From IMG/VR virus record IMGVR_UViG_3300031992_000011: a stretch of 64,000 nucleotides of DNA; one strand, written 5' to 3'. The notes beneath the pieces were generated by a model that made no database searches, was not told the origin of the DNA, and saw nothing but the letters and a program-made list of their open reading frames with translations. Both the position numbers and the translations under genes were made by a program. Source of the DNA: a virus. Taxonomy: Duplodnaviria > Caudoviricetes. Of this stretch, positions 1 through 64,000 are shown one piece after another; position 1 is the stretch's first letter, and each line of letters opens with the position of its first letter.

Positions 1-1
1 C

Positions 2-1399
2 TTGTTGGATTCTTACAATTCCGTCCGCGCCAACAAGGACATCACGGTGTTCAAGTTCATGGGTGACATAGCGACGGATCACCACTGCATGTTTTTGGCG
101 CTGCCGGACTTCATCGTCCTCGGTGACGACGACAAACAGAAGGCAATGGGCGAGATGCAGAAAATTTTCACGCCGATGCCGTATGTGGACATGCCGGAAC
201 CGAACAACTGGAACTTCTTTGTTTTCATATACTGCTCGAACATATCGGAGAATATCGGTTCATTGAACGGGTACACTGACGATACGTTGAACATATGGAG
301 CTGCAACGGAGTGGAAGCGAACGCTTCAGGTTCTTTCAAGAAGTCGAATTTCTTGAGTGACAACGAGACACGGTACGGATACAATGTCCCGTCATTTGGC
401 GTGACATTCGGCAGACAGAACAACCATCTGTTCAAGAACATAAGCGTGAACATGGAATCGCCGGTGATGACAAGCGCCGCAATAAACACGCTGTCACACA
501 TAGCTCTCAAGGGCGCCGGCAACGACCACGCTATCGCATATGTGGGTCAGGACACATATCCGGTGTTTTCGAACTACTCGTTCCAGTGCGAGGTCGAGAT
601 GATGGGGGACGCTCAGATACAACCTCTGATGTACTTCCAGCTGATGAATGTGCCGCTGTGGAGGGGGACTTACATGATATTCAACGTAAGGCACACAATG
701 ACACCGGGGAACATGGTGACAACCTTCACAGGCATGAAGATGGCGAACCGGAGTGTGAACTACACGAACGCGTGGTTCACGAAAAAGGTCAACTACAATG
801 AAACCAAGAACGGTAACGCGGCATCGTCAAAATGCGGGCCCGAAACAACAGACACTGAGACGACAGCAGAGGCCGGACCTGTCCTCAAACCGGTTGCGGC
901 GCTTAGAAAACTTTTTGACGGAAACGACGTCGACCGCAGCTGGCCAAACGCAAGACCCAAGTCATGGTATGACCAATTCATTGTCTCTGCCGAAATCATG
1001 GTGAGGACATCGCCTAACGGCACCCCGGTCAAGGGTTCCGTCCAAATAAACAAGCACTTGGTCAAGAATGTGCAGGGCATATTCAATGAACTGCTGAACG
1101 TGCCCGGATTCTATGTGCAATACAAATCAGTCTACGGATACGACTACCGTGCCGTCAGGACACCCGGGAAAAAATCAAACAGGATGTCGAACCATGGTTT
1201 TGGGTGTGCCATCGATTTGTGGTCGAAGATTAACCCGTACAACACGAATGAGAAAGCCCCGAAGACGGGTGACACGAGCGACCCGATACGTTTCCGTTCT
1301 TTTGACCATCCGGTCGTGAAGGTATTTAAGAAGTATGGATTTGACTGGGGCGGACGGTATGGAGATTACATGCATTTCTCATATCCGGCCGGTGGATAA
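2..1399 (+). CDS. Tail/baseplate-associated protein (5'-truncated) with C-terminal M15-family peptidoglycan peptidase domain
   Basis: C-terminal Zn-peptidase motifs R..SNHGFGCAIDL and WGGRYGDYMHF; N-terminal part resembles a hub/tail protein; ORF open at window edge. Confidence 0.7.
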   Translation: MLDSYNSVRANKDITVFKFMGDIATDHHCMFLALPDFIVLGDDDKQKAMGEMQKIFTPMPYVDMPEPNNWNFFVFIYCSNISENIGSLNGYTDDTLNIWSCNGVEANASGSFKKSNFLSDNETRYGYNVPSFGVTFGRQNNHLFKNISVNMESPVMTSAAINTLSHIALKGAGNDHAIAYVGQDTYPVFSNYSFQCEVEMMGDAQIQPLMYFQLMNVPLWRGTYMIFNVRHTMTPGNMVTTFTGMKMANRSVNYTNAWFTKKVNYNETKNGNAASSKCGPETTDTETTAEAGPVLKPVAALRKLFDGNDVDRSWPNARPKSWYDQFIVSAEIMVRTSPNGTPVKGSVQINKHLVKNVQGIFNELLNVPGFYVQYKSVYGYDYRAVRTPGKKSNRMSNHGFGCAIDLWSKINPYNTNEKAPKTGDTSDPIRFRSFDHPVVKVFKKYGFDWGGRYGDYMHFSYPAGG

Positions 1400-1420
1400 C
1401 GATTTAAAAACACATCAATT

Positions 1421-2764
1421 ATGAGCAAATGTGCGGTGACAGGTGTGCCAAGCGCGTCGACAAAAGAGGGAAAAATGCTATACATGGCCGGCAGACTTTT
1501 AAAAGAAGGGGTGCTTGGCCAACAACTTACACCAACACAGGTCTGCGCGATAGTCGGAAACGCAGGACATGAAAGCGGCGGATACAGACCGGATGCGTAC
1601 AATCCAAACGACAGAGGCGCGCCTGGTGGCGGGTTGTTTGGTTTCCGCGGCGCGACAGGCGAATATTTTGAGGAAATGAAGCAATTTTGTGCAAGACAAG
1701 GAAAGGACTGGAAAAGTTCAATCGAAGCGCAGCTGACCTTCTTCATGACGGTACGGAAAAGCAACCACACAAGATGGCTCAATTGGATAAAGAAACACCC
1801 GAACGAAGGGCTGTACGACGCGACCGTCGCTTTCTGCCGAAAGTGGGAAGTGGGGGACTGGGCCCGCGACAGATATAATTACGCCAAAAAAGTGGCAGAA
1901 CTGTTGAAGAAGTATGAAGGATGCGAGGTCACAATCGACGAAGAACCCGGAAGCACAGAGTCAACATGGCCGTGCGACCAACTGTCCAGCACTGAATTGG
2001 ATGAAATGTACACAAGTTTAGACGCGGCGCTCAACGGCGAATATTCAGGACGCGAAATCGCAATAGTCGGGGACTCTTGGTCGGCCGGACTGATTAATGC
2101 GATACCTGAAATGAAAGGCATATACAATTGCCAATATTGTGTAGGTTCAAAAAAAGTTAAATGGTGCGCCGATCAGGTGAAGAACGTGGTCGATCAAGGG
2201 GCAAAAATCGGAATTTTTATATGCGGACTGAACAGCGCCTACTCCAAATTCAGCGACAGCAGCACAGGTCGCGACAGGATGTCGACCGGACTGTACAATG
2301 AATACGGTTATTTGGTTGATGAATGCGATCGCTGCGGACTAACCGGGGCAGTAATAACGTCTTTCCCGTACACAAAGCATTCCGATATCAAAAAAAAGTC
2401 ATCGTCCATGTTTTCTGACGCCATGGCGGACAACCACAACAAGACGCTTCAACATATCATTGACCTAAAAAACAGAACCGCCATAAACTGCAAATTCGAA
2501 TATTGCAATATAACAACCGGACTAAAGGATGCGAGAGACCATATGTCCGAAGGCGGGTTTCATCTCGAACGAACGGAAGATTTCAAAAAATTACGCGATC
2601 TGATAGGTACTTCCCTGTATAGGTTAAACAACAAACTCCAAAAACGTGAGGAAGAAGTAGAACGGGTACATGCAGGGTCATTGGACTACGGGAGAGAAAA
2701 TAAGCAGACGGCGACATGGCAAGACTATTTTAACAATTTGTTGTCGATGAACGGGAAAAAATAA
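1421..2764 (+). CDS. Phage tail lysozyme domain fused to SGNH/GDSL hydrolase domain
   Basis: AIVGNAGHESGG (tail lysozyme catalytic Glu motif); later IAIVGDSWSAG, CGLN, GGFHL (SGNH blocks I, III, V). Confidence 0.7.
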   Translation: MSKCAVTGVPSASTKEGKMLYMAGRLLKEGVLGQQLTPTQVCAIVGNAGHESGGYRPDAYNPNDRGAPGGGLFGFRGATGEYFEEMKQFCARQGKDWKSSIEAQLTFFMTVRKSNHTRWLNWIKKHPNEGLYDATVAFCRKWEVGDWARDRYNYAKKVAELLKKYEGCEVTIDEEPGSTESTWPCDQLSSTELDEMYTSLDAALNGEYSGREIAIVGDSWSAGLINAIPEMKGIYNCQYCVGSKKVKWCADQVKNVVDQGAKIGIFICGLNSAYSKFSDSSTGRDRMSTGLYNEYGYLVDECDRCGLTGAVITSFPYTKHSDIKKKSSSMFSDAMADNHNKTLQHIIDLKNRTAINCKFEYCNITTGLKDARDHMSEGGFHLERTEDFKKLRDLIGTSLYRLNNKLQKREEEVERVHAGSLDYGRENKQTATWQDYFNNLLSMNGKK

Positions 2765-2784
2765 ACAATTTTTAACCTTACCAA

Positions 2785-2816
2785 TTTGCGAAGATGTCAT
2801 ATTTTATCTATCTTTG
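2785..2816 (+). promoter_or_regulatory. Bacteroidota housekeeping-type promoter (-33 TTTG / -7 TATCTTTG)
   Basis: TTTG 2785-2788, TATCTTTG 2809-2816, ATG at 2838. Confidence 0.75.
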
Positions 2817-2837
2817 TGCCGGAAAAAATAACAGAAA

Positions 2838-3455
2838 ATGTCCGGCAAGATAGGCAACATAGTATCAAGCAGGAGACCTCCCGGATTCGGACCGCAATTC
2901 AACCTGATACAGGACATCAAGGACGAGGACAAAAACCTGCCGACACTGGTGATAGGATATGACAACGCATCCAAGATGATAGACGAATTTTCCGTACTTG
3001 ACACAAGGAGTTACGACAACGGAAGGGTGTGGTGGGCATTCAAGAAGACCGAACGACGCTCGGAACACGAGTCCGTGCTGTCCGAATTCAGGACATACGC
3101 AATAAAGAAGGCGCTCGGGGAGATAAAGTATGTGTACATAGATTTCATCTGCTACAGCATGGAGCGAGTGAAAGCGCTGATAAGCTTCATGTACAGTCCA
3201 AAAAGGAAATTCATCTTTGTCACCCGCAATGATTCATTCATGTTCATATACTGTCCGGAATATCCTGTCGTGTGGGGCATATCACTCTCATTGTGCGAGT
3301 ATATAGGCATATCAGCAGCCAAAGTCATCAACAAGGTTGTCTCGAACCGGTTCAACGAACTGATAAAAGGAACCTCATTCATAGACCGGGAACTACGCAA
3401 GCACATCGGTAACGACACGCATTACATACCGGCCCTTTATCATATTTTGCGGTAG
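2838..3455 (+). CDS. Hypothetical protein
   Basis: 205 aa ORF directly behind promoter. Confidence 0.75.
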   Translation: MSGKIGNIVSSRRPPGFGPQFNLIQDIKDEDKNLPTLVIGYDNASKMIDEFSVLDTRSYDNGRVWWAFKKTERRSEHESVLSEFRTYAIKKALGEIKYVYIDFICYSMERVKALISFMYSPKRKFIFVTRNDSFMFIYCPEYPVVWGISLSLCEYIGISAAKVINKVVSNRFNELIKGTSFIDRELRKHIGNDTHYIPALYHILR

Positions 3456-3487
3456 CATTATATTTAAAAGAAGAAATAAACCTGATT

Positions 3488-3805
3488 ATGCCACAAAGAT
3501 TCATCAGAAGGAGCAGGCGTGACAAGTTTGTCCGCATACCGGACCGGCGAAACACGCCGACATACACTGTAGTCGCCGTGGATGAGAACAAAGACGGCGA
3601 AACGAAGGAAAAAGATAACACAAAGAAAAAAAGCAACAAGGACATGACTGACAATCTCGACAAGATAAAGGACGCGCTCGGAATCGACGCCAAGACACCG
3701 AAGAAAAAGGTGAAAGTGGAGAAGAAGGACAGGGGCCTTTTCGAAAGGACAGAGGAAAGCACAATCCTCATCACCGAAGACAATAAGATGGTTCTCAACG
3801 ATTGA
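3488..3805 (+). CDS. Hypothetical basic protein
   Basis: 105 aa Lys-rich ORF, TATTTA motif upstream. Confidence 0.6.
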   Translation: MPQRFIRRSRRDKFVRIPDRRNTPTYTVVAVDENKDGETKEKDNTKKKSNKDMTDNLDKIKDALGIDAKTPKKKVKVEKKDRGLFERTEESTILITEDNKMVLND

Positions 3806-3811
3806 CAACCC

Positions 3812-4645
3812 ATGTACCCGAGAAAAAAGAGCAAACTTTACGAATTCACCATATCCAGTTCAATGAGGGAGGACGACGACCAGCAACAGGCGCAGAACAA
3901 TCCGAACGGAAATGGACAGATGGGTGGAGGGAACCAGCAGGACTTCGGAGCGACTGGTGCTGATGGGATGCAGCAGGGTGACGTTCCTATGCAAGGGATG
4001 TCACCTGACATGGGAAACGCCGGCGGAATGCCGCAAGGCGGTCAACCGGACATGGGTGCACAGCCAAACGCCAACGGACAGGAAGGCATGCCGGAAACAG
4101 AACCGCAAGCGGACATGGCGCAAGGTCTCGACATACCGGATGACGGAATGGGCGGATTTGACGGCCCGGTGGAGGATATTGACATGGATGTCGATCCGGA
4201 CACTATGCAACCCGGAGACGAGGTGATCGACGTGGACGAACTGACAAATGCTCAAGAAATGTCGGCGGAGAAGATTGACGGAGTCGACGAGAAACTGACG
4301 ACATTGGGGCAAGTCGTGAAAAAGTTCATCGCCGCGATAGAACAGAACGACGCGAAGATTGACGAACTGAAAGCGGAATTCGAGAAAAGGAATCCGACAC
4401 AGCAGGAAAAATTCAACATCCGGTCACAGGCATCAGGACCTTTCACTGAAAGTCCCAGGGAATTTTGGGAGAAGAAGGTTGCGTCAAACCCGAATTATCA
4501 GGTGATGTACAACAATGAAGTCCCGACAAAGGACGAGCAGCAGGAGTTCGAACTCAGGAAGACTGACATCGACGGTATGCCTGACAAGTCAGTCGCCGAC
4601 TCGTTTGACTATCCGACCAAACTGAAGGACATTCTCAGTTTTTAA
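3812..4645 (+). CDS. Low-complexity (M/Q/G/D-rich) protein with coiled coil, possibly head scaffold/internal
   Basis: 277 aa; QGM/PDM-rich N-half then heptad-rich segment. Confidence 0.7.
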   Translation: MYPRKKSKLYEFTISSSMREDDDQQQAQNNPNGNGQMGGGNQQDFGATGADGMQQGDVPMQGMSPDMGNAGGMPQGGQPDMGAQPNANGQEGMPETEPQADMAQGLDIPDDGMGGFDGPVEDIDMDVDPDTMQPGDEVIDVDELTNAQEMSAEKIDGVDEKLTTLGQVVKKFIAAIEQNDAKIDELKAEFEKRNPTQQEKFNIRSQASGPFTESPREFWEKKVASNPNYQVMYNNEVPTKDEQQEFELRKTDIDGMPDKSVADSFDYPTKLKDILSF

Positions 4646-4666
4646 AAGAACTCGTTCATAAGCATG

Positions 4667-4703
4667 GTGCGGGTCAGCGAAAAAAAATCTGATCCGCACT
4701 TTT
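4667..4703 (+). terminator. Intrinsic terminator
   Basis: GTGCGGGTCAG / CTGATCCGCAC stem followed by TTTT. Confidence 0.65.
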
Positions 4704-4724
4704 CATGAAAAAATTGTTAAATAT

Positions 4725-4755
4725 TTTGGCGATACAACATAAAGTAGTATCTTTG
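4725..4755 (+). promoter_or_regulatory. Bacteroidota-type promoter
   Basis: TTTG 4725-4728, TATCTTTG 4748-4755. Confidence 0.7.
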
Positions 4756-4803
4756 TATTAGAAAAGTGATGTAGCACTATAACTAGATTAAACATAAACA
4801 AAA

Positions 4804-5754
4804 ATGGCAGCAAACTATGTAAACATCAGTCCGGATGCTATTGAGGCACAGCGTACTGCTCTCGAATCAGAGAAGACTTCATTCAAACCAAGAGTGGAGT
4901 TCAACGAGAAGAACTATCTCAACCTCAGGGTCGAACCGGGCAAAAACGAGAAAATTGTCACCGTGAGGATACTGCCGGTCAGCGCCACTGACGGGAGGGC
5001 GTTTTTCACAATAAACACACACTCCCTCAAGGTAAGTCCGGAAATCTCAAAGAGCGGATTCAAATCATTCATATGCCTTAATGACGAGAACCTCACCGAG
5101 GGGAAAGACCATGCAGAGTGCCCGTTGTGCGCAAAATCCAAGGAATTGTACAAACTTGCCGACGCCTGTACAGACGACATCGAGAAGAAGGCGCTCGTGA
5201 AAGAGGCCGGTCAGTACAAGGCAAAGCGGACATTCATCGTCAGGGTCATTGACCGTGCGCACGAGGACGAAGGCGTGAAGTTCTGGCGTTTCAACGAACA
5301 TCGCAACGGAGACGGGTTCTATGATCAGCTCATGAACCTGTACACAATCAGGAACAACGAGGCGGTCAACGCCGGAATCGAGGGCGGGTTCAACATATTC
5401 GACCTCAAGCATGGAAAAGACATCGTCATCACATTGAAGTATGACGCAGTGAACAAGAAGACCGTGTCGTCTATCACAGACGCCGGTTTCGCCACACCTC
5501 TCGCAAAGACGGATGAGCAGATCGCTGAATGGGTCAACGACCAAAAGACGTGGAGGGACATCTATGCTTCAAAGAGTCACGGGTATCTACAGATTGTGGC
5601 TGACGGGGGCATTCCATATTATGACAAAGAAAGTTCTTCGTGGAAAGCAAAGAACAGCAACGAAAGTGCGGCGGTCCAAGCGGACTACACACCTCAGACG
5701 GTAGTGCCTGAAGCGACTCCGGCTGCGCTTGACGAAAGCGACCTTCCTTTCTAA
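4804..5754 (+). CDS. T4 gp32-like single-stranded DNA-binding protein
   Basis: VRILP, Zn site (H..C..CPLC), GKDIVIT, acidic tail ending DLPF. Confidence 0.75.
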   Translation: MAANYVNISPDAIEAQRTALESEKTSFKPRVEFNEKNYLNLRVEPGKNEKIVTVRILPVSATDGRAFFTINTHSLKVSPEISKSGFKSFICLNDENLTEGKDHAECPLCAKSKELYKLADACTDDIEKKALVKEAGQYKAKRTFIVRVIDRAHEDEGVKFWRFNEHRNGDGFYDQLMNLYTIRNNEAVNAGIEGGFNIFDLKHGKDIVITLKYDAVNKKTVSSITDAGFATPLAKTDEQIAEWVNDQKTWRDIYASKSHGYLQIVADGGIPYYDKESSSWKAKNSNESAAVQADYTPQTVVPEATPAALDESDLPF

Positions 5755-5808
5755 GCAAAAATGATTTATCACGGGTGCTGCCGTCGGCGGCACCCAATAT
5801 CAACAAAA

Positions 5809-6438
5809 ATGTCTAAACTTTATTTCAAGTATGGACCGATGGGTTCGGCCAAAAGCGCGATGCTGCTGATAACGGCACATTCGTTCGAGGAACGCGGAAT
5901 ACCTTTCCTCTGCATAAGTCCACAGGCCGACACCAGAAATGGTGACAGTGTCATATGGTCGCGTATAGGGGCAAAGAGGGATTGTGTGTCCGTCATCGAC
6001 AGCGACAACATATATGACCTCATCATCGACTATTCAACTGTCGCGGTTGAGGGGTACCTGTACAAGGCGCCAAAATGGATATTGGTGGACGAATGCCAAT
6101 TCCTCACGAGCGAACAGGTGGATCAACTTGCGATGATTGTCGACAGACTTGACATCAATGTCATATGCTACGGACTAAGGACTGATTTCAAGACGAAACT
6201 TTTCGACGCGTCCAAGAGACTGATGGAACTTGCCGATGACATAGAAGAAATGAAGATATCATGCGAATGTGGACGAAAGGCGATAATAAACGCAAGGATA
6301 GACCATGACGGGCATGTCATAACCGACGGCGAACAGGTCGTGATAGGGGGTGATGACATGTACAAGGTAATGTGCAGAAAATGCTATACTGAGGCAGTAT
6401 TCGAACAACAACAAATGAGAATTAAAAACAATAACTAA
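5809..6438 (+). CDS. tdk: Thymidine kinase
   Basis: YFKYGPMGSAKS, ILVDECQF, YGLRTDF, Zn motifs CECG / CRKC; start placed at MSKLYF. Confidence 0.92.
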   Translation: MSKLYFKYGPMGSAKSAMLLITAHSFEERGIPFLCISPQADTRNGDSVIWSRIGAKRDCVSVIDSDNIYDLIIDYSTVAVEGYLYKAPKWILVDECQFLTSEQVDQLAMIVDRLDINVICYGLRTDFKTKLFDASKRLMELADDIEEMKISCECGRKAIINARIDHDGHVITDGEQVVIGGDDMYKVMCRKCYTEAVFEQQQMRIKNNN

Positions 6439-6440
6439 CA

Positions 6441-7574
6441 ATGGCACAACCAGTAAAAAAAGGAGCGGGAATCAAGGGCAGAAAGACAACCGCGGAAAAA
6501 ATTGCTGCGCTGAAAGCATTTAAAGAAGAGAACAATCTCGCTGGTATCAAAGAGAAAGAACTTTCGTGGTATATTTTACCGGAAGCGTTCCAAAACGCGA
6601 CACGAATGCCGGGTATTGCCCGTGGATACGTTACCGCTGTTAGGGGTCACTCAAACACTAACAAGTCAACCATAAAGTTGGAATTGATAAAAGCGGTGAT
6701 ACACGCAGGTGATTTACCGGTGGTTTTTGAGTTGGAAAACAATTTTGCGTGGGAACATGCGAAATCAATCGGTGTTGACGTCAATGAATATGTCGACGAA
6801 GATACCGGTGAGGTTGAATATGGACCGGGTGACACGATGTTGTATTATGACACCGCAAAACTTTATGAATTGTACGGTAAATTTGATCACGAGCACGGAA
6901 AGTGGTTAAATAAACCTGCAAGAGAAACCTATGTAATTGAGGATGTCGCAATGTGCATCAAAGACCTTGTGCGGAAACAGCGGGAAGGTGTGTTACCGTT
7001 CAATCTCGTGTTTATCATCGACAGTATCGGTGTAGGTGATTGTTATAGGGCAGCAGAGAAGAACTCTTCAAATAACATGTGGTACGCCGGCGCCGTGTCT
7101 GTGGCATTTAACACAATTGTGAACGACCTGATTCCTTCATCAAGAAACGTGAATTCGGAATACACGAACACGATGTTTGTCGTAAACAAGATATGGGTTG
7201 AAACAACCGCTATCGGTCTACCTTCTGCAAAGAGCAAGGGAGGTGCAAGTTTGACATATGCCTATCGTTGTATCCTGTTCACTGGTGGGGTCGCGTCCGG
7301 AAGCGTCAAGGCACTTACCGCTACATCCGGTGGCAAAGAGTTCCAATATGGGACTAAGGCCAAGATAAAAGTTGAGAAAAACCATATTACAAACATAACA
7401 TATAGCGGAGAACTGTGTTCTACACAACATGGATTATGGGACCCGAATAAACTAGATGAGTATAAAAAGAAATACGCGTCGTTTATCAAGGAAAAACTCG
7501 CTGAAGTGAATAAGGTTCCGATTGAGGATATTGGCGAAATCACGTATTCAGAAAATGACATCGTAGATTCGTAA
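6441..7574 (+). CDS. RecA/UvsX-like recombinase
   Basis: GIARGYVTAVRGHSNTNKST (variant Walker A), FIIDSIG (Walker B), KGGASL, KIKVEKNH. Confidence 0.8.
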   Translation: MAQPVKKGAGIKGRKTTAEKIAALKAFKEENNLAGIKEKELSWYILPEAFQNATRMPGIARGYVTAVRGHSNTNKSTIKLELIKAVIHAGDLPVVFELENNFAWEHAKSIGVDVNEYVDEDTGEVEYGPGDTMLYYDTAKLYELYGKFDHEHGKWLNKPARETYVIEDVAMCIKDLVRKQREGVLPFNLVFIIDSIGVGDCYRAAEKNSSNNMWYAGAVSVAFNTIVNDLIPSSRNVNSEYTNTMFVVNKIWVETTAIGLPSAKSKGGASLTYAYRCILFTGGVASGSVKALTATSGGKEFQYGTKAKIKVEKNHITNITYSGELCSTQHGLWDPNKLDEYKKKYASFIKEKLAEVNKVPIEDIGEITYSENDIVDS

Positions 7575-7595
7575 ATACCCACCAAATTCCGTAAG

Positions 7596-8062
7596 ATGGC
7601 AAAGAAGGTATACAGTGTTTCTGAAATTATTGAGAAACATAAGGAAAAAGAAAAAGTACCTGTAGAGTACGATTATTCAAAGACCGAGCCCGGTACCATT
7701 AGTGACAAAATCACAGTGGTCTGTCCGAAGCATGGCACGTTTGAGCAATCGTTATTAGGTCATATAAACGGTAAGGGTTGCATAAAATGCGCGATGGAAC
7801 AGAGGATAAGCATATTGCCATTGAATGTCAGGGCGTACAGCATTTTGATTCTGTAGACTTTGGTGGAAATGGCGTTGATTATGCCAACAAACAATTGAAC
7901 TACGTTCAAGAACTCGATTCAAAAAAACGAACACTATGCAAGGAACATGATGTAATTTTGATTTACTACGTTGATAAGAAATATGTGGATAAGACAAAAG
8001 AAACAGGTGTTCATACTTTTTCTACTATTAAGGAATTATTGGATTTTATAGATTTAAAATAA
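7596..8062 (+). pseudogene. Degenerate homing endonuclease (Zn-ribbon plus PD-(D/E)xK-type C-terminus in two frames)
   Basis: Frame 1 CPKHGTFEQ..HINGKGCIKC; frame 2 HIAIECQGVQHF..DSKKRTLCKEHDVILIY; AT-rich. Confidence 0.65.
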
Positions 8063-8082
8063 TGCAACAAAATTTTTGAAAG

Positions 8083-8400
8083 ATGAAAGTGATTTTGACA
8101 AAGAAGGCCGAGTATGAACTTAATCCGGACAAATTTACGGAGATACCGTCAGGCGTTTTTGAGATGCTCGTTGGCGGTGACGCTACACCGTTCGACTGCT
8201 CGACATACTCGAAGATGGAAGAGGTGGTCGTGTTTGACAGCAAGGACGACTACATAATAAAGAGAAGCGAATTTGACATTGACCCCGAAAAGCCTGTCTA
8301 CGTGAACGGCAAGGGGCAGATTTTTCGTTTCCTGCGGAAAGAGAACATTCCCACTGATGCCACAGCCGATACCGAAACGAGTGCTGGACAAGAAACCTGA
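8083..8400 (+). CDS. Hypothetical protein
   Basis: 105 aa ORF, typical codon usage. Confidence 0.6.
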   Translation: MKVILTKKAEYELNPDKFTEIPSGVFEMLVGGDATPFDCSTYSKMEEVVVFDSKDDYIIKRSEFDIDPEKPVYVNGKGQIFRFLRKENIPTDATADTETSAGQET

Positions 8401-9529
8401 ACTCGGAGTCAAGAAATACACGACGCTCCTCATCGACGGTTCGAACGTGCTTGAACTGTCGATGAGGGGATGCCGTCAGTTGTCGAGCAACGGAAACGAG
8501 ATTGGCGGTGTGTTCCAGTTTCTTCTGCAGTTAAAGATTATGCTACAGAAGGGGAACTTCAGTCACGTCTATGTGTTCTGGGACGGCGAGAACTCCGGTG
8601 AACTCAGGTATCGTCTAAATTCTGACTACAAGGCGAACAGAGACAAGAACTATGATGAGACCGACTTGTCGGATTATATGATGGCCGTGAACGAAAGGAT
8701 AAAGTCCATGGAGTCGTATTTCCGTTCAAAAGGAAAGAAAAAACCGGCGGTAAAGAATGACGATGACAAGGAATTGTTCTACCGTCAACGGGATATCATC
8801 ATGGATTGCCTTGAAGAGATAGGTGTACGGCAGTGCGTATGCGAACTAACGGAGGCAGACGATTTTGTCGGTTACTATGTCTCACACAAGGAAGCGAACG
8901 AGCGGATAGTGATCATGTCCAACGACCGAGACTTGACACAGTTGATAAGTGACGACGTGATTGTGTATGTACAATCCCTCAAGAAGTTCATCAACACGAA
9001 AAACCACAAGGAGGAGATTGGGTATTCACACAAGAATGTGCTTCTCAAGAAAATGCTGTGCGGAGATCCGTCGGACAACATCAAGGGAATAAAGGGTCTT
9101 GGGGAAAAAACACTTTTCACAAATTTTCCGGAGATCCGTGAACGCGAGGTGACACTTGATGAGGTCGTGAGAAAGGCTGCGGCGATAAACGAATCGAGAG
9201 CGTCCGAGAAAAAGAAACCGCTTGCATGGGCGTCCAATATAGTGAATAGGGTGACGGACGGTGCGCAAGGCGATAGGATATATGACATCAACCGTCAGAT
9301 AATCGACCTGAAGTCTCCACTCATGACAAGCGAGTCAAAGGATCTGATATCGTCCATAATGCATCAGCCGCTTGACATGGAAGGACGTTCGTTTGAAAAC
9401 CTTTACCGCATCATATGTGACAGCGGCATAGACGAACTGACGGATGAGTCAAAGTTTTCACAGTTTTTTTCTGAAATGAGAACTTTATATGAAAACGAGA
9501 AAAAATTTTCGGAAAAGTTTTTGTCCTGA
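8357..9529 (+). CDS. 5'-3' exonuclease / T4 RNase H-like flap endonuclease
   Basis: LLIDGSN, VFWDG, YKANR, EADD, SNDRDL, GDPSDNIKGIKGLGEKT. Confidence 0.9.
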   Translation: MPQPIPKRVLDKKPELGVKKYTTLLIDGSNVLELSMRGCRQLSSNGNEIGGVFQFLLQLKIMLQKGNFSHVYVFWDGENSGELRYRLNSDYKANRDKNYDETDLSDYMMAVNERIKSMESYFRSKGKKKPAVKNDDDKELFYRQRDIIMDCLEEIGVRQCVCELTEADDFVGYYVSHKEANERIVIMSNDRDLTQLISDDVIVYVQSLKKFINTKNHKEEIGYSHKNVLLKKMLCGDPSDNIKGIKGLGEKTLFTNFPEIREREVTLDEVVRKAAAINESRASEKKKPLAWASNIVNRVTDGAQGDRIYDINRQIIDLKSPLMTSESKDLISSIMHQPLDMEGRSFENLYRIICDSGIDELTDESKFSQFFSEMRTLYENEKKFSEKFLS

Positions 9530-9661
9530 CGAAAAAAGTGGTATCTATATGTGAGAAATGCGACATATCGACGTTTTACGCCTTATGCAACAAAAAAAAA
9601 TGTTAAACTTATAGTGAACAAAAGTGAGTTTTAACATGTCTAACATCTAAAAACAAACAAA

Positions 9662-10564
9662 GTGGTTACCGAATTAGCAACAAACGAAAAAAAGCAAAAG
9701 GCGAAAGCGGCTAACGAAGCCTTTTGGGAGAGATTTCAATTCCTGCTGTGGATAAATGACGACATCATATGTCAACGATACTTCCGTATCAACGGATACA
9801 ACAGAGACATGTGCCACACGGAAGAGTTTACAACCGTCATGGAAAACTGTGTCAGGATGATACAGGATGACCTGAAGTACAAGAGTTTCATACTTCAGTC
9901 ATACACGTGCGACTGCCCAATCAAGTTGACCGGATTTGTCAACGATCCGGCAACTGACAGCGATGTGTTCTTATTGTCAAACCCGAATATCCGCGGCAAT
10001 GTGACACTATCCGACGGACGCACTGTCGAAAAGACTTATTTCGAATACCCCGAGGGGACACCGGAAATGCACTACATGGACAACGACACTCTCGAACCGT
10101 GGGACGTAGTGTTCAAATTCCAGTTCCTCATTGATGACAAGACTGTGTATGAGCGCATATGGGACGGGACACAGTACCCGAAATACGTCCGCAACAGTGT
10201 GGACTTGACCAACAGCAACGCGGCATACCGCGACAAAGACCCTCAGAACCTGAATTTCTCCGCATCACTGCAGAAGCATATGACTTTCGGCAGAAAAGAC
10301 CTCACTTACCACATCATCAAGAGCATAATCGGGGTGCTCAGTTGGAAACAGGAGGACTATGAGAGAGAATCCACACTGTATGACACCTATGGTGACACGA
10401 CTTATGCGCTAAGGCCGCAGAACAAGTCATACATTGACGGATGGAGGTCTGCAACCAATCAGAAGACGAGGAAGCATGCCGCACAGATAGACAAATCCGA
10501 GCGATACTCCCAATACGGAGGTATGACCGAGGGCGAGTGGAACTATATCGAAAAGCGCCTATAG
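9662..10564 (+). CDS. Hypothetical protein
   Basis: 300 aa ORF, GTG start. Confidence 0.7.
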   Translation: MVTELATNEKKQKAKAANEAFWERFQFLLWINDDIICQRYFRINGYNRDMCHTEEFTTVMENCVRMIQDDLKYKSFILQSYTCDCPIKLTGFVNDPATDSDVFLLSNPNIRGNVTLSDGRTVEKTYFEYPEGTPEMHYMDNDTLEPWDVVFKFQFLIDDKTVYERIWDGTQYPKYVRNSVDLTNSNAAYRDKDPQNLNFSASLQKHMTFGRKDLTYHIIKSIIGVLSWKQEDYERESTLYDTYGDTTYALRPQNKSYIDGWRSATNQKTRKHAAQIDKSERYSQYGGMTEGEWNYIEKRL

Positions 10565-10652
10565 ATAGCACCGAGAGAACAGACAAAACACCGAGGGTTT
10601 CCGAACAACAGCGGAGACCTTCGGTTTCTAAACCATCTAAAGATTTCGTGAC

Positions 10653-12086
10653 ATGTCAAAAAGCAACACGACCGACAAGTCTAACCTTGGGTATCTCGGT
10701 ATAGATTTTCAGATAAAGCTGGTGAAATGCTTTTTTGAGGACCAGAACTTCTTCTGTGGCATAACAGACATCACGGACCAGAACATGTTCACCGACGAGA
10801 ATCTGCGGAGGATTGTCGGGTTCATGAAGGACCGGTACAACTTCACCGGTGTCACGCCGACGTATCTTGAGATTGAGACCATTGTAAGGGCGAAGGTGTC
10901 TGACGCCATAAGTGTCCGCATGCTGATAGAGACGCTGAACAGGATAAAATCAACTGACCTTCAGTTCATGGACATCATCGAGGACGAGTCCGAAAAGTTC
11001 TTCAAACAGCAAAACCTCACCAAGGCGATACACGCCTCGATGGACATCATAAAGAAGGGCGACTTCCAGTCGTACCCCAAAATAGAAAAAATGATAACTG
11101 ACGCACTGGCCGTCAACACGAAGCAGGACCTCGGTTTTCATATTTTCGACCACATCGAGAGCGACTTGAGTGACGAATACAGAGTGGCCATCCCTACCGG
11201 TGCCGACAAACTCGATGAGGCGCTCATGGGAGGCATAGGCAAGGGAGAACTTGGTGTGATAGTGTGCCCTAGCGGTGTAGGAAAGACATCATCGACCACA
11301 GGTTTTGCCGCACACGCCGCAACATACAAGCATGAATTGAACAATTTTCAGGGGTTCAAGGTGCTGCATTTCTTCTTTGAGGACACTGAGACTGCCATAC
11401 GACGGAAGTATTTCGGATATATGCTTGACATCGACGCCAGCATGCTTTCAGACCCGAACATACGTCCGAAGGCGCTTGAGATGCTCAGACAGGACAGCGA
11501 GATAAAGCAAATGCTCAACAGGAACATCATCAGCAAGCGTCTCGAAAATGGCGAAACAACAGTTTCCAACATCAAGCATCTGATTGAGAGGAATATTGCG
11601 CTCGGATTCAAACCGGACCTTGTCATCATAGACTATTTTGAATGCCTTGCATATGAGAAGACCGACAGGAACGACAGTGAATGGTCACGTGAAGGCGCGA
11701 CAATGAGACAGATAGAGGCACTTGCGAACAAACTGAACATTGCGATATGGGTCCCGGTGCAGGGCACAAGGGACTCACTCGGGGCGGAGTTTGTCGGACT
11801 TGCGCAGGCCGGCGGATCGGTCAAGAAGGTGCAAATCGCGCATGTGATCCTGACGTATGCACAGACGGACGAGATGAAGCGCAACAGCAAGGTAAACATA
11901 TTTCTCGGAAAATTCAGGGGCGGAAAGATAACCCGAAACAAATTTCTGAACGTCACCCTCAACAACGGAACGTGCAAGTTTGACATGTCGAACATAGACG
12001 ATGACGACACAATGGACAATGTGTCGTTCACCGACCGGCAGAACCAGTTGGCAAGACAGACTCTCAACATGCAGCGAAGAAGATAG
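10653..12086 (+). CDS. Replicative DNA helicase (DnaB/gp41-like)
   Basis: IPTG..LDEALMGG, PSGVGKTS, VIIDYFE, WVPVQGTR, KFRGG. Confidence 0.9.
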   Translation: MSKSNTTDKSNLGYLGIDFQIKLVKCFFEDQNFFCGITDITDQNMFTDENLRRIVGFMKDRYNFTGVTPTYLEIETIVRAKVSDAISVRMLIETLNRIKSTDLQFMDIIEDESEKFFKQQNLTKAIHASMDIIKKGDFQSYPKIEKMITDALAVNTKQDLGFHIFDHIESDLSDEYRVAIPTGADKLDEALMGGIGKGELGVIVCPSGVGKTSSTTGFAAHAATYKHELNNFQGFKVLHFFFEDTETAIRRKYFGYMLDIDASMLSDPNIRPKALEMLRQDSEIKQMLNRNIISKRLENGETTVSNIKHLIERNIALGFKPDLVIIDYFECLAYEKTDRNDSEWSREGATMRQIEALANKLNIAIWVPVQGTRDSLGAEFVGLAQAGGSVKKVQIAHVILTYAQTDEMKRNSKVNIFLGKFRGGKITRNKFLNVTLNNGTCKFDMSNIDDDDTMDNVSFTDRQNQLARQTLNMQRRR

Positions 12087-12226
12087 GCAAAAAAAAGTTT
12101 CATGACACATTTGTTTGTGCCACAATATTATAAGTGCAGACATTGGACCGGCGGAGTGTAAATTGATTCTAAAACGCCGGTTCTTGTCGCTATATATGAT
12201 TTAGCAACTTAGATAAACACATAAAC

Positions 12227-14425
12227 ATGGACGTCAAAAAAAGGGACAAGACTTTGGAGAAATTTAATTTCTCTAAGATAGAAAACGCTGTTAAAAAGGC
12301 ATTTAGCGAAACGAACGTTGATATGCCGGAAGATGTTCTGCAATGCCTCAAGGACAAATACGACGAGAGTTCAGATACTGTCGTCGATGTCGAGGAAATA
12401 CAGGATAGTGTCGAAGACTGTCTGATGTCATACAGTCCGAAAGTGGCCAAGGCATATATCATATACCGGTATGAGCACAAGGTCATGCGCGAGAACAAGG
12501 ACAAGCTGTTCCGCGAGGTCGGAAGGAAACTCAAGGCCGAGGACGTGCAGAACCAGAATGCCAACGTTGACGAGTATTCATTCGGAGGAAGGATTGGCGA
12601 GGCGACAAGACTCGTGACCAAGGAATACGCGCTCAAGAACTGCATGACAAGAAAGTCGAGGAACAACCATTTGAACAATGAGATATACATCCATGACCTT
12701 GACAACTACGCCGTAGGAATGCACAATTGTTTAAGTGTTCCATTCGACGACCTTCTCGCCAACGGTTTCAGTGTGAGACAGACCGACATACGACCGGCGA
12801 ACAGTGTGGACACCGCAATGCAGCTGGTCGCGGTGTTGTTCCAGATTCAAAGTCAGTCGCAGTTCGGCGGGGTGTCCGCCACACATCTTGATTGGACAAT
12901 GGTTCCATATGTGCGAAAGTCATTCTTCAAGCATTTCAATGACGGACGCGAGTGGGTAAGCGGCAAGGAACGTCTGCCGAAGACAAGCAAAATCACCGAG
13001 ACGCCGATAGAGTCATGGAAAGATGTCGACAACAAGGCGTACGAATATGCGCTCGCACTGACACAAAGGGAGATAGACCAGTCAGTGGAAGGTCTTTACC
13101 ATAACCTCAACTCACTTCAGAGCAGAAGCGGAGACCAGCTGCCGTTCTCCTCAATAAACTACGGCACATGCACACTGACCGAAGGGCGTATGGTGATAAA
13201 GGCGCTGCTGGAAGGTTCGATAAACGGTGTCGGCAAGTTTCATCGAACACCGATTTTCCCGTGCGGAATATTCCAAATGATGTCCGGCGTGAACCGCAAA
13301 CCGGGAGAACCGAATTATGACATGTACAAACTCGCGCTACAGTCGACAGCGAAGCGGCTGTATCCGAATTACGCGAACTGTGATTGGAGCGGAAATGCCG
13401 GATATGACAGGAATGACCCGCGGACATATTTCTCGACAATGGGATGCCGTACAGCGAACGGTTTTGACATCAACGGGTTTGGTCAGCTCAAGGACGGCCG
13501 CGGCAACATATGTCCCGTGACAATCATCATGCCGAAAATCGCGATGCTCGCCAAGTCGTCAGTCGGAGAAAACGCGACAAAGGAAGAAACGGTGAACGCG
13601 TTCATGAGGATGCTTGACAAAAAGATAGGTGAAGCGAAAGATATGCTGCTCGAAAGGTTTGAATGGATTGCCAGCCAAAGCCCGTCGTCAGCAAAATTCA
13701 TGTGGGACAACAACACCATGGCCGGATATGTGCCGGAAGAAGGGATAAGGTCCGCGCTCAAGCACGGCACACTGTCGCTCGGACAGATAGGACTTGCCGA
13801 GACGCTCATCGCACTGATCGGGTGCGACCACACCAAACCCGAAGGAATGGAATTGGCCAAACGCATTGAGGGATTGTTCAAGAAGCGCTGCGCCGAGTAC
13901 AAGGAGAAATATCGGCTGAATTTCGGCGTGTACTACACTCCGGCCGAGAACCTGTGCTACACTTCAATGAAGAAATTCAAGGCTGAATACGGGGTGATAC
14001 CCGGCGTTTCCGACCACGAATACTTCACCAACTCGATGCATGTTCCGGTGTGGCACGAGATGACACCGTTCGAGAAGATAGACATCGAGTCGCAGCTCAC
14101 CGGATACTCTTCCGCCGGATGCATCACATATGTCGAACTTCCGAGTACGGCAAAGCACAACATCGAGGCGCTTGAGACGATAGTAAACTACGCAATGGAC
14201 AAGGACATACCTTACTTCGCGATAAACGTGCCTGTCGACACCTGCGAGGACTGCGGATACACCGACGAACTCGGCGAGGTGTGCCCGGTGTGCGGAAGTA
14301 GAAACATATCAAGACTAAGGAGAGTGACCGGGTATCTCACCGGCAGCTACAAGCAAGCCTTTAATTACGGAAAACAAAAAGAAACCGAAGAACGTGTCAA
14401 ACATGATGCCATAACCCTTGAGTGA
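12227..14425 (+). CDS. nrdD: Anaerobic ribonucleoside-triphosphate reductase with ATP cone
   Basis: VKKRD ATP cone, YIHDLD, MGCRT, PAENL, YFTNS, CxxC/CxxC, RRVTGYL glycyl radical motif. Confidence 0.96.
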   Translation: MDVKKRDKTLEKFNFSKIENAVKKAFSETNVDMPEDVLQCLKDKYDESSDTVVDVEEIQDSVEDCLMSYSPKVAKAYIIYRYEHKVMRENKDKLFREVGRKLKAEDVQNQNANVDEYSFGGRIGEATRLVTKEYALKNCMTRKSRNNHLNNEIYIHDLDNYAVGMHNCLSVPFDDLLANGFSVRQTDIRPANSVDTAMQLVAVLFQIQSQSQFGGVSATHLDWTMVPYVRKSFFKHFNDGREWVSGKERLPKTSKITETPIESWKDVDNKAYEYALALTQREIDQSVEGLYHNLNSLQSRSGDQLPFSSINYGTCTLTEGRMVIKALLEGSINGVGKFHRTPIFPCGIFQMMSGVNRKPGEPNYDMYKLALQSTAKRLYPNYANCDWSGNAGYDRNDPRTYFSTMGCRTANGFDINGFGQLKDGRGNICPVTIIMPKIAMLAKSSVGENATKEETVNAFMRMLDKKIGEAKDMLLERFEWIASQSPSSAKFMWDNNTMAGYVPEEGIRSALKHGTLSLGQIGLAETLIALIGCDHTKPEGMELAKRIEGLFKKRCAEYKEKYRLNFGVYYTPAENLCYTSMKKFKAEYGVIPGVSDHEYFTNSMHVPVWHEMTPFEKIDIESQLTGYSSAGCITYVELPSTAKHNIEALETIVNYAMDKDIPYFAINVPVDTCEDCGYTDELGEVCPVCGSRNISRLRRVTGYLTGSYKQAFNYGKQKETEERVKHDAITLE

Positions 14426-14913
14426 CGATGAATTATCAGAGAATAACCTACACTGACATAAACAACGGCACCGGATGCCGCGTGACCCTTTGGGTTTCCG
14501 GATGCACGCACCATTGCAAAGGATGCCACAACAAGTGCACTTGGGATTTCAACGGAGGCAAACCGTTTGACGCCGAAGCAAAGGAAAAACTGTTTTCCGT
14601 TCTGTCACTTCCGTACATAAAGGGACTTACACTGTCAGGCGGCGACCCTATGGACAGTTATCTTGACGTCGCAGACCTCGTACATGAGGTAAAGTGCAAG
14701 TTTCCGAAAAAGGACATATGGATGTACACGGGATACACACTCCACGAGGCGGCAAAGAAAGACGTGCTATCCATGCTTGACGAGATAGACTATGTCGTTG
14801 ACGGGGAATATGTCGAGGAAAAGCGGGACACGTCATTGGCGTTCAGAGGTTCGTCCAATCAGATAATATGGAAACGCTGTGTCAATGACACCTTTGAAAA
14901 GGTGGAATTGTGA
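14422..14913 (+). CDS. nrdG: Anaerobic RNR activating radical-SAM enzyme
   Basis: GCTHHCKGCHN, LSGGDP, DG.Y, FRGSSNQ. Confidence 0.95.
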   Translation: MTMNYQRITYTDINNGTGCRVTLWVSGCTHHCKGCHNKCTWDFNGGKPFDAEAKEKLFSVLSLPYIKGLTLSGGDPMDSYLDVADLVHEVKCKFPKKDIWMYTGYTLHEAAKKDVLSMLDEIDYVVDGEYVEEKRDTSLAFRGSSNQIIWKRCVNDTFEKVEL

Positions 14914-14940
14914 AACAACCCAGCTTGACACACTCAAAAC

Positions 14941-14974
14941 AAAATGCCCATATTTAACAATGTGGGCATTTTTT
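14941..14974 (+). terminator. Intrinsic terminator, with a TATTTA motif at the stem/loop
   Basis: AAAATGCCCATA / TGTGGGCATTTT hairpin plus T run. Confidence 0.65.
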
Positions 14975-15001
14975 GTATACATACGCCCGCGACAGTTGGG
15001 A

Positions 15002-15391
15002 ATGGCCAAGATTCAACATTACGACATAAAGTTTCCTGTAACGCACAAGTCCGACGAGAAGACACTGTTTGACCTGAACGGCAACGCCGTCGAGGGGATA
15101 CGTTCACAGCTCATGCACTTGATATTCACGCCGGTCGGCGAGAGGTTAAGGAAACCAAATTTCGGGTCAAAACTGATACAGTTCATATTTGAGCCGAACG
15201 ACTCACAGACTTACGGCGACGTGATAGGGGAAATTCGAGACATGGTGCGGATGAACATTCCCGGATGTGAACTCGGGAACATAGACATATACGAGACCGA
15301 CAATGGGCGGGGTCTCATCGCCAGTGTCGAATTCAGCGCAGTCGACGAAGCCGGCGACAGATACGAGGACAGAATCATAACACGACTATAA
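15002..15391 (+). CDS. Baseplate wedge protein, gp25/GPW family
   Basis: IKFP, LIFTPVGERLRKPNFGSKL..FIFEPND. Confidence 0.85.
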   Translation: MAKIQHYDIKFPVTHKSDEKTLFDLNGNAVEGIRSQLMHLIFTPVGERLRKPNFGSKLIQFIFEPNDSQTYGDVIGEIRDMVRMNIPGCELGNIDIYETDNGRGLIASVEFSAVDEAGDRYEDRIITRL

Positions 15392-15392
15392 G

Positions 15393-17432
15393 ATGTCAGA
15401 GAAAAGAATATCATACCTTGACAGGAACTTCAACGACTACCGTTCAGCGATAGTCGACATGACAAGGAAATACTACAATGACGTGATACCCGACCTAAAC
15501 GACGCTTCGGTCGGGTCGTGGATTGTGGACGTGTTCGCGGACATCGCGGACAACCTGTCATACAACATCGACAGGGCGTACCAAGAGACGTCGATAGACT
15601 CGGCAAATCTCGGTTCGTCGCTGATGAACATGGCACGCACACAAGGGGTGAAGATACCCGGACGCAAGGCCGCCGTGGTGGAGGTGGAGGTGTCGTGCGA
15701 ATTGCCGCTGAGAGCGTCGTCTTCAACAGACTCATACGGAGACCTAAGGATAGCGGACGAGAGATATGCTCCGCTGCTCAAAAGGGGATGCCTCTTCTCG
15801 AACGGGATGTACACGTTCGAACTGTCCGAGGACCTCGACTTCTCAAAACAGTTCAACTCGCAAGGTGTGTCAAACCGCGCCATAACCCCGAACCGTGACA
15901 CGAACGGCAATATCGTGTCCTACACATACCGCAAACTCGGGATTGCCGTGGCAGGACAGAGCAAGGTCTATAAAAAGTCAATCACGAACAGTGACATAGT
16001 CCCGTTCATGACCATAACGATCGACGACAGGGACATACTGAATGTGGACAGCATCATCGTAAAAGACGGGTACGGAATCAACACAGACCCCGCCGTGGAG
16101 GAATATTTCGTGGACGAAGAGGCATATGTCGGCAGAGACGGGAAAACCGTGCAGAGATTCTTCGAGACCGACAGCCTGATTGACCAGTACAGATACGGAT
16201 ACGAGATAGAGAAGAACGGAGACGGGTTCTACAACCCGGTATGGGAAGACGAGATGCGTGCGGTCTACTCCGAGAACGACTGCGAGATGAAGACAGTTCC
16301 CGTCAGGAAAGTGGCGAGGGGAATGTGGAAGAGACTCAAGAACAAATTCGTCACGGAATTCAATGACGACTGGACACTGAACATCATATTTGGCAGGGGA
16401 ATAAGGAACATTTATGGTGAAATACCGTCCAACGCGTCCACCTTCACACAGTATATGATGACAAGGATGGAGGCCAATGACTATCTCGGTGTACTGCCTG
16501 AGAGCGGTTCGACCGTGTTCGTGAGATACCGAGTCGGTGGCGGAGCGATGACTAATATCGCACCCGGGACGCTTACAGACATACTATTCCTCAACATGAC
16601 GATAGACGGCGACTGTTCAGACGAAAACAGGGCGCTTGACGCAAGAAAGAAAAGGGATGTGCAGTCTTCACTTTCAGTGACCAACACAACCCCTTCATAT
16701 GGAGGCAAGGACGAACCGTCAGCCGATGAAGTTCGCTACCTCATCAAATACGGAACGTCCGAGCAAGGAAGATGCGTCACGCTAAAAGACTATCAGTACC
16801 GGGTAATGATGATGCCGCCGATGTACGGATGCCCGTTCAGGTGCGGCGTTACGGAGGAGAACAACAAGGTCGTCATATACACACTCGGTCTCGACTCACG
16901 AGGATATCTCAAGAGCGACATCGCCGAACCTGTGGCCGAGAACATCAAGACGTATCTTTCAGAGTACAGGATGATCAACGACTTTGTGGAAATCAGGTCG
17001 GGATATATCATCAACGTCGGTTTCGAGGTTGACATCTTCGCCGAGAAGACATACAACAGCAGCGAGGTGGCAAAAAGGGTGATCGACAAGGTCTATGACT
17101 ACATGGACATACGCAGGCACATGATGGGCGAGGACATATTCCTCGGCGACCTTGAAAAGGAGATTTCCAAGATGGACGGAGTGCAGAACCTCATAGCGTT
17201 GCGGTGCTACAACAGGGTCGGCAGCACGGACGGGTATTCGGACAGCGAGACGACGCAGGCACTTGTCCATATACCGTGGTGCGAGAACGGAATGAGCAAC
17301 GAAATCGTCAGCGCAGAAAGACAGATAGACCTTGAAGCATCCGACAAAGTCCTTTTCAGCGAGTGCAATTCGATGTTTGAAATCAAATACAAGAACAGAG
17401 ACATCGTGGTGAACGTGAAGCAAAGAGGATGA
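15393..17432 (+). CDS. Baseplate wedge subunit (T4 gp6/baseplate J-like)
   Basis: SYLDRNF, YRVGGG..NI, GGKDEPS, QGRCVTLKDY; follows gp25. Confidence 0.8.
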   Translation: MSEKRISYLDRNFNDYRSAIVDMTRKYYNDVIPDLNDASVGSWIVDVFADIADNLSYNIDRAYQETSIDSANLGSSLMNMARTQGVKIPGRKAAVVEVEVSCELPLRASSSTDSYGDLRIADERYAPLLKRGCLFSNGMYTFELSEDLDFSKQFNSQGVSNRAITPNRDTNGNIVSYTYRKLGIAVAGQSKVYKKSITNSDIVPFMTITIDDRDILNVDSIIVKDGYGINTDPAVEEYFVDEEAYVGRDGKTVQRFFETDSLIDQYRYGYEIEKNGDGFYNPVWEDEMRAVYSENDCEMKTVPVRKVARGMWKRLKNKFVTEFNDDWTLNIIFGRGIRNIYGEIPSNASTFTQYMMTRMEANDYLGVLPESGSTVFVRYRVGGGAMTNIAPGTLTDILFLNMTIDGDCSDENRALDARKKRDVQSSLSVTNTTPSYGGKDEPSADEVRYLIKYGTSEQGRCVTLKDYQYRVMMMPPMYGCPFRCGVTEENNKVVIYTLGLDSRGYLKSDIAEPVAENIKTYLSEYRMINDFVEIRSGYIINVGFEVDIFAEKTYNSSEVAKRVIDKVYDYMDIRRHMMGEDIFLGDLEKEISKMDGVQNLIALRCYNRVGSTDGYSDSETTQALVHIPWCENGMSNEIVSAERQIDLEASDKVLFSECNSMFEIKYKNRDIVVNVKQRG

Positions 17433-17457
17433 CAAACAACGGCAAAAAACAACATTA

Positions 17458-17493
17458 GCGCACCTTCATGTCAAGAAGGTGCGTTTTTTTTTT
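17458..17493 (+). terminator. Intrinsic terminator
   Basis: GCGCACCTTC / GAAGGTGCGT plus 9 T. Confidence 0.85.
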
Positions 17494-17536
17494 GTCAGAT
17501 ATTCCCTACTATTTATGGTAAGAAACAACACTTTTT

Positions 17537-17962
17537 ATGGGATACTATATACATTTGTTTGAAACAAAGGCAGCGCATGACGCAGTGTATGACGGTGAAA
17601 ACTACAATGAACCGTGGGTGGCGAGCATTGACGCGACCGGTGACGTGACATACAACAAAAAACGGGAATATGAAGTTGTAGACTATCCTCAGCTGACGAT
17701 ACTGTATAAACCGGGGGAATTTCACTATGACTTGGTGAACACCGGTAACACGAGATTACACATCACCAGAATAGATACAAACGTGAAATATACAGATGAT
17801 TCACCCGATGACCACAATATGAGTATGGAGAACATCTATCTTGACAGCGAGGAAAGAGAAACACGTGGGATTCATGAGGAAACCAAAAGCATCGAGGTTG
17901 AAGTATATGTGGATGGCAACCCGGAGATAATAAACAATGGCACCACTTTTATCGTGCAATAA
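17537..17962 (+). CDS. Hypothetical protein, stand-alone unit
   Basis: 141 aa, flanked by terminators, TATTTA upstream. Confidence 0.7.
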   Translation: MGYYIHLFETKAAHDAVYDGENYNEPWVASIDATGDVTYNKKREYEVVDYPQLTILYKPGEFHYDLVNTGNTRLHITRIDTNVKYTDDSPDDHNMSMENIYLDSEERETRGIHEETKSIEVEVYVDGNPEIINNGTTFIVQ

Positions 17963-18003
17963 CCAAAAAAGAACAAATACACACAAACTGATACGGAAAA
18001 ATT

Positions 18004-18031
18004 AACGCCGGTTGTGAGAACCGGCGTTTTT
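18004..18031. terminator. Bidirectional terminator between convergent genes
   Basis: AACGCCGGTT / AACCGGCGTT with flanking A/T runs. Confidence 0.75.
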
Positions 18032-18047
18032 ATTGTCTCATGTGAAA

Positions 18048-19241
18048 CTATTTCAACACTGCTTTGCGCATTTTCTTTGCAATGTCCGTCTTTTCCCACG
18101 GAAAGTACTCGATCAGGTAGCCGTGTGCGTCGAGACCGAACGGACACCACGATGAATACGAAAGATAACCGCTGACAGACGCAAATCGTTCGATTATCTT
18201 GGCCGGACGCAAGTCCACATTCTCGCGTATCCATTCGAGAAGTTTTGTCTTGACCTCCTCATTGCGGTCAATCTCCACGTCGACCGAAGAAGGCTCGGGA
18301 ACACCTATGGTATAGGACAGAGTGACCTTTGCAGTGTCCGCAATCCCGGATTCGACAATGTTCTTCGCCAGATAACGCGCCATGTATGCGCCTGAGCGGT
18401 CGACTTTCGTCAGATCCTTGCCGGAGAAAGCGCCTCCGCCAACGTTACAGTAACCGCCATAGTGGTCGACGACAATTTTGCGTCCGGTCACGCCACAGTC
18501 AGACACGCTTCCGCCGATGTTCCATGTTCCACAAGGGTTCACATCTATGATGATGTCCTTGCCGGCGATATATCGTGAGAAAACGTCATTGTCCATTCTC
18601 ATGTGGTTTCCTTTGATTTGGTTCAACACCTCGGCACGTACGTCAGAGAGCGGACACTGGTGCATTGTCGAGACGAGGATTCTCTCCACGCTGGCATTGC
18701 CATCATCGTCATACCATACGGTGACCTGTGTCTTCGTGTCCGGTCCGATTTTGTATCCCCACAGCGAAGAAACACGTTGGCATATATGTGTGGCGATATA
18801 CATTCCGAGAGGCATCCGTACGGGTGTCTCGGAGCATGCGTATCCGACCATGAAGCCTTGATCGCCTGCGCCGATGTCACCGTTCTCCTTGTCGACACCG
18901 CTGTGTATCTCGCTGGACTGCTTGCCGATAAGGTTGATCACCTTGATGTTGTCAGGGGCGAGGTTGTGGTTGGAAGGGTACATGCTGACACCGTCGAAGT
19001 TGCCGGCAAACGCGTCCCTGACGATGTTGTCGACGTCCACCTTGGCGCTTGAGTGGACCTCGCCTCCAAGCACGACAATATTGTCCTTGACCATAGTTTC
19101 GATGCCGCATCTCGCATAAGGATCCTTTCTCACATAAGCATCCACGAGGTTGTCGCTGATCCAGTCAGCCATCTTGTCCGGATGTCCTTCACTCACACAT
19201 TCACATACAACATACTTTCCTTTAATCTTTTCCATTGTCAT
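18048..19241 (-). CDS. metK: S-adenosylmethionine synthetase
   Basis: ECVSEGHPDK, GAGDQG, DTKTQVT, GVTGRKIVVD, GGGAFSGKDLTKVDRSGAY. Confidence 0.95.
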   Translation of the reverse strand: MTMEKIKGKYVVCECVSEGHPDKMADWISDNLVDAYVRKDPYARCGIETMVKDNIVVLGGEVHSSAKVDVDNIVRDAFAGNFDGVSMYPSNHNLAPDNIKVINLIGKQSSEIHSGVDKENGDIGAGDQGFMVGYACSETPVRMPLGMYIATHICQRVSSLWGYKIGPDTKTQVTVWYDDDGNASVERILVSTMHQCPLSDVRAEVLNQIKGNHMRMDNDVFSRYIAGKDIIIDVNPCGTWNIGGSVSDCGVTGRKIVVDHYGGYCNVGGGAFSGKDLTKVDRSGAYMARYLAKNIVESGIADTAKVTLSYTIGVPEPSSVDVEIDRNEEVKTKLLEWIRENVDLRPAKIIERFASVSGYLSYSSWCPFGLDAHGYLIEYFPWEKTDIAKKMRKAVLK

Positions 19242-19260
19242 TAATTGTTTGTTTTTTCCG

Positions 19261-19292
19261 TGAAGGTAAGATGTAATTTCCTAATATACAAA
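19261..19292 (-). promoter_or_regulatory. Bacteroidota-type promoter for metK (variant -7 TACCTTCA)
   Basis: Minus strand TTTG (19292-19289), 20 nt spacer, TACCTTCA. Confidence 0.55.
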
Positions 19293-19385
19293 TAAATTTT
19301 GTTAAAAAAACAAAAACTACCATTTTTGGTGGTTGTTGAAAGAAAAGTTTTCCGACACCTATTTTTAGATATAAAAGGGAAATAG

Positions 19386-19670
19386 ATGGCATGCAATTGC
19401 AAGAAGAGGTATGACGACATGGCGGCCGCCGTCGGTCAGGACGACAAGCAAACAACGGAAGAATGGACATTATTCGGTGTCGCGAGAAGCGTGGGCATGT
19501 TTTTCGGGCAGATACTGTTCGGAATAATCGCATTCATCGTAATTATAGTAATGGCGGTGCCATTCTTCTGTTATCTAATCGTAGCATTGACCACCGGTCG
19601 CGAACTTACGGTTGGCCTGAAGAGAAACAAGAGGATAAAATTTAGTCTTAACAAGAGGAACAAGAAATGA
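19386..19670 (+). CDS. Small membrane protein (N-terminal CxC)
   Basis: MACNCKK plus long hydrophobic segment; stop overlaps next start. Confidence 0.7.
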   Translation: MACNCKKRYDDMAAAVGQDDKQTTEEWTLFGVARSVGMFFGQILFGIIAFIVIIVMAVPFFCYLIVALTTGRELTVGLKRNKRIKFSLNKRNKK

Positions 19671-22600
19671 GCGACAGCCGGTCATACAGGATAAGGACAG
19701 ACATACTGAAGGACGAGAGTTCTTCCGTGCATGTAAATCTCACACAGACATACGACACATTCCAGATACTGTCGGTTGAACTGACACAGAGCAACGCATA
19801 CAAACTGTATCAGTCCGACTACGGCGTACTTGTCGGAAGAATATACGCGAACGGGGGCGTTGGCGTTCCGAACGCTAAGGTCAGCGTGTTCATCGAGGCC
19901 GACGGGAATGACACGCAAACCATGGACACCCTGTACGGGTTCAGCAACACCATGTCAAAGAATGTGGACGGGGTCCGGTACAACCTTCTGCCTGACTATG
20001 TGGACGACGCGTGCCATCAGACTGTCGGAACATTCCCGAACAAGAGATATGTCCTTGACAACGATGACATAATCGAAGTGTTCGAAAAGTACTACAGATA
20101 CACGACGACAACAAACAGCTCAGGCGACTACATGATATTCGGCGTTCCGAAAGGAGGGCAGAGGATACACGTCGATGTGGACCTGTCAGACATCGGCATA
20201 CTTTCACAGCGGCCGAGGGACATGATATACAAGGGGTACGACCCCAACCAGTTCGAGTCACCGAACAAGTTCAAGAAAGACACGAACCTTGGCGCGCTTG
20301 TCCAGATAATCAGCCACGACGCCGGCGTGTACATCCATCCGTTCTGGGGCGACACCAGTGACGAGGGTGAAGATATCGCCATCACCCGTTACGACTTCGA
20401 GATACCATACAGGTTCGAACCGACATGCGTGTTCATGGGAAGCGCCATAACCACGACTGGCGGCGCCGCGATAGGAAAGAACTGCACACCTACGGAGTCG
20501 CTCGGAAGGATGAGGGACATCGTGACAGGCGAGGGCAACATCGAGATGATACGCAAGACCCTTGACGGAAGAATCGAGGAATTCAGCATCAAAGGGAACA
20601 GAAACATAGACGGTGACGGCGTGTGGTGCTATCAGATACCTATGAACCTGGACTACATGACAACCGACGAATACGGAAACCTTGTCCCGACAGACGACCC
20701 TGCGAGGGGAATCCCGACAAGGGCGCGTGTGAGGTTCAGAGTCTCATTGGACGAGTCACCGGCCGACAATACGGCGAGGAAGAGGGCCAGATACCTCATC
20801 CCGAACAACCCCAGGGACAACGAAGACTATCCCGACTTCAGTACAACAAAACAAGTCGATTATGAGTTCGGCACAAACACAAAGGAAGAAAACTTCCGGG
20901 ACCTGTTTTGGAACAATGTGTACACCGTGAAGAGCTACATACCGAGAATACAGAAGTATCTCAGGACGACAGAAAGAAGGCACACCGGGATAAAGCTCGT
21001 GAAGAACCACGGCGACAACAACCCGATGCCGTACAACAACATGAGCATAAAGCTCACGTTCACATACAGACTCCTGTGCGTGTTGGCAAAAGTGTTCGTG
21101 CAACTCATCGTGTTCGTGAACAGACTTATCGGCATACTGTCATTCCCGTTGTGCATACTCGCCGAAACATTCCTCACTATAGCGAAGGGGCTTTGCTTCA
21201 GCATATTAGGAATCAAACCGTTGTGCTGGCTTGGCGCGCCGTTCAAGGCGATAGGAAACCTGTTCTACTCGATGGTGCCTTCATGTGTGAAGATAGACAG
21301 TGAGTTCTGTGGCGACAACATGACACACGCGTACACTTTCTACCCCGGATGCGACTTGGCGAAATGCGCATGGGAGAAGACAAAGAAAAAACATGCGGAG
21401 GACGAGAAGAAGGACGGAAAAACGCCGGAAGAAATGACAACTCCCACTCGCGGAACGGAGGAACTGTACAACTGCATCGAGAACGCGCTCGCCGAAGACA
21501 ACGATGTGACCTCATACAACTTCAGCAACGACTGGATCAACGGAACGCTGTACATGCCAATGTGGTTCAGGTACATCAAACACGCGCACAGAATATTCTT
21601 CGGACTATTCAAGACCAAGGAACGCGACCAGTGGTGCTCAGCGGACAGACCTATGGGCGGACTTCCTAAACTGATAGACGTCTGTTCAATCGGAAGGGGA
21701 GGTTCCACAGTATACCGCAACCACGACGGAAAACGCGAAACGGCGTACTATGTCAGCGGTTCGGTACAGTGCCCAAAGGAGAAAAAGAAGAACGTGTGCC
21801 ACAAGCGGGTCACGTCCGAGTCGCTGGACTACGGTCTGATAGTCGCGAAACAGACCATGTTGGGGCAGACAGTGTACTACTACAAACCGGTCGAATACAG
21901 TAGAGGAAAACTCAAGGTACTGTTCGCGACGGATTTAGTGCTGCTAGGCAGCCTTAACGACTGTGACAGGATCGGAACGCCACAATTCTTCAAGTATATC
22001 GAGAACAGCACGTACATCATGCCGGACACTGTGCTTTCCGCCGAGAATGAGACAAGCGTCACAATGGACAAGGACGGGAAAATGCAGACGACATACGGTT
22101 CAAACAGCGTGAGCGAATCCTCCGGCGCGGACTGGGGAAACAGCAACGGCGACTTGTGCAACAAGGATGACAAATACGGAGAGAAATCAGACGGTGGGCT
22201 TTTCTTCAGCATAGGATGCAGCAGCATAAGGACAACACCTAAGTCATGCGTGAACCTGAGCAGGGTGTGTGAGGCCGGAGTGACACTTGACCATTCGCTT
22301 GAGGTGACGGTAAGCGACGGGGAATATGAGCGCATACCGCCTGACGGATTCATCTCGGATGACGAAGTTTATGGCGAGTCGTGGAGGAGCATGTTTGCCA
22401 CAATGAACGGAAACAGTCTCAAGACGAAGGTAGACATCGGCACAGGGTTCCCTGTGTACGATTTCAGATACCTCCGCGCAGACGCTTTCGACAACTCGCT
22501 ATACTATGAAATGAAGGCAAGACAGACGCAGTGCGGAAAAGTGAATTTCAAAAACAACTACAAGTTGGAGAAATTCAGCGCCGGTTACTACGACTTCAGA

Positions 22601-25600
22601 ATGGGTCTGTCAAATTTCTTTTATGACGACGAGATACACGCGTTTCCGAGATACGAGAACTCATTCTATTTTTATTTCGGGCTCAAGTACGGCAAGACGG
22701 CCATCGACAAGTTCAACAGCCTATATTACTCGCAGTGCACAGATGACACAGAGTACGGCGAGCAGTACACGGTGTTGTCAAAACCGAACAGTTGGTGCTC
22801 TGATATCACGGAAACAGATGTGGACAATGACGGGTATGTCGCCATGGACCTGTCCAAGATGGCAAGTCCGTTGACTGTCACGTTCTCGGGCAGCGACGGC
22901 GCAACCGCGTATAGAGCGGAAATTGCAGAAACAGCGTCAAAATTCTATATCGCGCAAAATCCCATCGACAAACTTGATACACAGGGGTACAAACATGTGA
23001 CATTCAAAATACCGAACACCGACGACACGGTGAACAGCATAAAGAACGGAAGGTACGTGGTGACCATAGAGGACGCGAACGGCGACATCACGCAAACAGT
23101 GTACATACTTGAACCTGAACAGATGAAATTCGACACCGTCGTCAGCGCATTCGAGGACGACGATAATGTCCTACTGTCTACCCACAACAACGACCGGGAC
23201 GAAATTGCGAAGGATAATGTTTCCGTGAATCAGTCACTCACGCCATACACCAGAGACATAGGGGGAACTATATGTGTGAAAGGAATGAGGGATGAGGACG
23301 AGGACGGAAACGTTGAATACGTGTACTCATATGATATCCAAGTAACCACAACCGACGAGGGATTAGGTGGCGGATCAACATCACCAGTACCCATAGCGTC
23401 TGCAAGAGTAGTAAACAAAGTACTCAACACAGACTACTCGACCAAGAACGTACTGCTACCACTACCGGATGGGGACACTGATTACACGGAACCGATTGTG
23501 ATAATTGGCGTGCCAAAACCCGACATAGACTACACGGTCAAAGTGATCAGATTGTGTGATGATGGGTTAGATACTGGTGACATGACCACAATGAATGTCA
23601 CGGTGGAAGGCCCGAGACCGATGAAACTTTACATCAACGATGTCATTGATTATGACGTCATCAAGGATTGGGGGACTGGTGTTGATGTGAAGTGCGGTGA
23701 ACAAGACATTCTGAAATCGAATGAAGGTAATTTCAAAAAATGGGACAAACTTTCCACAGCAGATTATGACTTGAGCGTGCTTGACAGCATAACAGGACTT
23801 GTCGACATGATGGACTCCTATGCTGACATATTTGACGAAGAAACCTTAGAACAGATAAAGGGATACATCAAAACAGGGAAAATTCAATCTACTGAAGAGG
23901 ATGTAAATGACGTAAATGATGTAATAGGCAAAGCAAAAAGCGCTACTCAAGGGATACGCAATAATCTACAAAAACTTGTCACAGGGGAGGAAGCCTCTTT
24001 TAAATGTGATGAAACTCATGAGGACGAAACACAAGATCGAGTAACAGATAAAGATTGGGAAACAACATGCAAGAACTATCACATGGACGACCCCGCCAGC
24101 GTCATAGAATGGATGGAAAGCGACGACGGTAAAGGGAGTTATTGTTTCAAAGGAACTGCGAACTATGAAGGGGAAGAAGAACCGAACGAGGGCGAAAAAG
24201 ACCCGAAACTGTTTTATGTCAACAAAGGCACAGAAGACGAACAAAAATGGTACAGTTATCCGATTGCGACATACTGCGACATCAACGGATACATCACGAA
24301 CACGATATCCATCATAGATGGGCAGATCGCGTCAATGGACGAACTGCTGAACGAGGATGAAGGCATAAAGGCCACAGTGGAAGGGATACGCTCCGATTTC
24401 ATAACCAACATGAAGCGCACATTCTGGAAGATATGCGAGGGAGAGGTAAAGACCTTCGACTTCACTTTGGACACGCAGAACAAAGGCAATTTAGGCGGAA
24501 AGACATATCCGTTCTATGAGGCCGGTTTTCATAACGAGACGACTGACGAGGAAACTGGCGTGAACTATTTGGACGATTTGTACACATGTCCTGACGAGAA
24601 TAAGAGCGTCCAGACGATAGAGAACGTCACCATACCGACCGTGACCTATAAGGACAGCCCTTATTACAGTGGCGGAAGTGATATAGACGGAAGAGACTCA
24701 TACAGCCAGGTAAAGTTTGGAGGCGTAGAAAAGGAACAATATTACATCAGGGCGATAAATCTCCGTCAACGCTCAATACCGCCGGATGATGGCAGCATGA
24801 ATCATCAATACTTCTCATTTCCGCTGTTGGACAAGACGTTCACGAGCGAGTACAACATGTGGTCTTCCATAATCGGGATGCCGAACTATTTCTACGATCC
24901 GGATAACAATGAGAGTCCAAAGCACATATACATGTTCGGGCTTTTTGCCGGATACATACTGAACGGCATGCCGTCAAATGTCGAGGATGGAAACCGCGTA
25001 CCAGAAGGAGAATTGACACAATTCGAGACGCAGTCGTTAGGGTATTTCAACGTGAAACTCGAAACATCTTACGGAGCAAATGAAGATGAGGACACTATGC
25101 CGGTAAAGAGACTGATTACCGGAGGCGATCTTCCACAAGATTTCACTGTCACAATATTCGGGCACCGCATTACGGTCAGTTCAGCAAACGTCGCAACTAT
25201 AACGGAGATGATGAAGTCATACCGTAAATACAAAGGCCACAATTATATACCAATACTTCCGGTGGACGACACGCTCAATCTGAAGGACGGTCTGGAATGT
25301 GAGATAAACGAAGAGATAAATGGCACGATGTCGGTTGGAATCACAGAAACAGAAATAGTGTCTCCGAAAACAAAGGGAAGCATCACGGTCGAAGTTGAAG
25401 GGGTGTATGACGAGAATGTGAAAATCAATTATTATTGGTATCATCTTAATGAGGCCAAGAATTACCCGTTGAGTGGGGTAAAAAAGCAAACGCAAACTGT
25501 CGTGGATATCGGAGACATAGGCATAAGTTCTGTCGAGTTGGAAGAAGGTTCTGTGATACAGTACAGCAGCAACCCTATCGGAGATGATCCAAGAAGTAAA

Positions 25601-26500
25601 TTCTCAATAAAGAAGAATGGCGGAGGTTATGTATATGCCGTCGCTGAGATAAAAGACGGCAACAAAATCAAAAGATGCCTTACACCGCTTTACGACCTCA
25701 ACATACCGACCATATACGGCGAGGTGTACAACCTGTTCATGATAGACACAATAGAGCCAGATGAAGATGCAGGCACGGAAGAAGATTATGAAGGATGCGT
25801 CAAGCGCGCAGCGTTTGCATTGGCCTATGTCGAACTAAGAGAAGGCAACTATGGCAACTCGGACAAGAATAAGGAAAGGACATACCTGAACCATTTCCCG
25901 TCAACCATAGAATTTGAGGCAACGATATATGATGGCGGAAGCGTGAGAGGAAACGCAAGGATGGAAGGTTCAGAGAGTGTCTGTGTCATAGAGGCTTCTG
26001 ACGAGAATGTCAAGGGCATGAGCGAACGGCAGCGCGGGTACCGCGACGGTTTCTGTGGCGGGGACACACATTTCATCGTCACCGACACGACAGGAATGAC
26101 ATACGAAGCCCAATATGTTGACTGCAGCGGGGAGAGAAGGAAGTATAAAGATGGCGGAGGTCAAGCTGACTTGGACAATTGTTCCACTTTAGTGACTGTC
26201 GATTTGATGTACAATGATGACAGAGATGACGAGAGACTTTATTGGCTTTGCGACGAAAGAGACCGGAAAAAAAATCTGCATAGAAACAGAATAAGGATGT
26301 TCAACAAATATGCATCAGATGCCAACGTCTATGAATTTAAAGCGCCTGAAGGATATGAAATTGACGGCGATGGTAGCTATTATTATACAAAGGAAAACGG
26401 CGCACACGTCCAACAACATTTTAATAATATCACCGCTGACAATACAGTAATAATAAGCGGACCTTCGGTCATAAAACTGAACAAATCGACGAATGGATAG
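19667..26500 (+). CDS. Very large putative virion/tail structural protein (2277 aa)
   Basis: Uninterrupted ORF in structural block; N-terminal beta-sandwich-like GVPNAKVSVF, internal hydrophobic segment, Cys/acidic rich. Confidence 0.7.
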   Translation: MSDSRSYRIRTDILKDESSSVHVNLTQTYDTFQILSVELTQSNAYKLYQSDYGVLVGRIYANGGVGVPNAKVSVFIEADGNDTQTMDTLYGFSNTMSKNVDGVRYNLLPDYVDDACHQTVGTFPNKRYVLDNDDIIEVFEKYYRYTTTTNSSGDYMIFGVPKGGQRIHVDVDLSDIGILSQRPRDMIYKGYDPNQFESPNKFKKDTNLGALVQIISHDAGVYIHPFWGDTSDEGEDIAITRYDFEIPYRFEPTCVFMGSAITTTGGAAIGKNCTPTESLGRMRDIVTGEGNIEMIRKTLDGRIEEFSIKGNRNIDGDGVWCYQIPMNLDYMTTDEYGNLVPTDDPARGIPTRARVRFRVSLDESPADNTARKRARYLIPNNPRDNEDYPDFSTTKQVDYEFGTNTKEENFRDLFWNNVYTVKSYIPRIQKYLRTTERRHTGIKLVKNHGDNNPMPYNNMSIKLTFTYRLLCVLAKVFVQLIVFVNRLIGILSFPLCILAETFLTIAKGLCFSILGIKPLCWLGAPFKAIGNLFYSMVPSCVKIDSEFCGDNMTHAYTFYPGCDLAKCAWEKTKKKHAEDEKKDGKTPEEMTTPTRGTEELYNCIENALAEDNDVTSYNFSNDWINGTLYMPMWFRYIKHAHRIFFGLFKTKERDQWCSADRPMGGLPKLIDVCSIGRGGSTVYRNHDGKRETAYYVSGSVQCPKEKKKNVCHKRVTSESLDYGLIVAKQTMLGQTVYYYKPVEYSRGKLKVLFATDLVLLGSLNDCDRIGTPQFFKYIENSTYIMPDTVLSAENETSVTMDKDGKMQTTYGSNSVSESSGADWGNSNGDLCNKDDKYGEKSDGGLFFSIGCSSIRTTPKSCVNLSRVCEAGVTLDHSLEVTVSDGEYERIPPDGFISDDEVYGESWRSMFATMNGNSLKTKVDIGTGFPVYDFRYLRADAFDNSLYYEMKARQTQCGKVNFKNNYKLEKFSAGYYDFRMGLSNFFYDDEIHAFPRYENSFYFYFGLKYGKTAIDKFNSLYYSQCTDDTEYGEQYTVLSKPNSWCSDITETDVDNDGYVAMDLSKMASPLTVTFSGSDGATAYRAEIAETASKFYIAQNPIDKLDTQGYKHVTFKIPNTDDTVNSIKNGRYVVTIEDANGDITQTVYILEPEQMKFDTVVSAFEDDDNVLLSTHNNDRDEIAKDNVSVNQSLTPYTRDIGGTICVKGMRDEDEDGNVEYVYSYDIQVTTTDEGLGGGSTSPVPIASARVVNKVLNTDYSTKNVLLPLPDGDTDYTEPIVIIGVPKPDIDYTVKVIRLCDDGLDTGDMTTMNVTVEGPRPMKLYINDVIDYDVIKDWGTGVDVKCGEQDILKSNEGNFKKWDKLSTADYDLSVLDSITGLVDMMDSYADIFDEETLEQIKGYIKTGKIQSTEEDVNDVNDVIGKAKSATQGIRNNLQKLVTGEEASFKCDETHEDETQDRVTDKDWETTCKNYHMDDPASVIEWMESDDGKGSYCFKGTANYEGEEEPNEGEKDPKLFYVNKGTEDEQKWYSYPIATYCDINGYITNTISIIDGQIASMDELLNEDEGIKATVEGIRSDFITNMKRTFWKICEGEVKTFDFTLDTQNKGNLGGKTYPFYEAGFHNETTDEETGVNYLDDLYTCPDENKSVQTIENVTIPTVTYKDSPYYSGGSDIDGRDSYSQVKFGGVEKEQYYIRAINLRQRSIPPDDGSMNHQYFSFPLLDKTFTSEYNMWSSIIGMPNYFYDPDNNESPKHIYMFGLFAGYILNGMPSNVEDGNRVPEGELTQFETQSLGYFNVKLETSYGANEDEDTMPVKRLITGGDLPQDFTVTIFGHRITVSSANVATITEMMKSYRKYKGHNYIPILPVDDTLNLKDGLECEINEEINGTMSVGITETEIVSPKTKGSITVEVEGVYDENVKINYYWYHLNEAKNYPLSGVKKQTQTVVDIGDIGISSVELEEGSVIQYSSNPIGDDPRSKFSIKKNGGGYVYAVAEIKDGNKIKRCLTPLYDLNIPTIYGEVYNLFMIDTIEPDEDAGTEEDYEGCVKRAAFALAYVELREGNYGNSDKNKERTYLNHFPSTIEFEATIYDGGSVRGNARMEGSESVCVIEASDENVKGMSERQRGYRDGFCGGDTHFIVTDTTGMTYEAQYVDCSGERRKYKDGGGQADLDNCSTLVTVDLMYNDDRDDERLYWLCDERDRKKNLHRNRIRMFNKYASDANVYEFKAPEGYEIDGDGSYYYTKENGAHVQQHFNNITADNTVIISGPSVIKLNKSTNG

Positions 26501-29294
26501 GAATGAAATTGTGACAAAGGGCGGTGCGTATGTGACCGGTGGGGTCGACCACGACAAGTTCATCACGATAGAACTTCCGCGGTCAAACGCCCTTCTGCAC
26601 TACAATGATGTCAAACGCGATATCGACCATTATGAGCAGTTCATCAAGGAAAAGGCGTCGTGCACCAAATATCGCATTATCGCGACAATAAGACCGTACA
26701 TGACTAATGTTCTGCTTAATCCTTATACAGAAATAGTCAGAATTGACGACAACAGCACCAAAATCATAATACAGCCTGGTGAAAATTTTGGTAGCCAATT
26801 CAGCAAAGTGAACGGAAATCAAAACCCGACAAAGGCAGACATGATTCAGAACACCGAATATTCACATCCGGAACACGGAGGCTGCATTTACCTCCCCGGA
26901 CACGACATATTCGACAACCATTTGTTGAGAAACACGGGGTTCTCGGTCATCACGACAAACAACGGAAGGAATAGAAACGTATTCAACACGATATCAGACT
27001 ACGCCAGAAACGAAGACGGGAGTGTGGTAAAAATAGCGGTGCGTGAGGATGTGAATAATGTGACAGACAAAGAGAGACATCTGTACCGCATTGGGGATAT
27101 AATGAGCTATGAAGATAGCCGTGAGAACAATCTTGTCGAGGAGAACGGATGGTTCGGGTTCATGAACGCGTCGACACTGAAGACCACGTACGCCCCCTCA
27201 TCCGGTGCTGCGCAAAGACAGGAAACATGGTGGAACTGTGTAGACAACAGCAAAAATCCATGTGATTTCATTGACATGTATCCCGGAAGAAGAGAGTTCT
27301 CCATGATACCACAAGTTAACCCCATCACAAATGAAACGGAAACAAACTGGGATTTTGTTCTCACCTATCCGTCATCACACTATCGTGACGGGAACATCAT
27401 CAACGAAAGCATCGGCGCCGTTGCGGTTGTATGGTCGCTCACAGTAACTGAGGGTCAAAACTCGATGCTTCTATACATGAGAACGCCGTTCGCCCATAAT
27501 CTCGAACGAGGTGATGAGATAAAATTGTACATATACAAGGCGGCAAACGGCAACGACGGACCGGGTTACGTCGAATTAAACGAGGATGAGCATTTCACGG
27601 TGGCCGGTGTTGGCAATGCATCCGGTGAATATCCGGACATTTATTTCTTTGTCCGAATTTATCAAGACGCCGAAAATACAGACGACGTTATTTTTGACGA
27701 AGGAGAACACGACGCATTCTTTGCCGGTGCAGGAAACACTCAAACAAGGAACGTTTTGCTACGGTACAAAAAAGTCGTAAATGGGAACGAGTGCGACTAT
27801 TATATCAGACGTTTCAAACAAGTTGACGACAAAACATTATCCGAGAATTACAGGTTGTCATTCGCAAAAAGCATATATGACGACAACATACTTCAGATAA
27901 CGTTCACAGACACTGTCAATGTCGACGGAATCAAGGACAACAGAGGAAGACCGGTGACATCACTTTATTTGACGGCGTTAAAAAAGACATCTTCAAAAAC
28001 CGATTACGACGGATACAAAACAGATACGAGCCTGTGCAGATGTTTCGGTCCGCTTTCGTACGGTTTCGATTATGCACAGACATCGGTAGACGCCACTTTA
28101 AATAAGTTTAACGAAGCAAGCGAACACTTAAGAGACGTTCACTACATCATCCACGATGATGAAGACGACGCTCCGATACAAGATGCCGATTCCCGAGAAT
28201 ATATGGGTGACTTGGTCGAATATTCACCGTACACCGACACTGAGACAATTCTTTGTGGGGTATGTTACCGTTTCAACACGATGCAGAGGGAATACCTTGA
28301 CTTTGAACCTGACATTGGTGACAAGCAACCGACGATAACTTATCATGAAATTTCAGCGGATGACGAAGTGAAAGAAGACGGAACGTTGTCCGGTGATAAC
28401 GGGTTTAAGGTTGAATCAAGAAAAGAGGTTGTGAACAAAAAACAAGAGGGATATTATTATCGGCCGCATTACCAAATACAGATACGGCAGTTTGGTGAAC
28501 TACAGTCCGGAAAACATCGTGAGATGTCCGTGATAGAAGCACACCCTGTCGCTTCTGATTCTGTTTACGTTTCTGTGCGAACCCGCGCACCGCACAGGAT
28601 GTCGGTCGGGGACACGGTAATACTGAGACTGTCAAACACCAACCAGTACACAAACTTCCATGTCACTTCCGTAGAAAACAGCGTCAGGTTCGGAATCCGC
28701 CCATACGACGGACGGTGGGCGTTTAAAGAAGTTGGCGATGACAACACGACCAAATATACCCCATATACATGGATATCTTTGTGCAAGTACTTGTCGTCCG
28801 ACATTCCTTCGCTGACCTATAAGATATGCGGCGCACTTTGGGAAAAATACATGGATGTAGGCGTCAACGACAAAGCCAAATACTACAGATACTGGCAGTA
28901 CATAAAAAGCGGACAGTATTTTGACAGGGGAATGGAACAAGCCATTGAAGACTTGGGATACTCAGATGATTTCAATGACCTTCGGAATGCGTCCAACGTC
29001 CTGTTTCTTGCGCAAAACAAGGACATACCTGACTACGCGACCCAGACCGGACCGAACAGTTATGTGTGGCATGAGATATACAGCAACGGGGACGACAGGG
29101 CGACCGGCATACCGGACTATACGTTCGCAAACGGGGCGATATACCTGACGCCGAATTTCGGGATTTATCTCAAAAGACAAGACCCGGAAGGCATAAGTCA
29201 ACTGAACGACGAAAAGACACCGCCGGACATCATGGGTGACATAATGGACAAGTCTAATTATGAATACATCGAAGAAATAGACACGACATGCTGA
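26493..29294 (+). CDS. Putative structural protein (933 aa)
   Basis: Translationally coupled; internal beta-rich repeats (PFAHNLERGD / APHRMSVGD). Confidence 0.65.
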   Translation: MDRNEIVTKGGAYVTGGVDHDKFITIELPRSNALLHYNDVKRDIDHYEQFIKEKASCTKYRIIATIRPYMTNVLLNPYTEIVRIDDNSTKIIIQPGENFGSQFSKVNGNQNPTKADMIQNTEYSHPEHGGCIYLPGHDIFDNHLLRNTGFSVITTNNGRNRNVFNTISDYARNEDGSVVKIAVREDVNNVTDKERHLYRIGDIMSYEDSRENNLVEENGWFGFMNASTLKTTYAPSSGAAQRQETWWNCVDNSKNPCDFIDMYPGRREFSMIPQVNPITNETETNWDFVLTYPSSHYRDGNIINESIGAVAVVWSLTVTEGQNSMLLYMRTPFAHNLERGDEIKLYIYKAANGNDGPGYVELNEDEHFTVAGVGNASGEYPDIYFFVRIYQDAENTDDVIFDEGEHDAFFAGAGNTQTRNVLLRYKKVVNGNECDYYIRRFKQVDDKTLSENYRLSFAKSIYDDNILQITFTDTVNVDGIKDNRGRPVTSLYLTALKKTSSKTDYDGYKTDTSLCRCFGPLSYGFDYAQTSVDATLNKFNEASEHLRDVHYIIHDDEDDAPIQDADSREYMGDLVEYSPYTDTETILCGVCYRFNTMQREYLDFEPDIGDKQPTITYHEISADDEVKEDGTLSGDNGFKVESRKEVVNKKQEGYYYRPHYQIQIRQFGELQSGKHREMSVIEAHPVASDSVYVSVRTRAPHRMSVGDTVILRLSNTNQYTNFHVTSVENSVRFGIRPYDGRWAFKEVGDDNTTKYTPYTWISLCKYLSSDIPSLTYKICGALWEKYMDVGVNDKAKYYRYWQYIKSGQYFDRGMEQAIEDLGYSDDFNDLRNASNVLFLAQNKDIPDYATQTGPNSYVWHEIYSNGDDRATGIPDYTFANGAIYLTPNFGIYLKRQDPEGISQLNDEKTPPDIMGDIMDKSNYEYIEEIDTTC

Positions 29295-31075
29295 AATACA
29301 ATGTGAACATCAATGACGTCTATGAAGACCTTGAACGGTTGGACGTGATAGATATCGACCTGTCAGACTACACCGGAAATGACGGCACAGAGACCGGACA
29401 GGTCTATACGACCATCACAGTTTCCGACCCGTGGCGTGTCGGGGTCGGCGACCTCATCACCGCCAAGATGCTCAGGACTGTGGACGATCAAGACAATGAA
29501 CGCGACGGACATTTCACAGACTCATACAAAGTCACGTCAGTGTCAGACGACGGACTGTCGTTCACAGTGCCGCATGGACGGAGGTATGAACTGGACGGGA
29601 GAAGCGCTGACATATATGCGGTGACCGGCGAGGACGGCACTCAGACATATTACATCGAAATCCGTTTCAACCAACTGCATTTCTTCCGCGAATCCGACTC
29701 GATAACATTGTACATCACCGACCACAACGGAGAGGAGATTCCCGCACAGTGTGATTTTGTCGATGTCATGGCTGTAAGGCATGAATACGATCCAGAAAGC
29801 CAAGACGACATCATGTTGCTGAACATGCTCACCGGCAATGCAGAAAATGGTGAATACTTCAACATTGATTTGAGCCGTTTCACGATAACACGCGACCAGT
29901 TCATGTTCGAACCGTACGGATACAACGACCACATACTCGACCTATATGTCCAGAAAACTGCGAGAAGCGTACAGTTGCCGCTTTCTGTCAAATTCGCCAC
30001 CGACATGTACCAAGACGGGAACCGCGAGGCGTTCGCCCAAAGACTTCTTGACTCGTCGATAAATTCAATACGCGAGAACGAGAAGGATGTCTATTACCCG
30101 TGCAAAGGGTTAGACGGTGACAGAAACCCCGTCGAAGTCGTCAAACTGATAAAATTCAACCTTCATATGAGGAAGAGGAGCAAAGAAGGATGGAATGTCG
30201 AGACAGGTGCCGGATGGAACACCATTTCCAGCAACCCATATGGCAATGGCAATCGGGAGTACCAATCAGACCTGTTGTGTCATCTCGGGTTCACGAACAA
30301 TGACGTCCGTTTTCAAAAAAACACGTTGAGGCACACGTTCATAAGGCTTCTTTTCTTTGACAGTCCGAATCCTGCGACACAGACGCTGCTCGCAGAGTCC
30401 ACAGTTTTTTACAACGCCCCGCTCGCATTCGCCAGATATGCCAAATATTACACTGAGGATGCGGACAATTATGTCGCATGGGATGACAACGGTGAACCAC
30501 CGACGCAATTGAATGGCGACAGTAAACCACCGACGCAATTGAATGGAATAAGGGTGACACGAGAGTACTTTCCGGACAGCAATAAACAACACGACTTTCC
30601 TTATATCGACGAAAGGAGACTCGGCGCACAGTTTGTCACCGGTGACCGCGAGACGGAATGGTCATCTGACGGGTTCTACCTGTATCTGTGGCATGATATC
30701 GGAAATACAGACGCAGAAACAGACAACACGTTATACATGCGGGTCGAACTAAACCACGCCGGATACGGAAGAATAGTTCCGTTCATGTATCCTTATTATG
30801 ACGATGGCGGGCAAAATAACCACGTCAAAACAATGAGCGAAATATTAGATGATTTTAATGGCAATACACAATATGACATTGAGACATACATGGACTATGC
30901 CCATATAAGAATAAAGTACGAAAAAGCATCCGACGGCAGGTGTGTGTATTATCTTGACACGGCGAAATATGGCGATGGCATGTATAAAAACGGCACACTT
31001 TACATTAACCTGTACGAGGCAAGAATAAAGGAGGAGAACACCAATGAAGAAAATACAGAGGAAGGTGGGGATTGA
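29288..31075 (+). CDS. Putative structural protein (595 aa)
   Basis: Coupled ORF in structural operon. Confidence 0.65.
   Translation: MLKYNVNINDVYEDLERLDVIDIDLSDYTGNDGTETGQVYTTITVSDPWRVGVGDLITAKMLRTVDDQDNERDGHFTDSYKVTSVSDDGLSFTVPHGRRYELDGRSADIYAVTGEDGTQTYYIEIRFNQLHFFRESDSITLYITDHNGEEIPAQCDFVDVMAVRHEYDPESQDDIMLLNMLTGNAENGEYFNIDLSRFTITRDQFMFEPYGYNDHILDLYVQKTARSVQLPLSVKFATDMYQDGNREAFAQRLLDSSINSIRENEKDVYYPCKGLDGDRNPVEVVKLIKFNLHMRKRSKEGWNVETGAGWNTISSNPYGNGNREYQSDLLCHLGFTNNDVRFQKNTLRHTFIRLLFFDSPNPATQTLLAESTVFYNAPLAFARYAKYYTEDADNYVAWDDNGEPPTQLNGDSKPPTQLNGIRVTREYFPDSNKQHDFPYIDERRLGAQFVTGDRETEWSSDGFYLYLWHDIGNTDAETDNTLYMRVELNHAGYGRIVPFMYPYYDDGGQNNHVKTMSEILDDFNGNTQYDIETYMDYAHIRIKYEKASDGRCVYYLDTAKYGDGMYKNGTLYINLYEARIKEENTNEENTEEGGD
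30495..30546 (+). repeat. 22 bp direct repeat, 30 bp period (PPTQLNG x2)
   Basis: AACCACCGACGCAATTGAATGG at 30495 and 30525. Confidence 0.9.
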
Positions 31076-32579
31076 GTGCATGACCAGCCGCATTCCGGGA
31101 CTGTTCGCGTATATTGACTACTCCGAAACCGGAGGCACAGTTCTGCGGAAGGCCACCGAGAGTTCAGACGGGTGTTACGGGAAGGTTGTCGAAGCCATCG
31201 TGTGCCCGTGCCAGCTGACAGTCGACGGAGAAGACATCATACTCCGGGCACACATATACAACTACAGCGAACTGATGTCAGCTTATTACACATACAAGGA
31301 CATCACGCCGGCAAAACACCCGTTCATGAAGATGATGCGCGACGCCATCGGGGAGGTGCATCCAAGAGACACAGGAAAGTTCACAGAAGAAGAAGACCTT
31401 GTTCCGGAGACACTGTATCTTTCCAACGCAAGAACGTTGCTTAAAGAGATGGATGCGCTCAAGAAGGCGTGCGACATGCTGGACACACTCGCAGAGATGG
31501 GGGAAGAAGACACCGAAATTTGCTGCCGATGCGAAAAATACAAGAGAATGGGCGGACAGAAGATGCAGGAACTACTGGCGGAACTAATTGAAAAGGCGGA
31601 AAACACGGCGAACAGCATGTACAACCTCGCCAGATACGGCAAGGGTAGACTGTCATTGAATATACCGCTAACTCTAACGAAGAAAGAAATCGGACACTAT
31701 GGTCTGGCGGAAAAAGACCTCAAGAAAGGGGAAGAACAGATTAAAGAAGGCACAACCATACAATATTGTTCAGTGAAAGACACAAGCCGTCTGACATCAT
31801 TAAGAGGAGAGGCACCGTCAGACGCTTATGGAAATCCTGCGACACCTGGTTCCGATGAGGATTTTTTGGGGTACTACACTGTGGGGAAAATACGGAATGC
31901 GCAGTACGAGAGAGATGAGAATGGGAATATAACCGGATGTGTTGGCGACCAAATACAAAACATAACAGTCAATGAGGGCACCCGAACGCTCACATTTGAG
32001 TATGTCATTGGCGCACGGTTCGAATTCACTTATGACACAAGTGGCGGGATCACCACAGGAGAACCAGATGGCGGATTATATTTCACTGAGTCTTATACAT
32101 ACGAAGAAAACAGTGATATAGACATGATTGTCAATCAACAAGACGATTTTGATAAACTTATAAATGGGAATTATGTCAACCGATACATAGAAGATGAAAA
32201 TCAAGATAAGACATATTACGCCAATGGATTGTGTTTCCCGTTCAAACTTTACGGAACGACAAATGACGTGGAGAGGGACATCGGCTGGCAAAAGGGCAAC
32301 ACAACATATGTGATGTCCGAATACAGCACAAAAGTCAAACACACTTATGACACAATCAAGAATAGAACCGGATATGAGAAATACGAGACAAACGCCTTAT
32401 ACAAGGACGACTCGTTGTCAAACCTGTTATATGCGCCGAACGTCAGCGGCGACATATTCATAAAACGCGGCAACAATTCCGCCTTCGACAGACACATAAG
32501 GTTGTCCGAGATAAAGACATTGGACGATCTTGACACATATGAAAATGGCGCATATTACAAGATCGAGAACTTGAGTTGA
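31044..32579 (+). CDS. Putative structural protein (511 aa)
   Basis: Coupled ORF. Confidence 0.65.
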   Translation: MKKIQRKVGIECMTSRIPGLFAYIDYSETGGTVLRKATESSDGCYGKVVEAIVCPCQLTVDGEDIILRAHIYNYSELMSAYYTYKDITPAKHPFMKMMRDAIGEVHPRDTGKFTEEEDLVPETLYLSNARTLLKEMDALKKACDMLDTLAEMGEEDTEICCRCEKYKRMGGQKMQELLAELIEKAENTANSMYNLARYGKGRLSLNIPLTLTKKEIGHYGLAEKDLKKGEEQIKEGTTIQYCSVKDTSRLTSLRGEAPSDAYGNPATPGSDEDFLGYYTVGKIRNAQYERDENGNITGCVGDQIQNITVNEGTRTLTFEYVIGARFEFTYDTSGGITTGEPDGGLYFTESYTYEENSDIDMIVNQQDDFDKLINGNYVNRYIEDENQDKTYYANGLCFPFKLYGTTNDVERDIGWQKGNTTYVMSEYSTKVKHTYDTIKNRTGYEKYETNALYKDDSLSNLLYAPNVSGDIFIKRGNNSAFDRHIRLSEIKTLDDLDTYENGAYYKIENLS

Positions 32580-32619
32580 AAAACATTTTTCCTTAAATTT
32601 ATATAAAAAAGACCGCAGC

Positions 32620-33531
32620 ATGAATGCCATATACGGAATAGTCAAACCATCATTGATAGACGTCAACAAAGACGTTGACATCTACTACCACTACAGGAAG
32701 TCAAGGACTTCCGACGACCCTTCTTTCCGGAAATTCAGGAAGATACAGGATCCGACAATAATGCTCAGTGGAACAGACATCGCCGATTCAGACATCGGCG
32801 ACATGGTTGACAGCCAGCTTCCCGGAATGTTCAGGTTAAACCTACCGTTGAGCATATTCAGCAGGAAAGGCATATACACGATATACATCAAACCCAGGGA
32901 ATACAAGACATTGATAGCGGACATAGGGGCCCTGCAGTCATATCCCGACATACGCGGTGTTGTGGTCAACGAAACGAATATGCCTTCAAACCTCAAGAGC
33001 GGCGCACCGGACAGCCTTGTTGGATACGCAATATCATATTTTAGCGACGGAAGCAGGGACGACGTCTACCGCATAGTGACCAGCAGCAACAGATGCAGCG
33101 TTTCGACAGAACAGCTGAACAATCCGTACCAGCAGGCGCCGGCATACCGTTACAACGACGGAGGAACTTTGTGGTTCCTCACGGTGACACCGTCATCACG
33201 GCCGGACTTCAAAACAAACGCACTGCCGTACATAGGAACTCCCGGACAGACAATCACACTGTCAAACACAAAGTTCGACCCGGTGATGGTAGAGGTGGAG
33301 ATTGTGGACCACGACATCGAGACCGTCAGTGTGATGCTTGAGGGCGAGCAGGTCAGGAATCTTGAGAATGGAAGGGTCACGCACTATAATTTTGACGGTG
33401 AGATATACAAACAGTTCGAGTTCTCGACGGTTAAGGACAACTACACCACGAGCAACGTTGCGGAGGTGAAACTCGACAAGTCCGGAAACATCGACACGAG
33501 TCTTGACATACAAGAACTTAGAGACGCATAA
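32620..33531 (+). CDS. Putative structural protein (303 aa)
   Basis: ORF in structural block. Confidence 0.65.
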   Translation: MNAIYGIVKPSLIDVNKDVDIYYHYRKSRTSDDPSFRKFRKIQDPTIMLSGTDIADSDIGDMVDSQLPGMFRLNLPLSIFSRKGIYTIYIKPREYKTLIADIGALQSYPDIRGVVVNETNMPSNLKSGAPDSLVGYAISYFSDGSRDDVYRIVTSSNRCSVSTEQLNNPYQQAPAYRYNDGGTLWFLTVTPSSRPDFKTNALPYIGTPGQTITLSNTKFDPVMVEVEIVDHDIETVSVMLEGEQVRNLENGRVTHYNFDGEIYKQFEFSTVKDNYTTSNVAEVKLDKSGNIDTSLDIQELRDA

Positions 33532-36155
33532 TGGGAAGGTACAGCAAATCATATAGCAACTATGTGCTGCGCAAGAAGCACATGGGTGTTGAAGGAGGAA
33601 CCATATTCGAGCGCGACTGGGTGACTATCGGCGAACGCCATAAACTCGAGCCCGGCAAACGTCCGACCTATGGAAGCGGAAACTTTGTCTTCACGGACAA
33701 CAGCCGAATCAACACGAAGAAGAGGCATAAGTACGGAACAGAGGTGTCGAGGTGGACATACGGCGATGTCGCCAACGCGCAGCCGGACACCAATATCGTA
33801 AAGGTGAACATGCGCAGCAACGACATGCGGGATTTCGCGTATTACGGATCGTGTGTCGAACTTGTCCGCACGGCGATAATCCACATCATCGAATGGTTCC
33901 CGGCATCGGTCACAGCAAGCCAAAACGTGCTGTACACCACAGAAGACGGAAAAAAGAGATACGGGATTTCAAACCCGCTTGGGATAGACTTTACACATTC
34001 CGTGTCACTTGCCGACATGGAAGGGATAAACCCGATGCGACTGCTCACGGTCACATGGCCTGAATACAGCGTGAACGGCAGTCTGATCACGTCATACCTT
34101 GTCAGCACAAACTTTCCGTACGAATGCGCCGAGGACAACGAAGGTCTTGTCGTCCAGACTGTGGAGATGGTGCTTGACAACGGCACTTCCACCGTGCTGT
34201 ACGGTTACTACAGTGACGGGGAGATAGTGTTCACGACACAGGATCCCAAGCTCGTAATCGAACCGAAATCGTTCCACTTGAAACTTTTCTTCGACTCACT
34301 GTCAGGTTTCGAGAAAATCCTGTTGGACAACACGACAAAACCATGCTACACGGCAAAACTGTTGACGCCGGTCGAATCTGACGGGGTGACCCGGTATGTG
34401 TACAGAAACTACACTTGGCCGTCTGACGGACGGTGCATAACGGCCGAAGGCGGCGCGTATGACATGTATGTCCAATCACTTTATGACATCGCCGAGAGGT
34501 TCGACTCGGAGTGGTGCGACAACCTGTACCGCAGGATGACACATGAGGCAATAAAGAACTTCGACTGGACATACACGAAGGACTACAATGACGGGGACGA
34601 ACTTTACAACATCGAGGGCGGAAACATCATGGCGAGCATGCTCAAGGTGATAGGCCGTCAGTTTGATGACCTCAAGCGCGGCATAGACGGGATAAGGATG
34701 ACCAACAACATCAGTTATGACGGATGCAACAATATCACGGACGCGGAACTCACTGACAGACTTGACATGCGCGGATGGGACACAGTGTCTGTGATACCGT
34801 CATTGACGGACGGAAACGGATATGCGGTGGCACAGTCGAGCACATCACTAAGACCTTCCGCCATATACAGATTCACAGCGAAGGGATCGTATGATGTGTT
34901 CGGCAGCAAGAGCGGTTTCTTCAAGAGCGTTACGTCCGGACACAGGATGTGGTATTCCGGCAAGGACCCGGTCACACTGACGGCGTCTGACGTGGACACG
35001 GATTTCATGCGCACACTTCTGCTGTTCACAAGGCATATTTGCAGGCACAAAGGCACCGTGCATTCGGTTGAGATGATGATGGCCATGTTCGGGCTTGGGC
35101 GTGATGTGGACTACGAGCTGCACGAAGGATATCATACAGTCGAGACAAAACCCATGTTCTATGCCGATGAGTGCACCGGTGAGGTTACAGACCTGACGTA
35201 TGAGATGAGGCGTTCGCTGAGCAATGTGAACAACTATGACACACAAGACAGTTTTTACGACAAAGGAACGGACGAATATGAGTTCACGTACAGGCGCATA
35301 CCGATGGGCGAGATGACGTACAAGAATCTGAATTACAGGATACCGTTGTATGAAAAGGACAAGGAGTATGACGGTTTCTTCACATTTCAGTCAGAGGGCG
35401 GATGGGCTAAAAAGAGCATAGACATGATGACCGGATATGACTACACCGAGACATTGTCGTACCTGAGGACTGTTGACAACATCGGCGAACTGCTTGACGT
35501 GAGTCCACACGCGGTTGTCATGGGTGATGTATATTATGTGTACAGCATAACAGACTATGCGGAATATTTCAATGACACAGAAGTGCCGGTGTCACATTTC
35601 TTTGTCGTCACAAATGAGTTTGACACGTCCACTATGTCCTCGTGGAGGAACATACAGATGGATCCGGATGACGAGTCGTTCGTCGACGACGAAGCGTACC
35701 GCAAGGCAATGTACATGGACAACATCATATCAGTCAACACCGGAAACAACCCGCACACCGGATACGGCATGTATGACATGGGCGGCAAGTACCTTGAGTA
35801 CATGAGGACGCCTTTCTCCTACGCTGCGTCGCATTACAGGATGGACAATGACATACTCGAATCAATGATGTCAGACGAATACACTTTCAACATCTCCAAC
35901 AACGGTTATCTAAGTCATATGTATGGTGACGGAGAGGACGCTGACGAGGGGAAGGTGCGGAATGCCGCCGAATGCGAGGACGGAAATGACGGAATACTTC
36001 ACAGGTACTTTTTGAACGACAAGACATTCGTGATAAAGAACATGCACGAAAAAGACACCTTGTTCACGCAGTATTTCATGAATGTCATCTTCCCGTTTGT
36101 CGCACAGATGATACCTGCGACAACAATTTTGGTATTGGAAGGTTTTAGTGATTGA
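33531..36155 (+). CDS. Putative baseplate/tail protein (874 aa)
   Basis: HKGTVHSVEMMMAMFG resembles the KGT..s/e motif of baseplate wedge/tail-I proteins. Confidence 0.6.
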   Translation: MGRYSKSYSNYVLRKKHMGVEGGTIFERDWVTIGERHKLEPGKRPTYGSGNFVFTDNSRINTKKRHKYGTEVSRWTYGDVANAQPDTNIVKVNMRSNDMRDFAYYGSCVELVRTAIIHIIEWFPASVTASQNVLYTTEDGKKRYGISNPLGIDFTHSVSLADMEGINPMRLLTVTWPEYSVNGSLITSYLVSTNFPYECAEDNEGLVVQTVEMVLDNGTSTVLYGYYSDGEIVFTTQDPKLVIEPKSFHLKLFFDSLSGFEKILLDNTTKPCYTAKLLTPVESDGVTRYVYRNYTWPSDGRCITAEGGAYDMYVQSLYDIAERFDSEWCDNLYRRMTHEAIKNFDWTYTKDYNDGDELYNIEGGNIMASMLKVIGRQFDDLKRGIDGIRMTNNISYDGCNNITDAELTDRLDMRGWDTVSVIPSLTDGNGYAVAQSSTSLRPSAIYRFTAKGSYDVFGSKSGFFKSVTSGHRMWYSGKDPVTLTASDVDTDFMRTLLLFTRHICRHKGTVHSVEMMMAMFGLGRDVDYELHEGYHTVETKPMFYADECTGEVTDLTYEMRRSLSNVNNYDTQDSFYDKGTDEYEFTYRRIPMGEMTYKNLNYRIPLYEKDKEYDGFFTFQSEGGWAKKSIDMMTGYDYTETLSYLRTVDNIGELLDVSPHAVVMGDVYYVYSITDYAEYFNDTEVPVSHFFVVTNEFDTSTMSSWRNIQMDPDDESFVDDEAYRKAMYMDNIISVNTGNNPHTGYGMYDMGGKYLEYMRTPFSYAASHYRMDNDILESMMSDEYTFNISNNGYLSHMYGDGEDADEGKVRNAAECEDGNDGILHRYFLNDKTFVIKNMHEKDTLFTQYFMNVIFPFVAQMIPATTILVLEGFSD

Positions 36156-37459
36156 ACGCAATGTCAGACAACACAACATACAAAGTTATAACCGTGGAAC
36201 GCGAAGTTGGGGGCAAGTGGGAGACACTGCAGGACCAACAGGTGATAACTTATGACATGCGGCCACATGTCGTGAGGTTCAGGGTGTCTGTGGGCGGAAA
36301 AGCGACCGACCACTTCACGCTTATGGCGAACGGTGACATGAATTTCGACTACGACCTTGAAACAGGTGGGTATGTCATCGTGAGACTTCCTCGAAATTTG
36401 GATGACGATCATACGACAACGCTGATATTTGCTGATTTCACCGATTACTACAATCGGATGTCAGTAGTGCTGCGCCATCATGCGGAACCATACGAGATAA
36501 CCATAGATGAAGTGCGCGTCGACAATGACACTGTGACCGCAGACATTGACGTGGACGGGACAAAATGGATACACATACCTCCGTACGTGAATGAGGAGAA
36601 TGAGGACAACGGGAAGTACAGGCCTCAGCGGATAAGCGTGTCTGTGTCAATAAGCGGAGGCAGAAGAACACCGTACATACGGGTCGACAAATTGAGACTT
36701 ACGAATATGTACAGTGGCGACACAGATGACGGCGGCGCCATTGAAGAGTCATGGGAGAAGGTTTCCAACGACAGATCGGTCCGAATCGACGAGATTGGAA
36801 ACGGATACAGAGATGGCGAAGGGGACATGACACATTACAGCATCGCGTTGCTGGCTGACGGAAACTTCGATCCTCTGTTTCCGGACGTCAGATATGCTTA
36901 TGTTGTCCGTATACGACACGCCGGAAACCCGCGAGAAGTCTATGACGATCTGTGGATTGACTACAACGGAGGCGATGTGACTGACGGAACCACACCGGCA
37001 CAGAAGATGGCGACGTCGACACCGATAACGGCGATGCCGGCCGGTGCAGACTTGTCAAAACCGACAGTGTATAAGGAAGACGTCGTTAGTTATGAGGCCA
37101 GGCCTGCGGCACCGGAGATTGTTATACCGGACACAGTTGAGAGGATGACCGACGGCGAAGGTCCGGAACACAACACGTTCTTTGTGAGTAAAGGGGATGA
37201 AGGATACGTTGAGGTGTCCTACCGCATGTCTACCGCTTATGAGGACAACAGACTAAGCGTGAACACTCACAGTCTGAGGATATTGTGTGACGTCAACAAG
37301 ACTGACGAGGAATACATGTGGACTGTCCGTTTTTATGTGAACGAACGTTCAGTGTATGCATCCCCCGTCATCGCCAAGGTTTCAGTGTACCAGTCAATGC
37401 TGCCAAATGTCACGGACACCGTCTATGTCATATGGAATGAGGAAACTACAGGTTCATGA
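36152..37459 (+). CDS. Putative structural protein (435 aa)
   Basis: Beta-rich ORF ending structural operon. Confidence 0.6.
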   Translation: MNAMSDNTTYKVITVEREVGGKWETLQDQQVITYDMRPHVVRFRVSVGGKATDHFTLMANGDMNFDYDLETGGYVIVRLPRNLDDDHTTTLIFADFTDYYNRMSVVLRHHAEPYEITIDEVRVDNDTVTADIDVDGTKWIHIPPYVNEENEDNGKYRPQRISVSVSISGGRRTPYIRVDKLRLTNMYSGDTDDGGAIEESWEKVSNDRSVRIDEIGNGYRDGEGDMTHYSIALLADGNFDPLFPDVRYAYVVRIRHAGNPREVYDDLWIDYNGGDVTDGTTPAQKMATSTPITAMPAGADLSKPTVYKEDVVSYEARPAAPEIVIPDTVERMTDGEGPEHNTFFVSKGDEGYVEVSYRMSTAYEDNRLSVNTHSLRILCDVNKTDEEYMWTVRFYVNERSVYASPVIAKVSVYQSMLPNVTDTVYVIWNEETTGS

Positions 37460-38276
37460 CTTGCTCACAGTCATTGGACACATCATCATATGAATCTATC
37501 GAGAATCTGATTGTGCGGTACTTGTTCGGAACTTCCTTGAGTTTATATTTCATTGTCGCGATGTCCCAAACGACAAAACCGTGCCCGCTGATGTTTTCAC
37601 CTGCGTCCCGCTGAAACACCGATCCTGCGTACACGAGAGGGACACCGCCTTTTTTTATCATCTGATGCTTGTGTATGTGCCCAGCCATTACGCAGTCAAG
37701 ACCTTCAAAATATGACGGGTCCACCCCAGAGTCAGACATCCGGCCGATGTCCGTGACAGCGCCTGCGTAGTCTCCGTGATACAGACCCACAAACTTGTGC
37801 TCAGGGTATTCATCCCTAAGACCGTCGATGTTCGGTTTTGCGAAACGGTCGAACATGGAGAACAGGACCCATACAACACCGTCATCCACGACATAACCGC
37901 TCTTGTAATCCAACGACTTGTCAATGAAGGTCACGTTCTCGTATGCTCCATTGATTTCGAAAGTTGGACTTATCGAGTCAGTCCTGTCCATATTGTTCTC
38001 AAGCATGTCATGGTTGCCGGCGACTATTATTGACGGACATATGGCGTCCATGAAATTCAGCATCTCATGGAACACTTGCCTCGCCTCATTCGTTGTCCGT
38101 ATTTTCTGATGAAACACGTCACCGACGACCACAATCCTCGCGTTTGACGGCGACGAGCACTTCTTCACCTCTTTCAGCACGGACGACATCAACACCTTAA
38201 CCATTTCCGAGTAAGGTCTGTCAGAGACGTCGTTCGGTATATGGATGTCGGCCATGTGTATAACTTTCTCAATCAT
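37446..38276 (-). CDS. Mre11/SbcD (T4 gp47-like) metallophosphoesterase nuclease domain
   Basis: HMADIH, VGDVFH, AGNHD, LYHG, AGHIHK, YAGS. Confidence 0.88.
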   Translation of the reverse strand: MIEKVIHMADIHIPNDVSDRPYSEMVKVLMSSVLKEVKKCSSPSNARIVVVGDVFHQKIRTTNEARQVFHEMLNFMDAICPSIIVAGNHDMLENNMDRTDSISPTFEINGAYENVTFIDKSLDYKSGYVVDDGVVWVLFSMFDRFAKPNIDGLRDEYPEHKFVGLYHGDYAGAVTDIGRMSDSGVDPSYFEGLDCVMAGHIHKHQMIKKGGVPLVYAGSVFQRDAGENISGHGFVVWDIATMKYKLKEVPNKYRTIRFSIDSYDDVSNDCEQVMNL

Positions 38277-38293
38277 ATGTACAATTTTTTACG

Positions 38294-38325
38294 CAAAGGT
38301 ACTACATTAAGTCCGTCTATGCAAA
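38294..38325 (-). promoter_or_regulatory. Bacteroidota-type promoter
   Basis: Minus strand TTTG, N20, TACCTTTG. Confidence 0.75.
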
Positions 38326-38413
38326 TTTTTAGAAAACTTTAACAATCGTGATTTTAATTTTTCTTCGCACGCGATATTGAAAGTTTAGAACTGTCAATTC
38401 CATATTAAAGACG

Positions 38414-39232
38414 ATGGAAGACAAGAGCAATAACGGTTTAAGGATGATCATGGGTCTTGACGTGTCAACAAGATGCGTCGGGATTACCGTGGCGTCTGTG
38501 TCGGACGAAGATTTCAAAGTTTTGGTGGTGACCCATCTGCGACCGAAGATACCGACCAAGATAAAGGGCACCGAGGCGTTATTCATGAAAAGCGCCGTGA
38601 TAGCGGACGAGCTTAAGAAATATGAAGCGTACGGGATAACGGACGTCGTGATAGAAGAGCCTCTGATAGGGAGCAACAACGCCAACACCGCGTCAACGCT
38701 GCTAAGGTTCAACGGGATGATTTCACAGTCGGTGTACGACACACTCCATGTGGTACCGGAATTCATATCTTCATATGACGCAAGAAAGTACGCATGCCCA
38801 CAGCTGATGACTGTGAGAAGGTTCAAGAAGAACGGAGATTTCGTGGGGAGGAAGAAAGTAACCCACGCGCTGAAACACGACGAGCTTGTCCTGTTCGGCG
38901 ACTTCAGTTTCGACTGCGCCAAGAAACTGATACTTTGGAACATCGTCTCAGAACGGTTCCCAGGTATACAGTGGCAGTACAAACCCAACGGGGACCTCAA
39001 GGACGAGAACTTTGACGCCAGCGACAGCCTGATATGTGTTCTCGGGCAATTGTCCAAGGAGAAGCACGAAGGTGAAGAACCGGCCGTAAAGGAATGGACC
39101 GACCACGGCGACCATGTGGAGTATAAGGTGGATTTCTGCGGGGAGACGATAGAGCACAGAATTGACATGGAAGAGGAAGAAGCGACACATGAGTTATCGC
39201 ACGACATGCGGGAATCGTACACAAATTGTTGA
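38414..39232 (+). CDS. RuvC-like Holliday junction resolvase
   Basis: IMGLDVST, VVIEEP, FDASDS acidic triad of RNase H fold. Confidence 0.7.
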   Translation: MEDKSNNGLRMIMGLDVSTRCVGITVASVSDEDFKVLVVTHLRPKIPTKIKGTEALFMKSAVIADELKKYEAYGITDVVIEEPLIGSNNANTASTLLRFNGMISQSVYDTLHVVPEFISSYDARKYACPQLMTVRRFKKNGDFVGRKKVTHALKHDELVLFGDFSFDCAKKLILWNIVSERFPGIQWQYKPNGDLKDENFDASDSLICVLGQLSKEKHEGEEPAVKEWTDHGDHVEYKVDFCGETIEHRIDMEEEEATHELSHDMRESYTNC

Positions 39233-39238
39233 GAAAAA

Positions 39239-39270
39239 TTTGCACATGTCATAGATTATGCCTATCTTTG
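39239..39270 (+). promoter_or_regulatory. Bacteroidota-type promoter
   Basis: TTTG, N20, TATCTTTG. Confidence 0.75.
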
Positions 39271-39298
39271 CGGAAAATTTACTATAAGACACGAGGAT

Positions 39299-39574
39299 AT
39301 GGACAGAAAAACATTGACCGACGCGCTTTGTGAGATGGGGCATGATGATGCGATATTGTTCGACAACCCTTCTTTCGATGACGCGATAATAGGTGTGACT
39401 GACAACGGGCAAATATGCTACCAGTACGACAAGATGGTGGAGTGCCTGTCGAAGGAGGACGGGATGGACGAAGAGTCTGCCGCCGAATTCATTGACTACA
39501 ACACGGTAAGGGCGCTGCCTTATGTAAAACCCCAAGACAAACGACCGGTGATAATATACGGCATTTGGTATTAA
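39299..39574 (+). CDS. Small hypothetical phage protein
   Basis: 91 aa, FDDAIIG..YDKMVE..EFIDYNT, own promoter. Confidence 0.7.
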   Translation: MDRKTLTDALCEMGHDDAILFDNPSFDDAIIGVTDNGQICYQYDKMVECLSKEDGMDEESAAEFIDYNTVRALPYVKPQDKRPVIIYGIWY

Positions 39575-39607
39575 ATGCAGACAATTTTCAAAAAAAGACC
39601 CGTATTT

Positions 39608-39639
39608 TTTGCGGGTCTTGATTTTTTGTAGTATCTTTG
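39608..39639 (+). promoter_or_regulatory. Bacteroidota-type promoter
   Basis: TTTG, N20, TATCTTTG. Confidence 0.75.
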
Positions 39640-39659
39640 TCGCGTGTTTCTTGTAGAAG

Positions 39660-40670
39660 ATGGAAGACGTGACCGACAAGATACTGACACTCTTGGAGTC
39701 ATTCCTCGGAGAATGGGGCAAGAGCAGCGGCGGGTGGCATTCGTTCAACTGCCCTTGTTGCGCTGAAGAGGACATGGTGGAACGCGACGGAAAGTACAAC
39801 TTGGAGGTGATGGTCGATCCGGAATCATCCGGCGGGGGCGGATATCATTGTTGGAAGTGCGGAGACTACAACGGGATGAAGGGCAGACTGATAAACCTGT
39901 TCAAGAAATATGCCCCTTACGAAACGACAGCAGAATTTGTGCGGACGGTCAGGGATTACCGTGATTCAAAGAAATACGAACTGAATTTCTCGACACCGGA
40001 TGACGAGATAGAAAGTGACGGGGAGATGACTTTGCCGGACGGTTTCCGGCCGGTAACGCCGGACGACAAGGACGCATACGGGTATCTGATTGGCAGAGGT
40101 CTGAACGACAGAATCATATCCAGACACCGTATAGGTTTTGTCGGCGCTGACACCAAAGACAGGAACATGGCGCACCGGATAGTTTTCCCGTCATACGACA
40201 TGTACGGAGCGCTCAACTATTGGACTGCGCGCGACTACACCGGCAAGAACAAGCAAAAGTCCAAGAATCCGAAACAGTCGAAACACGACATAGTCTTCAA
40301 CGAGTATCTGATCAACTGGTACGAGCCTGTGACACTTGTCGAAGGGCCGTTCGACCATGTGGTCACGCCAAACTCAATACCGCTTCTCGGCAAAGTGATG
40401 AAGAATGACAGCGCCGTCTACAAAGCGCTGACAGAGAGGTGCAGGTCAACCGTACGGATATTCCTTGACGACGACGCAAGACGCGACGCTGTCGCGATTT
40501 ACAAGATGCTTTCTTGCGGAGGAATGTCTGACCGATTGTATATTGTTGACACCGCATCGTGCGGCCACGACGCGTCGGACATATACAGGGATTCAGGACC
40601 ATACGGGATAATTTCCACCCTCTGTTCGGCGCACGAAATAAAGGAGTACGAACTTGCATTTGGAATATGA
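39660..40670 (+). CDS. DNA primase (Zn finger + TOPRIM)
   Basis: FNCPCC..YHCWKC, YLIGRG, RIVFP, LVEGPFD, FLDDD. Confidence 0.88.
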   Translation: MEDVTDKILTLLESFLGEWGKSSGGWHSFNCPCCAEEDMVERDGKYNLEVMVDPESSGGGGYHCWKCGDYNGMKGRLINLFKKYAPYETTAEFVRTVRDYRDSKKYELNFSTPDDEIESDGEMTLPDGFRPVTPDDKDAYGYLIGRGLNDRIISRHRIGFVGADTKDRNMAHRIVFPSYDMYGALNYWTARDYTGKNKQKSKNPKQSKHDIVFNEYLINWYEPVTLVEGPFDHVVTPNSIPLLGKVMKNDSAVYKALTERCRSTVRIFLDDDARRDAVAIYKMLSCGGMSDRLYIVDTASCGHDASDIYRDSGPYGIISTLCSAHEIKEYELAFGI

Positions 40671-41014
40671 CAGACTACTCGATACGCATAACATTCACGG
40701 ACAGAGAAATGAAGTCGTTGGAAAATTTCGTGTCCGCAAACGGCATAGATATCGCGGAATACGCGAAAGAGGCGGTCATGTCGAGGCTGAACGTGGACAG
40801 ATACGGCGACATGAACATGATGAAAAAACCGAAGACGACGCGCAAACGGACAACAAAGACAAAGACAGAAACTCCTCAGAACGAGAACGCAGACGCGGTA
40901 TCGCCACCGGAGGACGTAACTGTGCAACCAGAAACAGACACAACGCCACAGTCGACGGTTGAAACGGAGATTGAGGAGAAACCAAAGAAGCGTGTAATCA
41001 AGATAAAACGATGA
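40667..41014 (+). CDS. Hypothetical protein (possible ribbon-helix-helix N-terminus)
   Basis: ATGA overlap with primase stop; YSIRITF..LENFV..IAEYAKEAV. Confidence 0.55.
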   Translation: MTDYSIRITFTDREMKSLENFVSANGIDIAEYAKEAVMSRLNVDRYGDMNMMKKPKTTRKRTTKTKTETPQNENADAVSPPEDVTVQPETDTTPQSTVETEIEEKPKKRVIKIKR

Positions 41015-41017
41015 GAT

Positions 41018-43441
41018 ATGGCAAAACTGAATGTGAACAATACCGACAAACTGGTGTTCGACCTAAGAATGCACCAGATTGACTACAACAAACAGAAGGA
41101 GGAATCACTGCGTCATCAGATAGCGGAGAAGTATGGTGTGCCCGTCAAGAATGTCGAGGTCAATTTCATACCACTGACAACGAATGACGACGGCGAGAAA
41201 ATATCACTTGCGGCAGACGTGATCGAGAACATACAGGACCCTAAGTTTCAGTCACAACTGTTCAGGGAGTATGTCAAGGCGAAGGAGTTGGAAGATGTGG
41301 ACTTTGAAGGCATAGACGCCATAGACGCACAGGTCAACGCACTGGTGGATTTCGACGCGTATGCGACATACAAGACATACAAGTTCAAGTATGTAAAGTG
41401 GGACAACTACCTGTCGTACGGAAGCGGCAACATGTTCGATTTCACCAAACTGCACGGACTTGTTCTGCTCAACGGACAACCGGAGAACCAGTGCGGAAAG
41501 ACGACTTTCGCGATAGACCTTCTGCGGTTCGCACTGTTCGGCCGCGCACACAAGTCGCCGGACCTGTCCAGCGTGTTCAACATTTACAGACCGGAGGACA
41601 CGCAGGTGATGGTCGAGGCTTGCATCGAAATTGACGGGGTGGACTATGTGATAAGGCGAACCGTCACGCGGCCGCCGCTCGCGAAGAGGACGGAGAAGAG
41701 CAAGCCCAAGCAGAAGGTGGAATACTTCCGGCTCACGAACGGAAACTACGAGGAGATGGAGAATGCCGAGGGCGAGAGTGGACGTGAGACAAACAAGATA
41801 ATCAGCGATTCCGTCGGCACGCTTGAGGACTACAACCTTATCATATCTGCGACGGCAAAAACTTTGGGCGACCTGTTGGACATGGGGCAGACTGACAAAG
41901 GCCGACTGTTCTCGCGATGGCTCGGTCTTCTTTCGATAGAGCGCAAGGAAGAGATAGCGAAGGACATGTGGAAAAAGAACATCTATCCGAAACTACTCTC
42001 GAACACCTATAACAAGACATCTATAAACGGGGAGATAAACGACCTCAAGAACTGCATAGCGGACAACGACAAAGGAATCGCGCACGAAGAGGAACTTCTC
42101 GCCGAGTCCAACAACAGACTGGCAAGTTTGAACAACCGGAAGACCGAAGTTCTGAGCAGCATGAAGGACGTCAGCGACACACTGACAAAGGATGACGTCA
42201 CGACCCTCGAGAACCGCAAGGCGCAAACCGAGACAGACCTTGCCAGATTCAGGGCGGAACTGTCGTCACTCAAGGTCGCCTACATGGACGTGAAAGATGT
42301 GAAATTCGACCCGGCCGAACTTGACACTGCAAACGAGACCTATGACCGTCTGACAAAAGAGAAACATTCGATAGAACTCGCCAACGCGGAACTCAAGGCA
42401 AACATAAAGCTGAAACGCGACGAAGTCGCCAGAATAAACGCGCTTGTCGCCGAGGGGAAATGCCCTACATGCGGACAGGATATTGACACCGACAGACAGA
42501 ACGAGAACATCAGCAAGATACAGGCCGAGATAAACTCACTGATAACCCAAGGTGTCGCCAACAAGGGGAAAATTGACGGAATCGTCGCAAAAATGGCGGA
42601 AACGTCGGAGCAAATCAGACGTCTGACCGAGTCTCAGGGCAAGATGAACACCAAGAGTTCGCTCGAACTCAAGATGATAGCCGTCAAGTCAAAGATAGAC
42701 AAGGCAAAATTGGAAATCGCGGACTATGAAAGACGGCTTTCGGAAGTCGAGAAGAACAAGGAGAACATCCGCATCAACAACGAGATAACACTCACCATCA
42801 AGACAATCGACGAGTCGATAAGGGTGGAGACACAGACCAAAGAGTCGCACATAAGGGCGATAGAGGTTTACAAGGGAGAAAACAAGCAGCACGGGAAGTC
42901 CATAAGCGACCGCGAGACCATAATCAGACAATTGGACGAGGAAGAAAGGACTATCCGGAACTGGAACCTATACCAACAGATGGTCGGGAAGAACGGAATA
43001 GTGAAACTGGTGCTCAAGAAGGCACTGCCTGTGATAAACAACGAAGTATCCAGACTGCTGAACGGACTCTGTGACTTTAAAGTGGAGGTGTCTGTCGGCG
43101 ACGACAATTTTGTCCACATGGATCTCGTCAGGGGCGGGCAGCATCTGGACCTTGGACGCGGCGCTTCCGGGTTCGAGTCTGTGATGGCCTCAATAGCGCT
43201 CAGACACAGTCTCGCCGGTATCGCGACCATGCCGAAACCGAACTTTACGGTGCTTGACGAAGTTCTCGACGGGGTCGCCGTGTCAAACCACGAGAACGTC
43301 CACGAACTGTTCAAGAGAATATCGAAGTCATACGACTTCATCATACACATCACGCACAACGAGTTGCTGTCCGACTGGCACGACTGCAACATCTGCGTGA
43401 CCAAGGGCGACGACATGGTTTCGCACATATCGCTCAAATAA
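41018..43441 (+). CDS. Rad50/SbcC (T4 gp46-like) SMC ATPase
   Basis: WDNYLSYG, NQCGKTT, coiled coil with CPTC Zn hook, ASGFE signature, VLDE, ITH. Confidence 0.9.
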   Translation: MAKLNVNNTDKLVFDLRMHQIDYNKQKEESLRHQIAEKYGVPVKNVEVNFIPLTTNDDGEKISLAADVIENIQDPKFQSQLFREYVKAKELEDVDFEGIDAIDAQVNALVDFDAYATYKTYKFKYVKWDNYLSYGSGNMFDFTKLHGLVLLNGQPENQCGKTTFAIDLLRFALFGRAHKSPDLSSVFNIYRPEDTQVMVEACIEIDGVDYVIRRTVTRPPLAKRTEKSKPKQKVEYFRLTNGNYEEMENAEGESGRETNKIISDSVGTLEDYNLIISATAKTLGDLLDMGQTDKGRLFSRWLGLLSIERKEEIAKDMWKKNIYPKLLSNTYNKTSINGEINDLKNCIADNDKGIAHEEELLAESNNRLASLNNRKTEVLSSMKDVSDTLTKDDVTTLENRKAQTETDLARFRAELSSLKVAYMDVKDVKFDPAELDTANETYDRLTKEKHSIELANAELKANIKLKRDEVARINALVAEGKCPTCGQDIDTDRQNENISKIQAEINSLITQGVANKGKIDGIVAKMAETSEQIRRLTESQGKMNTKSSLELKMIAVKSKIDKAKLEIADYERRLSEVEKNKENIRINNEITLTIKTIDESIRVETQTKESHIRAIEVYKGENKQHGKSISDRETIIRQLDEEERTIRNWNLYQQMVGKNGIVKLVLKKALPVINNEVSRLLNGLCDFKVEVSVGDDNFVHMDLVRGGQHLDLGRGASGFESVMASIALRHSLAGIATMPKPNFTVLDEVLDGVAVSNHENVHELFKRISKSYDFIIHITHNELLSDWHDCNICVTKGDDMVSHISLK

Positions 43442-43463
43442 ACAAACTAATGTCTAACATTTA

Positions 43464-44162
43464 ATGAAGGTAAACAACAATGAAAAGCTAGAGGAAATTG
43501 ACATATATCTCGAACAGATAAAGAGATACAAACTGCTGACAAGGGAGCGCGAATACGAACTGTCAGAGAGGATAAAGAAGGGTGACGAACAGGCTCTTGA
43601 CGAGCTTGTGAACGCCAACCTTCGTTTTGTTGTCTCAATAGCGAAGGCTTACAAAAAAAGCGGGATTCCGTTCCACGACCTAATTTCCGAGGGCAACATC
43701 GGTCTGGTGAAGGCGGCCCGCAAGTTCGACCACACGAAGGGCGTCAAGTTCATATCATATGCCGTATGGTGGGTGAAGAGCCAGATACAGGAAAGCATCA
43801 AGGAAAACGCCAAGAGCGACAATTTCCACGGTGACGACTACATGGAGATGATGATGCGCGATTCTGATTTTGAGTACAAGACAAATCTCATCAACGAAGA
43901 CTTCGAGAACGATGTCGTCACAATGTCTAGCCGTCAGACTGTCATCGACGAACTGACCAAGGTGCTTAATGAACGAGAGAAAAAGATACTTCTGATGTAC
44001 TATGGTGTCGGGAGGAAATCGGAATGCACTCTTGAGGAAATAGGAAGTGAACTAAACCTGACCAAGGAACGCGTCAGACAGATAAAGGACAAGGCACTGA
44101 CAAAAGTGAAGATAAATGCACTGATATCCGATGAGTTTGACAGTTTCAGCGAGTCAAGATAA
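43464..44162 (+). CDS. Sigma-70 family RNA polymerase sigma factor
   Basis: Regions 1.2 (YLEQI..LL), 2 (NLRFVVSIAK, DLISEGNIGL, FISYAVWW), 4.2 (TLEEIG..LTKERVRQI). Confidence 0.92.
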   Translation: MKVNNNEKLEEIDIYLEQIKRYKLLTREREYELSERIKKGDEQALDELVNANLRFVVSIAKAYKKSGIPFHDLISEGNIGLVKAARKFDHTKGVKFISYAVWWVKSQIQESIKENAKSDNFHGDDYMEMMMRDSDFEYKTNLINEDFENDVVTMSSRQTVIDELTKVLNEREKKILLMYYGVGRKSECTLEEIGSELNLTKERVRQIKDKALTKVKINALISDEFDSFSESR

Positions 44163-44186
44163 CACTACGAAATATTTATTTTTGAT

Positions 44187-44615
44187 ATGGCAACAAACAA
44201 AAAGACAAACAAGAAGACCGCGAAGGCGAAGAAAGTCAACGCCGACACCGAGTTAGCGACATCGGCCACCGTCATGACGACAAAAGCGCCCGAAACCGAG
44301 GACATCGCGGCGCAAGTGACACAGGACGACGCAAAAGATGCGATACAGGACGTCACAAAAGATGCGATAGAGGACGCCACCGAAGAAACCCCATCTGTTG
44401 AAACAGCAACTGAGGTGAACGACGACAATACCGTCGAAACCGTTGCCGCGTCTGAGACAGAAGGCGAGTCCGACGGGCAAGAAACACCGAACGATGAGGC
44501 GGAAAGAAAACCCGAACCAAAACCGGTGATGAAGAAACCAAAGAAAAAAGCACAAATAAAACTGAACGACATCTTTCGAGGAAACTACATGTTCGGTCAG
44601 ATATTCGATTACTAA
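44187..44615 (+). CDS. Low-complexity acidic/basic protein
   Basis: 142 aa, T/E/A-rich core with K-rich ends. Confidence 0.65.
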   Translation: MATNKKTNKKTAKAKKVNADTELATSATVMTTKAPETEDIAAQVTQDDAKDAIQDVTKDAIEDATEETPSVETATEVNDDNTVETVAASETEGESDGQETPNDEAERKPEPKPVMKKPKKKAQIKLNDIFRGNYMFGQIFDY

Positions 44616-44620
44616 AAACA

Positions 44621-45100
44621 ATGGCATACAGCGATGACGTATACAGCACACTGAAGAAGTGGCGGAAAGTGCTGAACGAGAGCGACAGCAAGGAAACAAC
44701 AGATGGCGTCCCATACACCATGCAGGACGAACTCATGCAGTCAATCACACAGACGGCGAAATCACAGTTCGGCGCCGACTTCTCCCAACTTAAGACACCG
44801 ATGATATATCATCCTGCGGGTAACGGGGAAAGCGAGAATGTGATACTGAGCGGTGTGGTCGGGTCGATGAATGACATGAAGTTCCACTTCAAATGGAAGG
44901 ATGACGCCGGCGGATGCTACATATGGACCAATCCGCTTATACTCTCAGAAGATACTTTAAAAATATTATCAGTAATATATGGTGTCTACAAGAACTGGAA
45001 GGAGGAACTGTCAGCGACAGAGGACGTAAAACCGATGAGTTTGAAGAACAAAGAAGTGGACGACGGGACTGTGCCGTCGATACCGAGCGGGAATTTCTGA
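44621..45100 (+). CDS. Hypothetical protein
   Basis: 159 aa ORF. Confidence 0.7.
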   Translation: MAYSDDVYSTLKKWRKVLNESDSKETTDGVPYTMQDELMQSITQTAKSQFGADFSQLKTPMIYHPAGNGESENVILSGVVGSMNDMKFHFKWKDDAGGCYIWTNPLILSEDTLKILSVIYGVYKNWKEELSATEDVKPMSLKNKEVDDGTVPSIPSGNF

Positions 45101-45195
45101 TATAGACACAAAAGAAAACCAAGGCGACGCAGTGTGAAGTATACCGCTTGCGTCGCCTGACTATTTATTGTGTAGGAAGAAACAACAGACAGCAG

Positions 45196-45408
45196 ATGAG
45201 AAGAAGACATTATGCGCGGACAAGAATGAACGAAGAACTGACACGCAGTGAAGTGCGCGGCATTGTTGACAGCTGTATAGACGACTTTCTGAAGGAGAAG
45301 GAATTCAAGAAGGCGGTCAACGAACTGGTTGCGGACTCGCTTGACACGTTCTTCCGCGAGATGTGGACCAAACGAAGCGTGTGGAAAAACGCGGTTAAGA
45401 ACAGATGA
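45196..45408 (+). CDS. Small hypothetical protein
   Basis: ATG 45196 after TATTTA motif. Confidence 0.55.
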   Translation: MRRRHYARTRMNEELTRSEVRGIVDSCIDDFLKEKEFKKAVNELVADSLDTFFREMWTKRSVWKNAVKNR

Positions 45409-45412
45409 CGGC

Positions 45413-46555
45413 ATGGACAAGGAGAGAAGGAAAATACTGCAGAATTTCGCCAACAAGAACCCGAAATTGTTCTTCGCGTTGAACAAGTGGGTGCAGGTGA
45501 AGAACAAAGACTTCGGCGTGTGGACAGCGCTGAATGTGCTTTATGACGCTTCCGGTGGCGCTGAGCAGAAACTGAAATCAATGATAGCACAACTCACGTC
45601 CGAAAACAAGGTGCGCGGGAGAAGTCAAGTTTATGCGGACAAAAACCCTGAGGGCATGGACATTGTCAACGACACCGGAACGCCGAGGGTTGTCGGATAT
45701 TCCGAGGATTTCGAGGCGAGTCCAAAGGGGCAGCCGCAGCGCAACCCGTCGATTTTCAAGAAAGGCGACCCGTCGATGCAGACAAAGGTTCAGTTCCGTA
45801 GGAAGACTGACGCAGTCGGCGACATCGGGAAGGCGGTGCGCGAACTATATCCGGAAGCAGACGCCGACACACTGTTCAGGATAATATCGGCAATCGAAAT
45901 ATACTGCAGAGACAAGAAAATGGGATACAAGCGGATATTGAAACGCCTGAAAAACGGCAAACTTGCGTTCAACGACTCAACCGGGTGCATAGAAACCAAA
46001 CTCGGGGAGTCCGTCGAAAAGCGAGTCATCATACTGTCAGAGTCAACGGCCGACGACTTGAGGATGAGCGAATACAAGTTTGTGGAAAACATGAAGGCGT
46101 TCATACGTCAACTCAAGGACGATCCGGTAAACACGCAGACGTCGCCAAGACTGAGCGCAAACGGGTTCGGACGCACCGAGGCGATAAGAAAATTAATCGA
46201 GTACGGGGTTTTGTACAAGAAAAACAGAATCTCCGACAAGGATGAAGACGGAAAGCCAAAGACGGCGACCATGAAAGTCCGTTTCGGTGTAACGGACGGC
46301 ATGACGGCAGAGAAACTGCGACGGACACTCAAGAAAATGTACATGAATGAGTTTGACGGAGCGTCAGACGAGGGAATAAACGAAGCTTGCGCAGCCGGCG
46401 GTGCGATGGGCGGACAGACAATCGGCGCCGGCGACTATCAGTTCACAGCACCGGCATTCCCGATGATGAGAAGAACGGGCGATCCTTCCCTTTCGAGAAA
46501 GTCCGGCGATATCGCCACCGGCGGAACGAAAAAGAAGAAACGTAAAAACAAGTGA
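45413..46555 (+). CDS. Hypothetical protein
   Basis: Start placed at MDKERR. Confidence 0.7.
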   Translation: MDKERRKILQNFANKNPKLFFALNKWVQVKNKDFGVWTALNVLYDASGGAEQKLKSMIAQLTSENKVRGRSQVYADKNPEGMDIVNDTGTPRVVGYSEDFEASPKGQPQRNPSIFKKGDPSMQTKVQFRRKTDAVGDIGKAVRELYPEADADTLFRIISAIEIYCRDKKMGYKRILKRLKNGKLAFNDSTGCIETKLGESVEKRVIILSESTADDLRMSEYKFVENMKAFIRQLKDDPVNTQTSPRLSANGFGRTEAIRKLIEYGVLYKKNRISDKDEDGKPKTATMKVRFGVTDGMTAEKLRRTLKKMYMNEFDGASDEGINEACAAGGAMGGQTIGAGDYQFTAPAFPMMRRTGDPSLSRKSGDIATGGTKKKKRKNK

Positions 46556-46589
46556 TTTTTGTCAAACAACAGGATAAAAACTTGGGAAG

Positions 46590-46778
46590 ATGGACGCTAT
46601 TTATGGATACAGCAGGGAATCTGTGGGCCGTACGCTTGAACGCATCGACGAATTGACAGAGATGATAAGCGAAACCGAAAGAAATGACGGTGACACGGAA
46701 CAGAGGATCAAACTGATACAAGAGAAGATGCTCCAAGTCATGAAGATACCACCTGGGGCACTGTGGAAATTAAGATAA
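46590..46778 (+). CDS. Small hypothetical protein
   Basis: 62 aa helical ORF filling the gap. Confidence 0.5.
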   Translation: MDAIYGYSRESVGRTLERIDELTEMISETERNDGDTEQRIKLIQEKMLQVMKIPPGALWKLR

Positions 46779-46791
46779 AAACATACAAACA

Positions 46792-47625
46792 ATGATACAA
46801 GAAGGAAAATATACGCTGGGCGAAATCATGTCCTTGCTCGAGGAAAGCACCAAATACCCGGTAAAGGGGGATAAGGTGGACAGGGAGGACAAGGCGAACA
46901 ACGACAAGGCCGTAAGCGATATCACCAAATCCGTCGAGAAATATGACGGCGGGCCAAGGGAACACAAACGCCCTGACAGGCAAAGCTACAAATACGACCC
47001 GAACAAGACAACGCTCGATGTCAGGTTCGACTACGATCCGGGTGACGAATACAGAGAAAGGGTGCGCTTACAGGTTGGAGGATTCAATTCAAAGGCAGAA
47101 AAGGACAGAAAGGTCCAAGAAAACGAAGAAGAACCCGTTGACCGAACAGGGAACGAAGCGTGGCTTGACGATCAGGAGGAAAAGAGCAAGAAACTCAACA
47201 CACGCCACGTGGAAATAAAGCATTCGGGATTCCAGACAAATAATCTCCCGAAATCATACGTCGAGAATGAAACAATGTTCAAAGAATCAAAGGCAATGAA
47301 ACGACTCCATTTCAAAAACACAATATTCCTGAGCGAGGAACAGATGCTCAAGAGAGTACCGGACGCGTACAAGGTCGACGGCAACAAGTTCATAATGCGT
47401 GACGCCAGCGGGACAGACTATATGGTGGAATGTAAGGTCGACGAGGACTTCGGGTACAAGCAGTTGAATGTAATCAACAAGATAAACAAACAGAGCGTAA
47501 ACGAAGAACTCGGCAGGATGAGAGACCTTTACGGGTACCGAAGCGAAGATAACCGCCGCGGCACAGAAAGCGGTGACATGTCGGAACTTCTCGAAACCGT
47601 CAGAAGGGCGAACAAGGGAAAATAA
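46792..47625 (+). CDS. Hypothetical protein
   Basis: 277 aa charged ORF. Confidence 0.7.
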   Translation: MIQEGKYTLGEIMSLLEESTKYPVKGDKVDREDKANNDKAVSDITKSVEKYDGGPREHKRPDRQSYKYDPNKTTLDVRFDYDPGDEYRERVRLQVGGFNSKAEKDRKVQENEEEPVDRTGNEAWLDDQEEKSKKLNTRHVEIKHSGFQTNNLPKSYVENETMFKESKAMKRLHFKNTIFLSEEQMLKRVPDAYKVDGNKFIMRDASGTDYMVECKVDEDFGYKQLNVINKINKQSVNEELGRMRDLYGYRSEDNRRGTESGDMSELLETVRRANKGK

Positions 47626-47643
47626 ACACAGAATGAGGGATAT

Positions 47644-48345
47644 GTGATGGAACCGGGAATCGGATGGTTGGAGCGAACCGTTAACATGATCAAAAAGTAC
47701 GGTATATGGAAGGTGATACAAGGTCTTGTGGTTGTATGCTCTTTCGTATACATAATCTACAACATAGCCAATCTTGACAAAATATTCAAGAGCGCGTTCA
47801 CTGAGAGGGCGACATTCGCCCAACAACAGCACGACAAGGCGGTCGAGTACAGGAACGAGATAAAACCGGAAATATCAAGGATACTCAAGAACGCGATTGT
47901 TCAGTCCGGTTCTGACCGCGCATTCATTGTCGAGATGCACAACGGTACGAACAACACCGCCGGATTACCGTTCATATACGGAGAGATGACGTATGAGGAG
48001 GTCAGGGAGGGATACTCACACGTGGGTGACGGTTACCTGTCAATGAACCTGTCCAGATATGATTTCCCATTATACATAGAAAAGAACAAGATGTGGTGCG
48101 GAACTTCGGAGGAACTCATCAAGGTCGACGACAAATTCGCGCACAGGGTAATGGCCGACGGGGTTACGTACATCGGCATGATAGCAATAAACGGGTATTA
48201 CAACGAACTAGGCCTTTTCGGACTGACGTATTGTGACGGACACGTCCCGCCGGAGGGTGTAGACCTTGAAAAACTGCTTATTTCTGATGTCCAGAAACTG
48301 TCGATGCTCCTTGATACGTACGATAAGGACGAAATCAAAAAGTAG
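47644..48345 (+). CDS. Putative holin (single N-terminal TM plus soluble GAF-like domain, T4 T-like topology)
   Basis: TM IQGLVVVCSFVYIIYNI; SDRAFIVEMHNG GAF-like strand. Confidence 0.45.
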   Translation: MMEPGIGWLERTVNMIKKYGIWKVIQGLVVVCSFVYIIYNIANLDKIFKSAFTERATFAQQQHDKAVEYRNEIKPEISRILKNAIVQSGSDRAFIVEMHNGTNNTAGLPFIYGEMTYEEVREGYSHVGDGYLSMNLSRYDFPLYIEKNKMWCGTSEELIKVDDKFAHRVMADGVTYIGMIAINGYYNELGLFGLTYCDGHVPPEGVDLEKLLISDVQKLSMLLDTYDKDEIKK

Positions 48346-48351
48346 AACGTT

Positions 48352-48993
48352 ATGGCACTGACGCGCAAACAAAAACTGTGGATAGATGTGGTGCAGTGGG
48401 CGCTTATTGCTGTGTTGTTGGGCATATGCTGTGTTGTTTTCATCGGAAACAAGAACCTCAAACATGAGCGGGACATTGCAAAAGAAGAGTTGTACATCAA
48501 AATCTACCAGTCGCAGACAATCGAGGAACTCAAGAAGAAGAACAAGGAACTCTACGACTCTGTGATGTCGATAAACAACGGGAAGGACGCTGAAAGCGCT
48601 TTGCAGATACGGTACAAATACAAGTACAAGACCGACACTATCACCAAGACAGAATTTGTGCTGTCAGAAGACTCAGTCTACCACTATGTAAGTGACAACG
48701 ACACGATAAAGACGGAGATCGACGTCAAGGCCAAGGATCTGGCGTGGGTAAAGTCAAACACTGAGATAAGGGACAAGTTCACAATCATCAACCGCACGGA
48801 CGGTAAAGGGAACAACGAGACAACGATAAACCATTCAGCGAACGTCGAGATTGAGAAAGTGGACGCTTGGCGGAGAAAAACATCATGGAAGGACAGAATC
48901 AGCGCAGGACCGAGCATCGGTGCCGGATACGGGGTGTTCAACAACAAGTTTGATGTGTTCATCGGTTTCAGTGTGTCATACAAAATTAACTAA
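48352..48993 (+). CDS. Membrane-anchored protein, possible spanin
   Basis: N-terminal TM, coiled coil, C-terminal amphipathic beta hairpin GPSIGAGYG..FIGFSVSY. Confidence 0.45.
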   Translation: MALTRKQKLWIDVVQWALIAVLLGICCVVFIGNKNLKHERDIAKEELYIKIYQSQTIEELKKKNKELYDSVMSINNGKDAESALQIRYKYKYKTDTITKTEFVLSEDSVYHYVSDNDTIKTEIDVKAKDLAWVKSNTEIRDKFTIINRTDGKGNNETTINHSANVEIEKVDAWRRKTSWKDRISAGPSIGAGYGVFNNKFDVFIGFSVSYKIN

Positions 48994-49042
48994 AAGAACT
49001 ATTGAGTTTTTTCGGTGCACGCCTTATCTTAAATGAAAAGGC

Positions 49043-49234
49043 GTGTTTTTTATGCTTACGAAAATCTTAGTGTTCATACTCGTCATGGCGATCATCAGGG
49101 TTGTCATGGAGACAGCAAGACTCGTGTATTGTTTTGTCGCGAGCAAGCGATTCACAAACACAAATACGGGCACAGCGCTGACGGTCTCTTCCGTGGCGTA
49201 TATCATAACGATACTATTATGCGGCGTCCAATGA
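49043..49234 (+). CDS. Small two-TM membrane protein
   Basis: 63 aa hydrophobic; stop overlaps ATG 49231. Confidence 0.55.
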   Translation: MFFMLTKILVFILVMAIIRVVMETARLVYCFVASKRFTNTNTGTALTVSSVAYIITILLCGVQ

Positions 49235-49782
49235 ACTCTCTACAGGACAAACTCGTAGAACTTTCCGAATACGCGATCGGGTTCAACGTGTATGACGGAA
49301 ACTTCCTTGTGCATGTCACATATAATGAAGGGTGGGCGGTCATCGAACCGTCGGACAGCTCGATCACGTTCATGAGGGACAAGAAGGACGGGAACACATA
49401 TTACTACTCGGCGCCGTTGACGACTGACATGTCAAAGATATTCAGCGCGATAGAGGAGACAATCAGCTACAACAAAGAACTCGAGGAAAAAGTCGTGCTG
49501 TTCAAGGAGAAAGTGGAGGAGATGCAGGAACTGTTCTCGTGCAAGAGCATAAGCGAACTCAGGAAGATGAGGTTTGACATACCTTCAACCCAACGCACGG
49601 AGAAACCAAAAAAGAAAACCGCACAAAAAAGGAAACCAAAGGTGGACGCGGCCGCAGTAAATCCCACTGTCAACAACGAAGACGGAAATGTTCCGGAAGT
49701 TCAGACTACGGGCGAGGACATCGACTCGGTGATAATGAACGCCATCAAGGAAAAGGAGGTCAGCGAAAATGCTTCTGTTTAA
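49231..49782 (+). CDS. Hypothetical protein
   Basis: Start at MNSLQDK (ATGA coupling). Confidence 0.65.
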   Translation: MNSLQDKLVELSEYAIGFNVYDGNFLVHVTYNEGWAVIEPSDSSITFMRDKKDGNTYYYSAPLTTDMSKIFSAIEETISYNKELEEKVVLFKEKVEEMQELFSCKSISELRKMRFDIPSTQRTEKPKKKTAQKRKPKVDAAAVNPTVNNEDGNVPEVQTTGEDIDSVIMNAIKEKEVSENASV

Positions 49783-50182
49783 ACTCACAGTCTACATACT
49801 GTTCGCATATGGTCTTGCCAACATGGTCGTATACGCGAACGGGCCGTTCGGCATATTCGAGAAGTGGCGAAACCTGTCCCACAGGATAAACGCCGGTTTC
49901 GGCGAACTGTTCACGTGCATGATATGCTTCTCGACATGGATAGGCATCGTGTTCAGCCTGCTGAACTCGTTCGTCGTCACAAGTGTCGCTTTCACGCCGT
50001 TCAGCGTGGTCTTCGGCGCCGGACACAATGACGTGGTGATAAAGACCTTCATGGACATGTGCGCCACAAGCGGCGCCGTGTGGCTGCTGCACAATTTTGA
50101 GGAGGCGTTCGAGAGGCACTGGGCGAACTTCAGTGAAGCCGAGGACGAAGGAGACATAAAGGCTGACATTATCGAATACTGA
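49769..50182 (+). CDS. Membrane protein, DUF1360-like
   Basis: TM segments plus GELFTCMICFSTWIG. Confidence 0.55.
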   Translation: MLLFKLTVYILFAYGLANMVVYANGPFGIFEKWRNLSHRINAGFGELFTCMICFSTWIGIVFSLLNSFVVTSVAFTPFSVVFGAGHNDVVIKTFMDMCATSGAVWLLHNFEEAFERHWANFSEAEDEGDIKADIIEY

Positions 50183-50385
50183 TGGGTATTGACGCGGAAG
50201 TCGCAAAAGAAATGGAGAAGATGAAGGTCGAGAGGACAATGCTGATGGAGGAACTGGCGCGGCACAGGGACAGCATGGCGGGAACTTTGCCTTCTGAGAT
50301 TGGCAACGGAGGGACTTTGGTTGTCAAGAAGGGGTTGTGGACAAGAATAAGGCAGAAGATATCAGCTATGTTCTGTAATGAGTGA
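50182..50385 (+). CDS. Small hypothetical protein
   Basis: Coupled ORF. Confidence 0.55.
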   Translation: MGIDAEVAKEMEKMKVERTMLMEELARHRDSMAGTLPSEIGNGGTLVVKKGLWTRIRQKISAMFCNE

Positions 50386-50617
50386 GGAAAAGAGCAACAG
50401 CGTGCTTGAACGCATCGTGAAGATAGTCGGCGCAATACGCGAGAACACCGAACAGAAGGAGACGTGCACACTCATTGTGACACTGCCAGACAAGTCGGCG
50501 CTTGCTGACATTGACCGTGAGCTCTATGTGGACTCGAACGGGACGGACGAAGGTTTCACCCCCGGCGACGAGGTGGACGTGACCATATCCGGTGTCATGA
50601 TAAAACTCAAAGTTTGA
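50378..50617 (+). CDS. Small hypothetical protein
   Basis: Coupled ORF. Confidence 0.6.
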   Translation: MSEEKSNSVLERIVKIVGAIRENTEQKETCTLIVTLPDKSALADIDRELYVDSNGTDEGFTPGDEVDVTISGVMIKLKV

Positions 50618-51512
50618 ACTGCCGTTTGATGGCGGTGCGCGTCCATCCTGTTTTTGCCTCTATGAGGTTCATCACCCAAGTCACGATGTCTCCGCCGGCC
50701 TTTCCCTGAAAGAGAACGCCCGGTTCTTTGACCTCTTCCTCGAGTTTGTCGTATAGCGCCTCACATTGTCCGGATGTCTTGCATGACACAAAGTCTATGT
50801 CCATGTCATCCTTTATGACCACAAGTTTGTTCTTGTACATCATCACCCTCTTGGACGACTCCTCGGTGGCGGAACTGATAATGTTCTCCTTAATGAATGT
50901 ATAATCCTTGCGGTCAGTGGAAGGGTTGTAACCATACACGTTGAAAGTCTCTTCGACATACCACTCGTCGCGCTTCAGAATAAGGTAATCGGAGCGGTTC
51001 GCGAAGTAGTGCTCCACAAATCTTCCGTCATCGTCCCTGAAGGAGGCGATGTTGCTTGTCCCTGACTCCTCGTCAATTTTCCTGACAAGCAGTATCTCGT
51101 AGTTCACCTTGGCAGAACGCTCACCCTGTTTCTGCCGTTTCTCGGACGTCTCGGTTATCACCGCCGGGAACTTTACGGACTCGCGGTTCTCCTTGAGCGC
51201 TTCCTCATACCTCTCATATGAAACAGACGCCCACCATGAGTGGCCGAGGTTCTTTATCTTCTTGCGGTTCTTAGTGATGATCACCATGTGCCAACCCTTT
51301 TTGTCACCCATCAAACGATGACGCTCAAGTTCGGCCTGACGCCTTTTATGGTACACCTTGTTGTTGTACTTGCGCCTTTTGCGGGCGCGCTGTTTCTCCT
51401 TTATCTCCTTCTGCCGCTGCTTCTCACGCTCTTTCTTCTTCGCCTCACGCTCTTTTGCGCGCTGTATTTTCTCCTCGCGCTCTCGCAGCAATCTCTCAAG
51501 TAACTTGGACAT
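50607..51512 (-). CDS. Hypothetical protein with highly charged N-terminal helix
   Basis: 301 aa, TATTTA upstream on minus strand. Confidence 0.7.
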   Translation of the reverse strand: MSKLLERLLREREEKIQRAKEREAKKKEREKQRQKEIKEKQRARKRRKYNNKVYHKRRQAELERHRLMGDKKGWHMVIITKNRKKIKNLGHSWWASVSYERYEEALKENRESVKFPAVITETSEKRQKQGERSAKVNYEILLVRKIDEESGTSNIASFRDDDGRFVEHYFANRSDYLILKRDEWYVEETFNVYGYNPSTDRKDYTFIKENIISSATEESSKRVMMYKNKLVVIKDDMDIDFVSCKTSGQCEALYDKLEEEVKEPGVLFQGKAGGDIVTWVMNLIEAKTGWTRTAIKRQFKL

Positions 51513-51629
51513 TATCAGTTAAAAAATGTTTATAGCAATAAATATATCTTATTGAATGTATACTATTAAACCATCATGTAGTATCTATGGGGAAAGAAAT
51601 CAAGTTAAACTTTTAACACATAATTTGAT

Positions 51630-52058
51630 ATGGCAAAATTTTTTGAACTGACCGACGAGAACATGGAGCTTGTCGAGGAATGCTTCCAAAAGACCGGACT
51701 CCACAACTACATTGAGATGAAAGCGTTCGGAGTGTCAAAGTCGAAGAAGATGATAGAGGTCGCCAAGAACGGGCCTGTCACCGAATATCTTGCGAATGTG
51801 CCCGGCAGCATCAGCGTCAAGATATACGAGGCGGCGTTTGACCGTCTTGACGCACAGACCAAGAAGATGCTTCTTGACGACGCGTTCAACGCTGTGGCGT
51901 ATGATGGCGAGAAGGACAAGATAATCATCGGAACGCCTCAGATCTGCGTCTCGGTCTCCGGACGCAGAACCTTTGGTGAGACGCTCATCAACGCTGCGGA
52001 GGCGGCCGTGATGGCTATAGAACAGATCGAAGAGGAAAAAAAGGCGGTGAAGGAATGA
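51630..52058 (+). CDS. Hypothetical protein
   Basis: 142 aa ORF. Confidence 0.7.
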   Translation: MAKFFELTDENMELVEECFQKTGLHNYIEMKAFGVSKSKKMIEVAKNGPVTEYLANVPGSISVKIYEAAFDRLDAQTKKMLLDDAFNAVAYDGEKDKIIIGTPQICVSVSGRRTFGETLINAAEAAVMAIEQIEEEKKAVKE

Positions 52059-52255
52059 GCGCGGAAAAGACTCGTGAGACCATAGAACGGATATATGAGT
52101 CCATGAGAAGAGGCGAGTCGATAGGGGATGACATGGCAAAGGTCATAGAGGAGGAAAAGAGAAGGATTGTCGATGAATACAGAAAACTTATGGAAAAACG
52201 GCAAGAAACCTCCGAAGATGCACCTGACAGCGCCAAACCTACAGTGAGAACATAG
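52055..52255 (+). CDS. Small hypothetical protein
   Basis: ATGA coupled. Confidence 0.55.
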   Translation: MSAEKTRETIERIYESMRRGESIGDDMAKVIEEEKRRIVDEYRKLMEKRQETSEDAPDSAKPTVRT

Positions 52256-52288
52256 GCCGCAACAGCGCCACACAAACAGAAAAAAAAC

Positions 52289-52322
52289 CCACCTATGATG
52301 ATGTTCATTGGGTGGTTTTTTT
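52289..52322 (+). terminator. Intrinsic terminator
   Basis: CCACCTATGA / TCATTGGGTGG plus T7. Confidence 0.7.
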
Positions 52323-52438
52323 GTCTCTTACAAAATGACATAAAACGGTAGGATTGGAACACTTGCACACATTATCTAACTATTTATAAGAAACTGTGTA
52401 AAACAGTATAACATAAAATTTACGAAAATCAATAAGGC

Positions 52439-53392
52439 ATGTATTACCCAAAAACCTACATCACCAAGACGTGGTATCAGTACAACCCGTCGGCAGAGGA
52501 AAAGGTTGTCATTGAAAAATACGGAACCGATCCAAATAGTTCCGTTCGGGCATCTGTATGCGCAGGATATGACAATGACGGAAAAATAATTGCCGACGAC
52601 GAGCTTGCAAAAATATTCCCACACATCAAGGTTGAATATTATATCAAGAGAAGGACGGCATGCACAGGAGATGAAGCAGAAGATGTGTGTGACGAGAACG
52701 GGTACAAGTTCCAATACAAGGCATCAGGCAATGACTGTTCATACTCGGACGATAAAACTGGTGCCGATAAGCGCACATCATACCTGTGGCTGGACATGAT
52801 GATCAACGACGGTGACGCTATATGCACGACAGCCGACGGTGACATTAACGGGAAAAACGTATGCTTTCAGTATAAGGGTCAAGGAGACGGTGAAATCCCT
52901 GCCGTGCCGAACAACTACTCGGACAGGTATTACATGGACATCAACGAGAAAATCATGGAAGGACTTGTCAACGGGGACACTGTCGATGACGTGCTCGCCA
53001 CACTTCCATGGTATATCCGTAGAGAAAAAGACCATGTGAAAGTCGGCGGAGAATGGAGGGAGATTATTTCTTCAGAAGTGAATAGTCCGTTGTGTAATGG
53101 TGGCGATCCGTATAGTGTAGATATATGTGATAAACTGTCGAACGTGGAACTCGCGGAGTCAGTATCTGCAGAACTAAACAGGATGGTGTATGAATACGCA
53201 AAAAATCTACACGAGACGGTCAGTCCACGAGCGGAATCGGAAGTAGCCACTACTTTTCCAATCACCGAAGAAGGGCACGTTCCTGTAACCTTTAAATGGA
53301 ACGGTACAGGTGACGTAAAAGCGTTCGAATCGACGCTGTCCCATGCGGAAGGGGAACATGGCGGAACAATAGAACAAGGCAACACACCATAA
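52439..53392 (+). CDS. Cys-rich protein, paralog A
   Basis: MYYPK.ITKTWYQYNP N-terminus shared with next gene. Confidence 0.75.
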   Translation: MYYPKTYITKTWYQYNPSAEEKVVIEKYGTDPNSSVRASVCAGYDNDGKIIADDELAKIFPHIKVEYYIKRRTACTGDEAEDVCDENGYKFQYKASGNDCSYSDDKTGADKRTSYLWLDMMINDGDAICTTADGDINGKNVCFQYKGQGDGEIPAVPNNYSDRYYMDINEKIMEGLVNGDTVDDVLATLPWYIRREKDHVKVGGEWREIISSEVNSPLCNGGDPYSVDICDKLSNVELAESVSAELNRMVYEYAKNLHETVSPRAESEVATTFPITEEGHVPVTFKWNGTGDVKAFESTLSHAEGEHGGTIEQGNTP

Positions 53393-53393
53393 A

Positions 53394-54896
53394 ATGTACT
53401 ATCCCAAGGAACACATAACAAAGACGTGGTATCAATATAACCCCGATGCGTCTCCAAAGGTCGTGCTCGAGAAATACGATTACGACCCCAGTAATTCCGT
53501 ACGAGAGTCAATATGCCCGGGTTTTGACAACAACGGACAAGAGAAAGATGAAGAGGCGCTGAAGGGTATATTCCCGTATTTGCTCGTGAAATATCACGTC
53601 GTGAAACGAGAAAGGTGCGCTGACAATGAAATTGACGGACCCGGTGTATGTGAGGAATGGGTGACAACAGAATCCGGGGGTGACGGCACTGACGACGGAG
53701 ATACATCTCAACCGTGTGTCGACAGGAAATGTTCCACATGCCGTGACGGATACAAGTACAAATTCACAAACGACACTACCGGGGAGACCGCATATGGCGT
53801 GTTCACTGACGACGGACTTATACACGTGCGAACAGACCAAGGTTTCACCGCTTCAGAAGTGTCTAAGATATTGTGGCTTGACGAAATGGTACAGGACGGA
53901 GACCTGTTGAGTTTCCATGACGATACCATAAGTTTTTGTTGCGAGGCGCAAAGTAATCCGGGGAGACAGAAGACTTATGGGGGAATATTCTCCCAGCAAT
54001 GGGCGGACGTGCTGTGCGAAAGGCTTCTAAACGGATTCAGTGTGGTGCAGGCATCACAGATACTCCCGTGGTATCTTCGTCCGGTCGGAAGTCTCGTTTA
54101 TGTCGACGGAGAGTACAGGGTGATATCAGACATAGTTGTAATGGAAAAGATTGACGGGGTGGATGCCATATCTTGGTATAGCACTCCATTAAACAACTTA
54201 TTCACTACAAAGTCCATCCGGGACCAACTGTCTACCGCGATAAACGCAAGAGTCACGGACTATACCAATCAGTTGTTGAGACGTATCAACAAGGAGATAA
54301 TCACATGCGTCGCCGACGAATGTGACTGTGAAGACGCGTCTGACGACCCGTGTTTCGGCGGGTACGCGTCATTGGGCATTCATTACGGAAAGTACACGTG
54401 CGACGAGCAACAACCGCCAAGTGGCGAGATATGCAACGCTGACCTCAGCGGGAACGGAGAAGTGGGTATTGAGGATGTAAACATCGTACTCGACATCGTA
54501 CTCGGAAAATTCATCAAGGATGACGCCACAGGATGTTATATACCCAACACTTCAAACGCCAATGCACCGTCAGCAGGCGGCACAAGAAGGATAACCGTCG
54601 AACTGGAAAGTCCGGTAAGCATCGGCAGCGGATACCAGGCCAATATGTACACGTTCGAGACAAGCTACGATGGCGAATCCGGCGAAGAAGCGGGGACAAC
54701 CACGCAGATCTCGTATATGAACAACGCCACCGGCAAGATGATGGACTACAACATCTCGCCAAACGGAACAGTTACCGTCGGAAAATTGTGGAAACTGACT
54801 GACGCGTCCGAATTCGTGATGCCGATGGAATCCGGAATGACACCGGAACAATGGGTGAACAACATGCAGTCGGCACAGGAGACAATAACACCTTAA
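53394..54896 (+). CDS. Cys-rich protein, paralog B, with dockerin-like EF-hand repeat
   Basis: Shared N-terminus; ADLSGNGEVGIEDVNIVLDIVLGK. Confidence 0.75.
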   Translation: MYYPKEHITKTWYQYNPDASPKVVLEKYDYDPSNSVRESICPGFDNNGQEKDEEALKGIFPYLLVKYHVVKRERCADNEIDGPGVCEEWVTTESGGDGTDDGDTSQPCVDRKCSTCRDGYKYKFTNDTTGETAYGVFTDDGLIHVRTDQGFTASEVSKILWLDEMVQDGDLLSFHDDTISFCCEAQSNPGRQKTYGGIFSQQWADVLCERLLNGFSVVQASQILPWYLRPVGSLVYVDGEYRVISDIVVMEKIDGVDAISWYSTPLNNLFTTKSIRDQLSTAINARVTDYTNQLLRRINKEIITCVADECDCEDASDDPCFGGYASLGIHYGKYTCDEQQPPSGEICNADLSGNGEVGIEDVNIVLDIVLGKFIKDDATGCYIPNTSNANAPSAGGTRRITVELESPVSIGSGYQANMYTFETSYDGESGEEAGTTTQISYMNNATGKMMDYNISPNGTVTVGKLWKLTDASEFVMPMESGMTPEQWVNNMQSAQETITP

Positions 54897-54913
54897 ATTT
54901 TGCGTAATTTAAA

Positions 54914-55216
54914 ATGGAAAGAAGAATCAATATCACAGAAACAGAACTCCGAAGGATAATAAGCGAAACAGTGCATCGTGCGTTGGCTGAATCCTTTGGT
55001 GGCGACGGATATGACGCGTATGTTGTGGTCGACGAGGCGTCAGGGGAGATAATCGGGAACTACGCCACGTCAGACCGGGAAGAGGCGATTTCTGACGCCG
55101 AGGATATGGCGAGGAGCGGCGGCAGATATATGGTCCTTGGATGTGTCGGGAATGAGTACAGTTTCGATGACGTGGTGTACGACACCGATCCGGACGGTCC
55201 GAGTTATAGGTTTTAG
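54914..55216 (+). CDS. Small protein with ITETELRRIISETV N-terminal motif
   Basis: 100 aa ORF followed by terminator. Confidence 0.7.
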   Translation: MERRINITETELRRIISETVHRALAESFGGDGYDAYVVVDEASGEIIGNYATSDREEAISDAEDMARSGGRYMVLGCVGNEYSFDDVVYDTDPDGPSYRF

Positions 55217-55239
55217 TTCCAAACCACAATAATGGAATA

Positions 55240-55276
55240 TCCGTCAATGACTTTTTTCATTGACGGATTTTTTTTG
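55240..55276. terminator. Terminator between convergent genes
   Basis: TCCGTCAATGA / TCATTGACGGA plus T run. Confidence 0.8.
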
Positions 55277-55295
55277 TTAACGAACATTATCAGTT

Positions 55296-57014
55296 TCAAA
55301 TCTTGCGTCCGTTCCTCTGAAGGCTGAATGACCTGACATCCGGATAAAGGAAAACATGTATTCCCAGAGCGGACGCCTTTTGACTTATGGTGTTGATGGT
55401 CGACTCCATGTCATCCGGGAATTCAGACATGCTATGGTCGGCATAAAGGTCGATTTGCTTTATGTACTTATTGGCGTCAGGTATATATTGCGCCTTTGTC
55501 GTCAGACGGTCTTCCGCCTGTGACATTGGGTGAGTGTACCTGTCGTCATACACAGTCCCGAATCCGTCCCATCCGAATGACGTTGTGCCATTGGTCTGCA
55601 TCATTTCCTCTTTGCCGTTATGAGCGAATATTCCGTGTGTATTGTCAGCAAACGCCATTGGGTCACCCTTTCCGTTACCGTAGTCGTAATATTCCCAGTC
55701 CATCGGTTTTACCCTAAGGTTGTGCCTCTTCCCGTTCTTTTCGTTAGGGACTTTGAAATTGTTGTATGTGTTCAACGCTCGACCGTCTATTGCAAGGCGC
55801 GCCACAATTCCATCATACCCGTTGGAACCATATTCACCGTAGGCAAGAACCGGATATCCTTCGTGGAAATTCTTGTTCCGCGTGAATGACATGAAATTCA
55901 TGTCTGGACCGTCAACATATTCCATGTCCCCGGTTTCTGTGTTCAGAAAAGTCTCAGGACCCTGCGGAAAAAATTTGTTGTGCGACAACAGTTTAATTAG
56001 GTTGTCGGCATTTGTGTAATGATAAAGCAAGGATGACGCAGATTCACGCAGAGCCGAACGGACGGCTTCATTGACCATGCCCGTGATTCTTCGTCTGATG
56101 AATGATTCGGTAAATAAAATTTGGAACTTGTTGCTGTATGATATGTTCCCGTTTGATTTAACAAGATACACGCATTCGTTCTTTTCATCAACGGCAAACG
56201 TCTTGTCATATTTCTTTATTGTCGGGTAGGTTTCTCCGCTTTTGCGGTCTTTCACGACACCTTCACGGTTCTCAGGCATCACATCGTCCAAAGTGAACAC
56301 CATTTCCTCCGCCTTGGGTTTTTCTTGCAATCCATTGAATTCCATGTTTATGTTTGAACCGTCCCCGTCAGAAACGACATCCCCCTCGAAACCCATGATA
56401 TTGTCGCATTCCATCTTGGTGACCGGTTTCCCGCTGAATATTCTATTGTAAAGCGCGACAACTTTGTCGTCATCACCTTTCGAGACACAGTACTCCCATA
56501 TCTCGACGCGTGAGTGTTTGTTCCCCGCGAACTTCCTCAGCAGTGTGCGGTTGTTGTCGAAAACAACTGATATTCCGAAGTCGTGATGTCCATTGCGCTC
56601 CCATTCGGACGGGTTCACCGTGTGGTTTGACAACCTGAAGTCGCCCTTCACTTCTACATGCGGACCGTCCTTTGTGGCGATGACCATCGTGAAGTTGTGT
56701 CCCATTATGTACTGGGACGCGCTCTTTATAAAGTTAAGACGTGCAGATTCAAGGTCGTCCGGCGTAGAGGCCGACATTATCTTCCGAACGTTGTCCCCGA
56801 TTTTCTTGAAATAAGCGAACTGTGCGGCGTAATCCCTTTTCAAAAGGCATTTCTTCACAAAACCGGTGTCGTCCGGATTTCTGAAATCCCCGACGGGACA
56901 TCTTGCGTGACCGCCGGTTGTCTCATCGAAGAATTCGTACATCATGCCTGTTCCATCTTTCTCGATCCAACTCTCCGAAAGCACAAGACGGGGTATATGT
57001 GTGGATAAAACCAT
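55296..57014 (-). CDS. Multidomain protein; C-terminal domain ADP-ribosyltransferase-like
   Basis: 572 aa; LLYHYT..MSFTRN..QAEDR pattern. Confidence 0.55.
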   Translation of the reverse strand: MVLSTHIPRLVLSESWIEKDGTGMMYEFFDETTGGHARCPVGDFRNPDDTGFVKKCLLKRDYAAQFAYFKKIGDNVRKIMSASTPDDLESARLNFIKSASQYIMGHNFTMVIATKDGPHVEVKGDFRLSNHTVNPSEWERNGHHDFGISVVFDNNRTLLRKFAGNKHSRVEIWEYCVSKGDDDKVVALYNRIFSGKPVTKMECDNIMGFEGDVVSDGDGSNINMEFNGLQEKPKAEEMVFTLDDVMPENREGVVKDRKSGETYPTIKKYDKTFAVDEKNECVYLVKSNGNISYSNKFQILFTESFIRRRITGMVNEAVRSALRESASSLLYHYTNADNLIKLLSHNKFFPQGPETFLNTETGDMEYVDGPDMNFMSFTRNKNFHEGYPVLAYGEYGSNGYDGIVARLAIDGRALNTYNNFKVPNEKNGKRHNLRVKPMDWEYYDYGNGKGDPMAFADNTHGIFAHNGKEEMMQTNGTTSFGWDGFGTVYDDRYTHPMSQAEDRLTTKAQYIPDANKYIKQIDLYADHSMSEFPDDMESTINTISQKASALGIHVFLYPDVRSFSLQRNGRKI

Positions 57015-57079
57015 CTAATTAACTATTTTTAACATTAAATATTTTTATATTACATTAGTTTTTATGTACCTTCGCCGAT

Positions 57080-57622
57080 ATGGAAAACAGTAAAGAAAGA
57101 TTTCTGATCGGGATTGACGACACGCACGGCAATTACAAGGAACATGGCGCTGTCGTGGTCCGAACCGCGGGTTTGGACGAGTATATCGCGTCACGTCGCC
57201 GACTGATTGGTGACGGCATAATGGAGTTCCATTCAACCAAGAGCATAGAGAACATCGGCGGGTGCGAAAACACGCCATGTGTGCTCGTGTGCGCCGACAA
57301 TGGGACGAAGTCATGGTTCATTACTGAGGCGGGCAACCTCCCGACTGTCATCAATGACAAATTCAGCGGATGCTCCGTTGAATACAACACGTCAAACCCG
57401 TTGTTCGGATACAAGACGTGGAGAGTAAGCGGGACTGTAAGCGACACAGAAACCGCTATCACACACGTGGTGGAGCACATGCTTTCTGACGACTACAATC
57501 AGGCGGAGCACACGAGAGTCGTTGTCGTGGACAAGGAAGGGAGCGAGGTTTCATTGCTTACACTGTATCTGGTCAAGACCGCCGATTGTCTGAAAAACAG
57601 AAAAAATCCGCAAAATCCGTGA
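57080..57622 (+). CDS. Hypothetical protein
   Basis: 180 aa, TACCTTCG upstream. Confidence 0.65.
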   Translation: MENSKERFLIGIDDTHGNYKEHGAVVVRTAGLDEYIASRRRLIGDGIMEFHSTKSIENIGGCENTPCVLVCADNGTKSWFITEAGNLPTVINDKFSGCSVEYNTSNPLFGYKTWRVSGTVSDTETAITHVVEHMLSDDYNQAEHTRVVVVDKEGSEVSLLTLYLVKTADCLKNRKNPQNP

Positions 57623-57715
57623 TATTGGCGAAAAAAATCCACACAAAAGAAATTTTTTTGTTGAATTTTCAAAAGTTACTGCTATTTATATTTCGTAAAA
57701 AAAAATTCTGTAAAC

Positions 57716-57910
57716 GATGCGAATATATTGCACATCCACAAACGGTAAAAACGAATGGTCTGCATATGACAGTAGACCACTCGAAAACCCATACTGTTTG
57801 TCGTGCATCGCATCACGGTAGTTTTATCAACCGTAGAATACTGATCAGAATTCCAATATATGAGGTCCGTGATGCATGTGGGAACACAAGCATTGCGGAC
57901 TCCCCCTTTT
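57716..57910 (+). ncRNA. Candidate structured ncRNA (long interrupted hairpin plus two hairpins)
   Basis: GATGCGA/TCGCATC, TGCAC/GTGCA, ACAAACGGTA/TACTGTTTGT, TGGTCTGC/GTAGACCA nested helices. Confidence 0.45.
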
Positions 57911-57930
57911 CTAAAGAGGTGCAGAAAATT

Positions 57931-57987
57931 TGTTAACATTCTTTAACATATAAAATTTGCAGAAGTCAACTTTTTGTTGTACCTTTG
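57931..57987 (+). promoter_or_regulatory. tRNA-operon promoter with upstream TGTTAA-N6-TTAACA palindrome
   Basis: Palindrome 57931-57948, TTTG 57956, TACCTTTG 57980-57987. Confidence 0.8.
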
Positions 57988-58038
57988 CAGCGCAAAAGCA
58001 CTAAACATAGTTCCTTGACATGTTGAAGCAGACCAAAA

Positions 58039-58109
58039 GCGTCCATAGCACAGAGGCAGTGCACCGGCTTCCCAAGCCGGGGACGCCAGTTCGATTCTGG
58101 TTGGACGCT
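58039..58109 (+). tRNA. tRNA-Gly(CCC)
   Basis: Cloverleaf GCGTCCA/TGGACGC, loop TTCCCAA. Confidence 0.9.
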
Positions 58110-58116
58110 CAAGTAC

Positions 58117-58327
58117 TGCGAGTATAGACCACTTAGTAGTGACCGGTGTAAGCGCTTGGGTAGCTCGAGGCAATGTCCGAGCGTGCAGTCGTGGGGCAAC
58201 GTGCACCCTCAGACCGGTGAAACGTGTTGGTGCTTGTGAAGGCCCATACGAGGTGGCGCAACAGATACGGTTCCCGCGTGGGGAATATCCAAGCCCGTGA
58301 CAGCCGCCGCTCGTCAATTTACTCGCA
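58117..58327 (+). ncRNA. Unassigned approx. 210 nt structured RNA
   Basis: Terminal helix TGCGAGTA/TACTCGCA, long-range GCTTGGGTA/TATCCAAGC, several internal hairpins. Confidence 0.6.
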
Positions 58328-58330
58328 TAT

Positions 58331-58405
58331 AGGGAAGTGGCTCAGTCCGGTTAGAGCGCTTGCTTTGGGAGCAAGAGGCCGCAGGTTCGAATCCTGTTTT
58401 CCCTA
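58331..58405 (+). tRNA. tRNA-Pro(TGG)
   Basis: Cloverleaf, loop TTTGGGA. Confidence 0.9.
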
Positions 58406-58419
58406 CAAAAAAAAATAAC

Positions 58420-58493
58420 ACTCCAGTGGCGCAATTGGTCAGCGTGTCTGTCTTATACACAGTAGGTTGTAGGTTCAAGTCCTACCTGGAGTA
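58420..58493 (+). tRNA. tRNA-Ile(TAT)
   Basis: ACTCCAG/CTGGAGT, loop CTTATAC. Confidence 0.8.
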
Positions 58494-58517
58494 CATTTTT
58501 GAAAAACAATCAGCATT

Positions 58518-58736
58518 ATGCCGAAACTTAATCTAAATGAAGTACTGAATGATGACGATGTCATCAAGGCGTTGAACCCTAAAGAATGGGAGTTCAGGTG
58601 TGGCAGTTGTGACAACTTCTGTGACATCTTCGGGAGATATTCCGAGTTCAAAACCATTGAAAGATGCCCGTTCGAGGGGAAGGTGACGTGGGACACTGAT
58701 TGGAGAAAGATTGGCTGTAAGTGCTATTGGAACTAA
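58518..58736 (+). CDS. Small Cys-rich protein within tRNA array
   Basis: 72 aa, CGSCDNFC..C..CKC. Confidence 0.55.
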   Translation: MPKLNLNEVLNDDDVIKALNPKEWEFRCGSCDNFCDIFGRYSEFKTIERCPFEGKVTWDTDWRKIGCKCYWN

Positions 58737-58739
58737 AAT

Positions 58740-58813
58740 GGTCCTGTAACTCAGTTGGTCAGAGTGCCTGACTCATAATCAGGGAGTCGTAGGTTCAAGC
58801 CCTACCGGGACCA
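58740..58813 (+). tRNA. tRNA-CAT (elongator Met or Ile2)
   Basis: GGTCCTG/CGGGACC, loop CTCATAA. Confidence 0.85.
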
Positions 58814-58822
58814 CAATGCAAT

Positions 58823-58896
58823 TGCGGGGTGGAGCAGATGGTCAGCTCGTTTGGCTCATAACCAAAAGGTCGCAGGTCCGAGTCCTGCCCCCGCAA
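58823..58896 (+). tRNA. tRNA-Met(CAT), initiator-like
   Basis: TGCGGGG TG GAGC 5' end typical of fMet tRNAs, loop CTCATAA. Confidence 0.8.
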
Positions 58897-58960
58897 CAAC
58901 ACAGTCTGCCGATAAGAGATGAACACCTATTTATGTCTATAGCAGATATAGCATTGAAAT

Positions 58961-59689
58961 ATGAATAGGATAAGGCAAATCATCAACGAGGCAGTCCGAG
59001 AGACCTTGTTGTTTGAAGCGATCAAGTCAAGTTGGTTGAAAAGGTTCTTCGCCGAGCATGGAGGTGTGGACAGCACTATGCACAACGACTACTTGGGCGA
59101 CGCACAGGATGAGGATATCGAGGACGTGAAGGTTTTTCCTTCAAAGAAGGAAGCGTTTGAAATGGCGTGGAAACTGAGACGTGAGCACATAACCGGTTTT
59201 CGTAAAGTATATGTCGCCAAGGACGGCACGGCAGTTCTTGTCGTGTACAAGGATTCTGTAAAATCAAACCCGACATGGGGCGGAGAAGCGTCCGCAAAGA
59301 CAGCCGACAGGTATTGGAGAAACGGTGAAAGGTTCACTTCGTACAATCCTGAAACCGGTCAGAGAGTACCCGGATACCGTGACGACAGGGGCACCTACAC
59401 ATACAGTGACGGAAAGTCAAGCGAAGGTGCCGCCAGATTCGGCATAAGGAATTCGGACGATTACCGTAGACATGTGGCGTTCGTCAGAGATCAGAGGGCG
59501 AAGGCAAAACAGAACGGAAAAGAGGATGATTTCAACCGTTGGCGTGATGCAGAAGCCAAGAGAGTCAAAGACTACGCTGAAGAAAAGAAGAAGGAACGTG
59601 ATTGGCAGAGGGAATATTTCGGGCTCAGTGACCGTGAGCGAGAACGCAGACTGTCAAGACCTGCCCCATTGGACAAGCGTTTCAAATAA
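58961..59689 (+). CDS. Hypothetical protein with IRQIINEAVRE N-terminal motif
   Basis: 242 aa within tRNA array, TATTTA upstream. Confidence 0.75.
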   Translation: MNRIRQIINEAVRETLLFEAIKSSWLKRFFAEHGGVDSTMHNDYLGDAQDEDIEDVKVFPSKKEAFEMAWKLRREHITGFRKVYVAKDGTAVLVVYKDSVKSNPTWGGEASAKTADRYWRNGERFTSYNPETGQRVPGYRDDRGTYTYSDGKSSEGAARFGIRNSDDYRRHVAFVRDQRAKAKQNGKEDDFNRWRDAEAKRVKDYAEEKKKERDWQREYFGLSDRERERRLSRPAPLDKRFK

Positions 59690-59738
59690 CACGAATGCGT
59701 TAAACGGCCGCGCCGACATGTCAGTGCGGTCATTTTAT

Positions 59739-59810
59739 GCCCCCTTAGCACAGCGGTAGTGCAGTTCACTTGTAATGAACAGGTCGTTGGTTCGAATCCG
59801 ACAGGGGGCT
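59739..59810 (+). tRNA. tRNA-Thr(TGT)
   Basis: Cloverleaf, loop CTTGTAA. Confidence 0.9.
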
Positions 59811-59902
59811 CAACATAGCAAGGTAACAACAAGGCGCGACTCCCCCAACCGCGCCGGTAACCCGCACGTAACAGCCGATAGGGGCGGCGACCTTGCCGAT
59901 AC

Positions 59903-59974
59903 GCGGATGTAGCACAACGGTTCGTGCACCAGCCTTCCAAGCTGGGGATGACGGTTCGATTCCGTTCATCCGCT
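59903..59974 (+). tRNA. tRNA-Gly(TCC)
   Basis: Cloverleaf, loop CTTCCAA. Confidence 0.9.
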
Positions 59975-60103
59975 CAAAAAATGGGCTGAAATTTGTGGGC
60001 ATAAAGTTAAAACCTCAAGACGTTGAAAGCAGCAGTATAGGGACTGCTATTGGCGGTCAGATTAACCGTAGCCACATCTTGCAAGAGTTTCGGCCTTTAA
60101 TAT

Positions 60104-60181
60104 AGCGGAGTGGAGCAGAAGCAGCTCGTCAGGTTCATACCCTGAAGGTCGTCTCAAACGGTGCAAGTCCTACCTCCGCCA
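60104..60181 (+). tRNA. Aberrant initiator-like tRNA(CAT) with disrupted T stem
   Basis: AGCGGAG/CTCCGCC (1:72 mismatch), loop TTCATAC, extra CTCAAAC in T stem, T loop TGCAAGT. Confidence 0.55.
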
Positions 60182-60327
60182 CTAAAATATGGGATTCTAC
60201 ACAGAGTATTCTTTTAAGTAGATGCATATGCTTACTAGGATATTGGGTGGTATTAGATTTTGAAACTGCAGATAATCAAAATCTATTAGGAGGTTCGAGC
60301 CATCTGTTTCCCACAAAATTCAAAAAT

Positions 60328-60401
60328 GGTGCGTTAGTTCAGTTGGTTAGAATGCCTGCCTGTCACGCAGGAGGTCACGGGTCCGAGTCCCGTACGCACC
60401 G
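60328..60401 (+). tRNA. tRNA-Asp(GTC)
   Basis: Cloverleaf, loop CTGTCAC. Confidence 0.9.
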
Positions 60402-60455
60402 CTTCTTGATTGTTTGAATGAGTGGTTTGGGTCGTGTGAGCGCCCAGACCTTTTT

Positions 60456-60529
60456 GCTCCCTTAGCTCAGTTGGATAGAGCGTGAGGTTCCTAACCCCAA
60501 GGTCATGTGTTCGAGCCACATAGGGAGTA
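60456..60529 (+). tRNA. tRNA-Arg(CCT)
   Basis: Cloverleaf, loop TTCCTAA. Confidence 0.85.
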
Positions 60530-60533
60530 CTAT

Positions 60534-60619
60534 GGATGGGTGGCAGAGTTGGTCGATTGCACCGGTCTTGAAAACCGGCGGCCCGCAAGGGTCCGGGGGT
60601 TCGAATCCCTCCTCATCCG
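60534..60619 (+). tRNA. tRNA-Ser(TGA)
   Basis: Long variable arm, loop CTTGAAA. Confidence 0.9.
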
Positions 60620-60626
60620 CATAACA

Positions 60627-60710
60627 GCGACAGTGGCGGAACTGGTAGACGCGCCACCTTGAGGGGGTGGTGGGCACACGCCCGTGAAGGTTCGAGTCCT
60701 TTCTGTCGCA
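60627..60710 (+). tRNA. tRNA-Leu(GAG)
   Basis: Long variable arm, loop TTGAGGG. Confidence 0.9.
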
Positions 60711-60754
60711 CAGGCCGGCCGCGAGACGCGCAACGGTCCGTGGCATGGGCATTT

Positions 60755-60828
60755 GCTGCCATCGTCTAATTGGTTAGGACGTCGCCCTTTCACGGCGGAG
60801 ATTACGGGTTCGAGTCCCGTTGGCAGTA
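60755..60828 (+). tRNA. tRNA-Glu(TTC)
   Basis: Cloverleaf, loop CTTTCAC. Confidence 0.9.
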
Positions 60829-60832
60829 CAAC

Positions 60833-60904
60833 GACTCCGTAACTCAGTGGTAGAGTATCGCACTTTTAATGCGAGAGTCGTGGGTTCAAGTCCCACCGGG
60901 GTCA
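60833..60904 (+). tRNA. tRNA-Lys(TTT)
   Basis: Cloverleaf, loop CTTTTAA. Confidence 0.9.
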
Positions 60905-60918
60905 CGAACGCGACAAGA

Positions 60919-60991
60919 GGGCCGCTAGCTCAGATGGTAGAGCGCTACATTCGCATTGTAGAGGTCACCGGTTCGAATCCGGTGCGGTCCA
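60919..60991 (+). tRNA. tRNA-Ala(CGC)
   Basis: G3:U70 pair, loop TTCGCAT. Confidence 0.9.
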
Positions 60992-61138
60992 CAGACAGAG
61001 CGTGTCGCGAACACGCACGCCATCGCACGAGAGGATTGGGGATGGTAACCCCGGATTGTGGAGGTCGTCTAACCAACGATAGAAGTGGCCGTCCGGTACA
61101 TAATCAACGGACAAACATCGTGACGCTTGGCATGTCAT

Positions 61139-61210
61139 GGGGTGATAGCTCAACGGTAGAGCAATTGGCTGTTAACCAATAGGCTGCAGGTTCGAATCCT
61201 GCTCACCCCG
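61139..61210 (+). tRNA. tRNA-Asn(GTT)
   Basis: Cloverleaf, loop CTGTTAA. Confidence 0.9.
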
Positions 61211-61284
61211 CAACTCAGAAGAACGGGCGAATCGCCCTGACAATGGGGATTGAACGGCACCGCCAAAAGTGGTGCCTTTTGCCG

Positions 61285-61368
61285 GGGAGCGTAACCGGTA
61301 ATTGGTAGCCGCACGGACTGTAAATCCGTTCCTTAATTGGACTGGTCGTTCGAGTCGACCCGCTCCCA
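61285..61368 (+). tRNA. tRNA-Tyr(GTA)
   Basis: Variable arm, loop CTGTAAA. Confidence 0.85.
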
Positions 61369-61379
61369 CAATGACTGTT

Positions 61380-61453
61380 CTTCCTGTAGCTCAACTGAAT
61401 AGAGCAATGCACTTCTAATGCATAGGTTCTGGGTTTGAGTCCCAGCGGGAAGA
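61380..61453 (+). tRNA. tRNA-Arg(TCT)
   Basis: Cloverleaf, loop CTTCTAA. Confidence 0.85.
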
Positions 61454-61462
61454 CTAATAACA

Positions 61463-61535
61463 AGGCGGTTAGCTCAGTTGGTAGAGTGGCGGTCTCCAAA
61501 ACCGCAGGTCGCACGTTCGAGCCGTGCACCGCCTG
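61463..61535 (+). tRNA. tRNA-Trp(CCA)
   Basis: Cloverleaf, loop CTCCAAA. Confidence 0.9.
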
Positions 61536-61543
61536 CAAAAAAA

Positions 61544-61633
61544 GGAAGCATACCCAAGTTGGTGAAGGGGGCGGCTTGCTAAGCCGCTAGGCCTCGGCGA
61601 CGGGGCGCGGAGGTTCGAGTCCTCCTGCTTCCG
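61544..61633 (+). tRNA. tRNA-Ser(GCT)
   Basis: Long variable arm, loop TTGCTAA. Confidence 0.9.
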
Positions 61634-61640
61634 CACAAAC

Positions 61641-61713
61641 AGGGTAGTAGCGCAGTTGGTAGCGCGCTACGTTCGGGACGTAGAGGTCGCAGGTTCGAAT
61701 CCTGTCTACCCTA
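61641..61713 (+). tRNA. tRNA-Pro(CGG)
   Basis: Cloverleaf, loop TTCGGGA. Confidence 0.9.
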
Positions 61714-61719
61714 CTTGAA

Positions 61720-61776
61720 TGTTAACAATTATTAACATGAAAAATTTGCAAGGTATATTTTTTTGTCGTACCTTTG
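61720..61776 (+). promoter_or_regulatory. Promoter of the ncRNA array with TGTTAA-N6-TTAACA palindrome
   Basis: Palindrome 61720-61737, TTTG 61745, TACCTTTG 61769-61776. Confidence 0.8.
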
Positions 61777-61782
61777 CACTTG

Positions 61783-61870
61783 AAAACAATGGTGAGTGAC
61801 AGGGTTACTTCGCATACAAACTGTTACAAGATTAAAAAGCAACGAACCCTTCGCATATCTTCCTTGTTTT
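61783..61870 (+). ncRNA. GTGAC/TACTTCG scaffold RNA 1 (no tRNA cargo)
   Basis: AAAACAA/TTGTTTT outer helix, AGTGAC, AGGGTT/AACCCT inner helix, TACTTCG. Confidence 0.65.
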
Positions 61871-61890
61871 TGTTCTTTGACATTCTTAAA

Positions 61891-62025
61891 ATGTGTGCAG
61901 TGACTGTGGCGGTTACTTCGTTGATTAGCTCATTTGGTAGAGCATAAGTTTATGGTACTTAGGGTAGATGGTTCGATTCCATCATCACAAAAGATTGTTT
62001 GCCGCCGCAAAATTTTCTCACACAT
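61891..62025 (+). ncRNA. Scaffold RNA 2 with nested tRNA-like body (anticodon ATG)
   Basis: ATGTGTG/CACACAT, AGTGAC, TGTGGCGG/CCGCCGCA, TACTTCG, D/AC/T arms 61926-61983. Confidence 0.7.
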
Positions 62026-62033
62026 AACTCATA

Positions 62034-62166
62034 TTCCGCATAGTGACGGGCGGTGTTACTTCGAATTATTTAGCGCAGTGGTTAGCGCATCACACTTTTA
62101 ATGCGAGAGTCGCCGGTTCGATTCCGGCAATGATTCTTTAAAAGCACCCCCATTTTTCTTGCGGAA
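62034..62166 (+). ncRNA. Scaffold RNA 3 with nested tRNA-Lys(TTT)-like body
   Basis: TTCCGCA/TGCGGAA, AGTGAC, GGGCGGTGT/GCACCCCC, TACTTCG, cloverleaf 62063-62136. Confidence 0.72.
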
Positions 62167-62173
62167 AAGCACA

Positions 62174-62298
62174 ACCGGTTGTGACGTATCTCGGTTACTT
62201 CGATACGTTGGTTCGAGTCCAACTTTGTCCGCCATACAATTGGACGAATAGTCAAGTGGTTAAGACAGAATTCTTTACCGAGGCGAGTTTCCACCGGT
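62174..62298 (+). ncRNA. Scaffold RNA 4 with circularly permuted tRNA (YrlA-like Y RNA architecture)
   Basis: ACCGGT/ACCGGT, GTGAC, TCTCGGT/ACCGAGG, TACTTCG, then T arm, closed acceptor stem, D arm. Confidence 0.72.
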
Positions 62299-62415
62299 AC
62301 AAAAAACGGTCTGCTTCAATGTAGATGGATTTTGTAGATGGTTTAACGTGCGGTGCGCTGTATATCAGTGTGCCGCTTTTTTGTTTGAGTATAAAAAGAC
62401 AACACAAAAAAAATA

Positions 62416-62724
62416 ATGAACGACATTGACAAATGGATGTGGAAGCCATGCACATTCACAGTATTCAACAACGCCGTGGACAACGGATGGGCAATAGACA
62501 TGCGGAACAGCACAGGACAAGACGTGGACATATCGGATTGCGAATTCCATAAAGTTGATATGGGTGACAGCGTGCGAGACGGAATAAAGAGCGGGAACAA
62601 GACATTGGTGAACGCAGAACAAGAGAAGATAGACACATTCAACAAGGAGAACTATCCGGGTATGGCCATGTTCCTGATACAGGACATAGGTTTGCTCTAT
62701 GTCATAAGGCAACGAAATGATTAA
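62416..62724 (+). CDS. Hypothetical protein
   Basis: 102 aa, A-rich leader, directly after ncRNA array. Confidence 0.65.
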   Translation: MNDIDKWMWKPCTFTVFNNAVDNGWAIDMRNSTGQDVDISDCEFHKVDMGDSVRDGIKSGNKTLVNAEQEKIDTFNKENYPGMAMFLIQDIGLLYVIRQRND

Positions 62725-62833
62725 CAGGCCACTACACGTTTCGGCGCACTTACCGCGTGAGGGCGTTCGCTGCTTTTGACATTTGACATTCTGCGTGTCG
62801 CTTTAATTGGATAAGTGAACATGATACAGAAAG

Positions 62834-62873
62834 AAAATCCACCGGTGGTTTGGACTATCGGTGGATTTTTTTT
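62834..62873 (+). terminator. Intrinsic terminator
   Basis: AAAATCCACCGGTGGT / ACTATCGGTGGATTTT plus T run. Confidence 0.8.
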
Positions 62874-62970
62874 GCGAACAAGTTTTAACTACCTTTGGTT
62901 TGGTGGTGACACTTCCGAGAGGTACCGGAGTCAAAAACATTCAAGTTTTAAAGAAAATTAACTTGTTATA

Positions 62971-63002
62971 TTTGACATCCTAAGTCATTTTTTGTACCTT
63001 TG
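62971..63002 (+). promoter_or_regulatory. Bacteroidota-type promoter
   Basis: TTTG, N20, TACCTTTG. Confidence 0.75.
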
Positions 63003-63021
63003 TGCCAAAATATAATCACTC

Positions 63022-64000
63022 ATGCTATACGACGAAGATATAAAGGCGAAGGAACAAATAGTTGAAGATGCCAAGTTGGTGTTGAAACGCGAGTTTGTCG
63101 GTATTGACGACATCATTGACGGTGTAATGGAGAATGTGCGAACATGGTACATGTTTCCGAACCTGTACAACCGCCCGCTCATCATCAACCTGTTCGGAAT
63201 GACAGGTGTCGGCAAGACAAGTCTTGTGCAGCGCATATCCCAGCTGCTTGATTTGGAAAAGGACTACTATTATTTCAACTTTGGTGAGATAAGCGAATGT
63301 ACTGCGTGGGATATTGAAGAGAGAATAAATGACGAGATCAGCGACGAGAAATCGAACCGTGTTTTCGTGTATGATGAATTTCAGTACGCGTCTACCATTG
63401 CCGAAGATGGAACTGAGAGAGAAAAGAGAAGCGGACTTAAACCGTTCTGGGAACTTATGGACGCAGGAAAGATGCACAAGCGGGACTCGGTTTACCTGTA
63501 CAGTTCGTTATTCAGCACCGCCAATTATCTTATACGCATAAATAACGTGTGCAGAATACAACTTGAGAACGGCGCTTGGGTTAACCGCGACGAATGCCTC
63601 TCACATTTCGGCGAATACGAGATTTCCAGATTCAGCACAGTCCTCAACACAAGAGGCGCGAGCGGAGCCCCAACTGAACGACCGAATGCCATTGGAAAAA
63701 TTGAAGCCGATGGAATGGGCAGTAATCTCCCAAACAACATGCCGAGCAAGGGAAGCATGCAATCATTCATATTGACAGCGGACACATTCTCCACAATCGT
63801 AAGGCGGTCTCGCAGGAGCAGAAGGGACACTGACAGTTACATAGAACTCTTCAACGAGTTTTGCACATACGATATAGACCAACTGATCGCCCGGATTGTC
63901 GACGTGTACAACATGGCGTGCAAGGGATTTGATCTGGATTTTCACAATTCTCTCATCTTTGTCTTGGCGAACCTTGACGAGGCGTACAACATGACGTTCA
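63022..64000 (+). CDS. AAA+ ATPase (Clp-like), 3'-truncated; absent from ORF track
   Basis: Translated by hand: MLYDEDIK..REFVGIDDII..LFGMTGVGKT (Walker A)..FVYDEFQ (Walker B); open to window end. Confidence 0.8.
   Translation, partial: MLYDEDIKAKEQIVEDAKLVLKREFVGIDDIIDGVMENVRTWYMFPNLYNRPLIINLFGMTGVGKTSLVQRISQLLDLEKDYYYFNFGEISECTAWDIEERINDEISDEKSNRVFVYDEFQYASTIAEDGTEREKRSGLKPFWELMDAGKMHKRDSVYLYSSLFSTANYLIRINNVCRIQLENGAWVNRDECLSHFGEYEISRFSTVLNTRGASGAPTERPNAIGKIEADGMGSNLPNNMPSKGSMQSFILTADTFSTIVRRSRRSRRDTDSYIELFNEFCTYDIDQLIARIVDVYNMACKGFDLDFHNSLIFVLANLDEAYNMTF

What the first reader, a model, noticed from the sequence alone, without database searches (positions are those of the whole stretch)
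62034..62166. tRNA-Lys(UUU) body embedded in the scaffold: candidate anticodon-nuclease decoy
Seen: a cloverleaf at 62063-62136 whose anticodon/variable segment (TCACACTTTTAATGCGAGAGTCG) is one base from that of the genuine tRNA-Lys(TTT) at 60833 (TCGCACTTTTAATGCGAGAGTCG). It has an AU-rich acceptor stem, no CCA, and ends locked in the scaffold. Established: tRNA-Lys(UUU) is the target of antiphage nucleases PrrC and PARIS AriB. Inference: a non-chargeable decoy or repair substrate, not a translation tRNA.
Basis: partly seen in the sequence, partly recalled or inferred. Interest (0 to 1): 0.7.

Follow-up and report, generated by a model that had tools for sequence, protein, structure and literature searches.

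The report
Phage Y RNA carrying tRNA-Lys body
This "extra tRNA-Lys" is one of four small RNAs of a jumbo phage that share a docking handle for the phage's own Ro60 protein and carry tRNA-shaped cargo; it is probably not used in translation, and a role as bait for tRNA-cutting defences is plausible but unproven, with no link to PrrC or PARIS in particular.

Summary
Observation confirmed. 62034-62166 is unit 3 of a four-unit array (about 61782-62298) with its own Bacteroidota-type promoter and terminator, in a 330-kb phage contig. The scaffold is a Y-RNA-type handle. It covaries across 24 homologues, and 87 of 89 viral loci carrying it have a same-strand Ro60/TROVE gene (many from one clade). 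This phage encodes Ro60 on the same contig. Unlike classic YrlA (permuted, no anticodon), the cargo is a full tRNA in normal order with an anticodon loop. This design recurs in about 27 lineages, nearly all phage, and Lys is the commonest anticodon displayed.

'No CCA' is uninformative: none of the 20 neighbouring tRNA genes checked encodes CCA. The single difference from the phage's tRNA-Lys breaks an anticodon-stem pair. The arm copies the phage's tRNA, not the host's. Nothing points to PrrC or PARIS. A competitive-inhibitor role was already proposed for YrlA.

Verdict: new variant of a known kind. Y RNA identity about 0.85; bait role about 0.4. The scan noted this family before on other DNA.

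The parts
61745..61776 (+). Bacteroidota-type promoter of the array (-33 TTTG at 61745-61748, -7 TACCTTTG at 61769-61776)
   Evidence: Sequence; promoter type from established knowledge; conserved in the second strain
61782..61871 (+). Unit 1: Y-type handle with a short variable loop and no tRNA cargo
   Evidence: Motif at 61804; model R1 hit of 36.9 bits; the loop varies between strains while the handle is kept
61890..62026 (+). Unit 2: handle plus normal-order tRNA cargo with a 4-bp acceptor; anticodon ATG here, TTG (Gln) in the second strain
   Evidence: Rfam tRNA 44.9 bits
62034..62063 (+). Unit 3, 5' half of the handle: terminal stem 62034-62040, GTGAC bulge 62043-62047 (likely Ro60 contact), inner stem 62048-62056, GTTACTTCG 62055-62063
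   Evidence: Fold; covariation; role inferred from Chen 2014 (PMC4201824) and PMC12135203
62064..62136 (+). Unit 3 cargo: normal-order tRNA-Lys(UUU) body. Acceptor 62064-62070/62129-62135 (no G-C pair), D arm 62073-62088, anticodon arm 62090-62106 (anticodon 62097-62099; A29-C41 mismatch at 62092/62104), T arm 62112-62128, C73 at 62136
62137..62166 (+). Unit 3, 3' half of the handle: linker, inner-stem strand 62144-62151, pyrimidine bulge 62152-62159, terminal-stem strand 62160-62166
   Evidence: Fold; covariation
62174..62298 (+). Unit 4: handle plus permuted cargo (T arm, closed acceptor, D arm), the classic YrlA layout
   Evidence: compensatory T-A to C-G change in the acceptor hairpin of the second strain
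62350..62386 (+). Intrinsic terminator closing the array
   Evidence: 11-bp stem plus T run
60833..60905 (+). The phage's genuine tRNA-Lys(UUU), likely donor of the 24-nt anticodon/variable segment (60857-60880)
   Evidence: Rfam 73.1 bits

Best explanation
A phage Y RNA. The four units are transcribed from their own promoter and probably cut into single RNAs (inferred). The handle binds the phage's Ro60/Rsr protein, encoded elsewhere on the same contig (gene shown; binding inferred from genomic linkage and from Y-RNA biochemistry). The handle clamps both ends of a tRNA-shaped module, so it is not matured or charged (inferred from anatomy). The module presents a tRNA elbow and a Lys(UUU)-type anticodon arm on the Ro60 ring as bait for host proteins that recognise tRNA, most plausibly tRNA-cutting defence nucleases, and so spares the phage's and host's working tRNAs (inferred). 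In this phage the Lys arm came by local copying from the neighbouring tRNA-Lys gene (the match is shown; the copying event is inferred). The G29A mismatch may make it a bound-but-poorly-cut competitor rather than a substrate (speculative). Odds: Y RNA identity about 0.85; bait function given that, about 0.45.
For: Handle and cloverleaf covary: 22 of 26 pairs have changes on both sides, 92.9% of cells are paired, 0 of 500 shuffles reach it and slid controls give 35-51%. A model built without L422/L424 finds their units at 100-107 bits; ordinary tRNAs score at most 61.5. 87 of 89 viral loci with handle plus T arm and at least 1.5 kb downstream have a same-strand TROVE gene (many are one gut-phage clade). 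Five of five phage records tested encode TROVE. P0352 (545 aa, TROVE) shares the 330,287-bp longest contig and the source set with two of this phage's proteins, and the second strain has both the array and rsr in one sample. Permuted sister units match the YrlA model at 31-45 bits. Anticodon loops are displayed in three layouts; Lys makes up 11 of 70 vs 22 of 530 phage tRNAs (Fisher p 6e-4, post hoc). Lys(UUU) loops stay while the stems swap in several lineages. In one clade the Tyr GUA triplet survives three different arms, two of which have lost U33. Handle-plus-D-arm units were not found in 301 Bacteroidales genomes (the one hit lacks a T arm), so the design is phage-biased. Hughes 2020 (PMC7790460) proposed YrlA as a competitive inhibitor of an anticodon nuclease.
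Against: The strict GNCGAAN0-1G Ro60 motif is absent from this unit and present in only 2 of 131 handles. rsr is not adjacent to the array in this phage. The anticodon stem of this copy is predicted broken, with the UUU drawn into an alternative hairpin (the model ignores modifications and tertiary structure). The arm copies the phage's tRNA, not host-type Lys arms; such copying was seen in none of the ten other cargos that could be compared. Similar-looking units in other phages show different anticodons (UCA, UGG, UAG, GUG, GCU), which also fits weak constraint.
Confidence: 0.4

Rival explanations
1. It is a Y RNA, but the cargo is only a stable elbow-shaped tether that recruits PNPase or RNA-repair enzymes to Rsr (RYPER-like). 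The anticodon is a passenger inherited from whichever tRNA donated the module.
For: This is the established function of Yrn1 and of Thermus phage Yrl1/2 (PMC4201824, PMC12135203). D and T arms are the most conserved parts. Anticodons vary among similar units. About 30 lineages have T-arm cargo with no anticodon arm. The A29-C41 mismatch is tolerated in two strains.
Against: Anticodon stems keep 96.7% pairing with compensatory changes in all five pairs. Loops stay 7 nt and mostly keep U33. Anticodon use is skewed towards Lys and Gln, and GUA is kept through three arm changes.
Confidence: 0.33
2. It is a protected pre-tRNA: RNase P and a 3' nuclease release the 7-bp-acceptor module, CCA is added, and it works as a reserve or cleavage-resistant tRNA-Lys.
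For: The acceptor has the full 7 bp and the Rfam score is 63.9 bits. No tRNA gene checked here encodes CCA. M. smegmatis YrlA with a 7-bp acceptor is cut by RNase P and gains CCA (PMC4201824). Cleavage-resistant phage tRNA-Lys variants are known from T5.
Against: No G-C pair in the acceptor, C73 instead of A73 (A73 as a LysRS identity element is from established knowledge), no C74, and a predicted broken anticodon stem. Most homologous cargos have only 3-6-bp acceptors. A normal tRNA-Lys(UUU) gene is already present at 60833.
Confidence: 0.08
3. A Y-RNA array in decay after separation from rsr; the Lys arm is an accidental gene-conversion tract with no function.
For: rsr lies far away; the anticodon stem has a mismatch; unit 2 has a non-standard ATG anticodon in this strain.
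Against: Promoter and terminator are intact. The cargo is 100% identical between strains while flanks differ. Unit 4 has a compensatory pair change, and unit 2 is TTG in the other strain. The rsr frame is full length, and the strain's copy keeps a DxSxS motif.
Confidence: 0.08
4. The cargo sequesters or redirects host tRNA-handling enzymes other than nucleases (LysRS, U34/A37 modification enzymes) or acts as an uncharged-tRNA-like signal.
For: The enriched anticodons (UUU, UUG, UUC: 17/70 vs 63/530) are the U34-thiolated set (established knowledge). YrlA is modified by TruB and DusA.
Against: No clear benefit to a phage that needs translation; no direct evidence.
Confidence: 0.08

Closest known systems
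YrlA, bacterial and phage Y RNA (Rfam RF02553; Chen et al. 2014 PMC4201824; Wang et al. 2018, 10.1101/312249)
   Same: Stem-bulge-stem handle with a YUAY-like element next to a tRNA-like module; linkage to rsr; several Y RNAs per locus. Unit 4 and many sister units have the YrlA order and score 31-45 bits on RF02553.
   Different: YrlA is permuted, has a closed acceptor and lacks an anticodon loop. Unit 3 is in normal tRNA order, joined at the acceptor ends, with a full anticodon arm. The handle reads GTGAC, not GNCGAA. There is no RF02553 match in the window. rsr is unlinked here.
Deinococcus radiodurans Yrn1
   Same: D and T arms in the non-YrlA orientation with a stem-loop in the anticodon position, on a Ro60-binding stem.
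   Different: Yrn1 has a 6-nt loop, no V arm and a doubtful D arm. Unit 3 is a near-complete tRNA that ARAGORN and Rfam call as tRNA-Lys.
Thermus phage phiLo Ro60 with Yrl1/Yrl2 (PMC12135203)
   Same: Phage-encoded Ro60 with several Y-like RNAs; stem-bulge-stem binding site; proposed counter-defence role.
   Different: Those RNAs are short CGAA hairpins; 'anticodon' does not occur in the paper. The shown partner is host PNPase.
b7a-tRNA (Burroughs and Aravind 2016, known to me only through 10.1101/312249)
   Same: A predicted ncRNA strongly resembling a real tRNA, in RNA-repair neighbourhoods and sometimes next to Rsr.
   Different: Described next to Band-7 and RtcB genes. I could not read the paper, so overlap with this class is unresolved.
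T5 tRNA-Lys(UUU) against PARIS AriB (PMC11464382; 10.1101/2025.02.04.636281)
   Same: A phage Lys(UUU) sequence with changes near positions 39-41; competition with AriB is mentioned as a possibility.
   Different: The T5 RNA is a working, cleavage-resistant tRNA, not a clamped mimic on a protein scaffold.

Membership tests
Bacterial/phage Y RNA (broad) | 5' and 3' ends pair into a stem-bulge-stem handle | tested here: met
Bacterial/phage Y RNA (broad) | Genome encodes a Ro60/Rsr (TROVE) protein | tested here: met
   P0352 shares the 330,287-bp contig length and sources with this phage's proteins; rsr of the second strain read directly
Bacterial/phage Y RNA (broad) | Family is encoded next to rsr on the same strand | tested here: met
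   87 of 89 homologous loci; not adjacent in this phage
Bacterial/phage Y RNA (broad) | Physically bound by Ro60/Rsr; expressed as a discrete RNA | not testable with these tools
YrlA (RF02553) | Score at or above the gathering cut-off (69 bits) | tested here: not met
   No hit in the window; sister permuted units 31-45 bits
YrlA (RF02553) | Permuted order T arm, closed acceptor, D arm; no anticodon loop | tested here: not met
   Unit 3 is in normal order with an anticodon loop; unit 4 does meet it
YrlA (RF02553) | GNCGAAN0-1G motif near the 5' end | tested here: not met
   GTGAC here; strict motif in 2 of 131 handles, relaxed GYRA in 92 of 131
Translating tRNA-Lys(UUU) | Cloverleaf with the invariant D- and T-loop bases and a UUU anticodon | tested here: met
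Translating tRNA-Lys(UUU) | Stable acceptor with A73 and a free 3' end; intact anticodon stem | tested here: not met
   No G-C pair, C73, clamped ends, A29-C41 mismatch
Translating tRNA-Lys(UUU) | Matured and aminoacylated in vivo | not testable with these tools
   Needs an experiment
Substrate or decoy of PARIS AriB or PrrC | Carries the host-type recognition site and is bound or cut | tested here: inconclusive
   Has U39 but C41, the site of a minor AriB target; differs from host-type arms; presence of these systems in the host not tested
b7a-tRNA | Match to the published description; Band-7/RtcB neighbourhood | not testable with these tools
   Paper not held

The most novel reading that the evidence does not exclude
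Phages use Ro60 as a platform for an exchangeable panel of clamped, non-translating tRNA baits. Each handle-tagged RNA shows a chosen anticodon, can be re-programmed by copying from a neighbouring tRNA gene as seen here, and neutralises or reports host tRNA-cutting defences. This would be an RNA-based, programmable anti-defence system and would give bacterial-type Y RNAs a concrete function.
Probability: 0.25. Interest if true: 0.85.

Novelty: new variant of a known kind. Interest (0 to 1): 0.5.

Why it matters
The function of bacterial and phage Y RNAs, and the partner of their tRNA-like domain, are long-standing open questions. Units like this one keep a whole anticodon arm, differ mainly in that arm, and sit in a compact operon with its own promoter. 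That makes the 'nuclease competitor' and 'tether' ideas directly testable by loop swaps. In practice, tRNA finders call these units ordinary tRNAs, which inflates phage tRNA counts and hides the class.

Tried and rejected
No whole genome is held for the window. Related-locus searches with the downstream FtsH-like gene found nothing in viral contigs. Relatives found through that gene have tRNA clusters but no array at that position. Metagenome records could not be searched by handle. Look-ups of one window protein and of P0352 by identity returned nothing, so the Rsr is placed on this contig by shared contig length and sources, and by the second strain, not by reading the DNA. Burroughs and Aravind 2016 and Sim 2020 are not held. 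BLAST against annotated phages gave only generic tRNA matches. The genome-contig pattern scan was mostly chance hits upstream of ordinary tRNAs. Literature searches found no paper on anticodon-bearing Y RNAs or tRNA-mimic decoys of anticodon nucleases; the library is incomplete. Rejected: assembly artefact; 'no CCA' as evidence; copying of the phage's own tRNA as a general rule. A formal test for enrichment of 'known nuclease targets' was not run, because the published targets cover most tRNAs. No complex or structure prediction was run: the question is RNA-protein binding.

Full report
Setting. The window comes from a phage contig of 330,287 bp with Bacteroidota-type promoters (promoter type from established knowledge). 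A tRNA cluster runs from 58039 to 61714. After it come a promoter (61745-61776), four repeats of GTTACTTCG at 61804, 61912, 62055 and 62194, and a terminator at 62350. The finding is the third repeat unit.

Observation. The cloverleaf is real: ARAGORN calls tRNA-Lys(TTT), and Rfam gives 63.9 bits against 73.1 for the 60833 gene. The two share 24 nt with one mismatch. The acceptor has 7 pairs and none is G-C, while all 20 neighbouring tRNA genes checked have 3-6. N73 is C. Both ends run on into a stem-bulge-stem that closes the 133-nt unit (z -3.55). The array is identical in two JGI assemblies, and the cargo is identical in a second strain. Two points were misread. None of the 20 tRNA genes encodes CCA, so its absence says nothing; all 20 do have C74, which the cargo lacks. 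And the single difference, G29A, is an A29-C41 mismatch that lowers predicted anticodon-stem pairing to about 0.01 from 0.77-0.89. That model ignores base modification and tertiary folding.

What the scaffold is. Pattern scans found the same scaffold in many viral contigs. The reading frames just downstream are TROVE/Ro60 proteins. Of 89 loci with handle, T arm and at least 1.5 kb downstream, 87 have a same-strand TROVE gene. Many of these belong to one gut-phage clade, but the linkage also holds across unrelated sequences, and five of five phage records tested encode TROVE. In 24 normal-order units, 22 of 26 consensus pairs show changes on both sides, in handle and cloverleaf alike, well above shuffled and slid controls. 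A model from that alignment finds new units in two related jumbo phages at 100-107 bits; ordinary tRNAs score at most 61.5. The window has no TROVE gene. However, P0352 (545 aa, TROVE) has the same 330,287-bp longest contig and source set as two of this phage's proteins, and the second strain yields both the array and an rsr gene from one sample. Permuted sister units match the YrlA model at 31-45 bits, below the 69-bit cut-off. I conclude that these are Y-type RNAs (about 0.85), outside the Rfam YrlA family.

What is different. Published YrlA is permuted, has a closed acceptor and lacks an anticodon loop (10.1101/312249). Unit 4 has that layout. Units 2 and 3 instead hold a tRNA in normal order, clamped at the acceptor ends. 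My heuristic parser, with sequences clustered at 82% similarity and the Lys-specific scan left out, found 70 anticodon-bearing lineages in three layouts: 27 normal order, 35 with the anticodon arm first, 8 with it last. About 30 further lineages have no anticodon arm. Lys is the commonest displayed anticodon: 11 of 70, against 22 of 530 ordinary phage tRNAs (p 6e-4). The test is post hoc, lineages are not independent, and a few A/U-rich arms are ambiguous in register. Lys(UUU) cargo recurs in several lineages with different, paired stems around a constant loop. Two related jumbo phages show Lys(UUU) in a different layout. In one clade the GUA triplet persists through three arm sequences, two without U33. 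Acceptors of these cargos are mostly 3-6 bp and A/U-rich. No such unit was found in 301 Bacteroidales genomes; the one pattern hit lacks a T arm. The handle itself does occur before some bacterial rsr genes.

Origin of the Lys arm. The 16/17 match to the phage's own tRNA-Lys is peculiar to this phage. In ten other cargos the best same-anticodon match in the same locus was 4-10 of 17, or there was none. Host-type Lys(UUU) arms have other stems. A similar unit in two related phages carries a Pro(UGG)-type arm (orthology is not established). Local copying from the gene 1.2 kb upstream is the simplest reading.

How it most likely works. Shown: operon, handle, covariation, linkage to Ro60, and anticodon display across the family. 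Inferred: expression, processing into units, Rsr binding, lack of charging, and the partner of the cargo. I favour bait for tRNA-recognising host proteins, most plausibly defence nucleases (0.4 overall), narrowly over a generic tether for PNPase or repair enzymes (0.33). The case for bait is the conservation of anticodon arms and the Lys/Gln bias. The case against is this copy's broken stem, its phage-type rather than host-type sequence, and the free change of anticodon between similar units. Nothing singles out PrrC or PARIS. The cargo has C41, which reduces cleavage by E. coli-type AriB, and I did not test whether the host has these systems. Other scan notes report RNA healing and sealing genes downstream; I saw only an RlaP-family gene, in the second strain.

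Novelty. Phage Ro60 with Y-like RNAs is known (PMC4201824, PMC12135203, PMC7824862), and a competitive-inhibitor role was proposed for YrlA (PMC7790460). Yrn1 is a loose precedent for the orientation. I found no paper on Y RNAs that carry a complete normal-order tRNA with an anticodon loop, but the b7a-tRNA paper could not be read and may overlap. The scan has noted the same TACTTC scaffold arrays in other phages. Verdict: new variant of a known kind, interest 0.5.

Noticed in passing
window 61890-62026; L425:1626-1745: Unit 2's odd ATG anticodon is a single-base variant: the second strain has TTG (Gln), as do several other lineages. ATG-type loops also occur in permuted units of L001, L065 and L075.
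   Followed up: yes
window 58039-61714: None of 20 tRNA genes checked encodes CCA, yet all 20 are followed by C at position 74.
   Followed up: partly
window 57931-57961 and 61720-61750: A 31-nt repeat with a TGTTAA...TTAACA palindrome lies just upstream of both RNA-operon promoters; possible shared regulator site.
   Followed up: no
window 60104-60181 and 60190-60313: A weakly scoring tRNA-like element (Rfam 31.5 bits, missed by ARAGORN) and an uncalled tRNA-like element with an insertion, inside the cluster.
   Followed up: no
window 58120-58330: About 200 nt of G+C-rich non-coding sequence between tRNA-Gly and tRNA-Pro with no Rfam hit.
   Followed up: no
L425:271-945 and L425:2542-3561: The second strain has two inserted genes without Pfam hits, one inside the tRNA cluster and one just after the 102-aa gene that follows the array.
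   Followed up: partly
L002 clade (for example L002:1262-1670): A common gut-phage clade has three units directly upstream of rsr: one permuted, one Tyr(GUA) and one Lys(UUU). Rare alleles switch to GCA, GTT or TTC. A good test system.
   Followed up: partly
L422:16345-21477; L424:17582-21527: In related jumbo phages the units are scattered through the tRNA cluster 5-10 kb downstream of rsr; one permuted unit carries a Lys(UUU) arm after the D arm.
   Followed up: partly
L107:1622 and L290: Cargos displaying a UCA anticodon (Sec/opal type) without a Sec-type body.
   Followed up: no
window 63022 onward (L194:5883-7991): The gene cut by the window end is a 702-aa AAA/peptidase M41 (FtsH-like) protein, followed by DnaJ, NUDIX, IF3 and sigma-70 genes.
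   Followed up: partly

What the first reader, a model, noticed from the sequence alone, without database searches (positions are those of the whole stretch)
62174..62298. Circularly permuted tRNA with internal GCCA
Seen: the order is T arm (GTTGG TTCGAGT CCAAC, 62207-62223), 3' acceptor strand TTTGTCC, then GCCA-TACAATT, then 5' acceptor strand GGACGAA, TA, and D arm (GTC AAGTGGTTAA GAC). The scaffold helix replaces the anticodon arm. This is the YrlA topology. The discriminator+CCA is kept inside the loop closing the acceptor stem, although none of the 21 ordinary tRNA genes here encodes CCA. Inference: cleavage of that loop could expose a CCA end on a two-piece tRNA mimic.
Basis: partly seen in the sequence, partly recalled or inferred. 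Interest (0 to 1): 0.8.

Follow-up and report, generated by a model that had tools for sequence, protein, structure and literature searches.

The report
Phage rotated tRNA mimic with CCA
A large gut-type phage encodes a 125-base RNA shaped like a tRNA written back to front and mounted on a conserved protein-docking stem; it is most likely a divergent Y RNA partner of the phage's own Ro60 ring protein, and it is probably cut open to expose a tRNA-like CCA end, a step already shown for one bacterial Y RNA.

Summary
At 62174-62298 the order is T arm, 7-bp acceptor stem closed by an 11-nt loop starting GCCA, then D arm, with no anticodon loop. It is the last of four tandem RNAs in their own Bacteroidota-type operon, all sharing a two-helix 'handle' with GTTACTTCG. 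Homologues are widespread: 49 of 53 viral records carrying one encode Ro60/TROVE. A sister strain has a compensatory A3-U70 to G3-C70 change. This phage's own Ro60 (545 aa) lies far away, on a contig of the same length as the window's. The in-register CCA is non-random but optional: 17 of 72 homologues (0.9 expected), 16 of them in loops of 9 nt or more. Verdict: a YrlA-like Y RNA with a divergent handle. It fails the Rfam YrlA cut-off (18 vs 69 bits) and lacks the GNCGAA(N)G motif. RNase P opening and trimming to CCA is likely (about 0.55) but has precedent in M. smegmatis YrlA. Expression, binding, cleavage and charging are untested. The scan reported the same design on other phage DNA (e1-5661993, e1-5647682, e1-4043237, e1-5642199).

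The parts
61745..61776 (+). Bacteroidota-type promoter (TTTG, 20 nt, TAnnTTTG) heading the four-RNA operon
   Evidence: 8 such sites in the window against 0.5 expected; identification of the motif type is from my own knowledge
61781..61873 (+). Handle unit 1: handle with a short unstructured insert (no tRNA part)
   Evidence: 32.6 bits; insert varies in the sister strain, handle kept
61889..62028 (+). Handle unit 2: handle enclosing a degenerate tRNA in normal order (61922-61987)
   Evidence: (tRNA 44.9 bits)
62034..62166 (+). Handle unit 3: handle enclosing a tRNA-Lys(UUU)-like body in normal order (62063-62137), no CCA
62174..62298 (+). Handle unit 4, the finding: YrlA-like RNA with a rotated tRNA core
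62174..62179 (+). Outer helix P1, 5' strand (pairs with 62293-62298)
   Evidence: pair probability 0.7-1.0; covariation, 75% paired
62178..62186 (+). Conserved 5' strand of the handle's internal loop, aligned with the YrlA GNCGAA(N)G position; putative Ro60 contact (inferred)
62190..62195 (+). Inner helix P2, 5' strand (pairs with 62277-62282)
   Evidence: pair probability 0.83-0.98; 83% paired
62194..62206 (+). GTTACTTCG motif (contains the YUAY of YrlA) and 5-nt variable region ending in C48
   Evidence: 4 copies in the window, all within 400 bp, 0.5 expected
62207..62223 (+). T arm
62224..62230 (+). Acceptor stem, 3' strand (positions 66-72)
62231..62241 (+). Loop closing the acceptor: G73, CCA (62232-62234), 7-nt spacer ending in U(-1)
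62242..62248 (+). Acceptor stem, 5' strand (positions 1-7); predicted RNase P site just before 62242
   Evidence: the site itself is inferred
62249..62270 (+). U8-A9, D arm (62251-62266), A26 and three bases able to pair with 62199-62201 as the top of an anticodon-like stem
   Evidence: the 3-bp top has low predicted probability
62277..62298 (+). 3' half of the handle: P2 3' strand, pyrimidine-rich loop strand, P1 3' strand
62350..62385 (+). Intrinsic terminator closing the operon
   Evidence: 11-pair stem and T run

Best explanation
The unit is a phage Y RNA of the YrlA design with a divergent Ro60-binding handle. (1) The four units are co-transcribed from the host-type promoter and cut apart (inferred). 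(2) The two-helix handle binds the phage's own Ro60/TROVE ring (inferred from co-occurrence). (3) The T-acceptor-D core folds into a tRNA elbow without an anticodon loop (covariation shown; 3D fold inferred from the YrlA crystal structure). (4) The 7-bp stem, RCCA and U(-1) make it a likely RNase P substrate: a cut before 62242 and exonuclease trimming of the 7-nt spacer would leave a nicked, two-piece RNA ending in CCA and still held by the handle (inferred; probability about 0.55). (5) Likely role: effector arm of a Ro60 particle in phage RNA surveillance and repair, tethering or decoying tRNA-binding proteins or PNPase during infection. It does not decode.
For: Ro60/TROVE in 49 of 53 viral records with a homologous unit, 13 of 14 near-complete ones. 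In bacterial genomes 12 of 17 permuted units have TROVE in the same 8-kb tile, against 0 of 37 ordinary tRNA-Tyr hits from the same scan. A complete 373-kb relative with 21 tRNAs has neither TROVE nor the handle. Own Ro60: P0348, 545 aa, TROVE above cut-off, DxSGS motif, on a 330,287-bp contig, the same length as for the window's proteins; a 98.9% identical copy is in the same sequencing run as the sister strain. Structure: 89% of cells paired against 62% in shuffles and at most 50% when slid. Sister strain: compensatory 3:70 change, GCCA kept, spacer one base longer, handle changes compatible with pairing. CCA in register in 17 of 72 distinct homologues (0.9 expected, maximum 6 in 20,000 shuffles); 16 of 32 in loops of 9 nt or more against 1 of 40 in shorter loops; no CCA out of register in long loops; at least 5 changes on the Ro60 tree. 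Precedent: M. smegmatis YrlA (PMC4201824); RCCA and U(-1) are RNase P determinants (PMC9433436); phage phiLo Ro60 binds phage RNAs and host PNPase (PMC12135203).
Against: Rfam YrlA score is 18 bits against 69. GNCGAA(N)G is absent here and present in only 2 of 80 family units. Ro60 is not within 4 kb: none in the window or the next 8.7 kb, and it is missing from the syntenic slot. Assignment of P0348 to this contig rests on equal contig length and the sister-strain run, not on reading the contig. The energy model favours a fold that buries CCA. About three quarters of homologues lack CCA, including those of the two closest syntenic relatives examined, G016 and G026. T-arm and acceptor pairing were part of my selection filter, so their covariation is partly circular; the handle helices were not selected.
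Confidence: 0.75

Rival explanations
1. Same Ro60-bound mimic, but it stays a closed loop. The GCCA is a relic of origin from a tandem tRNA pair (3' half of one gene, spacer, 5' half of the next), or it pairs with the D loop, and is never exposed.
For: Most described YrlA RNAs are not cut (PMC4201824; 10.1101/312249, which also gives the dimeric-tRNA origin model). 55 of 72 homologues lack CCA. 28 of 32 long loops begin N-C like tRNA gene ends. The minimum-energy fold pairs GCCA with the D loop. U(-1) is not significantly enriched in the CCA class (10 of 17 vs 22 of 55, p=0.26).
Against: This phage's own tRNA genes do not encode CCA, so a recent relic from its own array is unlikely. GCCA is kept while the stem and spacer change. 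CCA recurs in separate Ro60 clades.
Confidence: 0.35
2. After opening, the RNA is aminoacylated by an anticodon-independent synthetase (G73 with G1-C72, G2-C71 and A3-U70, as in this phage's two tRNA-Ser genes) and acts as a charged mimic.
For: 7-bp stem, G73 and CCA; same acceptor end as the two phage Ser tRNAs; G is the commonest discriminator in the CCA class, 8 of 17.
Against: The 3:70 pair differs in the sister strain; discriminators in the CCA class also include A, U and C; there is no separate long variable arm; charging has not been shown for any YrlA in the papers read.
Confidence: 0.12
3. A true permuted tRNA gene or a two-piece tmRNA that matures into a translating RNA.
For: Same strand order and internal CCA as two-piece tmRNA precursors (my own knowledge) and algal or archaeal permuted tRNAs.
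Against: No anticodon loop; no G3.U70; ARAGORN finds no tmRNA; only 125 nt; the handle is shared with three neighbours carrying other inserts.
Confidence: 0.02
4. A decayed tRNA duplication without function, or an orphan left behind after Ro60 moved away.
For: Ro60 is not adjacent; the handle motif is the most divergent among relatives; the anticodon arm present in most homologues is missing.
Against: Compensatory and pair-preserving changes between strains; intact promoter and terminator; intact Ro60 reading frame in both strains.
Confidence: 0.05

Closest known systems
YrlA Y RNA (Rfam RF02553; PMC4201824; structure 10.1101/312249), especially M. smegmatis YrlA
   Same: T-acceptor-D order, closed acceptor loop, no anticodon loop, terminal stem in place of the anticodon stem, YUAY before the T arm, Levitt pair, link to Ro60, several Y RNAs from one precursor. 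The M. smegmatis RNA has a 7-bp acceptor, is cut by RNase P and ends in CCA.
   Different: Divergent handle without GNCGAA(N)G; T and D stem sequences not the YrlA consensus; 18 vs 69 bits; the whole CCA is gene-encoded (M. smegmatis adds CA); Ro60 lies far away; the same handle carries four different inserts, two being whole tRNA bodies in normal order.
Thermus phage phiLo Ro60 with Yrl1/Yrl2 (PMC12135203; PDB 9KOP, 9L5Y)
   Same: Phage-encoded Ro60 with its own RNAs; the only solved structures matching P0348 (E 2e-14).
   Different: The phiLo RNAs were picked by a CGAA motif and do not match my model; only about 23% protein identity.
Bacillus phage G unit upstream of gp540 (JN638751, about 405190-405352)
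   Same: Same handle, permuted core, in-register ACCA and no anticodon arm (56.6 bits), about 2 kb from a TROVE gene, in a cultured phage.
   Different: 25-nt acceptor loop, A73, Firmicute host. PMC12135203 cites phage G's Ro60 to Chen 2014; whether this RNA is in their tables could not be checked.
Two-piece (permuted) tmRNA and permuted tRNAs of red algae and archaea
   Same: Rotated gene order, with the acceptor opened by RNase P and 3' trimming (tmRNA from my own knowledge; permuted tRNAs).
   Different: No tag reading frame, no alanine identity pair, no anticodon, no splice junction.

Membership tests
YrlA (RF02553) | T arm, acceptor stem-loop, D arm in that order inside a terminal stem | tested here: met
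YrlA (RF02553) | tRNA tertiary-core bases (U8, A14, G18, G19, A21, T loop, 15:48 pair) | tested here: met
   read from the sequence; G15:C48
YrlA (RF02553) | YUAY motif 5' of the T arm | tested here: met
   UUAC at 62195-62198, aligned to the model
YrlA (RF02553) | GNCGAA(N)G Ro-binding motif near the 5' end | tested here: not met
   a divergent motif stands in its place; 2 of 80 family units have it
YrlA (RF02553) | Conserved T-stem and D-stem sequences | tested here: not met
   alignment to the consensus
YrlA (RF02553) | Score at or above the Rfam gathering threshold (69 bits) | tested here: not met
   18 bits, E 0.17, full model length
YrlA (RF02553) | Within 4 kb of a Ro60 gene on the same strand | tested here: not met
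   no Ro60 in the window or the next 8.7 kb; Ro60 found elsewhere
Y RNA (broad) | Genome encodes a Ro60/TROVE protein | tested here: met
Y RNA (broad) | RNA is expressed and bound by Ro60 | not testable with these tools
YrlA (RF02553) | Pseudouridine 55 and dihydrouridine; RNase P cleavage where the stem is 7 bp | not testable with these tools
   sequence is permissive; needs the bench
Permuted tRNA genes (algal/archaeal) | Anticodon loop reconstituted in the mature RNA | tested here: not met
   no anticodon arm in this unit
Two-piece tmRNA | G3.U70 alanine pair and tag reading frame | tested here: not met
   A3-U70 or G3-C70; no tmRNA call

The most novel reading that the evidence does not exclude
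A subclass of phage Y RNAs is selected to be opened by host RNase P into a CCA-ended, chargeable, anticodon-less tRNA mimic held on a Ro60 ring. It would be used against host defences that attack or sense tRNA ends, and would be one of a set of interchangeable tRNA-shaped inserts plugged into one protein-binding handle.
Probability: 0.12. Interest if true: 0.8.

Novelty: new variant of a known kind. Interest (0 to 1): 0.45.

Why it matters
The role of the tRNA-like arm of bacterial Y RNAs is an open question, and only one of them is known to be opened and given a CCA end. This family shows two classes on one handle: sealed short loops, and long loops with in-register CCA. That makes the question testable, and a cultured phage (Bacillus phage G) carries a unit of the same architecture. 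It also shows that the Rfam YrlA model misses a widespread phage and bacterial branch. The design and the processing route themselves are known, which limits the surprise.

Tried and rejected
No whole genome is held for the window. Exact-sequence scan of IMG/VR found nothing. The first pattern required GCCA and was circular; all CCA counts come from patterns without it. The metagenome scan gave chance hits only. The genome scan was dominated by tRNA-Tyr and coding matches, which I used as a control. Phage blastn hit only tRNAs. Walking downstream to about +15 kb found RlaP but no TROVE. P0017, P0011 and P0121 belong to other phages. Direct look-up of P0348 was not on record. No handle unit lies within 10 kb of the sister strain's Ro60 gene. 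The Ro60 tree is the quick version; the careful search did not finish, and L027 (5-nt loop with UCCA) was labelled as lacking CCA in it. The Chen 2014 supplements and three reviews were not held. The idea that 58115-58328 is a phage RNase P RNA found no Rfam support.

Full report
Observation. The tRNA core bases are present, including the G15:C48 pair. There is no anticodon loop. None of the 21 ARAGORN genes encodes CCA. The arrangement occurs once in the window and never in 60 shuffled windows. Single-strand folding does not favour the cloverleaf: it lies 2.6 kcal/mol above a fold in which GCCA pairs with the D loop. The case for the cloverleaf is therefore comparative.

Context. The window is part of a 330,287-bp contig of a large tailed phage (UvsX, DnaB and baseplate genes; a Gp23-type capsid gene in the sister strain). 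Bacteroidota-type promoters are enriched, 8 against 0.5 expected (the motif type is from my own knowledge). GTTACTTCG occurs four times in 64 kb, all between 61804 and 62202. It marks four tandem units between a promoter (61745-61776) and a terminator (62350-62385). All share a two-helix handle and differ in the insert: none, a degenerate tRNA, a tRNA-Lys body, and the rotated core studied here.

Selection on structure. A sister strain, about 97% identical, changes both partners of acceptor pair 3:70 (A-U to G-C), varies T-loop position 59, adds one base to the spacer and keeps GCCA. Its handle changes keep pairing. Across 41 homologues aligned without structure, 89% of cells pair, against 62% in shuffles and at most 50% when partners are slid. 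T-arm and acceptor pairing were part of my filter, so that part is circular. The handle helices (75% and 83% paired) were not selected.

Partner. Of 53 viral records with a homologous unit, 49 encode TROVE/Ro60. In bacterial genomes 12 of 17 units have it in the same 8-kb tile, against 0 of 37 tRNA-Tyr controls. A complete relative with 21 tRNAs lacks both gene and handle; this is a single case. In syntenic relatives Ro60 stands just before the tRNA array, about 5-21 kb from the unit. That slot is empty here and in the sister strain. An unchecked scan note (e1-5674829) put a 1638-nt TROVE gene about 69 kb before the window. I tested it: a length-bounded search returned P0348, 545 aa, whose longest contig is 330,287 bp, with TROVE above cut-off and a DxSGS motif. 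A 98.9% identical protein lies among methyltransferase genes in the sister strain's run. So the phage very probably has its own Ro60, moved away from the RNAs. The distance itself I could not check.

The internal CCA. With patterns that did not ask for CCA, it stands at positions 74-76 in 8 of 37 viral units (0.7 expected) and in 17 of 72 distinct units of a wider set (0.9 expected, maximum 6 in 20,000 shuffles). The family splits by loop length: 16 of 32 loops of 9 nt or more carry it, against 1 of 40 shorter loops, and no CCA in a long loop is out of register. The trait needs at least five changes on a quick Ro60 tree. The units are not independent, so these counts overstate the significance. 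The discriminator varies (G 8, A 5, U 3, C 1), which argues against one amino acid. Most homologues keep an anticodon arm after the D arm; this unit does not, and neither does the unit in Bacillus phage G, which has in-register ACCA.

Mechanism. Shown: the anatomy, covariation, operon, co-occurrence with Ro60 and non-random CCA. Inferred: transcription; Ro60 binding at the handle; a tRNA-like elbow as in the YrlA crystal structure (10.1101/312249); RNase P cutting before 62242, helped by the 7-bp stem, RCCA and U(-1) (PMC9433436); and trimming to CCA. The result would be a nicked two-piece mimic that cannot decode. The likeliest role is as the effector arm of a Ro60 particle in RNA surveillance and repair. 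An RlaP nucleotidyltransferase gene lies about 10 kb downstream, and phage phiLo Ro60 recruits host PNPase (PMC12135203). I put the Ro60-partner reading at 0.75, opening to CCA at about 0.55, and charging at about 0.12.

Comparison. It works like YrlA but is not filed as a member: 18 bits against 69, no GNCGAA(N)G motif (2 of 80 units), non-consensus T and D stems, and no Ro60 within 4 kb. The proposed cleavage is what was shown for M. smegmatis YrlA, which has a 7-bp stem, is cut by RNase P and gains CA (PMC4201824). What differs is the handle, the fully encoded CCA and the interchangeable inserts. I found no paper describing this handle in five searches; the library lacks key reviews and the Chen 2014 tables. 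The scan has reported the same or a similar design on other phages; I do not count those notes as support.

Verdict. Real, under selection, and a new variant of a known kind. Interest 0.45.

Noticed in passing
window 61745-62385: Four RNAs with one handle and four different inserts form their own operon; two enclose whole tRNA bodies in normal order, and ARAGORN miscalls one as a free tRNA-Lys.
   Followed up: partly
window 58115-58328: About 215-nt strongly folding stretch between tRNA-Gly and tRNA-Pro (-80.5 kcal/mol), 98.6% kept in the sister strain, no Rfam match, no homologue among fetched loci.
   Followed up: partly
window 60993-61138: Non-coding gap with several hairpins between tRNA-Ala and tRNA-Asn; unexplained.
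   Followed up: no
window 60104-60181: Degenerate initiator-tRNA-like sequence with a disrupted T arm (Rfam tRNA 31.5 bits; missed by ARAGORN).
   Followed up: no
window tRNA genes 58039-61714: All 20 free tRNA genes encode C74 after the discriminator, but none the full CCA. Three of five relatives encode a PF01743 CCA-adding-type enzyme.
   Followed up: partly
L251:1538-1693; L299, L300, L293, L294, L302 near 9870-9980: In several phages a handle unit sits directly upstream of the Ro60 start codon, which could allow self-regulation.
   Followed up: no
L003:11413-11567 and most IMG/VR homologues: Many units keep a full anticodon arm after the D arm, with varied anticodons; others place the anticodon loop before the T arm. 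The handle can thus be attached at several points of the tRNA circle.
   Followed up: partly
L331:5303-5465 and 6780-7440, 12885-12956: Cultured Bacillus phage G has a permuted unit with in-register ACCA and at least five further handle units around gp540.
   Followed up: partly
L330:4256-4330: crAss-like phage cr111_1 has a handle unit beside a Ro60 gene 56% identical to P0348.
   Followed up: no
L327:10001-11638: This lineage's Ro60 lies among methyltransferase genes near the capsid gene, not in the slot before the tRNA array used by relatives; both settings have an N6-methyltransferase gene just downstream.
   Followed up: partly
window 63022-64000: Start of a 702-aa AAA plus M41-peptidase gene, followed by DnaJ, NUDIX, IF3 and sigma-70 genes.
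   Followed up: no
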